A stretch of 42,109 nt of DNA, from contig JAYENL010000088.1 of NCBI GenBank assembly GCA_034722055.1, forward strand, positions 1 through 42,109, written 5' to 3'. A program made the translations under genes and the position numbers. The notes under the pieces were generated by a model that saw only the letters and a list, made by a program, of their open reading frames with translations, was not told the DNA's origin and searched no databases. Below are positions 1 to 42,109 of this stretch, piece after piece (within the stretch, counting starts at the first letter, position 1; each line of letters starts with the position of its first letter). The DNA comes from Armatimonadota bacterium (GTDB lineage Bacteria > Armatimonadota > Zipacnadia > Zipacnadales > UBA5352).

Positions 1-1
1 G

Positions 2-514
2 GTGCTGCAGGACGTGCTGACGGGAGACCAGAGCGAAGCGGAGGTCGAGCAGAACTTCCAGTTCGAGGCCGACGTCGAGATTGAGCTGCAGGGGACCAGC
101 ACGGTCGCCACCGCGCCCAACGGCGCGCGGCTGATGCTGGCGCCGCTGGACGCGTCGCTGCAGCCGGTTGTGACTGTGGGCGACAGGGAGCCGCACACGA
201 GCTATTGGCCGAGCGGGACGCCGTCGGATGTGCTCCGGCGCGAGGACGGCCACGATCAGAAGCATGGCCGGGGCTGGACCGGCCGCGGCGGGCACAAGCT
301 GATGCCCGCGCCGGCGGTGACGTATGTCGGCACGGTGGAGCTGACCGCCGCGATGACCGTCGCCATCGTGCCCCTGGCGCCCGGGCAGGACGAATTGGAG
401 GTGCCGGAGATCACCCGTGCGGCCGAGGACGAGGGAACCGTCTGGACGCTGCCGACGGCCGGCGGCGCCCTGCAGTTGCGCACCTCCGTGGACGACTGCT
501 CGGTGGGGCCGTAG
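2..514 (+). CDS. C-terminal part of a probable heparinase II/III-like protein (5' truncated by window edge)
   Basis: Open frame from the window start to TAG at 512-514. Beta-rich pattern D-V-L-T-G...EQNFQF...GW...PAPAVTY resembles the C-terminal beta-sandwich of heparinase II/III-like lyases (recalled similarity). Confidence 0.5.
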   Translation: MLQDVLTGDQSEAEVEQNFQFEADVEIELQGTSTVATAPNGARLMLAPLDASLQPVVTVGDREPHTSYWPSGTPSDVLRREDGHDQKHGRGWTGRGGHKLMPAPAVTYVGTVELTAAMTVAIVPLAPGQDELEVPEITRAAEDEGTVWTLPTAGGALQLRTSVDDCSVGP

Positions 515-592
515 CGGTTGCGACTGAGCGCTCCGGGGGCTGGTCGGCCCAGCGTGCGGCGTGGCGTGGACTGCTGGAGGGGAGGTGCACCG

Positions 593-1198
593 ATGGGACG
601 GTTGATGTGGCTGGTGAGCGTGGTATCCGCCTGCGCGAGCGCGCTTGTGCTGGCGGCGGCCGACGTGGCCAACGCGGAGGTCGTATTCTCGGATGACTTT
701 GACGAGCCGCTCGGCGAGCGTTGGCAGGTGGTGCAGGGCACGTGGGAGGTTACGGAGGGAGAGCTCGTCCACCCGGACGCATCGGGGGCCCCGCACGCCC
801 GAGTGCTGGCGGGCATGGCCATCCGCGAGGGTGTCATCGAAGTTGATGCCACGCCGATGGAGCAGAACCGGTATCGCTTCGCCTCCGTGGGGCTGGTCGG
901 CAAGTACGTGGACGAGGAGCATCAGTGGTGGTTCCGCTTCGGCTCCTATGGAGCCATCAACATCGACGGGCGCATGCCGGGGGTCGATAAGATCCAGATC
1001 GGCTCGGTGCGACCCGAGTGCGGTCGGACCTATCGGCTCAAGATCGTGATGCGGGGCGGCCTGGTGGGCGTCTCGGTTGACGGAACCACCATGGCGATAT
1101 TCCGTGATCCCTTCGCCGACCTCGAGGGCCGCCCGGGTGTCTTCACCGAGACCCATGCCAGGTTCGACAACTTCACGGTCACGCGCAACGGGCAGTAG
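593..1198 (+). CDS. Secreted single-domain DUF1080/LamG-like (concanavalin-fold) protein
   Basis: GGAGG at 581-585 precedes ATG 593. Signal peptide ends ANA-EV. Motifs FSDDFD, W-x-V-x-x-G-x-W-x-V, G-x-x-G and FDNFTV are typical of the DUF1080/family-16-like fold. Confidence 0.75.
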   Translation: MGRLMWLVSVVSACASALVLAAADVANAEVVFSDDFDEPLGERWQVVQGTWEVTEGELVHPDASGAPHARVLAGMAIREGVIEVDATPMEQNRYRFASVGLVGKYVDEEHQWWFRFGSYGAINIDGRMPGVDKIQIGSVRPECGRTYRLKIVMRGGLVGVSVDGTTMAIFRDPFADLEGRPGVFTETHARFDNFTVTRNGQ

Positions 1199-1232
1199 TG
1201 CCCCTATCCTCAGATCGCAGGGGACCGGCGAG

Positions 1233-3854
1233 ATGAAGACGAGCCGCGTCATCAGTGTGGCGTTCTGCATCGCCCTGTCGGCCTGGGTCGGTCAGGGAGC
1301 GACGGCGGCGACGTGGAGCGATGACTTCGACGACGGCGACTTCGACGGATGGTTCGTCGCAGGTGGGGCCTGGGAGGTGATCGACGGGGCGCTGCATCAG
1401 ACCGCACCCGGGTGGGGGCGCCACTGTATCCTCCTGCGCAAGCGGCTGGACTCGGGCAGCATCTCTCTGCGGGCGATGGCGACGGCCAAGGCGGGCGACG
1501 AGGCGCCCTTCGACTGGGGGAGCTTCGGCGTCATCCTCAGGTTCCGCCGCGGCCAGGGCGCTACTAAGGTGCGCCTGGGGTCCTACGGCGGCGCGAGCCT
1601 GGACGGGCCGCCACAGGACGTTCCCCTGTGTCGTTTCAGCCCCGAGGTCGGCCGCTGGTACGAGGTCAGGGTGGAGCTGACGGCGGAGAGGGTCGTGCTG
1701 TGGATCGACGGGCAGAGGGTGGGCGAGACTGAGACGGAGATCGCGGCTGAGGACGGGTACATCGGCCTCTACGCCGAGAGCCAGGCCGCGTTCGATGATG
1801 TTGCGATCGATGGCGAGTGGGTGGACCTTGCGGCGGCGGACCCGCTGGCCGGCGGCAGCCCCGACTACGAGCTGGTGTGGGCGAACTGGCGCCCCGAGCG
1901 CGCCAACCCCATGCTGGCCATCCCGGTCACCGGCTCGATCTACCTCTACGTTCGCAACACCGGCGACGGGCACGGGGCGATCGAGTCCGCATCGGCTCTT
2001 GGCCGGCCGGCCGTCGGCGAAGCCAAGCCCGACTGGATCGCGTTCGTCCGGCAGCGGCCGATGTTCCTGGCCCCGGGCAGGCTGGGTCAGATCGAGATCC
2101 GCCTGCGGGGGGTCCCGGAAAAGGTGGGCAGCCGCCTGCTGGCGAGTCCCGACGACATGATCGACTGTGACGTGACGGTCAGCCCGGTGAGGGGGCGGCG
2201 CCTGAACGCTCGGGTCGCTCTTGGCGGCGCCTACGAGCCGGTGCAGGTCAACTTCTTCGGATTCTCCGAAGACCTCACGCGGATGTACGCCTACCTGCAG
2301 AACAACCGGGCGGTCTACGGCAGGGATGGCTCGACGTATACCATCAGCCGGGTGTGGGTTGACGGCGTGGAGGTGACGGACCAGACGCGCTTCGGGTCCC
2401 GGGTGCTGGCCTCAGATGTGGTGCCCCTTGAGGTCGCACTTCCCCGGCGCCTGCGCAGGGGCGAGGCCGTGGTGCTGCTTGTGGAGACGGAGGAGGGGCT
2501 GATGACGGGCCACCAGTTGCGGGCCTTCCCCTCCGAGTTCAACGTTCTCGTCTACACTGGCAAGCAGATTCCCCGCACGGACTGGCTGGAGGACATCGGG
2601 AATCACTGTGCGACGGCGGTGCCGCACCGAGCCGGGCCGGACGAGGTCTGGGACCGGTTCGGGTTCAAGCGCTTCCCGATGATCGGCCGCACGCCCAACT
2701 TCATATACCCCGCGGAGAGCTACGGCGGCGAGGACCTCCTGGCGATCTGGGTCGATGAGGTGGACAAGGCCTGGGGGCAGCCGGTCGAGAGGCACATGCA
2801 GTGGTTCTCGAAGGCCGAGGAGTACTTCCTGCTCGACGACAGACGGCTGCCGTGCCTGAGCTACAACTTCGTGTCACCGCAGGCCAGCTCCGCAAGCGGA
2901 CATCTCGTGGTCGGCGACACCGTCATGCACTCCTACGGCTACTTCATGTGCCCCGCCACCGGCGGCGACTTCGGCTACATCCAGCGGCTGCCCTACCGGG
3001 AGTTCCGCCTGGGACGGCGCCCCTTCTGGCCCTACTTCCGCGACGGCGAGATCCCCGTCCCCGTTGACCCCGACAGCCGGGAGGTGCTGCCGCTGGCGGA
3101 CCAGTTCCAGCGCTGCCTCACGCCGAAGGAGCAGCGCCGGATCACCTACGGGGTGCTCATGGAGGGCGCCAAGTCCATCGCTCACTGGGGCTACTGGGCC
3201 ACCGAAAAGACGGGGCACTACTACATCGATGGGCCGCTGGTGCGCACCGGCCTGGGGGCTCTGGCCGGCAACTGGGCGTGGGGGTACATCTACCCCGACG
3301 ATGTCGCGGGGATGCTCAAGGACAACTGGGATGAGATCGGGCGCCTCAACGCGGAGATGCGCACCGTCGGCCCCGAGCTGGCCATTGCCGACGTGTGCTA
3401 CCGGGCTGAAGTGACCAGGTGCGCGCCCGCTAGGGCGCCGAACGGCAAGCCGGCCGCAGCCGCCACCGCCCTCATCGCCGGCTGCGACACGATGATCCTC
3501 CTGGTCCTGAACCAGAACATCGACCTCGGGGAGTCCTTCGCCCCTACGGGTCCGCTGTCCAATCCCAACAGCCCCGTCTCGTACGAGCCTGTGGCGGTGG
3601 AGGTGGAGCTGTCGGTGCCCCACTGGCTGCGGCCAGCGTCGGTCTTCGGGGTGAGCCATCGGGGACTCGAGGACGTCGAGCCGCGAGATGACGGGAAGGG
3701 CGGGCTGGTGTTCACGTTCCCGGAGCTTTCGGTCTCCAGGATGATCGTCATCACCGCGGACCCGCGCCTGCGGGGGGAGTGCTCCGGGCGTCTGGCCAGG
3801 CTCCAGGAGCTGCTTGATGCCGCCGACCAACAGACGCCCATACGTGCACAGTAA
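1233..3854 (+). CDS. Secreted multidomain protein: N-terminal DUF1080-like domain, Ig-like middle, putative GH-A-like TIM-barrel
   Basis: ATG 1233 begins the signal peptide MKTSRVISVAFCIALSAW. WSDDFDDG...FDDVAID domain follows. C-terminal half has WVDEVD and EGAKSIAHWGY...WDEIGRLN motifs. Confidence 0.7.
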   Translation: MKTSRVISVAFCIALSAWVGQGATAATWSDDFDDGDFDGWFVAGGAWEVIDGALHQTAPGWGRHCILLRKRLDSGSISLRAMATAKAGDEAPFDWGSFGVILRFRRGQGATKVRLGSYGGASLDGPPQDVPLCRFSPEVGRWYEVRVELTAERVVLWIDGQRVGETETEIAAEDGYIGLYAESQAAFDDVAIDGEWVDLAAADPLAGGSPDYELVWANWRPERANPMLAIPVTGSIYLYVRNTGDGHGAIESASALGRPAVGEAKPDWIAFVRQRPMFLAPGRLGQIEIRLRGVPEKVGSRLLASPDDMIDCDVTVSPVRGRRLNARVALGGAYEPVQVNFFGFSEDLTRMYAYLQNNRAVYGRDGSTYTISRVWVDGVEVTDQTRFGSRVLASDVVPLEVALPRRLRRGEAVVLLVETEEGLMTGHQLRAFPSEFNVLVYTGKQIPRTDWLEDIGNHCATAVPHRAGPDEVWDRFGFKRFPMIGRTPNFIYPAESYGGEDLLAIWVDEVDKAWGQPVERHMQWFSKAEEYFLLDDRRLPCLSYNFVSPQASSASGHLVVGDTVMHSYGYFMCPATGGDFGYIQRLPYREFRLGRRPFWPYFRDGEIPVPVDPDSREVLPLADQFQRCLTPKEQRRITYGVLMEGAKSIAHWGYWATEKTGHYYIDGPLVRTGLGALAGNWAWGYIYPDDVAGMLKDNWDEIGRLNAEMRTVGPELAIADVCYRAEVTRCAPARAPNGKPAAAATALIAGCDTMILLVLNQNIDLGESFAPTGPLSNPNSPVSYEPVAVEVELSVPHWLRPASVFGVSHRGLEDVEPRDDGKGGLVFTFPELSVSRMIVITADPRLRGECSGRLARLQELLDAADQQTPIRAQ

Positions 3855-3929
3855 GTCCGCTCCTGACGAACACTGTTCCCGGAATGGATGGTCTCGGTTG
3901 CTGGGGATGTGGACGGTCTCCAGGGCGAA

Positions 3930-4027
3930 GTCCTGAGGGAGAGCGACGATATCCGGCCCCAGGTCAGTGTGCTCGCCTGAGTAGTATTCCTCGGCCGGGT
4001 GAACCTTGAGATCCCTCTGGCCTTCGG
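3930..4027 (-). pseudogene. Fragment of an alkaline-phosphatase-superfamily (COG3379-like) phosphohydrolase, interrupted by the MITE
   Basis: Minus frame reads EGQRDLKVHPAEEYYSGEHTDLGPDIVALPQD, matching the recalled V-x-x-x-EE-x-Y-x-G-x(4-5)-PD-[IL]V motif. The frame stays open across the empty site when 4028-4458 is removed. No convincing start and no full-length gene. Confidence 0.45.
4019..4027. repeat. Left 9-bp target-site duplication GGCCTTCGG
   Basis: Identical to 4450-4458 and directly abuts the left TIR. Confidence 0.9.
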
Positions 4028-4449
4028 CTACGCATTACGCACATCTTGAGAGAGGCCAGGCCTGTGATGGAGTTGACCACGCGCTCGGGCGTGTGTTGTT
4101 GTCGTACGGAGGGGCCGCCCGAGCGTAGCGATGGAGAAGCCAGTAGGCTTCTCTTAAGAGTTCGCTATCCGAACTCCAGGGTGCCGCCTGCGCGGTCGTA
4201 TTGCGCAGGTGGCAGGTTCCATCCCGGCCCGGCCGTTTGCCGTTCGCGCTCAGGAACGACATGGGCCGGGGTGGAACCTTCGGCCCTGGCGGGCCTCACT
4301 CCTCGCGCCGCCGGGGGCGGCGACGCTCGGAGCGGCCCCTCCATCACACGGCGTGCGGGCGAGGGCGCCCGCGCCACGGAAGTGAATGACCTGGCGGACA
4401 ACGCGGCCATTGGACTTCCGCGAGCGGGCAAGATGTGAGTAATGCATAG
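4028..4449. mobile_element. MITE / non-autonomous IS4-family (IS50/Tn5-like) element, 422 bp
   Basis: TIRs CTACGCATTACGCACATCTTG (4028-4048) and the reverse complement of 4429-4449, CTATGCATTACTCACATCTTG, match at 19/21. Flanked by a perfect 9-bp direct repeat. The ends match the Tn5 mosaic end CTGTCTCTTATACACATCT at 12/19 and 13/19. No transposase inside. Confidence 0.88.
4063..4374 (+). ncRNA. Putative structured RNA / folded interior of the MITE
   Basis: Long-range stem 4063-4072/4339-4348 encloses hairpins 4081-4126, 4134-4153, 4158-4176, 4183-4213, 4214-4279 and 4306-4322. A further hairpin lies at 4353-4374. Non-Watson-Crick positions in these stems are G-U on the + strand. Confidence 0.4.
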
Positions 4450-4458
4450 GGCCTTCGG
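4450..4458. repeat. Right 9-bp target-site duplication GGCCTTCGG
   Basis: Identical to 4019-4027 and directly abuts the right TIR. Confidence 0.9.
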
Positions 4459-4554
4459 GGAGGCACTGCCGGCACGAGGGCAGCCAAGCACATCGCTGCC
4501 CCCCGGTCCCTGGGCCCGCGGCCTGCGCCAGCCCCCTCTGCTGCGCGGTGACGG

Positions 4555-7500
4555 TCAGTCGAAGAGCAGGTAGGCGCCGAGCACGGCACCGACCGCGTCA
4601 AGGACCCGGTCGAAGGTGCTTGGGCGCTGGAGCCTGCGGACCATGTAGTCCGAGGGAACGAGGATGATGTCCCCCGGCCTGATATCTGCCTTCAGCGCTT
4701 CAGCCTCCACTGCGCCATTGGCACGAATGACCACGGTCCGTCGCAGACGCGCATCCGGCGCCGGGCCTCCGGAGTTGTTGATGTAGTCCGTGGGCCTGAG
4801 GCTCTCTTTCCAGACCAGGGCACCTGGACGCACCACTGCTCCGAACACGGTGACTGTACTGGGCATCTCGGGAACCACGACCACGTCCCCGTGTGCGAGG
4901 TCGAAGTTGGCATCCTCCCCGTTGGTGGCGAGCATGCGCTCGCCGTCAATGGGAACTGCGCGAGCCCACGCCTGCTCGGTCAGCCTTCGTGGGGGGACAA
5001 TCATGGCTGATCCGCCTTCGGAGAATGCGGTTCTGAGGCCCTCGGCAACTCGCTGGGTAATGCCGGCCTCCCTCTGCTCCTCGCCCTTCACCGTCCTCGC
5101 CGCAAGCTCCCGGTTCAGGACAGCTATGACCTGGCGGAGGTCCTCCGACTGCTCCTCCCCAATGATCTCATCGCGCAGGCGGTAGAGGACGATGCCATTG
5201 GGATTGGCGTTGGGCAACAGCCCTCCCGCCCTCTGCACCAGATCGAACACGGTATCCGTCTCGTCCGGCCCCACCTGGAGGGCATAGGTTCCTGGCTTCG
5301 CCACCCTGCCACGGATGGTCACGGACTTCGGCCAGCCTATGAGGTCGCCCATCCCCAGGACGGTGACCAGGTCATTGTCTTCAAGCACCGGGTCGGGCTC
5401 GACGGTGAAGGTTGCCCCGTCGTGCTGGAGGCTGAGATAGATCGATTCCACCTCTGTCCTCGCACCGCCGGGAGTGTACTGCACCTGGTCTCCCGCGTTG
5501 GGCGCAAGGCCTCCGCCCGCGATCAGAGCGTCGGAGACGCGCATGCCCTCCAGGCGCGGGTACCGTCCCGGCTCGTTGACGTAGCCCTCCACCTCTATCT
5601 CGCTTGCGACCGTGACATCCGAACGCTGCAGGACGCGCAGCACATCGCCACGCTCAATCCGCAGATCCGCGCTCTGCTCGCCGTCCAATGCCTCTGCGAG
5701 CCGCACCGGGATGATCTCTCTGCGCTGGTCGGCGGTGAGCCTCTGCAGATCAGCTCGCCCGGTGTAAGCGCCCTCCAAAAGCCCACCGGTCTCGGTGATC
5801 AGATCGGAGACCCGCATTCCCTCCCTCCAGGGAACGATCCCGGGCCGGCGCACAGCGCCGGTGACCTCCACCTCCATGGGCGCCTCCGCCTGCTCCTCTG
5901 AGAGGATGACCACCTGGTCGCGTGGGCGCAGGGCCATATTCTCCTCCGCATCCCCCGACAGGGCCGCCCCGAGGTCGAAGCTGATGTGCTCGTAGTCCAA
6001 CTCCTCGTTGAGTCGCCAGAGCCACGCTCGCTCGATGTGGGCGTTCTCAGTGACCCCCTGCGCCCTGTCTAGCAGCTCCGCGACGGTCATCCCCTCCCGG
6101 AACTCGTAGTATCCCGGGCGGGCCACGGCACCATACAGCTCCACCGCGTTGTGAGGCTCCTCCAGCACGGGGGCCACGACGATGAGGTCGCCGGCGCGCG
6201 TCTGCAGCTCGCTTTCGGACTCCTCGAGTGCGTCCACATTGAGGAGATGGCGCCGGCCGGACTCGCCAACACGCCAGATCTGCAGCTTGCCTGCATGTCC
6301 GACGCTGGTGAGGCCGCCCGCCATTTCCAGCGCCTCCGCCACTGTGGTGGCATCCTCAAGCTCATAGCGGCCCGGCCTCTGCACCTCGCCGGTCAGGCCC
6401 ACGGTGGGGCCGGCCGGAGGTATGAACACGGTGTCATCGGGCTCGAGCAACACGTCGGCACTGGTATCTCCCTCCAGGAGGTAGTCGTAGAGGTCCACGG
6501 TCCGCGGCTCCTGCCCCCTGCGATGCAGCGTGATTCTGCGGAGGCTGCCGATCTCGCTGGGGCCGCCGGCGGCGTAGAGCGCCGAGAAGACGGTTGAGGC
6601 ACCGCTGAGTCTGTAGGTGCCCGGCCGCATGGCATCGCCCGTCACACGGACCTCGATCACCCGGGTCCGTGCCAATGCCACACTCACCTGGGCGCGGTCG
6701 AAATACTCGTGGTAGCGCTCCGTGAGCATCTCGCGGATCTCCCCCAGCGTCTTGCTGCCCACTGTCACCTCGCCCACCAGCTCGAGATAGATCTTGCCTT
6801 CGGCGTCAACCGTGGGCGTGACCGCGATGTGTTCCACGGCCTCCGTCCACACCCGCACGGCCAGCTCGTCGCCGGGCCCGATGATGTATGATGGGGGCAC
6901 AGCCTGGCCGGCGATGAGCTGCCCGCGCTCAGCCTCGTCTCGCCGCGAGATCCTCTCCGGAGCCTCTCGGGAGTCCCTCTCGGCTACCGCCTCCGCCTCA
7001 TCCTCCCGAGCTGCCTCCGCAGCGGCGAACACCTCCATGCCGAAGCGGGGAAGCTGCGCGAAGCGGTCGGCTGCGGAGGGCATGGGTGCGCCGGGCCGCG
7101 CCGGCTCCCGAGCTCCGTCGCCGAGGCCTCTCGCAGCCGGCGGACCGGCTGGGGGCGACGGTGGAGGCCACTGGCCGAACTCGGCGTCCGGGAGCGCGTA
7201 TCGCTCCAGGGTCAACCGCTCGGGGAGCCGTCCGGTGCCCTCGTGGAAGGCGAGAGAGCAGCGGCGCAGCCAGCTCGGCGGCTGATTCGCAACAGCTTCC
7301 GGCGCCCAACCTGGCAGCAGGTACACGCCCCAATGGTCGGCTGCGTCCAGATCGCCGGAGAAGCTGAGTGCCACGCTGCCGTCCGGGAGCATGACGTTCG
7401 GTGACAGGGAGAGCATCAGGTAGGGGCTCTGCGCGTGAGGCCTCGTGGCGCGGAATGCCCTGTCTCCGACGGTCACCGTGAGCTCCTCCACAGGCGGTTG

Positions 7501-7644
7501 CGTCCTGATCACCAGCAGGGCGCTCTCCAGGGCGCCCTCCGCCTGGGCGGTCTCACCCACCGGCTGGGCCAAGGCGACCTGCCCCATCGCCAGCAGCAAC
7601 GATAGAATAAGGAGACTCCGCTGCGCTCCGCCGTGCTGCATCAT
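4555..7644 (-). CDS. Polysaccharide export protein (Wza/KpsD-like, Poly_export domain plus 7 SLBB repeats)
   Basis: GGAGG upstream of ATG 7644 and a signal peptide. YIIGPGDEL...VDAEGKI Poly_export motif, followed by seven G-x-V/A-x-x-PG repeats (VTGDAMRPG, LTGEVQRPG, LYGAVARPG, VTGAVRRPG, VEGYVNEPG, IRGRVAKPG, VFGAVVRPG). Confidence 0.9.
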   Translation of the reverse strand: MMQHGGAQRSLLILSLLLAMGQVALAQPVGETAQAEGALESALLVIRTQPPVEELTVTVGDRAFRATRPHAQSPYLMLSLSPNVMLPDGSVALSFSGDLDAADHWGVYLLPGWAPEAVANQPPSWLRRCSLAFHEGTGRLPERLTLERYALPDAEFGQWPPPSPPAGPPAARGLGDGAREPARPGAPMPSAADRFAQLPRFGMEVFAAAEAAREDEAEAVAERDSREAPERISRRDEAERGQLIAGQAVPPSYIIGPGDELAVRVWTEAVEHIAVTPTVDAEGKIYLELVGEVTVGSKTLGEIREMLTERYHEYFDRAQVSVALARTRVIEVRVTGDAMRPGTYRLSGASTVFSALYAAGGPSEIGSLRRITLHRRGQEPRTVDLYDYLLEGDTSADVLLEPDDTVFIPPAGPTVGLTGEVQRPGRYELEDATTVAEALEMAGGLTSVGHAGKLQIWRVGESGRRHLLNVDALEESESELQTRAGDLIVVAPVLEEPHNAVELYGAVARPGYYEFREGMTVAELLDRAQGVTENAHIERAWLWRLNEELDYEHISFDLGAALSGDAEENMALRPRDQVVILSEEQAEAPMEVEVTGAVRRPGIVPWREGMRVSDLITETGGLLEGAYTGRADLQRLTADQRREIIPVRLAEALDGEQSADLRIERGDVLRVLQRSDVTVASEIEVEGYVNEPGRYPRLEGMRVSDALIAGGGLAPNAGDQVQYTPGGARTEVESIYLSLQHDGATFTVEPDPVLEDNDLVTVLGMGDLIGWPKSVTIRGRVAKPGTYALQVGPDETDTVFDLVQRAGGLLPNANPNGIVLYRLRDEIIGEEQSEDLRQVIAVLNRELAARTVKGEEQREAGITQRVAEGLRTAFSEGGSAMIVPPRRLTEQAWARAVPIDGERMLATNGEDANFDLAHGDVVVVPEMPSTVTVFGAVVRPGALVWKESLRPTDYINNSGGPAPDARLRRTVVIRANGAVEAEALKADIRPGDIILVPSDYMVRRLQRPSTFDRVLDAVGAVLGAYLLFD

Positions 7645-7917
7645 GACCTTTCCTCCGATGACGGATGTACCCATCCGCCGAGACGTCCGCGTTGATTCCG
7701 CCATTTCAGATGCCGCCCACGCCCGTGCGCACCCGGCACTGGCGTCCCCGCGACGGTGTCGTCCTCGCGAGAGAGCTGGGCCCCCCCGCCACCGAGTGCG
7801 GCGGTCGTCAGCATCCGGCGACCTCGGAAGTGACCACAGGCAAGCACTGGCCGAAGGGCGAGGGCGAGCTGGAGGCTTCAGCCTGGTGCTGATGAAACGA
7901 TGCTCCTGCAGGGAAGG

Positions 7918-9381
7918 CTATTGATCCGCGGCGTCCTCGCCCGCACGCGCGGCGTCGATCCTGGCCTGGCGCCAGAAGGCCAGGAGACCGGCGACCGCGA
8001 GCGAGACGAGGGAGGCGGCGGCAAGCACGTTCCTCAGCTTCGGCCCGCTGGGCTTACTGGGAGGCACCGGCTCGTCGAGCACGGTGAAGGCGGGGCCGGT
8101 GCTGGCCTCGAGCACCCGAGCCGCCTCGTAGTCCGCGGTGAGTCTGGCAACGGCCTCGGTCTTCTGACTCACCTGCCGCTGCAGGCGCTCGTATCGAGCC
8201 GACCTGGAAGGCAACTGTCTGAGCTCTCCCAGCGCTGCCTGCTTCTGGCTGCGGACGGTCTCAATCTTCGCCTCTATCTCCGAGACCTGCAGACGACTCG
8301 CCACAGCGTCGCTCGCCAGCTCGCCATAGCCGGGATCCATGGTCAGCGTCTTGCTCTGAGTCTGCATCTCGGCTGTGAGCTGCTCGGCCAGTTGAGCCTC
8401 CGCCTTGTCGAGCTGAGATCGCAGGGAGGCCACGTCAGGATGCTTCTCGGACTTGCCCCGCACCTCGGTCTGCTCGGCGATCTGCTGCTGCAGGGTGACT
8501 ATGCGCTGACGGAGGTGGTCTATCTGCGGATTGCGCTGCTCGGTAACGCTGGAGACGACCATGCGGTCCTGGCTCCTGAGGCGGCTCAAGGCCGTCTCCT
8601 CACGCTCCCGCGCGCCATCCAGCTCGATCTGTAGCTCAGTTTCGCGTTTGCGCCACTCGTTCAGATTGCCAACTGCGGCCTGTTGGTGAGCGGAGGGGCT
8701 CACGAACAGCTCGCTGGTGGCGTACTCCAGCAGCTCATCCTCCGCCTCTCGCAGCTCCTTCCGTGCTCGCTGGAGCTGCTCCTCAAGCAAGCGGCGGCGC
8801 CGGGCGGCCTCCGTGTAGTCCTTCTCGCGAAGCAGCTCATCCAGGCTGTCGATCATGGCTTGCGCGATGGCGGCTGCGAGCTCTGGGGCCTCCTCCGCCT
8901 CCGGGTCCGTGTACGCCTTCGGCCTGCCAGGCCACTGAGCCCGCAGCACAAGTGTCCCCTCAACCGGAAGGTCGATGCGGTACTGCTCTGCGAGCCTGTT
9001 GATAGCCTCAGCTCGGCTCTCGACCTCGAACTTCTGCACCAGGTTCAGCTCATCCACGACCTCCCCGCGGATCCTGCGGCTCTCAAGCATCACGCGCAAC
9101 AGATCGCCTCTGGAAGTCGAGCGTGCCAGGGCTACCTCCGGCAACTGCCCCGCCCAGGACGGAATACCTATGCCTGTGTGCTCGAAGATGATGGAGGCCG
9201 TGGCGACCCACGTGTTGGGGACAAGAAGCACAGTGACGAGACCAACCGCCAGCGTCGCGGCCAAAGCGAATGAAGCGATGAGCACCCACTGCTTCTTGAG
9301 GGTACCGACGATCTCTGCGAGTGAAATGGACTCCATGATCCACGGTCCCAGCGCCGACGGGCGCTCATCTGATACGGGCAT
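7918..9381 (-). CDS. Polysaccharide co-polymerase / chain-length determinant (Wzc/GumC-like, no tyrosine-kinase domain)
   Basis: N-terminal TM helix followed by P-x-x-W-x-A-T-A-S-I, a long coiled coil containing KHPDV, and the Pro-rich VLDEPVPPSKPSGPK before the C-terminal TM helix. The start may be 9336. Confidence 0.88.
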   Translation of the reverse strand: MPVSDERPSALGPWIMESISLAEIVGTLKKQWVLIASFALAATLAVGLVTVLLVPNTWVATASIIFEHTGIGIPSWAGQLPEVALARSTSRGDLLRVMLESRRIRGEVVDELNLVQKFEVESRAEAINRLAEQYRIDLPVEGTLVLRAQWPGRPKAYTDPEAEEAPELAAAIAQAMIDSLDELLREKDYTEAARRRRLLEEQLQRARKELREAEDELLEYATSELFVSPSAHQQAAVGNLNEWRKRETELQIELDGAREREETALSRLRSQDRMVVSSVTEQRNPQIDHLRQRIVTLQQQIAEQTEVRGKSEKHPDVASLRSQLDKAEAQLAEQLTAEMQTQSKTLTMDPGYGELASDAVASRLQVSEIEAKIETVRSQKQAALGELRQLPSRSARYERLQRQVSQKTEAVARLTADYEAARVLEASTGPAFTVLDEPVPPSKPSGPKLRNVLAAASLVSLAVAGLLAFWRQARIDAARAGEDAADQ

Positions 9382-9500
9382 ACGAAGATGACGATCTCAA
9401 GCACGCCGCTGTGCCTGACATCGCAGCGTTGGACGACCTATGTTCGCGGCGCGTGGTGCTGGACCTTCCAGCCACGCTCTACGCCCACGCGACGGGTCAC

Positions 9501-9529
9501 ATTATACACCATACGGGAGTTGGTGTCTC
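9501..9529 (-). promoter_or_regulatory. Putative sigma70 promoter for the wzc/wza-like pair
   Basis: Perfect TATAAT on the minus strand (9506-9501), a 17-nt spacer, and GAGACA (9529-9524; 4/6 to TTGACA). Lies about 120 nt upstream of the 9381 start in a GC-rich background. Confidence 0.55.
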
Positions 9530-9711
9530 CATGCAGCGGATGTGCACGAGCGCACGCTCAAGCTGCGGCTTCAGGGGCCGGGCTGCCAGCGGTCGGCGCC
9601 GGCGGCCGCAGCACGCAATTGGGCGGCTGTAGTGTCGAAGGACCGCGCTGCGGCCCGAATCTGGCCGCTGTGGGCTATGACTGTCGAAGTCGCGTTGAAG
9701 GGACGGCTGCG

Positions 9712-9899
9712 ATGCGCGGCGAAGAGGCTGGCGAACTGACGAGATACGCGGTCTGCTGGCGGCCGCCGACGCGCTGGGGGATGAGCATCCGGAACTGGTG
9801 CGCCGCTGCATGGAGGGGGTCATGCAGATCGCGCCCACGCTGAGCATCCCCAACAAGCAGGTCTTCTACGCCATGCAGGATGACCGGGAGCAGCAGTGA
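9712..9899 (+). pseudogene. Possible frameshifted small ORF or 3' gene remnant
   Basis: The frame ending at TGA 9897-9899 reads DEIRGLLAAADALGDEHPELVRRCMEGVMQIAPTLSIPNKQVFYAMQDDREQQ with host-like G/C-ending codons, but has no in-frame start ahead of this segment. ATG 9712 (GAAGGGA upstream) joins it if one base is restored near 9738. Confidence 0.3.
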
Positions 9900-9911
9900 G
9901 GCTGCGGGCAG

Positions 9912-10700
9912 CTACTCGGGCTGCTCACCCTCATCGCCGGACAGGCGAGCGAGGCCCGACGTAAGCGCCTGCATCACCTCGAACAGCTCCATGGGCAGCG
10001 GGAAGACGACCGTGGAGGCCTTCTCGGCCGAGATCTCCACCAGCGTCTGCAGGAAGCGCAGTTGGAGGGCCGGCGGGTGGGCGCCGATGATGTCGGCGGC
10101 CTCCGAGAGGCGCTTGGAGGCCTGGAACTCGCCCTCGGCGGCGATGATCTTGGCTCGCCGCTCGCGCTCCGCCTCCGCCTGCCGAGCGATGGCGCGGCGC
10201 ATCTCCTCAGGCAGCTCGACGTCCTTCACCTCCACCGCGGTGACCTTGATGCCCCAGGGGTCGGTGTGGTCGTCGATGATGCGCTGCAGGGTGTCGTTGA
10301 TCTTGTCTCGCTCGGCCAGAACCTCGTCGAGCTCAGACTCGCCGATGACCGAGCGCATGGTGGTCTGCGCGATCTGCGCCGTGGCGCGCATGAAGTCCTG
10401 TACCTGCACGATCGCCGCCTCCGGGTCATGCACGCGGAAGTACAGCACCGCGTTGACCCTGATGGTGACGTTGTCGCGGGTGATGACCTCCTGCTGCGGC
10501 ACGTCATAGGTGATCACCCGGAGCTCGATCTTGACCATCTGCTCGATGACCGGGATCACGTAAAAGAGGCCGGGGCCGCGGGCGCCCACCAGCCGCCCCA
10601 GTCGGAAGATCACCCCCCGCTCGTACTCCTTCACCACCTTGATGCCGCTGAGTATCACGAGCACCACAACGCCGCCCAGGCTCCACAAGAAAGTCTCCAC
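9912..10700 (-). CDS. SPFH/band-7 (stomatin/slipin) family protein
   Basis: N-terminal TM helix. Motifs [46 protein letters not shown] and [17 protein letters not shown] upstream of the GTG start. Confidence 0.95.
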
Positions 10701-10800
10701 TGCAGGTCACTCCCTCCGCAGGCCTCTGGATGGGCCGCCGGTCGAGTCACTGCCGAACAGCGCGGCTCGTCAACTGGTCCCCCCTGTTGCTGATCTCATC

Positions 10801-10930
10801 TGGCGTCGTCTGTCGTTACCTGCCGTTGTCTGCTGTTATCTGCCGTTGTCTGCCGTTGTCTGCTGTTATCTGCCGTTATCTGCCGTTATCTGCTGTTATC
10901 TGCCGTTATCTGGCGTTCCCTGCTGTTCCC
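10801..10930. repeat. Tandem array of 13 x 10-bp units (consensus TGCYGTTRTC) with a 30-bp higher-order period
   Basis: Nine clean units at 10821-10910 with degenerate units on both sides. The TGCTG variant recurs at 10831, 10861, 10891 and 10921. Confidence 0.95.
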
Positions 10931-12234
10931 CTGACCTTGAGGCGCATGTGCTCAAGCTCCTCAACCACCACCACCTCCTGGCCCTCCTCCAGTGGGGGCT
11001 GATCGGTGGTGGCCGCCCACAGGGCGCCATCCACGTGCACGGTTCCGTCGGGATCGAGGCGCCGCCGGACCTCGGCGGTCTTCCCGGTCAGGGCGCCGCT
11101 GCCGATGGCCACCGGTCGCCGCTGTCCGTGGACGATGGCGCCCAGCGCGAAGAGGAAGAAGGCCGCGGTCCCCACAGCCACGCCGGCGATGAGCGGTCGG
11201 GAGACAGGGGGTGCCGGCGACTGAACCAGAATCAGCGAGCCGACCACCAGCGCGACCACTCCCCCCGTTCCGAGGATGCCGTAGGTGGGCGTGTACAGCT
11301 CCGCCACCAGCAGGGCTATGCCCGCCAGGATCAGCGCCAGCCCCGCCCAGTTGACGGGCAACACCGACAGGCCGTAGAGCCCCAGGATCAGGCAGATGAT
11401 CCCGACCACGCCGGCGCCGCCCATCCCCGGGGCCTTCAGCTCGAAGATGATCCCGTAGAAGCCGATGACCAGCAGCAGGTAGGCCACGTTGGGATTGGCG
11501 ACGACGCTGAGCAGCCGCTCCCGCCAGCTCACGTCCAGCGTCTCGATGGTCGCGCCGGCGGTGCTGAGCGTCACCTGTCCGGTCGCCAGCGCCACCTCTC
11601 GCCCATCGGCCTTCTCGGCGAACTCCTCGTCCGTGGCGGCCACGAAGTCCGCCACGTTCAGCTCGACGGCCTCAGTGGCGGTGGCCGTCTCGCTCTCGCG
11701 GACGGCCCGCTCCGCCCATTCGGCGTTCCTGCCGCGCCTCTCGGCAAGGCCCTTGATGTAGGCCACCGCGTCATTGACGGCCTTGTCCTCCAGCGTCTTA
11801 AGCTGCTCGCTGCTCTGGTCGCCGGGCTGACCCGGCACACCCCCGAACAGCACCGGATGCGCGGCCCCCAGGTGGGTGGAGGGCGCCATGCCGCTGACGT
11901 GTGCCGCGTAGGCGATGAAGGTGCCGGCGGAGGCGGCCCGCGCCCCCTCGGGGCCCACCCACACGCCCACCGGCACCGGGGAGTGGAGCATGTCGCCGGT
12001 GATCTGTCGGGTTGAGGTGAGCTGGCCCCCGGGGGTATCCAGTTGGACCAGCAGCAGACTGGCGTTGCGCTCGCGTGCCACCTGCAGGCCGCGAGAGATG
12101 TAGCTGACGGTGGCAGGGTTGATGTCGCCGTCTATAGAGAGCTTGATGATCAGTGGCTGCGCCTGTGCTGCCCCACACAGCAGGCAGGCCACGAGTATGC
12201 TCACGATTATGATCCTCCGACCCGCTGTCACCAT
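10906..12234 (-). CDS. nfeD: NfeD-family membrane-bound serine protease (ClpP-class, stomatin operon partner)
   Basis: LDTPGG, RAASAG (catalytic Ser), MAPSTHLGAAHP, K-x-x-ND and GRNAEWAE motifs, a multi-TM domain and a C-terminal OB-fold (G-x-V-x-V-D-G-x-x-W-x-A). Lies upstream of the stomatin gene. The start may be 12288. Confidence 0.93.
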   Translation of the reverse strand: MVTAGRRIIIVSILVACLLCGAAQAQPLIIKLSIDGDINPATVSYISRGLQVARERNASLLLVQLDTPGGQLTSTRQITGDMLHSPVPVGVWVGPEGARAASAGTFIAYAAHVSGMAPSTHLGAAHPVLFGGVPGQPGDQSSEQLKTLEDKAVNDAVAYIKGLAERRGRNAEWAERAVRESETATATEAVELNVADFVAATDEEFAEKADGREVALATGQVTLSTAGATIETLDVSWRERLLSVVANPNVAYLLLVIGFYGIIFELKAPGMGGAGVVGIICLILGLYGLSVLPVNWAGLALILAGIALLVAELYTPTYGILGTGGVVALVVGSLILVQSPAPPVSRPLIAGVAVGTAAFFLFALGAIVHGQRRPVAIGSGALTGKTAEVRRRLDPDGTVHVDGALWAATTDQPPLEEGQEVVVVEELEHMRLKVRGTAGNAR

Positions 12235-12330
12235 GTGCGGTCTCTCCGGTAGAGGCACGATGCCCCGCCCGCGTGCCGTCGCTGACACTGGTCCGGCGAT
12301 GATCGCTGCAGGGGCGGTCCTGCTGGCGAG

Positions 12331-13977
12331 CTATTGCGCCCTCGGGGCCGCCGGGTCCTCCTTCTCAGTGAGTTCGTGGCTGGATTGGCGTCGTATCCAC
12401 CGCCGCCGGATGGCGCGGTTTGCGGCGACCAAGACCAGCCCGAGGATCAGGTAAACAGCGGCGGTCAGGAAGGGCATCGGCACCGTCTGGGTGAGGCGCT
12501 GCATGCGGGGCGTCTCGAACACGTAGTCGGGGAGATCGAAGGCGGAGGCCACGCCCGCGAAGAGCACCGGCACCGCCGAGAGCTCGCCGGCGAAGGTGGG
12601 CTCCTCCGATGCCCGTGCCCAGATCAGGCCGGGCACGGCTGAGAGCACCGCCAGGACGATCAGGAGCAGCACCGCGATGATCTTGCGCCCGGCATCCGAG
12701 CGCGGCCAGCCCAGAAAGCCCACGCATCGAGCGCCCTCGCCGACGGCCCAGACCGCGGCGAAGACCGGAATGAAGGCCAGCAGCAGGGAGGCCCAGTGGT
12801 CGCCGAGGAGGCGACCGCCCCACAGCCACACGCCGAGCATGGTCACGACCAGGATGGCACCTGTCAGCAGCAGCGAGAACCGCGCCCCGCCGTCGAGCGA
12901 GAGCCCGAACCACCGCTCCCCCCGGCCAAAGCCGTCGAGCGGCTCGCCCCGCGCCCTGAGCTCATCCAGCCGCGTGGGCGTGCCGCCTGCGAGGAGAACG
13001 GTGGCGAACACGAGCATGTGGCCGAGGGCCGCCGCGTAGCCCATCAGAGACTCTGTCACCTGCTGGGGGTCCGGCGGCGCACACGTGCCCGCCACGCAGG
13101 CGGTCCCGGCATCCGGGCTGAGACTGCTGATGGAGCCCAGGGCCGCCAGGGCAAGCAGGGCGACCAGGATCAGGGCCGGCCATCGCACCCCCCACTGCCG
13201 CTGGCGGTGGGGGTGGCGCAGCCGCTGCTCGGCGGCCTGCACGAGCATCGTCACTGAGATGAGCCACAGCACCAGCGAGGCCGCCCAGACCGGGACGGCG
13301 GCGCCGAAAAGCGGCGCCGCTGCCTCCCGCCGCAGCATGATCACCGCCTGCAGAGGGCTGATGGCGCCGATGGCGGGAGCGGCCTGGGAGGCCGCGCCGA
13401 AGACCGCCAACACGCCCAGGCCCAGGGCGGCCGCGATGGGCACCGAGGCCGCGGTGCGGCGGACCAGCGTGGAGCAGTAGAGTCCCAGGCTGGTGGCGAA
13501 GGCCGCGCCCGCGAAGAGCACCACGAATGACCAGACCGCCGCCGGCAGGGGGATGCCGCCGAGGAGGAAGCAGGCGGCCGCCACCGGGACGGACACCGTC
13601 AGGATGGCCAGGCTAATCACGATGGCGGCCAGGAGCTTGCTGTGGACTACCTGCCGGGCGGTGATGGGCGAGCTGCGCAGGATGTCCCAGGTGTTCCCGT
13701 TCTGCTCGCCGGTGACCAGGGAGGCCGCGAAGGTGGGGATGATGATGGTCATCGCCGCCGCCTGGCCGATCATGACGGCCCAGAAGGCCAACGAGCCGAC
13801 GCGCCAGGCCGGCGAGCTGATGACGGCAGTGCCCAGGCCCGCAGCGGCGGCGCCCACGCACAGCATGACCAGGTAGGCGTTCTCGACGCCCAGCCCGGCC
13901 ACGCCCCGCAGGACCTGCCGCAGCTCTTTCCTGTACAGCGCCCCCGTGGCAAGCCGCACTGTCATCCCACCTGTCAC
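12331..13977 (-). CDS. ABC-2-type transporter permease, extended multi-TM form
   Basis: KELRQ-x-LR N-terminus and the I-I-P-x-x-A-A-x-x-V-T-G-E-x-x-x-x-T-W-D-I-L-x-x-S-P...SKL motif, with many TM helices. Adjacent to an ABC ATPase. Confidence 0.82.
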   Translation of the reverse strand: MTGGMTVRLATGALYRKELRQVLRGVAGLGVENAYLVMLCVGAAAAGLGTAVISSPAWRVGSLAFWAVMIGQAAAMTIIIPTFAASLVTGEQNGNTWDILRSSPITARQVVHSKLLAAIVISLAILTVSVPVAAACFLLGGIPLPAAVWSFVVLFAGAAFATSLGLYCSTLVRRTAASVPIAAALGLGVLAVFGAASQAAPAIGAISPLQAVIMLRREAAAPLFGAAVPVWAASLVLWLISVTMLVQAAEQRLRHPHRQRQWGVRWPALILVALLALAALGSISSLSPDAGTACVAGTCAPPDPQQVTESLMGYAAALGHMLVFATVLLAGGTPTRLDELRARGEPLDGFGRGERWFGLSLDGGARFSLLLTGAILVVTMLGVWLWGGRLLGDHWASLLLAFIPVFAAVWAVGEGARCVGFLGWPRSDAGRKIIAVLLLIVLAVLSAVPGLIWARASEEPTFAGELSAVPVLFAGVASAFDLPDYVFETPRMQRLTQTVPMPFLTAAVYLILGLVLVAANRAIRRRWIRRQSSHELTEKEDPAAPRAQ

Positions 13978-13982
13978 CGTCT

Positions 13983-13998
13983 CCTGGCACGTGCCAGG
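13983..13998. promoter_or_regulatory. Perfect 16-bp palindrome CCTGGCACGTGCCAGG overlapping the permease ribosome-binding site
   Basis: Read directly from the sequence. On the minus strand it overlaps AGGAG just upstream of GTG 13977. Confidence 0.4.
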
Positions 13999-14159
13999 TC
14001 GAGTCTGGCGACTTTAGTGTTGCGTCGCGGAAGCTCGCCCATTATCCCGAGTCATGAGAACACGCCCGCTCGCTCCAGGCGAAGGCTGCACATTGTCGAG
14101 ACGACGACAAAGGCCGAGTGCGCTCTTGGCTGACACTGCACTACTTCCGCAAGTGACGT

Positions 14160-15089
14160 CTACGTCACCTCGCCGCGCGTCAGGCGCAGGAACAGCTCCT
14201 CGAGATCCGTTCGCCGCTCGTTGACGCCGCCGATGCGCAGCCCCTGATCATGCAGCCGGGCCAGGAGGTCGGCGACGGCCTCCGGATCATCGGCCACATT
14301 GATCTCCACCCGGTCCAGCGCGGTCTCGACGGCGCTGACGGCGTCCATGTCCTCCACCAGAGTCGGGACTCGCTCGGCCTGGCCATCCAGGATGTGGATG
14401 TCCAGGAGGCGCCGGCTGCCCATCTCCGCCGCGATCTCGTCCACCGTGCCGGCGGCCACCAGCTCGCCCTTCTCCATGATGCAGAGGCTGTCGCAGATGT
14501 CCGCCAGCTCAGGGAGGATATGCGAGGAGACGAGGATGGTCTTCCCGGCGTCCCCGAGCTGGCGGATCACGGTTCGGATCTCGTACCGGCCTCGCGGGTC
14601 CACCCCCGAGGCGGGCTCGTCGAGCACCAGGACATCCGGCTGGTGAATCAGCGCCCTGGCGAGGCAGAGCCGCTGCTTCATGCCCCGACTGAGGCCGCCG
14701 ATCTCCGCCTCGCGCTTCGTCTCCAGCCTGGTCAGCTCCAGCACCTCATCCGCCCGGTCCTCCAGCCTCGCCCCGCACAGGTCGTTGAGCTGGCCGAACA
14801 GCTCCAGGTACTCCCACACCAGCAGGTGGTCGTAGACCCCGAAGAAGTCGGGCATGTAGCCGGTGATGCGGCGGGCAGCCAGCGGCTCCTTCTGCACGTC
14901 GATCCCCTTGACGGTGCACCGGCCCTCATCGGGGACAAGCAGGCCCATGATGGCCCGCATCATGGAGGTCTTGCCGGCACCGTTGGGCCCCACCAGCCCC
15001 AGGACGCTGCCCGCCGGGACCTGCATGTCCACTGACCGGACCGCCACCAGATCGCCGTAGCTGATCGTCAGGTCGCTGACGCTGATCAC
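14160..15089 (-). CDS. ABC transporter ATP-binding protein
   Basis: Walker A GPNGAGKT, signature LSRGM, Walker B VLVLDEP, H-loop SSH and C-terminal LEELFL. GTG 15089 overlaps the upstream stop (GTGA); the longer start in the ORF track is unlikely. Confidence 0.93.
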   Translation of the reverse strand: MISVSDLTISYGDLVAVRSVDMQVPAGSVLGLVGPNGAGKTSMMRAIMGLLVPDEGRCTVKGIDVQKEPLAARRITGYMPDFFGVYDHLLVWEYLELFGQLNDLCGARLEDRADEVLELTRLETKREAEIGGLSRGMKQRLCLARALIHQPDVLVLDEPASGVDPRGRYEIRTVIRQLGDAGKTILVSSHILPELADICDSLCIMEKGELVAAGTVDEIAAEMGSRRLLDIHILDGQAERVPTLVEDMDAVSAVETALDRVEINVADDPEAVADLLARLHDQGLRIGGVNERRTDLEELFLRLTRGEVT

Positions 15090-17470
15090 CGGCTCTGATG
15101 CTCTCCTCGGTACGAGAGGTCTATCCACTCCAGAGCGTACCCACTGAGATCGCCGTCGTCCCCATCGCTCGACTGGAGCCTGACGCGCACCAGCCCCCGG
15201 GGCATCATGATGGCCGCCTCGGGCTCCGGCACCCGCACCTGGAACTGCTGCTGCAGGCTCTCGGTGATGGTCTGCCACTCGTGCTCCCGCCAGTTGTAGA
15301 CGGACAGGCGCTGCTGGGGCAGGAGGCCCTCGCCGGGATCGTGCGCGAACCTGCCGTGAACGGAGAGCCGGTCATGCCTGACCGCGGTCTCCAGCGGCAG
15401 GAAAAACTCCACGATCATCCCCTCCCGCTCTTTGCGCAGCTCCGACCTGTCCTCGCCCCACCAGCGTCTGAGCGGCCACGCGGACCATGAGCCCGTCGTG
15501 CTGGTGAGCGCCGCCCCGACCGGCATCTCCACCGTCGGCCCTGAGGCTGCGACCGGCAGGCGCACGACGTAGAGGTGCTGCTCGTGAGCCGTCGCCACCG
15601 ACTCCCGCACCTGGGGGCCACGCGCGGGCGGCGGCCCCCAGCCGATCAGCAGCGGGTCCGCGCAGTCGGAGAGGACCTCCTCGGCGGTACTGCGGGCGAG
15701 ATACCATCGGTGGTGGTCCCCGCCGGCGTCCCACAGGTCCCAGCTCAGCCACGTCTTCAGGTCGGTCAGCGGCTGCACCTTGCGCAGCTCCCGCTCCGAC
15801 AGCTCGGGAGGCCCCAGCGGCAGACGCACCTTTCTGATCTCACCCGGTCTGATTGAGCCCAGCGTGGTGTTGTGCCACTTGTGCAGCAGCGTGCAATCGC
15901 TCAGCGCCACGGGCAGTTCGCTGTGGATCCAGCCCCGCAGGCCGGAGCCGTCGAGGTCCAGCTTGGCATGGACGGACCCCTCCGTGACTACCGCCGGGTA
16001 GTGGACGGCCCGCATCGTCCAGCGCTTGACGCGCATGCCCCTGATTGCCATGCCGCTGGGCCCGAGATGCAGCGGCGGCAGGTGATGGCCCTCGTATCTG
16101 GGCATCCACTCCTCCTGGAACTCGCGCAGTGGCAGGTCCGCCCGCGGCAGCTCGACATCGTAGGAGCGGGTGCGGGTCGAGAGGACGCCATCGAGCATAA
16201 CCGTCCCCCCTGTGGGCGTGCCGGCGGAAAGGACGGTGATCGACTGGTGGACCGACAGCGGCTGATCCCGGTGCAGGAAGGGGCTCATGACCACCGCGGC
16301 GACCACGAAGACCAGCGCCGCCACCGGGGCCGTGACCACCAGCCACTCCCGCCGCCGCACTCGGCGCAGCAGGAGGAAGTTCAGCGGCCCCATCACCACG
16401 ATCAGGATGCCAAGATAGATGAGCAGGGGGGTGCCCAGGCGGCCCAGCCTGCTCTCGGCGGGCACGAGACTCCAGGGGAGATCGCTTCTACGGAAGGGCA
16501 TGCTGCCGCTGCCCTCCAGGGCCGCGGACCAGAAGCTGCGCTGGAAGGAGAGCTCGTCAGCCGGGCTGGCGAACTGCATCCATTCGGGATCGACGGTCAG
16601 CCCCCGGACGCGGCCGGCGCCGAGGCTGTGCTCGAACACGATCACGCCTGCGTCCGAGGCCGCCACCACGTCCGTCCTGTGGGGGTCGCACGGGACCACG
16701 CGCCTCACGGCCGCGCCGAGGTCCGCCCTGGGCGCGAAGATGGCGGCAGCGTCGATGCTGGGGTGCACGAATAAGGCGCCCTCGCGAGGGTCCACGTAGG
16801 TGAGGGCCGCCAGCCCGGGGTCTCGGGCGTTCTCGGCCAGGAACGGGGCCGATAGCACCAGCAGGCCGCCGGTCGAGGTCCGTTGCAGGATGCCGCGGCG
16901 GGCCGGCGGCGGGATGTCATCCAGCCGCGCCATGTCCAGGAGGATGCAACTGGCGGCATCGTAGGCCCGAGCATCGGCGGGGGCCTCTGTGGGCGCAAGG
17001 ACAACGAGGTCCCCGGCGCCCTCCCCGATCCACGCGGTATCCTGGCGCTCGGTGATCGCAAGCACGAGGTAGTAGGACACGTCGGCCAGATCGTCGAGGC
17101 TCCACGTGTCCTCAAAGAGGATAGTTCCGCCGGAGGCGAACCTGAGGGTGGCTGTGCCGCCGTAGGCAGGAGCGAGGAGTGCGGTCCGGAAACGGCTCTC
17201 GCCCGTGGGCGCCGACACAGGCATGGAGTAGGAGGCGTCCGGTGGGCCGGCCTCGGTCTCCCCGTACCCCGGCCGGCGCATCTCGATCTGCAGGGTCCCC
17301 CTGACGGCCAGGCCGGGGTTGCTCACCGTGACCGTCGCCACGTTCCAGCGGCGGCCGACGTAGGACCCGTTCAGCCCTACCTCCAGGCCAACCGTGAGGC
17401 CGTCTTGTGCCCGCGCCCGTGGCGCCATCACCAACGCGACGCCGCACAGCAGCAACCGTGCCCAGCGCAT
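15086..17470 (-). CDS. Large membrane-anchored ABC-associated protein (signal peptide, GATase-like/Rossmann middle domain, central TM hairpin)
   Basis: Signal peptide, G-x-W-x-x-x-x-V-x-V-x-N, GGLLVL and G-x-G-x-V motifs, and the YL-x-x-x-x-x-x-GP-x-N-x-x-L-L-R-R...W-x-x-x-x-P TM motif. Translationally coupled to the ATPase. Confidence 0.7.
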   Translation of the reverse strand: MRWARLLLCGVALVMAPRARAQDGLTVGLEVGLNGSYVGRRWNVATVTVSNPGLAVRGTLQIEMRRPGYGETEAGPPDASYSMPVSAPTGESRFRTALLAPAYGGTATLRFASGGTILFEDTWSLDDLADVSYYLVLAITERQDTAWIGEGAGDLVVLAPTEAPADARAYDAASCILLDMARLDDIPPPARRGILQRTSTGGLLVLSAPFLAENARDPGLAALTYVDPREGALFVHPSIDAAAIFAPRADLGAAVRRVVPCDPHRTDVVAASDAGVIVFEHSLGAGRVRGLTVDPEWMQFASPADELSFQRSFWSAALEGSGSMPFRRSDLPWSLVPAESRLGRLGTPLLIYLGILIVVMGPLNFLLLRRVRRREWLVVTAPVAALVFVVAAVVMSPFLHRDQPLSVHQSITVLSAGTPTGGTVMLDGVLSTRTRSYDVELPRADLPLREFQEEWMPRYEGHHLPPLHLGPSGMAIRGMRVKRWTMRAVHYPAVVTEGSVHAKLDLDGSGLRGWIHSELPVALSDCTLLHKWHNTTLGSIRPGEIRKVRLPLGPPELSERELRKVQPLTDLKTWLSWDLWDAGGDHHRWYLARSTAEEVLSDCADPLLIGWGPPPARGPQVRESVATAHEQHLYVVRLPVAASGPTVEMPVGAALTSTTGSWSAWPLRRWWGEDRSELRKEREGMIVEFFLPLETAVRHDRLSVHGRFAHDPGEGLLPQQRLSVYNWREHEWQTITESLQQQFQVRVPEPEAAIMMPRGLVRVRLQSSDGDDGDLSGYALEWIDLSYRGEHQSR

Positions 17471-17745
17471 CGTACTCCCCCCGTCATATGCAACCTCGGC
17501 GCTTCTTTGGGATGGAGCTGCCCCCTCTGGCTACCCGATATCGCGGCCAGTCCGTCCTTCTGAGAGTGTATTCGCCTTGGACGACGTGACTCCCTTCTCA
17601 GCGGCCCGGTGGTAGACAGCAGGTCGAGATCCGGGAGGAACGCCGATTGAGGGGCGGCGGCTTCGGCTGCAAGCGCCATCAGTGATCCGCCTCGCGGGGC
17701 CTCGAAGTCAGACGTGCGGCCGGCAGATCGAGACATGCGCGGCAC

Positions 17746-20700
17746 CTACTCTCGGCTCAGCACCCAGGCGCGGGCGTCGCCGCCGTCGAGCTCCACTGCG
17801 ACCTGGCTGCCCGCAGCGGCCGGCTCGCCGGTGAAGAACTCCACGCACTGGGCGTAGCCCGCCGGCAGCGTCAGCGACAGGGACTGAGGCCTGGTGGAGC
17901 CGTTCATCAGCGCCACGATCATGGTGTCTCCCTGCCTCCGCGCTCCCGCCCAGTCAGCGCCCTCGGGCACGCCCTCAAGCTGCACGAACTCGCCCTCGGC
18001 GAATAGGTCCTCGTGGGCCGCAGCCAGCCGTGAGACCTCCGCGCTGGCCTGCCACGAGCGGCCCTCCATGGGCATGCGATCGTAGACCAGGATGCCACCC
18101 GTGCAGTCCATCAGCCGGCGGAGCAGCACCGCCCGCGTGCACGGCGTCAGGACGTCGTCGGAGCTGCGGTCAGACGGGCGCACGTGCCGGCCGACGATGA
18201 GGGGGATGCCACGGAGGGCCTCATGCGTGTCGCGAACGTACTCCCACCGGCGGCCATAGCCGCAGGAGGCGGCGTCGCAGGCCTGCAGCTCGCCGATCAT
18301 GGCCCAGTCCACACCGTAGCGCCACTTGGTGTCGTCTGACTGGTACCCGCTGTAGACCTGCAGGCGCGCCGGCGGCTCGGCGGCGTGGCAGGCGTCCTTG
18401 AACCTGCGGGCCAGCCGCGCCATGCGCAGGTTCATGAACTCGGTCCACTGGGGGAGGAGATCCCGCTCGATGACCTCAGCGCTCAGCTCCACGTCCTCGC
18501 CGATGCCGGCGTGCTCGCGGAACGCCGCCAGGCAGCGGGGGCAGAAGCACGACAGGTAGCCGGTCATCACCCCGGACTCGAAGTCCCAGGTGACCCAGTC
18601 CGCGCGGCGCTCGGCGATCTTCGCCTTCAACCTCTCGTCCACGTAGGGCCAGGCCTCATCCAGCACCGCCGACGGGCAGGCGTAGAGCTCGCTGGCCTCG
18701 CCGTCCCGGTCGATGAGGGCGGCGTCGGGATGCTCCTCGAGCCATGGCCTCATGTCGATGCTCCAGGACTCGAAGTTGATGCTCAGCACATTGTCAACGC
18801 CGTGGGCGTCGCCCATCTCGGAGGTCTCGCGATCGCCCGAGACCAGGTTGTTGAAGCCGGCGGCGCTCATCGCCTGGATGGACAGCTCCTTGCCGCGGGT
18901 CTTGTTCATCGCGCTGAAGAAGCTGCCCCAGAGCTGCCAGACGAGCCGCTGGGGCTGCCGACCGTCCAGGGCCGGCAGGGGCCGGACGGTGAAGTGCTGC
19001 CGCGCCTCCCGGATGCTGCCGCCGAGCGCCTCAGCCGCGTAGTAGACGGGGTAGTCGCGGTGCTCGGGCTCCGCGCCCGCGTCCCAGGCGAGGAAGACGT
19101 TGAACAGCTCCAGGATGCGCACGCTGTCGCGGTACCGGATGGGCTGGTCGGCGCTCACCACGTAGTGAACGTGCGGCCGGCCCTCGATCTCGACGTCGCC
19201 GATGCGCTCGATGGCGTACTCCCCCAGCCACTCGACGCCGCTGGCGTAGTAGCCGGTCACGGCCTCGGCCTTCAGTCCCTCGGGCAGCCACAGATGGCAG
19301 CGGTAGCCCTCGAGCAGGTGACCCGGCAGGCCGCGGGCGACGACGGTCACGTGCTGGGAGGTCCCGCGGCACACGTAGAGCGCCGGCTGAGAGTTCGGGA
19401 ATATGCGCGTGTCCTCCCAGAGGATCTCGAAGCGGAGCCTGCCGGGGCCGATGCGGGCGTTCGCCTCGCCCTCCCGGCGAGGCGCGACCTCCCACTCGCG
19501 GGGGTCAAGCTCCGGGGTGGAGGCATCCGCGACGTCGTCGGGTGCGACGCGCCACGGATCGGACCCGGTGATGACCAGGTCGCCGGCCGCTATGCGAATC
19601 TCCGCAGCGCCCTCCAGCTCCACCGCGAAGGCGTTGACGCCCTTGTGCAGGGAGACCTCGATCGGCCCGTCGCGCTCCGCGGACGCGCCCGACGCGGCGA
19701 CCCGGCCGTTGACCAGCAGCCGATAGGGGCTCTGGGTGGCCAGCGTGACCTCCGCCACGGAGGATCGGACGCTGCGCGTGTAGATGGGGGAGACTACCAG
19801 CGGCTCCAGCGTGGCGGCGTCGAGGAGGGCATAGCCGAACGCCACCTCGCCCTCGCTCTCGATGGGCAGCGGCGCCGCTGCCTCGCCGCCCGCCTCGCCG
19901 AACGCCCAGTGGCGAGACTCCGTGCCGTTATGGCGGACGCTCGCGCCCAGGAGGACGCCGCCCTCGCCGGCGCTCGGCGCGCAGCGCACCTCGTTGCCGC
20001 CGGGCTGCAGCGGCTCGGGCACGGTGATGACCGCGCCGGGCGTGGCGGACGAGAACCGCAGGTCGGCGAAGGCCGCGGGGTCATGCAGGCCCGGCGAACA
20101 CAGGTTCCAGGCGCTGGCCTCATCGTCCGCCTGTTCGATGCGCCCGGCGATGAAGCGCCAGGAGTCGCCGGGGCCGGGCGGCGGCACGCCGAGGCTGGCG
20201 AGGCTCACGCGCGCCTCCAGCGTCCAGAAGCCGTCTCCGACCTCGGACGCGCTCTGCACCCGGGCGTCGAAGCTGTCGTCGCGGCTGCTCCACATGCTGC
20301 CGGGGTCGGGGATGCGGGCGTCATTAACCGTGCCGGGGGCGTTGACGAACATGTCGAAGATGCCATCACCGGTGTCCAGGATGAGCATGGCGCAGTCGTC
20401 ATCCCACACGCGCCCGTCGCGCTCGGTGACGGACTGGCGGAAGTCGTGCAGGCGGTTCATCTCCGGCCGGAGGACAGGCTCGTCGCCGCGGAACCACCAG
20501 TAGAGGTTCTCCTCATCCCAGCACAGGCGCACCTGGGAGGGCTGCCGGGCGGGGACCGTCGAGCTGGTGCGTGTAAACCCCGTGAGCGCCACGGCGCTGC
20601 GCCAGCACTCCTCCTCCGCCATGCCGTCGAGCGTCGGCGGCTCTGCAGCGCGGCCGATGGTCACCGAGGGCCTGGCCGCAAGCGACAGCCGCCGGGCTCC

Positions 20701-21624
20701 CTGGAGCTGCTCGGGCGTGGGATCCGGCTCAGTCGTGATGACGATGTCGTCAAGCTGGGCATCACCGGGGCCCTGGCGGGAGCCGTAAAGCTGCAGGCGG
20801 AAGCTGTCACCGACCATGGCCGGGGTGAACGGCTCCCCGCCGATCCACTGCCAGTCGGGCGTGTCCTCGCCGAACATCTGGTTGACGCGTTGCGCGCCCG
20901 CGCCGGTATCGGCGATGACGGACCAGTAGGTCTCCTCGTCGGGCATGCGGGCGCGGGCGAAGACGTGGATCGGCCGGCTGGTGCGCGGGCATGGGATGCC
21001 CGTGAGCAGCGCGAAGCCGCGGCCCCTCACCACGGCGCCGCCGGAGGCGCCCTCCACCTGGGCCACGTGCTCCTCGTACGCTGAAAGCTCCTCGGCCTCG
21101 ATGCGCACCGGCGCCACCGCCACGTCCCAGGTGGTAGGGGCCGGCTCCAGGGAGACCGTCAGCGAGCGCACCTCCAGGATCATCGGCGCCGCCTCGCGCG
21201 TGACCATGCAGATGCTCATGCGGTCGTCTCCCAGCGCCAGGGGCTTGGTGAGCTCGATCTCGCGCCACTGGTCGGTCAGCGCGGCAGTCTCCCGGCTGTA
21301 CAGCCAGCCATTGCGCGAGTGCGCGATCAGCCAGACATCGCCGCTGCCACGTACCTCCGCGCGGATCGTGCAGCGCCGGCCACCCGGCAGCACCGGCGCG
21401 GTGCTGATGCGCAGGCCCTCGAGCTTCTGCTCCCCGGGCGCCTGGGCCCGCACGAGCCTCCGGCCCTCCTCCTCCAGCTCAGTCACCGCGACCGGCGAGC
21501 CCTCGTCATGGTAGGTGCTGAAGCCAGCGTTTGCCTCCACAAAGTCGGCCTGCCACAGTGGCTCCTGCGCTACTGCGACGGTCGTGCCCAGCACGATGGT
21601 GAGGGCCAATGTGATCCGTGTCAC
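17746..21624 (-). CDS. Large secreted carbohydrate-binding protein (CBM-like modules, CBM9-like domain, C-terminal putative glycoside-hydrolase barrel)
   Basis: GAGGTG upstream of GTG and a signal peptide. IEAE module, then PPTLDG...W...LCWDEENLY...WDDD...WTLEARV (CBM9-like). C-terminal ACP...WDFES...CFCPRC resembles GH42/GHL-like barrels. Confidence 0.7.
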   Translation of the reverse strand: MTRITLALTIVLGTTVAVAQEPLWQADFVEANAGFSTYHDEGSPVAVTELEEEGRRLVRAQAPGEQKLEGLRISTAPVLPGGRRCTIRAEVRGSGDVWLIAHSRNGWLYSRETAALTDQWREIELTKPLALGDDRMSICMVTREAAPMILEVRSLTVSLEPAPTTWDVAVAPVRIEAEELSAYEEHVAQVEGASGGAVVRGRGFALLTGIPCPRTSRPIHVFARARMPDEETYWSVIADTGAGAQRVNQMFGEDTPDWQWIGGEPFTPAMVGDSFRLQLYGSRQGPGDAQLDDIVITTEPDPTPEQLQGARRLSLAARPSVTIGRAAEPPTLDGMAEEECWRSAVALTGFTRTSSTVPARQPSQVRLCWDEENLYWWFRGDEPVLRPEMNRLHDFRQSVTERDGRVWDDDCAMLILDTGDGIFDMFVNAPGTVNDARIPDPGSMWSSRDDSFDARVQSASEVGDGFWTLEARVSLASLGVPPPGPGDSWRFIAGRIEQADDEASAWNLCSPGLHDPAAFADLRFSSATPGAVITVPEPLQPGGNEVRCAPSAGEGGVLLGASVRHNGTESRHWAFGEAGGEAAAPLPIESEGEVAFGYALLDAATLEPLVVSPIYTRSVRSSVAEVTLATQSPYRLLVNGRVAASGASAERDGPIEVSLHKGVNAFAVELEGAAEIRIAAGDLVITGSDPWRVAPDDVADASTPELDPREWEVAPRREGEANARIGPGRLRFEILWEDTRIFPNSQPALYVCRGTSQHVTVVARGLPGHLLEGYRCHLWLPEGLKAEAVTGYYASGVEWLGEYAIERIGDVEIEGRPHVHYVVSADQPIRYRDSVRILELFNVFLAWDAGAEPEHRDYPVYYAAEALGGSIREARQHFTVRPLPALDGRQPQRLVWQLWGSFFSAMNKTRGKELSIQAMSAAGFNNLVSGDRETSEMGDAHGVDNVLSINFESWSIDMRPWLEEHPDAALIDRDGEASELYACPSAVLDEAWPYVDERLKAKIAERRADWVTWDFESGVMTGYLSCFCPRCLAAFREHAGIGEDVELSAEVIERDLLPQWTEFMNLRMARLARRFKDACHAAEPPARLQVYSGYQSDDTKWRYGVDWAMIGELQACDAASCGYGRRWEYVRDTHEALRGIPLIVGRHVRPSDRSSDDVLTPCTRAVLLRRLMDCTGGILVYDRMPMEGRSWQASAEVSRLAAAHEDLFAEGEFVQLEGVPEGADWAGARRQGDTMIVALMNGSTRPQSLSLTLPAGYAQCVEFFTGEPAAAGSQVAVELDGGDARAWVLSRE

Positions 21625-21829
21625 GATGCGTCACCTCTGTCAGCATCAACGCGACGAGTGTGCTGCGCGGCGCAGACCACTGGACGCTCCTGTCGCCCGT
21701 GGCGGGCCGCGGCCCGGGGAGCGACATGATGAGGGCCCCTCGCACGAGGAGTCTGCTCCCGTGCAGCCGGGGCACCCTCGAATCGAGCCGGTTGCCGACA
21801 CCGGGCTGCTTGGGGTCGAGCGGCCTTTC

Positions 21830-24800
21830 TCAGGGCCTGGGCGCCTCTGCGCCGCGCTTGGCGGCGATCTGCTGGCGGGCGGTGGTGAGAAGCTGGACGA
21901 GCTGGTCGCGCAGCGGCCGCCCCTCCTCAACGCGCTCCAGCGTGCGCTCCAGGAACTGCGCCGCCTGCTCCGGGCGGTCCTTGGCCAGGTACGCCCGGGC
22001 AGCGGTGGCAAGCGCGAGCACCTCCGCCGGGGTGCCGCGGTGCCGGTCCGCCGCTCGCCGCCAGATCGCCAGCTCCTCCAGCAGCGATTGGCGGTACTTC
22101 ACTCTCAGATCGGCGTTCCTGAGCTCCTCTATGGCCTCGTCGAAGTGCGCTGCGTCCGGCCCTGCCGCAACGATGGCCAGCAGATTCGAGCGGCCGCGCA
22201 TCTCCCAGCGCAGCTCCAGCGCGCGCGGATCGTCGGGGTGGGCCTCCAGCACCCTCATCGCGATGGCGTGGATCTGATTCGGCTCACCGTGGGCCTGCAG
22301 CACCTCAAGCTGCCGATCCGGCAGGCGTTCCAGCAGCGCCTCGACGATCTCGGTCTCGGAGCCGGCCTCCGCCAGGAGGTCATCCGGCAGACCGGCCGCC
22401 CGTATCAGCTCCCCGTACTTCTCACGCCAGTTGGCCAGCATCTCCGCGTGCCGGCGCTTGAGCTTGGCGGGGTCCTGGAAGTAGCTGAGGGCCTTGAGGT
22501 GAGGCGGAAGGTCCTCGCGCCGGGTGTCCTCAAGCCGCGCTGAGAGCTGCTCAGCCACCGCCAACGCCTCATCCCAGCGCCTCTCGCTATTGAGCCGACG
22601 CACCCGCACCAGCAGCGCCTCAGTCGAATCCGGGTAACGGTCCTGGAGACGCTTGCGAGCGACCCGGCCGGCCTCCGCGACGTCGCGGCGCTCCTCCAGG
22701 CGCTCACCCTGGACCACCGCCCAGCTCAGCGCTGCACGCGCGATCTGCGTCTGCGGGTGATCCTCCGCCGTCTGCAGCGCCCGCTGAACCAGCGTGGCCC
22801 GCTGCTCGACGGTCACGCCGCGCTGGAACTCGAGGGCCAGGCAGGGGGCGAAGTCGGCAAATGCCTCCGGCTCCCCGCCATAGTGCCGCAGCGCCTCCAG
22901 CACGGACGGTAAGCATGGGCCATCCTTCGGCATGTCATACCGATCCGCCACCGCTGCGAGCTCCTGCAGGCGTGCCACGTCGCCATCCCCGAGCGCGCCG
23001 GGGCCGATATGCTCGAGGATCGCACCGGCGAGCGCCCGCGGCTCGGTCGTGGGCCCCACGTACGGCCCGGCATCCCAGTCCAGCCTCTCCAGCCACTCCA
23101 GCGCATCCGCGTGGCGGCCCGGACCCGGGGCCTCTGCATCCAGCAGCGGCCCCGTCCGCTCCCACGCGGTCTCGTAATCCTCTGTGAGGGCCCAGGTGCT
23201 GGCCAGCGCGGTACGCATGGGCAGCTCCCACGGGGTGCCGGCGTACCTCTCCGCCAGCTCCTGTAGCCGCGGTCGCACCCGCTGGGCGATCTCCGCCAGC
23301 GTGGCGCGGGGATCTCCGTGGCTCCAGATGGCGCGGTGCTCGAACTCAACGAAGACCAGGCCCAGCTCAGCCAGGGGGACATACTGCGACTGCGAGCACT
23401 CCTCCAGGATGCGCCGCAGGCGATCCTCAGCGCCCTCGCGCCCGTGCAGAATCCGGTACTCGCTCTGCTCCAGGATGATCTCGGCGCGGCGGTCCTGGCG
23501 CGCGGTCTCCTCCTCGGGCGAGAGCCCCTCGCGCGGCGCCGTTGGCTCCAGCGCCTCCTCCAGCGCCTCTCGCGCAGCCTCCTGCTCCTGGGCGTGGCGG
23601 AGCTGCGACTGGGCCCGCTCCAGCAGTTGCCGGGCGGCGTCGCGTGCGTCACAGCCGTACATGCGATCGAGGTCCGCCAGCACCTCTGCGACGCGCTCGT
23701 ACCGCTCGGCGTCGCTCAGATAGCGCGCTGCGATCAGCGCCGCCGCCGGCTCCAGCGGCGTGTTGCGGTGCTCGGCGATGAAGGCCTCTACGGCGGGAAG
23801 GCCCTCCTCGAGGTCCGCACGCACGCTCTCCTCCAGCTCACGGAGCCTCTCCCGAGCCGCGGCCTCCTCAGGAGCCAGGGGCGCGTAGAGGTCCGCCAGC
23901 CAGTCCGGCGGCTGGGGGCGGGCGTACTCGGACTCGACGCGCTCGCGCCACTGTTCGTCGGTGATGCGGCCGAACCGGGGCTCGACGAGCTCGTAGTAGG
24001 AGCCAACGTAGCCCACCGCTCCGTAGCGGTCGCCATCCTCCTCGGCCAGGACCACGATGGGGTAGAAGGGGCCGCTGGCGGCGTGGAGCACCTGCTTGGT
24101 CCACGAGGAGGTGCAGACGTCGGCGATCACCAGCGGGGTGTCGAAGAATGTGCCCTTGATCCAGGAGCCGAAGGTGCGGATCTCGCGGTCGGCCCAGGAC
24201 GTGTCACGGCCCGCGAGCTGATCGGCGGCGCACCGCTCGAAGGTCTCGGCCTTCGCCCCCAGGGCGTCCAGGACGTCGATGACGCGCCCCTGCAGTCCGC
24301 GCTCGACGAGCCGACCGCGCAGCTCGCCGCACATCTGAGCGTAGCGCCGGAAGAACCGGGGCAGGGGCTCGACGATGCCGCCGCCGGACGAGCCACCCAG
24401 GTAGGTGTAGGCCTGCGCGCCGTAGAGCATGTAGTTGTGGCGCAGATGCGCCCAGCTCGTGAGGCAGCAGTTGATCTGCTTTTCGTCCCATGCTCGTCCC
24501 TTCGCGAACTGCGGGAGGCCCTCCGGCTCCTCGAAGAGCGTGCGCAAGGTGTCCAGCCACGCCCCGTAGATGCTGTCACCGGTCATCTGCGGCCCGAACT
24601 CGCGGGCCCTGGGCACGACATCGGGGAAGTCGGCGGCGACCTCGGCCAGCTTAGCGGCCGCCGCCTCCGAGCCCAGGGCCGTGGCGACATCCAGGCCCGT
24701 GGGCAGGTGACGGTGCTCTATCTGCGGCTCGCAGGTGTGGTGGAAGAGGTCGCTGTCGGGGATATAGTGCTCGCCGAGGACGGCGACATTCCACGGCGGC

Positions 24801-25741
24801 ATGACGTCCCCGAGCGGGTCGGGGACGTAGCGGGTCATAATGCGGGTCTGGGGATAGCGATCCGAGCACAGCTCGTCGGTGAGGGGGCCCACGTTTTCGA
24901 TGTCGTCCCTGGACCACTCGTCCCCCCACACGATGGCGCAGGCGTCGATGAGCTGGTCGAGGCGGATGGTGTCGGCGGGGCCTGCCAGGAAGGCCCGCAG
25001 ATCGTAGATCGCGCCATACAGCTCCGCCAGGTCCTCGTCGCGGCGCAGCGCCTCGGCCAGCAGCACGGCGCGCTGCAGCTCGTGGCGTGCCCGGATCGGG
25101 TCCTTCGGGTTCTGCACCGCGAAGTAGCGCCGTGCCAGGTACTTGGCGCCGCGGAAGTAGGTGGACAGCTCCTCGCTGCTGGTGTAGTAGCCTCGGACCT
25201 CGTACTGCGTGTAGTCCTCGCCCGGATACGGCTGGACGAGCGAGTGCTGCATCACGCGCTGGACCTCGGCGGCAACGCTGGTGGCGATCTCCTCCGGCGG
25301 CTCCCACCCCGGCTCCAGGAGCCGACGCACCACCGCCAGCATGACGGCGTTCTCGCGCAGCCTGGGATCGTCATGCTCGGCCCGCATCGCCTGCGTCTGC
25401 TGCAGCATCCCATCCGCGAACCGGATGAGCTGGCTCCGCAGGATCTGCTCCTCGGCCGCCATGAGGGCGTGGCGGTGGGCCTCGTACCACAGGTAGAGCA
25501 TGGCGTCGGCGGTGACGTAGACCGGCAGGTCGCTCATCTCGAGCTCGTAGTAGCAGCGATAGATGTTCGTGGCCGGCTCGTCGGGGACCACGAGCAGCCC
25601 CCGGTCCAGCAGGTGCTCGACGGCCGTGTCGTCGAGCTTGCAGTAGCCGACCACCTCTGGGAGGTTCTGCGGCTCCTCAAGCTGTGCCAGCGCGGCCGCA
25701 GACAGCAGCATCACGCCGATGATGGCAACGGGCGATCTCAT
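21830..25741 (-). CDS. DUF3160 domain protein with a long C-terminal TPR-like helical extension
   Basis: Signal peptide, then PVYVTAD, EDYTQYEVRGYY, LPTGLDVATALG, W-x-x-K-x-x-N-x-x-L-x-SWAHLRH-x-x-x-LY and ITDEQWR...PPDW. About 680 aa of helical repeats follow. Confidence 0.85.
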   Translation of the reverse strand: MRSPVAIIGVMLLSAAALAQLEEPQNLPEVVGYCKLDDTAVEHLLDRGLLVVPDEPATNIYRCYYELEMSDLPVYVTADAMLYLWYEAHRHALMAAEEQILRSQLIRFADGMLQQTQAMRAEHDDPRLRENAVMLAVVRRLLEPGWEPPEEIATSVAAEVQRVMQHSLVQPYPGEDYTQYEVRGYYTSSEELSTYFRGAKYLARRYFAVQNPKDPIRARHELQRAVLLAEALRRDEDLAELYGAIYDLRAFLAGPADTIRLDQLIDACAIVWGDEWSRDDIENVGPLTDELCSDRYPQTRIMTRYVPDPLGDVMPPWNVAVLGEHYIPDSDLFHHTCEPQIEHRHLPTGLDVATALGSEAAAAKLAEVAADFPDVVPRAREFGPQMTGDSIYGAWLDTLRTLFEEPEGLPQFAKGRAWDEKQINCCLTSWAHLRHNYMLYGAQAYTYLGGSSGGGIVEPLPRFFRRYAQMCGELRGRLVERGLQGRVIDVLDALGAKAETFERCAADQLAGRDTSWADREIRTFGSWIKGTFFDTPLVIADVCTSSWTKQVLHAASGPFYPIVVLAEEDGDRYGAVGYVGSYYELVEPRFGRITDEQWRERVESEYARPQPPDWLADLYAPLAPEEAAARERLRELEESVRADLEEGLPAVEAFIAEHRNTPLEPAAALIAARYLSDAERYERVAEVLADLDRMYGCDARDAARQLLERAQSQLRHAQEQEAAREALEEALEPTAPREGLSPEEETARQDRRAEIILEQSEYRILHGREGAEDRLRRILEECSQSQYVPLAELGLVFVEFEHRAIWSHGDPRATLAEIAQRVRPRLQELAERYAGTPWELPMRTALASTWALTEDYETAWERTGPLLDAEAPGPGRHADALEWLERLDWDAGPYVGPTTEPRALAGAILEHIGPGALGDGDVARLQELAAVADRYDMPKDGPCLPSVLEALRHYGGEPEAFADFAPCLALEFQRGVTVEQRATLVQRALQTAEDHPQTQIARAALSWAVVQGERLEERRDVAEAGRVARKRLQDRYPDSTEALLVRVRRLNSERRWDEALAVAEQLSARLEDTRREDLPPHLKALSYFQDPAKLKRRHAEMLANWREKYGELIRAAGLPDDLLAEAGSETEIVEALLERLPDRQLEVLQAHGEPNQIHAIAMRVLEAHPDDPRALELRWEMRGRSNLLAIVAAGPDAAHFDEAIEELRNADLRVKYRQSLLEELAIWRRAADRHRGTPAEVLALATAARAYLAKDRPEQAAQFLERTLERVEEGRPLRDQLVQLLTTARQQIAAKRGAEAPRP

Positions 25742-26052
25742 TGCTCGGCACCCCCGTGCTGAGGGATCTTCGCACCCTCATCCTTCGCACTGCGATCGCA
25801 TAGTTCCTGCGTCGGGCAGCCGGATGAGTGCTCCCGCGCGGGGATCTCGGCGCTGAGCAGCAGAATCAGGCGATGGGACGAGCCGCACCACCTGCGCAGG
25901 GCCAAGAGCCGTGTGCGGGCGCAGGTCCTCCCGGGGCGCTGGCGAAGATACCGCGCGTGTGCGGTCCCAGGCCTCTTATGAGCGCGAGGCCCGGATCGGC
26001 AGATGTTCAGGTAGCGCTGATAGACGGTGGAGCTGGAAGGGAGAGGACGACC

Positions 26053-26952
26053 ATGAAGCTGTGTGTCTTGCTGCTGACCATGGCGTGCATCGTGGCGCTT
26101 TCGGTGAGTCCCTCGGCGGCCCAGGACGAGCCCACCGAGGAGGAGCTGCGGCAGGCCCGTCAGGACGCGATCCGCGGCACACTGGCGACCTACGATGGCG
26201 AGCCGCGCCTCGAGAACGGCCACGTGGACATCCAGCGGCTGGTTCGGGAGGTCCAGGAGCTGAGCTGCAACAGCTACGACTTCCTGGTCTGGCACGCGGA
26301 GACCGACTGGGAGGACCTGCACGTCTTCCTGGGGGAGACGGCCGACTCGGGGCTCAAGGTCTGGGTCTCGCTGGTGCCGCCGAGCGAATCCCGCAGCAAG
26401 AAGTCCGAGCCGTTCGGCCTCGACTACGTGCAATGGGCCCGCGCCATCGGCCAGCTCAGCGCGCAGCACCCGCACCTGATCGCGTGGAGCATCGATGACT
26501 TCACGCACAACCTCGGCTTCTATACGCCCGAGTATCTCCAGCAGATGATGGACGCCGCCCACGAGCACAACCCGCGGCTGGCCTTCGTGCCATGCACCTA
26601 CTTCCCGGCCGCCACCCAGGACTTCGCCGACGGCTACAGGGAGATCCTCGACGGGCTGCTGTTCTACTACCGGCACGAGTCGGCGGGCGCCAACCTGACC
26701 GACCCGAGCCTGTGCCCGGACGAGATCGCGACATTGCGCGAGCGCTTCGGCGAGGGCTTCCCCATCATCCTGGGCCTGTATGCCTCAGGCCACTCCCGGC
26801 TCGGGAAGACGACGCCGGAGTACGTCGAGGAGGTCATGACCTGCGGGCACGAGCTGGCGGATGGCGTCCACGTCTACTGCCATCAGGAGCCCGACACGCC
26901 CAAGTATGAGGTCGTCCAGCGCCTCTTCGGGCAGTGGATCGCGGGCGAGTAG
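26053..26952 (+). CDS. Secreted hypothetical protein, probable TIM-barrel glycoside-hydrolase-like fold
   Basis: GGAGAGGA upstream of ATG 26053 and a signal peptide ending SAA-QD. Alternating beta/alpha pattern with LKVWVSL, AWSIDDF and DGVHVY. Confidence 0.65.
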   Translation: MKLCVLLLTMACIVALSVSPSAAQDEPTEEELRQARQDAIRGTLATYDGEPRLENGHVDIQRLVREVQELSCNSYDFLVWHAETDWEDLHVFLGETADSGLKVWVSLVPPSESRSKKSEPFGLDYVQWARAIGQLSAQHPHLIAWSIDDFTHNLGFYTPEYLQQMMDAAHEHNPRLAFVPCTYFPAATQDFADGYREILDGLLFYYRHESAGANLTDPSLCPDEIATLRERFGEGFPIILGLYASGHSRLGKTTPEYVEEVMTCGHELADGVHVYCHQEPDTPKYEVVQRLFGQWIAGE

Positions 26953-26963
26953 CGACGGCCGAG

Positions 26964-28892
26964 ATGCCCTCACAGGCCCGGGGGCCAGGCATCACCGTTC
27001 GCGCGGTGCTGATGGGGCTGCTGCTGATCCCCGTCAACGCCTGGTGGCTGGCGCAGATCGAGTACGTGCGCTACTCCGACAATGCGACGACCTCGGCGCT
27101 GTTCTTCAACTGCATCGCGGTGCTGCTGATCCTGCTGGGCCTCAGCCGCCTGCTGAGGCGGCTGAACCCGCGCTGGGCGCTGTCACGTGGCGAGATCCTG
27201 ACCGTGTACATCATGCTCCTGGTCGCCAGCGCACTGGGCGGGCACGACCAGCTCCAGATCCTCTTCACCACCATCACCTGGGTGTTCCGCAACGCCACCC
27301 CTGAGAACGCCTGGGCGGAGGAGCTGCACCCGCACATCCCTGAGCATCTGACCGTCTCGGACCCGCGGACCCTGGAGAGGCTCTACCTGGGCGATTCGAC
27401 CATCTACGCGCCGGGGCGGCTGAGTCCGTGGCTGGGGCCGCTGGCGTGGTGGACACTCTTCGCCTGCGTGCTGGTGTGGACGCTGTACTGCCTCATGTGC
27501 ATCTTCCGAAGGCAGTGGGACCGAGAGCGCCTCAACTACCCCATCACGCTGCCGCCGCTGGAGGTCACGAAGGCCGACGGGCCGATCCTCCCCAGCGGCC
27601 TGTTCTGGGCGGCCTTCGCTCTGGCCGCGGCGGTGCAGCTTGTCCGGCTGGCGCACAACCTCTGGCCGGCGGTGCCGGCGCTGAACATCGGCGTGCACAA
27701 CTACCGCTTCCGGGGGCTGCCGCTGAGTGCGGCCGGCGCCATCCCCATCTCCTCCTACCCCTTCAGCTACGGCATGGCATATCTGCTACCGCTCCAGCTC
27801 GCGTTCTCAGTGTGGTTTTTCTTCTTCTTCGCGCGGTTTGAGATGGTGGTGGCCGCCATGTTCGGTCACACTCAGTGGCGCGGCTTCCCCTACATCCAGC
27901 AGCAGGGCGTGGGGGCCTACATCGGCGTGGCCTGCTTCGTGCTGTGGGCGGCGCGACGTCATCTGCGCCGCCTCTGGCGTTCGGCCCTGGGGGCCGGAGG
28001 CTACGATGATGAGGGCGAGCCGCTGCCCGGTCCCCTTGCGGTCTGGGGCTTCATTGTGGGTGTCGCGGGCCTGATCGGCTTCTCGGTGACGTCGGGGATG
28101 AGCCTGTTCGCGGCTGTGTGCTTCTTCATCATCTTCCTGACCATCGTGCTCACGCTCACGCGCCTGCGCGCCGAGCTGGGCCTGCCCACCATTGAGCTCT
28201 ACCAGGTGGGCGCGGACGACATCCTCCAGAACGTGGCCGGAGGAGCCGCGTGGTCCAGCAGGGACCTCACCGTCATGAGCCTCTACTTCTGGCTGGTGCG
28301 CACGCACCGGCAGCTTCCCATGCCGGCGCAGGCCGACTGCCTGCGCATCGGGGATCAGGCAGGTCTGGAGCTGCGCAGCCTCTCGCCGGTCGTCCTGGGC
28401 GCATCCGCGCTGGGCATCGTGGCGGCCTTCTGGGCGCTTTTGCATGTCACCTACCAGACCGGCTACGAGACCGCCAAGTTCACGGGGCCGGCGGGGTGGG
28501 CCTTCGGCAACGACCCCTGGCGGAAGCTGGACGCGTGGCTCTCGAATCCGCGCCCGCCGCAGTACGCCGCCACCGGTGCCTACGCCTACGGGATCGCCTT
28601 CACGCTCTTCCTCGCGGCCATGCGCACGCGCTTCGTATGGTGGCCCTTCCATCCGGTGGGCTACCTGGTCTCGGGGAGCTTCGGGCTCTTCCGGCTGTGG
28701 CTGCCGATCTTCCTGACGTGGCTGATCAAGAGCCTGCTGCTGCGCTACGGAGGGCTGCCCGCCTACCGCAGGGCGCGCCCGTTCTTCTTTGGGCTGATCT
28801 TCGGCGAGTTCAGCGCCGCCTTCCTGCGCACGGTGCTGGACCTGATCTTCGAGCTTCGGCTGCCCCCCGCCTCGGGAGTCGGAGGGCTGTAG
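26964..28892 (+). CDS. DUF6785/DUF6784-type polytopic membrane protein (putative transporter)
   Basis: GITVRA, LSRGEILTVY, W-x-x-P-L-x-x-W, RRQW-x-x-ERL-x-YP, R-x-R-A-E-L-G-x-P, WWPFHPVGY and LRYGG...RPFF-x-GLI-x-GE motifs, with many TM helices. Confidence 0.85.
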   Translation: MPSQARGPGITVRAVLMGLLLIPVNAWWLAQIEYVRYSDNATTSALFFNCIAVLLILLGLSRLLRRLNPRWALSRGEILTVYIMLLVASALGGHDQLQILFTTITWVFRNATPENAWAEELHPHIPEHLTVSDPRTLERLYLGDSTIYAPGRLSPWLGPLAWWTLFACVLVWTLYCLMCIFRRQWDRERLNYPITLPPLEVTKADGPILPSGLFWAAFALAAAVQLVRLAHNLWPAVPALNIGVHNYRFRGLPLSAAGAIPISSYPFSYGMAYLLPLQLAFSVWFFFFFARFEMVVAAMFGHTQWRGFPYIQQQGVGAYIGVACFVLWAARRHLRRLWRSALGAGGYDDEGEPLPGPLAVWGFIVGVAGLIGFSVTSGMSLFAAVCFFIIFLTIVLTLTRLRAELGLPTIELYQVGADDILQNVAGGAAWSSRDLTVMSLYFWLVRTHRQLPMPAQADCLRIGDQAGLELRSLSPVVLGASALGIVAAFWALLHVTYQTGYETAKFTGPAGWAFGNDPWRKLDAWLSNPRPPQYAATGAYAYGIAFTLFLAAMRTRFVWWPFHPVGYLVSGSFGLFRLWLPIFLTWLIKSLLLRYGGLPAYRRARPFFFGLIFGEFSAAFLRTVLDLIFELRLPPASGVGGL

Positions 28893-28935
28893 GGTCTGTC
28901 GATGATGCGGCTATGCCCGTGGCCGTCCTGAGCTC

Positions 28936-30054
28936 TCAGCGCCGATCACGCGTCCGGGCCAGGTGATCCACCTCCATCATGGCTTCCGCGATGTCCAGGG
29001 CGGTGAAGCTGCGGTTGAGGCCGAAGGAGGCGGTGCCGTCGGCGCCGACCATGGTCTGGGCGTGCTCGATCAGCTCCTCGCGGGTGATCTCCTCGATGCC
29101 GAAGTCCGCGAAGCAGGTGGGCAGGTTGACGCTGCGGTTGAAGTCGATGACCTCGTCGATCTCCGACAGCGTCGAGCCGAAGAGGATGAGGTTCACCAGC
29201 GTCCCGAAGGCCACCCACTCCCCGTGGATGAGCTGTCTGGTGCAGCCGGGGTGGTTGGCGAGGTGAAGCGTGTGGTCGCCGCCCACCAGGCCGCAGGCGG
29301 CGCCGCCCACGGCCGAGCAGTAGAAGATCGCCTCACAGACCCGGTTCACCTCGTCGGTGGGGATGCCCAGGGTCGCCGCATCGTAGGCGCGCTTGCCGTT
29401 CTCAATCACGAGTCGATAGGTAAGCCGGGCGACCGCCTCCGCGGCAACGGTCGGGAAGGCGTTGCTGAGGCCCAGGGCGCCCGACTCCGCCCTCCCGGGC
29501 CTGCGCATGCCCAGCGAAATCCGCAGGCCGGCCCCGAAGGGCAGCACGTCCCCCATCCCGCTGGCCAGATACCGGGGGCCGGCCTCCACGATCACGCGGG
29601 TGTCGCAGAACACGACGTCCGGCCCGCGATACCAGTGGCGGCGCCCCACGGTGTCCTCCTCGATGCCCGACGAGATGGTGCCGGCGGCGTTGGTGCCCGC
29701 GGTGGTGGGGACGACGATGAGAGGCACGTCCAGCTCCCGCGCCACGGCCTTGCCGCAGTCCATCACCCGCCCCCCGCCGCAGGCGATGGCGAACTGCACC
29801 TGCTGCTCGCGCCCCACCCGCACCAGCTCATCGACGCGGCTCTTGACCTTGTCCACGTGCCCGCCATGCTCGACGTGATACTGCAGGCCGTTGTCGCTGA
29901 GGCTCTCCGTGATCGGCGCCTTCACGGCCTCCAGCGCCCGGCGACCTCCCATGAGAAGGCCCCTCTCGCCAAGCCACTTGGCGTGCAGGCCGATCTCCGA
30001 CAGTATGTGGGGCCCGACCACGAAGCGCCAGGGGCCGACGATGGTTCGCTTCAT
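28936..30054 (-). CDS. Glycerol-dehydrogenase-like (family III metal-dependent polyol dehydrogenase)
   Basis: GGGRVMDCGK, VPTTAGTNAA, SGMGD, DHTLH and IHGEWVAFG match GldA-type motifs. GAGGTGAGG ribosome-binding site. Confidence 0.82.
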   Translation of the reverse strand: MKRTIVGPWRFVVGPHILSEIGLHAKWLGERGLLMGGRRALEAVKAPITESLSDNGLQYHVEHGGHVDKVKSRVDELVRVGREQQVQFAIACGGGRVMDCGKAVARELDVPLIVVPTTAGTNAAGTISSGIEEDTVGRRHWYRGPDVVFCDTRVIVEAGPRYLASGMGDVLPFGAGLRISLGMRRPGRAESGALGLSNAFPTVAAEAVARLTYRLVIENGKRAYDAATLGIPTDEVNRVCEAIFYCSAVGGAACGLVGGDHTLHLANHPGCTRQLIHGEWVAFGTLVNLILFGSTLSEIDEVIDFNRSVNLPTCFADFGIEEITREELIEHAQTMVGADGTASFGLNRSFTALDIAEAMMEVDHLARTRDRR

Positions 30055-30245
30055 GATGACCTCACCTCAACGACGCAGAATGCGGCCCGCGTATCACAGT
30101 TCCCTGTACCCGGATGCGAATCCCTCTTTTGCCGGAGACCGCGCTATACATCGGGGCGCGAAGGGCAGCGCACGGTAGGGGGCGAAGTCTGAGCCGGCGC
30201 GGAGAAGGCCGGCGGATGAGTCAGAGAGGAGTGCTGGAGCCAGCA

Positions 30246-33200
30246 ATGAGAGCCAGCCATCGTCGGACCTGTTGCCTGCTGCTACCCCTGGTGCTGCTTG
30301 CGGGCTCGCAGGTGTGCTGCGTGGCGCAGGGGGAGCAGGACGTCGCCCCGGATCAGTACCCGCTCGACGAGGAGGGCTTCGTGCGCGACTGGCTGGTGGC
30401 GGGGCCGTACCCCAACCCGCCCGGCGATCCCTACCCGGCGGGCTATGAGGGTGACCCCCTGGAGAGGCTGGGGGGCGAGGCAGCCGTGGAGCCCTACGCG
30501 GGCATGACGGATGAGGCGGAGTTCCTCGCCGACAAGGGGAGGCTCATCGCGGGCATCGGCTCGACGAACGCGTGGGGCTTCACCGAGACGAAGGTCCTCC
30601 CGGTGCAGTGGGCGCCTATCCACTGGGAGGAGGAGAGCCCCATCATCTCGCTTGACGACAGGTTCGGCGAGATACGGGACTGGCTGGTGGCGTATGCGGC
30701 CTGCTGGGTCCTGTCGCGAAACGAGCGGAACGTGCAGATGCGGGTCGGCAGCGATGACGGCTACAAGCTGTATCTCAACCACGAGTCGCTGGGCGGAATC
30801 AGCCTCTCGCGCGCCGCTGCCGAGGATCAGAACGTCCACCAGGGGCGGCTGCGAGAGGGCCTGAACCTGGTGCTGCTCAAGATCAGCGAGCGCACCGGGG
30901 GGCACGCCTTCTGTCTGCGCATCACCGACGGCAAGGGAGAGCCCTACGATGACCTGGCGGTGGTGCTCAGCCATCCGAAGCGGGAGTACGCCCTCGGGTG
31001 CCAGAACCTGGATGAGGTTGATGTGGTGGACCGGGAGGGGTTCGCTCAACTGCGGCTGGGGGAGGAGCCCCGGTTTCCCGGCACTCTGGGTCTCAGGGCC
31101 ATGGTAGGGCTGGCGACTGAGACGGCCTGCAGCGTGCGGGTTCTGGTCACCGACGGTGGCGACCGGGAGGTCTTCAGCGACACGCTGACCGCCGAGCTCT
31201 CGCCGGACCGGGCCTACCCCATTGAGGCCGAGGTGACCATCGACCGCCCCGGAGACGCCACGGTGGCCGCGCTGGTCATGGACGCCCAGGGCGATGAGAC
31301 CCTGGCGCACCTCGAGCGGGCCTTCGAGGTGCTCGACCCGGATGCCCTGCGGCTGCGGCGCGATCAACTGCGGCACGAGGTGGCCGAGCGGCGGGAGCGC
31401 AGGGCAGCGCTGGAGGCGCGGCTGGCGGAGGCCGAGCAGGAGGTGGCGGCGCTGCGCGACCGGGTGGCGGAGCAATACGAGCGGATCCAGGCTATCTACG
31501 CCCGCCGGCGGGAGGTGCTGTCGGAGCGCTACGGCGAGGAGGCCCGGTCGATTGAGGAGCCGTTCGAGCCGGTGGCAACCGCGCGGGAGGTCCTGTGCCT
31601 CAACGGGGACGGCTGGGAGATAGCGGGGGCGCGGTCCCTCGGGCGGTACGCGATTGACGCGGAGAACCCGCCCGAGGAGGGCTGGGAGCCGGGCTGGGTG
31701 CCCATGATGGGCGTGGAGAAGTACTTCCGCGGCCGCTACTTCCCCGCGCGCGGCGACGGCGGCCCCTACCGTCCGACGAAGGTCCTCGACTGCGCCCCGG
31801 ATGGCTGGACTCTCTCGGACGCCCGCATCGGCGACGGGCTATGGTACCGCACCACCATCGAGATCCCCCAGCGCTGGTCGGACCGGCACGTTTTCTTCCA
31901 CACCGAGTACGCCCAGCACCTGCTGAAGGTCTACCTGGACGGTGAGCTGTGCGGCACGCACAGCGGCTGGCCGGGGGTCATCGACATCGAGCTGCCGAAC
32001 GCTACGCCGGGCCGGCACGAGCTGCTGGTGCTGACACAGCGCGCCCGCTCCGTCGGGGAGTGGAGCCATCTCAACCAGTACTTCGGCCTGCTGGGCGACG
32101 TGTTCCTCACGACCTGCTCCGACGTCGCCGTGACCGACACCTGGGTCATCACGAGCTGGCGCGATGCGACGGTCGAGAACCGGGTCTGGCTGCTGAACAG
32201 GGGTGAGGAGTCGCGCACCGTGACGGTGGCCTGCGAGGCAGTGCTGGACGGCAAGACGCGGCTGAGGCTGGACAGCCGACAGGTGGAGCTGAAGCCGGGC
32301 ACGAGGGCGGAGGTGAGGCTGACCAGGCCGTGGACGGATCCGCAGCTCTGGGGCATTGGTGGGGAGTACGGCGATCCCACCCTCTACCAGATGGTGACAA
32401 CGGTGTCGGAGGGCGACCGCGTGTTGGACCAGCATTACCAGCGCTTCGGCTTCAGGGAGCTGTGGATCGCGGGGTTCCACTACTACCTCAACGGCAAGCG
32501 CATCTTCATCCAGGGCGACAACTTCGGCGCCCACGTCACCAGCCGGCCCGCGCTCGTCTTGCTGCAGAAGGCCCTGCGAGAGTCGGCCAACGTCAACGCC
32601 ATCCGGAATCACTTCTGGTTCCAGCAGGGCCTGTGCGCGCGGGTCGCCGACGAGCTGGGCATGCTGGTGCTCCCGCAGTGGTACCCGGACCTGGGGGCGG
32701 GGCCGAATGCGCTGTCGGTGGAGGAGTTCCTGACCACCCAGCGGCATCGGGACAACCTGAGGCGGTACGCACGGTGGGTGAGGTGGCTCCGGAACCATCC
32801 CAGCGTGGTGATCTACTGCACGGACAACGAGATCTTCACCCAGGCCTGGGACACGCCGGAGAAGCTCGAGGCCAACATCCGCAACGACCGCCTGGGTGCC
32901 GTCTACGGGCGCTACGTGAAGGCCCTCGATCCGACGCGCCTGGTCACCAGGGACGGTGACGAGGGCACCTGGGGGAAGCTGGGCAAGTGGCAGCAGCAGC
33001 CGCCGGCGGAGATCGCGAATTATCACTACCCTGACTTCAACGTCGATGACCTGGTGGAGAACTGGCAGTCGCTTTACGAGAAGCCGGTGCTGTTCGGGGA
33101 GACGCTCTACTGCAGCTACGGTGCCTGGGACGGATGGATTGATGCCATACCCTCACAGGTGGCCGCCAAGGCGCGCCGGGTGCGTGATGTGGTCGGCACC

Positions 33201-33827
33201 TACCGGGACCTGGAGGTCTCAGGGTGGGTGGGCATGGGGCCCGGGAACGACTGCTTCACGGAGCTGAAGGAGGACGGGTCAGGGAACCCCTGGGGCGTCT
33301 CACCCGCCATCATCGCGGAGTACAAGGCTAACGGGCAGGTGGAGTCCCTGCCGCACTATCCCTACTTCCCCATCGACTGGCCGAGCCTGTCCGGCCCCGG
33401 CCTGAAGCCCGAGTTCTACCGCTTCCAGTCCGTCTACGGGCACGGCTCGATCAATCCCTGCGATGCCGGTCGGCCCGTCTATGTGCCGAACGCGGTGAAC
33501 GCGGCCTACCAGGACGCCACCTGGCCCATGCCGCCGCTGTCTCGGCACAGACCCACCGAGGCGCTGGTGACCGTGACGGAGCATGGGGAGCCCGTCCCCC
33601 TGGCACGGCTGGTGCTGACGCCGGCGGACGGGCAGGCGTCCGAGCCCCTCGGCGTGCGGGCTGACACGCAGGGCCGGGCGTGGGTGCTGCTGGAGGAGCC
33701 AGGGCGGTATGACGCTCGCGTCGAGGGCAAGGAGACGGCGACGACGCTGGACTTCGGGCCGATTGGGCTGGAGATGCAGGCAGGCTTCGGCTACCTGCCA
33801 CGACTGGAGATGGAGGTCGGACAATGA
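30246..33827 (+). CDS. Secreted glycoside hydrolase family 2 protein with a PA14-like N-terminal domain and an internal coiled coil
   Basis: Signal peptide. GSDDGYKLYLN...GLN-x-x-L-x-K module, WYRTTIEIP, PQLW...PTLY, RFGFRE, ADELGML, RNHPSVVIYCTDNE (acid/base) and KPVLFGE (nucleophile). The start could be 30216. Confidence 0.88.
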   Translation: MRASHRRTCCLLLPLVLLAGSQVCCVAQGEQDVAPDQYPLDEEGFVRDWLVAGPYPNPPGDPYPAGYEGDPLERLGGEAAVEPYAGMTDEAEFLADKGRLIAGIGSTNAWGFTETKVLPVQWAPIHWEEESPIISLDDRFGEIRDWLVAYAACWVLSRNERNVQMRVGSDDGYKLYLNHESLGGISLSRAAAEDQNVHQGRLREGLNLVLLKISERTGGHAFCLRITDGKGEPYDDLAVVLSHPKREYALGCQNLDEVDVVDREGFAQLRLGEEPRFPGTLGLRAMVGLATETACSVRVLVTDGGDREVFSDTLTAELSPDRAYPIEAEVTIDRPGDATVAALVMDAQGDETLAHLERAFEVLDPDALRLRRDQLRHEVAERRERRAALEARLAEAEQEVAALRDRVAEQYERIQAIYARRREVLSERYGEEARSIEEPFEPVATAREVLCLNGDGWEIAGARSLGRYAIDAENPPEEGWEPGWVPMMGVEKYFRGRYFPARGDGGPYRPTKVLDCAPDGWTLSDARIGDGLWYRTTIEIPQRWSDRHVFFHTEYAQHLLKVYLDGELCGTHSGWPGVIDIELPNATPGRHELLVLTQRARSVGEWSHLNQYFGLLGDVFLTTCSDVAVTDTWVITSWRDATVENRVWLLNRGEESRTVTVACEAVLDGKTRLRLDSRQVELKPGTRAEVRLTRPWTDPQLWGIGGEYGDPTLYQMVTTVSEGDRVLDQHYQRFGFRELWIAGFHYYLNGKRIFIQGDNFGAHVTSRPALVLLQKALRESANVNAIRNHFWFQQGLCARVADELGMLVLPQWYPDLGAGPNALSVEEFLTTQRHRDNLRRYARWVRWLRNHPSVVIYCTDNEIFTQAWDTPEKLEANIRNDRLGAVYGRYVKALDPTRLVTRDGDEGTWGKLGKWQQQPPAEIANYHYPDFNVDDLVENWQSLYEKPVLFGETLYCSYGAWDGWIDAIPSQVAAKARRVRDVVGTYRDLEVSGWVGMGPGNDCFTELKEDGSGNPWGVSPAIIAEYKANGQVESLPHYPYFPIDWPSLSGPGLKPEFYRFQSVYGHGSINPCDAGRPVYVPNAVNAAYQDATWPMPPLSRHRPTEALVTVTEHGEPVPLARLVLTPADGQASEPLGVRADTQGRAWVLLEEPGRYDARVEGKETATTLDFGPIGLEMQAGFGYLPRLEMEVGQ

Positions 33828-34102
33828 GACTATCGGCGGTGATCGTGTGCATCTGCCTCGCTCTGCTTGCGGCCGCCTTCGTGGGGTTGGGGCAGCCCGG
33901 CGAGGAGGCGCCGGGCGAGCCACAGGCCGTCTACCAGGAGTGCCAGGAGCTGCAGCAGCAGATCGAGGAGCTTGACGCGGAGCTCAAGCACCTCGCTCAC
34001 CAGGAGCAGTCGCTGGCTGAGGCGAGGGAGAACTACCAGTACGTGCTGGAGCGCAACGCCGAGCTCGTCGCTGAGCTCGAGGACTGGGCGGAGGCGGAGT
34101 GA
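33824..34102 (+). CDS. Small secreted or membrane-anchored acidic coiled-coil protein
   Basis: GGAGG upstream, ATGA overlap with the GH2 stop and GTGA overlap with the next gene. Hydrophobic N-terminus followed by an E/Q-rich heptad pattern. Confidence 0.85.
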   Translation: MRLSAVIVCICLALLAAAFVGLGQPGEEAPGEPQAVYQECQELQQQIEELDAELKHLAHQEQSLAEARENYQYVLERNAELVAELEDWAEAE

Positions 34103-35304
34103 AGCGGGCACTGGCCGTGGCGCTCGCGGTGGGCCTGGCGGCGGCCGGGGCGGCTGAGCCTGTGCCCTTGACTGAGATACGCGCGGCCCGCCGGGCCGAG
34201 GGGCAGCGGTGGTACCTGGCGCTGGGCGCGCCCGCGGATGCCGGCGTCGTGACCAGGGAGTGCGATCTCGGCCTGCAGCCGGGCCGGCCGGTGGAGCTGA
34301 TGAGCGTCCCCGCGTTTCTGCAGCGCAGGGAGTTCACCGTCCTGTTGAGGCTCACGGAGGTGAGCGGCGGCGTGTTGCGGCTGGGATCGCCGCAGGCTCC
34401 CGGCGACGTGCGCGCTGCCGTGGTCTCCCGCGATGGCTGGGCGGCCATCTGCTTCGGGCCCGTCGAGGGCGAGGGCGAGCTGCTGCTGCAGGCGCGCGCG
34501 ACCTGCTCGCTGCGGATCACGCAGGTGACGGCCTACCGAAGCCTGGAGCAGCTCTTCGGGTCTGGTGGGAGGATCGATCTGGTGGGCGCCGCGTTCCGGA
34601 GGCTGGGTGAGGGCGAGATCCTGGGCTACCCGCTGCTGCCCGGCGCCTACAGGCACCATCGCACCGGGCAGTGGAACGGCCCGCCGCTGGCGGTGGAGGA
34701 CGGCATCCCGGGCGGGCGGCTGGCCGAGAGCTATCGGGCGTTCTTCAACGGGCCGCTGGAGGCCAACCAGGGGCTGGAGGTGCCCGTGAGAGCCCCCGGC
34801 GGGGTTATCCTCTGCGCGCGCCTGAAGGGGCGCTTCGCCTTCATCGTCTACCCCGAGATCGCGAAGTACATCCTCTTCAGGACCGGAGAGCAGGACACAT
34901 GGAGTGTGGCGCAGCGATCGCTTGATGGAGCGGAGCTTGACGGTGACGGGAACGGGGTCTTCACGGGGAGGCATAAGCAGGACTGGAACCACGCAAAGAC
35001 CTGGGTGGACAACTATGGCACCGGGTTCCTGAACTTCGTGGTCATGCTGCCTCAGAACGAGATGGCGGTGCCTGCGACAGGAGCCCGGCGGCTGCTCATG
35101 CGATATCATTCGACGGCTGGCCTCAAGCCGCTCGATGTGACCCTGCCGGAGGGCACGGACGCGGTTGCGCTGCTGCACGCTGGCCCGCGCACAACCGCGG
35201 TACTGGCGCGGTCAGAGGGCGAGTACAGCGAGGTGACCAGGATCGAGGACTCGGCATATCGCGACTGCCTGGCGGTGCAGGCAGGCTCGGTGTGCTTCGA
35301 GTAG
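34099..35304 (+). CDS. Secreted hypothetical protein
   Basis: GGAGG upstream and a coupled GTG start. Signal peptide MKRALAVALAVGLAAAGA-AEP. No family recognised. Confidence 0.75.
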   Translation: MKRALAVALAVGLAAAGAAEPVPLTEIRAARRAEGQRWYLALGAPADAGVVTRECDLGLQPGRPVELMSVPAFLQRREFTVLLRLTEVSGGVLRLGSPQAPGDVRAAVVSRDGWAAICFGPVEGEGELLLQARATCSLRITQVTAYRSLEQLFGSGGRIDLVGAAFRRLGEGEILGYPLLPGAYRHHRTGQWNGPPLAVEDGIPGGRLAESYRAFFNGPLEANQGLEVPVRAPGGVILCARLKGRFAFIVYPEIAKYILFRTGEQDTWSVAQRSLDGAELDGDGNGVFTGRHKQDWNHAKTWVDNYGTGFLNFVVMLPQNEMAVPATGARRLLMRYHSTAGLKPLDVTLPEGTDAVALLHAGPRTTAVLARSEGEYSEVTRIEDSAYRDCLAVQAGSVCFE

Positions 35305-35326
35305 CAGGCCACTCGTGCGGGCGACC

Positions 35327-35347
35327 GTAGGGGCGCGGCACGCCCCT
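35327..35347 (+). repeat. GTAG-type REP-like palindrome
   Basis: GTAGGGGCG-CGGCA-CGCCCCT: a GTAG tetramer leading into a 7-bp GC stem, intergenic. Single copy in this window. Confidence 0.45.
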
Positions 35348-35369
35348 GAAGGTCAGAGAGGTGATGGCG

Positions 35370-36773
35370 ATGATGAACGTGGCGCATGATGCCTGGCGCG
35401 GGTCGGGGGGCTGGCTGAACGGCGGCGGGTCCGGCCGGGTCCTCCGTGTACCTCCGGTATTCGCGATGTGCACGCTGCTGGCCGCCGCGGCGCAGGCTGA
35501 CGACGTCGGATCGTGGCGCTTCCAGCTCCGCCAGCCCGTCCCCGCCGACTCGGGTGGCCTGTTCGCCCACGACGTTGACCGTGACGGCAGGATGGAGCTG
35601 ATCGTCACCAGCGACGCCCACATCGGGGCCTACGAGACCAATGGCGCCAGGCTCTGGGTGCGGGAGGATGACATCACATTCCTCCCGTACTACCACCATC
35701 CCAGCGCCATCGCAGGAGACGTCGATGCGGACGGCGCCGAGGAGGTGGCCTACCTGACGGGTGGCAATCGCATCAGAATCCTCGACGCCGCGTCCGGGTC
35801 GGTGGAGAGGACACTCGAGGTGCCGGGTGAGCCCGTTGCGATCGCCATAGCGAACCTCAGAGGCACCGGCGACTGCGACGCTTTGCTGCAGTACAGCCAG
35901 ACGCAGATCAGGGCCGTGAGCCTCGCCGACGGCGCGACACTGTGGGAGACCGACCAGTACCGGGGCATCGAGCACAGCCCGCTGCGGCAGGCGGACCTGG
36001 ACGGGGACGGTCTGGATGAGGTCGCGGGGGCGAGCATCATCGACCATGACGGCGCCCGGATGAACGAGTGGGACCTGGGCGGGGCCTACCGGCACATGGA
36101 CAGCCTGGTCATCGCCGACATCCTGCCCGGCCTGCCGCTGGAGGTGGCACTGGCCGAGCAGCGGGGAGCGCAGTCGCACACCGACGTGGTGAATGCCGAT
36201 GCAATCGTGTTCCGCGCCCTCAATCCCTGGGACTGGGAGGACCCCGACAAGCTGGCCGTGGGCGACTTCGATCCGCGGCGCCCCGGGCTGGAGCTCTTCA
36301 ATCGCTCGTCCGGCGGTGACGGCACCGCGCGGAGAGGCGATGAGGAGCCCTACAGGTACGAGGAGGCGCCCTGGGTGCTTGACGCGGAGGGCAATGTGAT
36401 GGCCAGGTACTACGTCAACGACCACAAGCCGGACTGGTGGACGGGCCACGGGCTGGAGGAGATCTGCGCCATCGACTGGGACGGTGACGCCAAGCAGGAG
36501 ATCGTGGGCAAGGAGAGGCACGCGAATGGGGCCGCGGCCATCGTTGACCCCCTCACCGGCCACTTCCGGCAGGTCTTCCGGGCGAAGGCAGTGCTCGTCT
36601 ACGCTGCGGACGTCCGCGGTGACTACCGGGAGGAGGTCCTGATCGCTGACGAGCGGGGGTACATCGAGATTCTCTGGGACGCCGAGCCCAACCCGGACCC
36701 GGACAGGCCCAGCTACTGGACGCGCCAGCACTACCGGCGGCAGAAGCAGAACTGGAACTACTACTCACCGTGA
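35370..36773 (+). CDS. FG-GAP/VCBS-repeat beta-propeller protein (rhamnogalacturonan lyase PL11-like)
   Basis: Repeated D-x-D-x-DG-x-x-E Ca-binding loops (DVDRDGRME, DVDADGAEE, DLDGDGLDE, DWDGDAKQE), PGLE and ADVRGDYREEV. The start is uncertain (35361-35373). Confidence 0.75.
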   Translation: MMNVAHDAWRGSGGWLNGGGSGRVLRVPPVFAMCTLLAAAAQADDVGSWRFQLRQPVPADSGGLFAHDVDRDGRMELIVTSDAHIGAYETNGARLWVREDDITFLPYYHHPSAIAGDVDADGAEEVAYLTGGNRIRILDAASGSVERTLEVPGEPVAIAIANLRGTGDCDALLQYSQTQIRAVSLADGATLWETDQYRGIEHSPLRQADLDGDGLDEVAGASIIDHDGARMNEWDLGGAYRHMDSLVIADILPGLPLEVALAEQRGAQSHTDVVNADAIVFRALNPWDWEDPDKLAVGDFDPRRPGLELFNRSSGGDGTARRGDEEPYRYEEAPWVLDAEGNVMARYYVNDHKPDWWTGHGLEEICAIDWDGDAKQEIVGKERHANGAAAIVDPLTGHFRQVFRAKAVLVYAADVRGDYREEVLIADERGYIEILWDAEPNPDPDRPSYWTRQHYRRQKQNWNYYSP

Positions 36774-36837
36774 AGGGCGCCACTTCATCTTTGAGCGCAC
36801 CCTTGCATCGACGATGCCGTGAGGAGGATACAGAGCA

Positions 36838-37902
36838 ATGAGTTCCGTGGACTGCCACCCTCTGCGCGTCGTCGCATCCGTCCTGGCTCTGGGGCTGACG
36901 GCCGCCGGAGGCGCGGATCCGCAGCCTGAAGCAAGGCAGGGAGCCATCGCTGACCTGCTGGCGGGCCGCTTCCAGTGGACGATCAGCGAGCCGCTGCTCG
37001 CCCCCGTCGAGTCTCCGGATGATACCTACTACTCGGTGAAGGACCCGTCGGTGGTCTTCCACGAGGGGCGGTGGCACCTGTTCTGCTCGGTGCGCGGCCG
37101 GGAGCGCTCGCATCAGATCGAGTACATCTCTTTCACCGACTGGGCGCAGGCCGACGCCGGTCGGCGCCAGATGCTCACCATCAGCGACGGCTACTTCTGC
37201 GCGCCGCAGGTCTTCTACTTCGCCCCGCAGCGGAGATGGTACCTGATCTGCCAGGCCAGCGACGAGGCCTGGGAGCCGGAGTACGGCGCGGCGTATGCGA
37301 CCACGACCGATATCGGCGATCCCTCCTCGTGGAGCGGGCTGCAGCCGCTGGGCGCCAGGCAGGCGGATGGCAAGAGCGGGCTGGACTTCTGGGTCATCTG
37401 CGATGACGAGAAAGCGCATCTGTTCTTCACCACCCTCGACGGGCGCATGTGGCGGGAGGAGACGCCCCTGTCGGAGTTCCCCGCCGGCTGGTCGGGGCCC
37501 GTGCTGGCGATACGCGGGGACATCTTCGAGGCGGCTCATATCTACCGGCTCAAGGGCCTGGGGAAGTACCTGACGCTGGTGGAGGCCCAGCGCGGTCACG
37601 GGTGGCGGTACTACAAGGCCTACCTGGCTGACCGCCTCGACGGCGAGTGGACGCCGGTGGCGGCCACGAAGGAGAAGGGCTTCGCGAGCATGGCGAACAC
37701 GCGCCCCACCGGGCTGCGATGGACGGACTGCATCAGCCACGGCGAGCTGCTGCGCGCGGGATACGACCAGCGGCTGGAGGTGGACCCGGTGAACCTCCGA
37801 TTCCTGTTCCAGGGCGTCAGCGATCAGGAGCGTGCCGGCAAGCCCTACGGGGAGATTCCGTGGCGCCTGGGGCTGCTGGAGCCGGCGCAGTCGCGACCCT
37901 GA
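36838..37902 (+). CDS. Glycoside hydrolase family 62 alpha-L-arabinofuranosidase
   Basis: VKDPSVV, APQVFYFAPQ, LDFWVICDD, FEA, ISHGELLR-x-GYDQ and IPWRLGLL. The catalytic Asp/Asp/Glu are all present. GAGGAGG ribosome-binding site. Confidence 0.93.
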   Translation: MSSVDCHPLRVVASVLALGLTAAGGADPQPEARQGAIADLLAGRFQWTISEPLLAPVESPDDTYYSVKDPSVVFHEGRWHLFCSVRGRERSHQIEYISFTDWAQADAGRRQMLTISDGYFCAPQVFYFAPQRRWYLICQASDEAWEPEYGAAYATTTDIGDPSSWSGLQPLGARQADGKSGLDFWVICDDEKAHLFFTTLDGRMWREETPLSEFPAGWSGPVLAIRGDIFEAAHIYRLKGLGKYLTLVEAQRGHGWRYYKAYLADRLDGEWTPVAATKEKGFASMANTRPTGLRWTDCISHGELLRAGYDQRLEVDPVNLRFLFQGVSDQERAGKPYGEIPWRLGLLEPAQSRP

Positions 37903-37939
37903 GCAGCACACCTGCGCAGATGAGCAGACGGTTCCTCAT
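37817..37939 (-). pseudogene. 5' stump of a secreted-protein gene (signal-peptide start only)
   Basis: GAGGAGGAGG (37954-37945) lies 5 nt before ATG 37939. MRNRLLICAGVLL then runs antisense into the GH62 stop codon and ends after 40 aa. Confidence 0.55.
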
Positions 37940-37975
37940 AGTCGCCTCCTCCTCAGCGTGCTCGCACAGGACTGG

Positions 37976-39988
37976 TCAGAAGCGGTAGACGTGGTGCTGG
38001 AATGCGTCGAACTGATCGGTGAACCCGGCATCGTCTGCCACGACGGTGCGACCCTCGAAAAGCACCTCGACCTCGGCGCCGGCCTCCAGGCCATCGACGG
38101 CGAAGGTCGCCTGCGTTGCCTCGGGGTAGGTGTTGATGGCCACGAGGTAGCGCCGGCCGGTGGCCGTGTGGCGGCGCAGCAGCCCATCCACCTGGGTATT
38201 GTCGGTGGCGAGCGCGCCGGAGGTGGCGTGCTCGATGTGGTAGTAGTCGCGAGTGCCGCGGGTGGTCGCCCAGGTGTGCCCCAGCGGCTCGCTGGTGGCC
38301 GGGTGCAGTGCGGGGATGACCGCGTGCACCTGCGCCAGCATGGCCTTCATGTCCGCCCACCACCCCGGCGCCTCGACGCTGTCCTTCTGGTACACGAAGT
38401 AGTTCAGCCCCGCGGCGCCGTGGATGAGGCTGATCCAGGTGGCGATGCGGACGGAGTGAGCGACGTCGGGCAGGTCCATGATGCTGTGGATGGGGATGAT
38501 GAGCAGGTCGCCCTTCTGACGCTTGATCTCCTCCATCCACTCCGCCACCTGGCCGAAGGGCGTCCGCTCGCCGTCGGGATAGCGGTCGAAGCTCTCGATA
38601 CCGTCCTCGCAGACGTGGCAGTGCAGCCACATCAGCCTGCGGTAGCCCATGAGATTGACCCACTGGGGATGGTCGGCATCGATCTCCTGGATTCCGGCGT
38701 AGAGGTAGCGCACGCCCTCGATGGGCAATCCCCAGGCGGGAGAGCTGTGATCGATCTCGTCCTTGACGTTGATGCCGAAGTAGGCCGGGTGATCGCGGTA
38801 GGCGGCGACGACCTTGAAGATCTGGTCGGCCATGGCCGGGAAGGTGCCGTCGGGCGCCCGCCAGCCGTCGCCCCCCAGAGGGTCCTGTGCCCACTGGTCG
38901 TGCGGCTCCCCCTTGATGTTGAGGATCCAGTAGCGGCGCATGGAGTTCCACAGGAAGATGGCGGCCTTGAGGCCGTGGCTGTGGCACTCGTCGAGGAAGT
39001 TGCCGAAGCCCCGGTAGCGGCGCTGTCCCTCCACGAATGGCTCCTTGTAGCCCCAGTAGGTGCGACCGCCACCGCCGTAGGCGCCGTGCGCGTTCTCGTA
39101 GTAGCCGATAACGTTGAAGCCGGTCTCCCGCCACAGCGCGAAGGAGTCCTCGCGGGCGCTGCTGGCGCCGTCGTTGACGTCCAGGATGATGGGGAAGAAG
39201 GGCTCGCCATCGGCGGAAAAGCCCGTGGCCGGCAGGTCCTCGAACTCGCTCCGCCCCGACGCGGGCCAGAAGCCCTGGCGCGGAGGGACCGGCTCGATCG
39301 GCGCATCGGAGAGCCTGATCCAGTCCACCCGCAGGTCGCCGTAGAGGCTGGACTTGCCCCAGGCCTCCGGGAAGCCCAGCGAGAGGCGAAAGAGTCCCTC
39401 ATCGGTCTGCTGCAGCGTCGCGGCGGGGATCTCGTAGACGCCGGTGCGCCAGACCTTGTCGTTTTCCCCGCCCAGCTCGCCCAGCCGCACGTAAGGGTAG
39501 CCCAGCAACTCGGGGTTGTTGCGCCCGGTGAAGGCGTAGACGCCTGCGGAGCTGCCCTCGTGCGGGAAGCGCTCCGCACCGTAGTAGGCGTCGAGCCGGG
39601 GCGAGAGCACCGTGTCCTTGTAGCGCACGCCCAGGTAGAGCGTCGCGGCATTGCGCCCGTCGTCGGTCAGCTCGAACTCGCCGGCGCGGGCGTAGAAGTC
39701 ACCGTAGAGGTCGCCCAGCACGATGCGGAACGAGATCCAGCCCGGCTGGCCGTGGTGCGTGTTGCCGAACAGCTCCAGGCCATCGGGCAGATCAGGGTTC
39801 TCGCAGCAGACGAAGGGCTGCCAGCGGCCGGACTCGGCGGGGATGAAGATACCCGACTGCGGGTCGGTATCATCATCGTCGCCGAGATCGTTGAGCAACG
39901 CGACCTCGGGATGCGCGTGCCCGGGTATGCAGAGCACCAGCATCGCGGCCGTCAGAGCCATGCAGCACATCGACAGGTGGCGTGACAT
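37976..39988 (-). CDS. Secreted protein with a putative GH-A-like TIM-barrel
   Basis: ATG 39988 begins a signal peptide ending GHA-HP. Motifs DGEPFFPI, GFNVI, DHPAYFGINVKDE and WISLIHGAAGLNYF, with a C-terminal beta-sandwich (YLVAIN...VEVLFEGR...HVYRF). Confidence 0.72.
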   Translation of the reverse strand: MSRHLSMCCMALTAAMLVLCIPGHAHPEVALLNDLGDDDDTDPQSGIFIPAESGRWQPFVCCENPDLPDGLELFGNTHHGQPGWISFRIVLGDLYGDFYARAGEFELTDDGRNAATLYLGVRYKDTVLSPRLDAYYGAERFPHEGSSAGVYAFTGRNNPELLGYPYVRLGELGGENDKVWRTGVYEIPAATLQQTDEGLFRLSLGFPEAWGKSSLYGDLRVDWIRLSDAPIEPVPPRQGFWPASGRSEFEDLPATGFSADGEPFFPIILDVNDGASSAREDSFALWRETGFNVIGYYENAHGAYGGGGRTYWGYKEPFVEGQRRYRGFGNFLDECHSHGLKAAIFLWNSMRRYWILNIKGEPHDQWAQDPLGGDGWRAPDGTFPAMADQIFKVVAAYRDHPAYFGINVKDEIDHSSPAWGLPIEGVRYLYAGIQEIDADHPQWVNLMGYRRLMWLHCHVCEDGIESFDRYPDGERTPFGQVAEWMEEIKRQKGDLLIIPIHSIMDLPDVAHSVRIATWISLIHGAAGLNYFVYQKDSVEAPGWWADMKAMLAQVHAVIPALHPATSEPLGHTWATTRGTRDYYHIEHATSGALATDNTQVDGLLRRHTATGRRYLVAINTYPEATQATFAVDGLEAGAEVEVLFEGRTVVADDAGFTDQFDAFQHHVYRF

Positions 39989-40053
39989 GCGCACCACATC
40001 ACCTTCGGGTGATATCCACGTGGTCCCGTTGCGCCGCCCCAACGTAGGCCCGG

Positions 40054-41772
40054 CTACTGGAGCGTGCGGCGGGTGGCGCCGGGGGGCAACTCGCTGGGAT
40101 AGACGCCGGCCAGGAAGGCGGGGTCGATGTAGTTCTCGGCCGTGCCGCTCCACATCATCTGCGACTTGCGCGTCCCGCCATCGTCGGCGTCATTGATGCC
40201 GAGATCGAAGCCCAGGCCGTCCCAGCCCGCGCCGCGTCGCGCCTCGATCGCCCGCAGAGGCAGCTCCACACGCACGCGATAGCCGTCCTCGGATTGAGCC
40301 GCCAGCACTGAGATGCCCCGCAGGTCGCGCGGCAGCTCGTGCATGCTCCGCCAGCGGGCCCGGCCGCCGTGAGCGGCGGGCGGAATGACCTGCAGCGCCA
40401 GCACATCGGGGCTGTAGACCGGCTGGCCCTGATGTCGGCGGTCGCGCAGGTCGAGATAGAGCTCCACGGAGTCCCCCCGCGAGGGATCCATGAGATCAGC
40501 GACCGTCACGTCATCGTCGGTGACGTGGATCTCGAAGCGCAGCCGCTCAGGCTGCCTGGTCACACGGAAGCGGGCGGACAGATCGGCCTCCCCGCGCCAG
40601 AGGTGCCGGCCCAGGACCAGGGCGTTGGCGCCTACGTGGCGCCACTGAGGTCGCGTAGTGGTCTCAGGGACTGGAGGGTCGCCTTCCGGAGCCCGCTCCG
40701 CCGCCTCAGTGACCTCGGCCGTGCCCATCCGGGGAAGGAGGGCACTGACGGCCGGGGCCATCACCAGCCAGGCGGTGTCGAAGCTGCCGTAGCCGTCGCC
40801 GCGCACCAGCAGGTGCACGGGAGTGGAGAAGGCGTGGCCCGCAGGCAGGTCCCCCGGCACCTGAAATCGACCCTCGATTATCGTCCTGCCCCCCTGCGGG
40901 AGGCTCCCCGTGAAGACCGTGCGCTGGCGCCCGAACTCGATGCGGGCCTCCCACGTGGTGGTCTGGTCCGCCGTGCTGACGATCTCGGCGCGGATCCCGC
41001 ACGTGTCCTCTGCGGAGACGGTCGAGCCTCGGGAGAGCGTGCAGGTGAAGGGCGGCTCGGCCCCGGTGGCATGATCGAAGGCTCCCAGCAGGGCCTTGGC
41101 CATGATGACGTGCGTGAAGCTGCCGGGGTGGCTCTCATAGGGGAAGGAGCTGCGGAAGTCGTGGGGACCCGCGCCGATAGCCCGGTGGAAGTCCGCCCAT
41201 GGCACGCCCTGGCGGGTCGCCACATCGCGGGCGGTGCTCGACCACGTGTTCTCGCCCATGACCTCGGCGATGGGCGGCAGGCACGCGATCACCAGCGCGT
41301 GGGTGACCTCGCTCAGCCAGGCAAGCAGCTCGTCGAAGTCGCGCCGGAAGTCGGCCAGCGACCTCCCGAAGCCCTTGTCATTGCCGCCGAACTGGACCAC
41401 GATCAGGTGCGGGTCGCGGTCGATGACCCGGCTCCGAGCGATGCCCAGCGCCTCCCCGGTGGTCTGGCCGGGGGTGGCGACGACGATGTGCTCGAGGTCG
41501 CAGCCGGGGAACCGATACCTGAGGCAATCCACGAACATGCGGTGGAAGACGTGGGTGCCATCGGTCCCCCAGCCGTCGCTGATGGAGTCCCCGAAGATCA
41601 CCACACGGGTGGGCTGCCCCTCGCGAAGACGCTCCACGAGCGCCTCGCCGCGACGCTGCATCTCCAGGTTGATCTGCTCCGGAACCGCCACGACCTGGCA
41701 GTGCGCCGCCAGTGGCGCCAGGATCAGGTGCACGCACACGGCCAGCCGACATGCGGGGCCCATCTTCATCAC
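40054..41772 (-). CDS. SGNH/GDSL hydrolase fused to a C-terminal CBM9-like sugar-binding domain
   Basis: FGDSIS (block I), G-x-TT (II), QFGGND (III) and HP (V). VTDD, GDSVELYLD and LGFDLGINDADD are CBM9-like motifs. GAGGAG ribosome-binding site; start 41772 or 41769. Confidence 0.85.
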   Translation of the reverse strand: MMKMGPACRLAVCVHLILAPLAAHCQVVAVPEQINLEMQRRGEALVERLREGQPTRVVIFGDSISDGWGTDGTHVFHRMFVDCLRYRFPGCDLEHIVVATPGQTTGEALGIARSRVIDRDPHLIVVQFGGNDKGFGRSLADFRRDFDELLAWLSEVTHALVIACLPPIAEVMGENTWSSTARDVATRQGVPWADFHRAIGAGPHDFRSSFPYESHPGSFTHVIMAKALLGAFDHATGAEPPFTCTLSRGSTVSAEDTCGIRAEIVSTADQTTTWEARIEFGRQRTVFTGSLPQGGRTIIEGRFQVPGDLPAGHAFSTPVHLLVRGDGYGSFDTAWLVMAPAVSALLPRMGTAEVTEAAERAPEGDPPVPETTTRPQWRHVGANALVLGRHLWRGEADLSARFRVTRQPERLRFEIHVTDDDVTVADLMDPSRGDSVELYLDLRDRRHQGQPVYSPDVLALQVIPPAAHGGRARWRSMHELPRDLRGISVLAAQSEDGYRVRVELPLRAIEARRGAGWDGLGFDLGINDADDGGTRKSQMMWSGTAENYIDPAFLAGVYPSELPPGATRRTLQ

Positions 41773-41974
41773 ACGCGCTCCTCACAACTCGTATCATTAT
41801 CGCGATGGGACGGCCGGGCAGCCGCACGTTCGCCGATCCCCAGGCCCCGACCTTCACTGCTGCGGATGGCCGCGCGCTTGGGACAGCACGGAGGAATCGC
41901 CGCAGTTACGCTGAAGGCTGACGCTCCACGCGTGTGAGGCAGCGCAGCGGCCTGATGCTGAGAGGAGGGATCGT

Positions 41975-42109
41975 ATGGCACCACCGGCGGAGTTCGAGCC
42001 ACTAGGGGGCGAGACATACCCGGAGATGCTGGAGGAGCAGCTCCGGGCACTGGAGGCCGACGAGCAGATGCAGCGCTTCACGCAGTCGCGGCAGCGGTTG
42101 GCGTCCGAC
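41975..42109 (+). CDS. N-terminus of a probable glycoside hydrolase family 32 protein (3' truncated by window edge; absent from the ORF track)
   Basis: GAGGAGG before ATG 41975. Reads MAPPAEFEPLGGETYPEMLEEQLRALEADEQMQRFTQSRQRLASD, resembling the L-x-EQ...RF-x-x-SR-x-x-LA-x-DP leader that precedes RP-x-YH in some GH32 enzymes (recalled similarity). Confidence 0.55.
   Translation, partial: MAPPAEFEPLGGETYPEMLEEQLRALEADEQMQRFTQSRQRLASD

Follow-up and report, generated by a model that had tools for sequence, protein, structure and literature searches.

Tn5 is a widely used enzyme that is valued for near-random insertion. Among natural elements, the closest described relatives of the one considered here are those of subgroup IS50, for which Table 1 of a 2008 survey (PMC2266710) gives an end pattern with conserved positions 1, 2, 9, 13, 14, 16, and 19; the accessible part of the same source gives a direct repeat of 8–9 bp and places the subgroup mostly in proteobacteria, whereas the host here belongs to the Armatimonadota. 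A second IS4-family element that bears on the comparison is ISRm22 of Sinorhizobium meliloti (subgroup IS4Sa), which, according to the available portions of PMC1525189 and PMC2266710, inserts at the axis of REP palindromes. MITEs are described as common in prokaryotes, and the features given for them in the available text of PMC10969869 and PMC11602168 are all shared by our element: they are short, noncoding, intergenic, and multicopy, with inverted ends, a target duplication, and a highly structured fold. No mention of an IS4- or IS50-linked MITE was found in the available text of either paper.

The window analyzed here is the whole 42,109-nt stretch of contig JAYENL010000088.1 from an Armatimonadota bacterium (assembly GCA_034722055.1, hereafter G000). 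It carries a 422-bp element that is very probably an IS50-subgroup MITE, likely moved in trans by a Tn5-like transposase of the Armatimonadota. A 9-mer at positions 4019–4027 recurs exactly at 4450–4458 (9/9) as a 9-bp target-site duplication, and between these copies lie 21-nt terminal inverted repeats (4028–4048 and 4429–4449) that are complementary at 19 of 21 positions (90%), with mismatches at positions 4 and 12 and 380 nt between the arms. Coordinates and arm comparison thus confirm the duplication and the inverted ends described in the initial annotation. Both ends fit 7/7 of the conserved positions of subgroup IS50 when checked by eye against Table 1 of PMC2266710, and the element is like IS50/Tn5 (PMC2266710, in the part available; PDB 1MUS) in end pattern and in duplication, which is 8–10 bp across the end pairs of the two families described below. 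It is unlike IS50/Tn5 in that the window copy has no transposase and in that its two ends agree with the Tn5 mosaic end at no more than 12/19 and 13/19 positions, figures of the initial annotation that a count by eye against the oligonucleotide of PMC4248319 bears out. The longest interior ORF (4046–4438, 130 aa), the sole one scanned, has no Pfam match, and none of the shorter overlapping ORFs is large enough for a transposase of ~460 aa, in agreement with the earlier statement that no transposase lies between the ends. The element sits between two convergent genes, a 925-aa ORF on the left (1077–3854, plus strand) and an SLBB/Poly_export gene on the right (7704–4555, minus strand). Its features are as follows.

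4019–4027, no strand: left copy of the target-site duplication, 9 bp (9/9)
4028–4048, plus strand: left terminal inverted repeat with the IS50-subgroup pattern; full-IS ends in relatives match it at 16–20 of 21 positions
4049–4100, plus strand: left subterminal segment common to family A copies, from an alignment of 9 paired copies
4101–4109, plus strand: family B insertion site, seen in other copies and empty in the window copy
4108–4343, no strand: structured core, with an outer stem (about 4108–4125 with 4325–4343) enclosing several hairpins in predicted RNA and DNA folds
4131–4177, no strand: optional module of 47 nt with two hairpins, carried by 4 of the 9 copies aligned
4214–4279, no strand: REP-like inverted pair, arms 4214–4230 and 4263–4279
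4347–4374, no strand: 28-nt hairpin of another abundant repeat (94 matches for 4354–4372)
4380–4428, plus strand: right subterminal segment, with weak likeness to the 3' end of an IS50-like transposase gene
4429–4449, minus strand: right terminal inverted repeat; the corresponding end of full IS closes with the three bases of the transposase stop codon
4450–4458, no strand: right copy of the target-site duplication
Contigs C219 (15705–15957) and C187 (about 3217–3450) of G000: nested family B copies

Further copies with different 9-bp flanks, as the initial annotation had predicted, were found in the source assembly, which is 92.7% complete and in 330 contigs. Ends matching at least 17 of 21 positions number 27 in G000 and 0 in a reversed-genome control (44 and 2, respectively, at ≥16/21); because ends were counted by mismatches, the copy counts are lower bounds. 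BLAST with the element returns 94 loci on 70 contigs, many of them interior repeats only. At duplication thresholds of ≥7/9, ≥7/8, or ≥8/10, seven of ten end pairs of family A, to which the window copy belongs, carry their own 9–10-bp duplication, different at each site, and 16 of 452 mismatched pairings pass as a control; one of the three failing pairs is a spurious second pairing. When the left and right flanks of 12 end pairs are mismatched, 0 of 126 pairings reach 9/9 and 1 of 126 reaches 8/9. The nine aligned family A copies span 238–422 bp and are 69–93% identical to the window copy, the nearest full sibling being 93% identical. Both subterminal segments are common to them and the modules differ: contig joints that skip the 47-nt module (4130 to 4178) are present in sequencing runs X2–X4, and the 28-nt hairpin, which has a 5-nt direct repeat beside it (4347–4351 and 4375–4379), occurs in one of the nine copies, that of the window, and also in a partial copy on contig C76. 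Judged by its ends, flanks, and relatives, the 422-bp stretch belongs to a set of diverged, gene-less copies that number a dozen or more. In a genome of another genus of the family (G017), a 354-bp element (L013 1419–1772) has the same end type and an 8/10 duplication, features by which it is a putative MITE of the same helper class.

A sister family, B, has related but distinct ends and an interior of its own. Its copies are 177–256 bp long, many of its ends lie near contig breaks, and 12 of 12 pairs carry duplications. On C219 and C187, a B copy sits inside a family A copy at the site equal to window 4101–4109, and the 9 bp of this site are duplicated on both sides of B; on C76 and C195, a B end adjoins the same internal site. 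Unlike MITEs in general, the element family carries REP-like cargo and hosts nested sister copies.

Full IS with related ends are found in other Armatimonadota. These elements are 1,466–1,473 bp long and encode a single-ORF transposase, which fits the 1,350–1,550-bp IS50 class. The ends of L017 (1,466 bp, 8/8 duplication) match the MITE ends at 18 and 20 of 21 positions and those of L020 (1,471 bp) at 17 and 18. A metagenome scan added six loci (L105–L110), all with A-type ends, whose hosts we infer to be Armatimonadota. Seven full IS have A-type ends and both flanks (L017, L020, L105, L106, L107, L109, and L110), and in three of these the duplication is perfect; L105 and L106 have 9/9 each, probably at one site, and the duplication is imperfect or absent at L020, L107, L109, and L110, as would be expected where multicopy flanks are mixed in assembly or recombined. 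The transposases match PF14706 and PF02281, score 401–421 bits against NF033590 (cut-off 160), match Tn5 transposase structures at E 3e-39, and keep D94, D191, and Y323-R326-E330-K337 (DDE/YREK), so that the 1.47-kb autonomous relatives, too, are alike to IS50/Tn5. In several full IS, the stop codon is formed by the last three bases of the right end. PF14706 is present in 7 of 67 genomes of the order, and the L020 protein is matched in 5 of 18 genomes of the family. Across a wider set of 86 loci (L025–L110), 28 automatic end-plus-duplication calls, a few of them doubtful, comprise 14 duplications of 9 bp, 11 of 10 bp, and 3 of 8 bp, and IS50-like elements from several other phyla have comparable ends. 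Because many of the 86 loci have similar ends, the MITE end sequence is typical of the wider IS50 subgroup. At L107 (357–1949), four ends lie close together around a full IS at 449–1919: one more end is located 92 bp upstream of the IS, and another, pointing away from it, stands exactly 9 bp beyond its right end.

The initial annotation had anticipated an IS50-subgroup transposase gene bounded by the same ends. Such genes, bounded by nearly the same ends, are present in relatives, but none was found in the G000 assembly. A PF14706 profile search of G000 found none, with the control positive in 2 of 14 genomes; a PF02281 search of G000 also found none and is uninformative because the control genomes gave none either. 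Searches of G000 by tblastn and blastn with seven related IS, together with a protein search, detected neither an IS50-type transposase nor a fragment of one. Among candidate helpers, the four PF01609 loci of G000 were rejected because their ends do not match (15/21 and 14/21 at best, unpaired). A contig from runs X1–X4 that carries a full-length related transposase (found by comparison of the runs with L109 at 80%) was likewise rejected: its end looks L023-like, and it is absent from G000. Ends of the L018/L023 type have 0 matches in G000. In each of the four runs, this contig is roughly two times as deep as the flanks of the element in the window. Either the assembly lacks the helper IS or the genome has already lost it. 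As to the origin of the MITE, blastn of the element against the full IS gives no match, and the likeness of the subterminal segment to the 3' end of the IS transposase gene reaches z 4.1 at the level of the set (1.2–2.8 in the other three comparisons), with no signal for the window copy alone. Because this subterminal homology is weak, descent of the MITE from an IS by internal deletion is not established. The annotated idea of a MITE mobilized in trans by a Tn5-like transposase is nevertheless supported by the multicopy ends and by the cognate-type IS of relatives, and it is from these sequence comparisons that we infer mobility.

The left flank of the element records an earlier event at this locus. 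Positions 3873–4025 (minus strand) hold a 51-codon gene relic that is 80% identical to residues 425–475 of a 583-aa protein of genome G001 and that is cut off inside the left target duplication. The intact G001 counterpart (L006 141–1889) has no NCBIfam match; we take the protein to resemble a phosphodiesterase/nucleotide pyrophosphatase. In G000, the relatives of the relic gene are distant paralogues only (27–34%). Since the gene left as a relic in this flank is complete in G001, the element stands at an older rearrangement junction. The empty sites expected by the initial annotation were not seen in G001, where the left flank matches a different, intact gene rather than an empty allele, and where unrelated sequence follows the orthologue of the right-hand gene, the locus being noncollinear and the element absent. 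Nor do runs X1–X4, which come from one study and possibly from the source sample, contain a joint across the element in their contigs, a form of the data from which rare alleles are dropped. Because there is no such transposase in the assembly and no empty site was found, the recent insertion suggested earlier is unproven, and the family copies are as diverged from the window copy as given above. The perfect 9-mer is compatible with some age. Cut-and-paste transposition need not leave an identical sibling. On the right-hand side (window 4555–9381 against L128), an ORF that reads as flippase-like comes next in G001 after the genes for Wzz-like and SLBB polysaccharide-export proteins. In G000, these genes are succeeded by the MITE, then the gene relic, then an unrelated gene in convergent orientation, an order that suggests a rearranged locus.

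The interior of the element invites two other readings. One is that the whole element is a REPIN/BIME-like unit spread by a RAYT (Y1) enzyme, with the IS50-like ends as incidental relics, and we consider it exceedingly improbable. It has in its favor that the 17-mer at 4262–4278 has 185 matches in G000 with ≤1 mismatch (control, 0), that 130 of 224 looser matches have an inverted partner within 200 bp, and that the motif occurs four times around a RAYT gene, two on each side (L112 1008–2268, on contig C193 of G000). The 198-aa frame of that gene scores 92 bits against NF047646 (cut-off 80), and by these features L112 is a REPtron-like locus for the repeat inside the MITE; matches to the element in relatives also lie mostly in the REP-like interior. 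With REP/BIME/REPIN systems and their RAYT (REPtron), the element has in common an abundant short repeat, which is present as an inverted pair and is also found around a RAYT gene. However, only ~66 bp of the interior belong to the REP part, which is incomplete in two aligned copies, and family B has related ends with a different interior. The copy boundaries are not set by the REP pair without a long duplication but are IS50-type ends with site-specific, DDE-type duplications of 9–10 bp, and to our knowledge HUH/Y1 enzymes make no such duplications. RAYT may explain the cargo, not the element, and the RAYT account of the whole element is largely refuted. A structured noncoding RNA or a bidirectional terminator between the convergent genes, whose mobile look would be secondary, is very unlikely as well. 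The location between two convergent ORF ends, one weak terminator-like stem at 4078–4095, and a very stable predicted RNA fold (z −10.4) are in line with such a role, but a fold of this strength is expected from nested inverted repeats and follows here from the nested hairpins. Moreover, an Rfam scan of the element gave nothing significant (best E 0.66; 19 bits, where the gathering score is 50), a promoter scan found no promoter-like site, the hairpins are gained and lost as modules among copies, and the element is absent downstream of the orthologous gene in G001.

Closer to the IS50-subgroup MITE that we favor, and compatible with it, is the reading that the element is a dead relic of MITE origin, its helper IS gone and its insertion old. 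The two differ only in present activity, and we would place the dead relic a little short of an even chance. The assembly without a helper, the siblings at 69–93% identity, several duplications decayed to 7/9 or 8/9, and the lack of an empty allele in the four runs all speak for loss of activity. On the other hand, the window copy has kept a perfect duplication and 19/21 ends. Multicopy IS are often missing from metagenome bins, and relatives show IS stubs at contig ends. A low-depth contig of run X1 also aligns across the left end of L109, although it is not assignable to the source organism.

If the favored MITE moves as Tn5 biochemistry suggests, a transposase dimer would bind both ends and excise the element, joining to the target would proceed through 9-bp staggered cuts, and repair would produce the duplication. 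The enzyme would prefer sites with a C-rich left arm and a G-rich right arm; the core of the element contains such a site, which could explain the insertion of sister MITEs there. Both the REP-like pair and the other hairpins would be passengers from the repeat pool of the genome.

The flanks of the insertions carry a marked bias of this kind. An excess of C is seen 13 bp outside the end in 26 of 35 family A flanks and 39 of 51 family B flanks, and at 14 sites with a 9-bp duplication, there is a C four bases to the left in 13 and a G four bases to the right in 12, against a background of 35%. At positions −16 to −11, counted after look-alike flanks had been removed, C exceeds G by 18 flanks to 1 for MITE A (p 8e-5), 22 to 8 for MITE B (p 0.016), 9 to 0 for full IS with A-type ends (p 0.004), and 7 to 0 for full IS with other ends (p 0.016). 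Four control intervals further out show no C/G skew. Because the −16 to −11 interval was chosen after the G000 flanks had been examined, only the IS ends of relatives are an independent test. The C-rich stretch 11–16 bp outside both MITE and full-IS ends points to an extended symmetric target preference. The same palindromic flank turns up beside IS ends of several relatives and beside B ends of G000. Other points speak against a strict targeting of repeats: symmetry of the G000 sites is modest (5.6 versus 4.5 of 16 pairs, p 0.013, n = 14), the insertion site in the window is unique sequence and no copy of a repeat, Tn5 itself favors GC-rich, loosely palindromic sites, and repeats could be enriched because insertions into genes are selected against. 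The bias 2–7 bp outside the duplication is marked here, whereas Tn5 is described in the available portions of PMC3292447 and PMC1525189 with a GC-rich, loosely palindromic 9-bp preference; this marked target bias is the part of the finding that stands apart from ordinary mobile DNA.

With ISRm22, as the accessible part of PMC1525189 describes it, the elements share an IS4-family DDE enzyme, target arms that are conserved on either side, and an inclination toward palindromic repeats. They differ in that ISRm22 lies in REPs in all copies and makes a 6-bp repeat, whereas the element here is of subgroup IS50, makes a 9-bp repeat, and has a looser preference in G000. A tentative extension, which we would sooner doubt than accept, is that this IS50 branch reads a symmetric target of ~21–23 bp and so homes on palindromic repeats, with MITEs that hold both such a target and a REP pair nesting in one another and spreading REP doublets by a DDE route. 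If true, it would amount to a naturally site-selective Tn5 relative with orthogonal ends; the more distant IS50-like elements treated below present a similar picture. A literature search, with subscription papers and ISfinder mostly outside its reach, found no IS50-derived MITE in Armatimonadota and no strong arm specificity in subgroup IS50, which is no proof of novelty.

As a MITE, the element is unremarkable; what makes it useful is that its copies record the insertion sites used by an uncharacterized clade of Tn5 relatives. With a natural relative that differs in its ends and has a stronger and more extended target preference, one could ask directly how target choice is determined in this fold, and an orthogonal pair of enzyme and ends might also result. 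Nesting and REP cargo further show how, in a little-studied phylum, one repeat family can carry another.

Outside the Armatimonadota, the clearest repeat targeting was seen in a Chthoniobacteraceae genome (L067–L077), where 8 of 8 copies of a 1,551-bp IS50-like element sit at the same point of one hairpin-like dispersed repeat, in either orientation. In Nodosilinea (L043, L045, and L048), 3 of 3 IS50-like copies have palindrome-like or recurrent flanks, and a weaker palindrome-like pattern is present in seven Ardenticatenaceae copies (L036–L044). The Ardenticatenaceae elements and several other IS50-like elements have duplications of 10 bp rather than 9 bp. Elsewhere in the window, at about 10790–10900, a short tandem repeat that encodes repeated peptide units in overlapping ORFs lies between an SPFH gene and the next gene.
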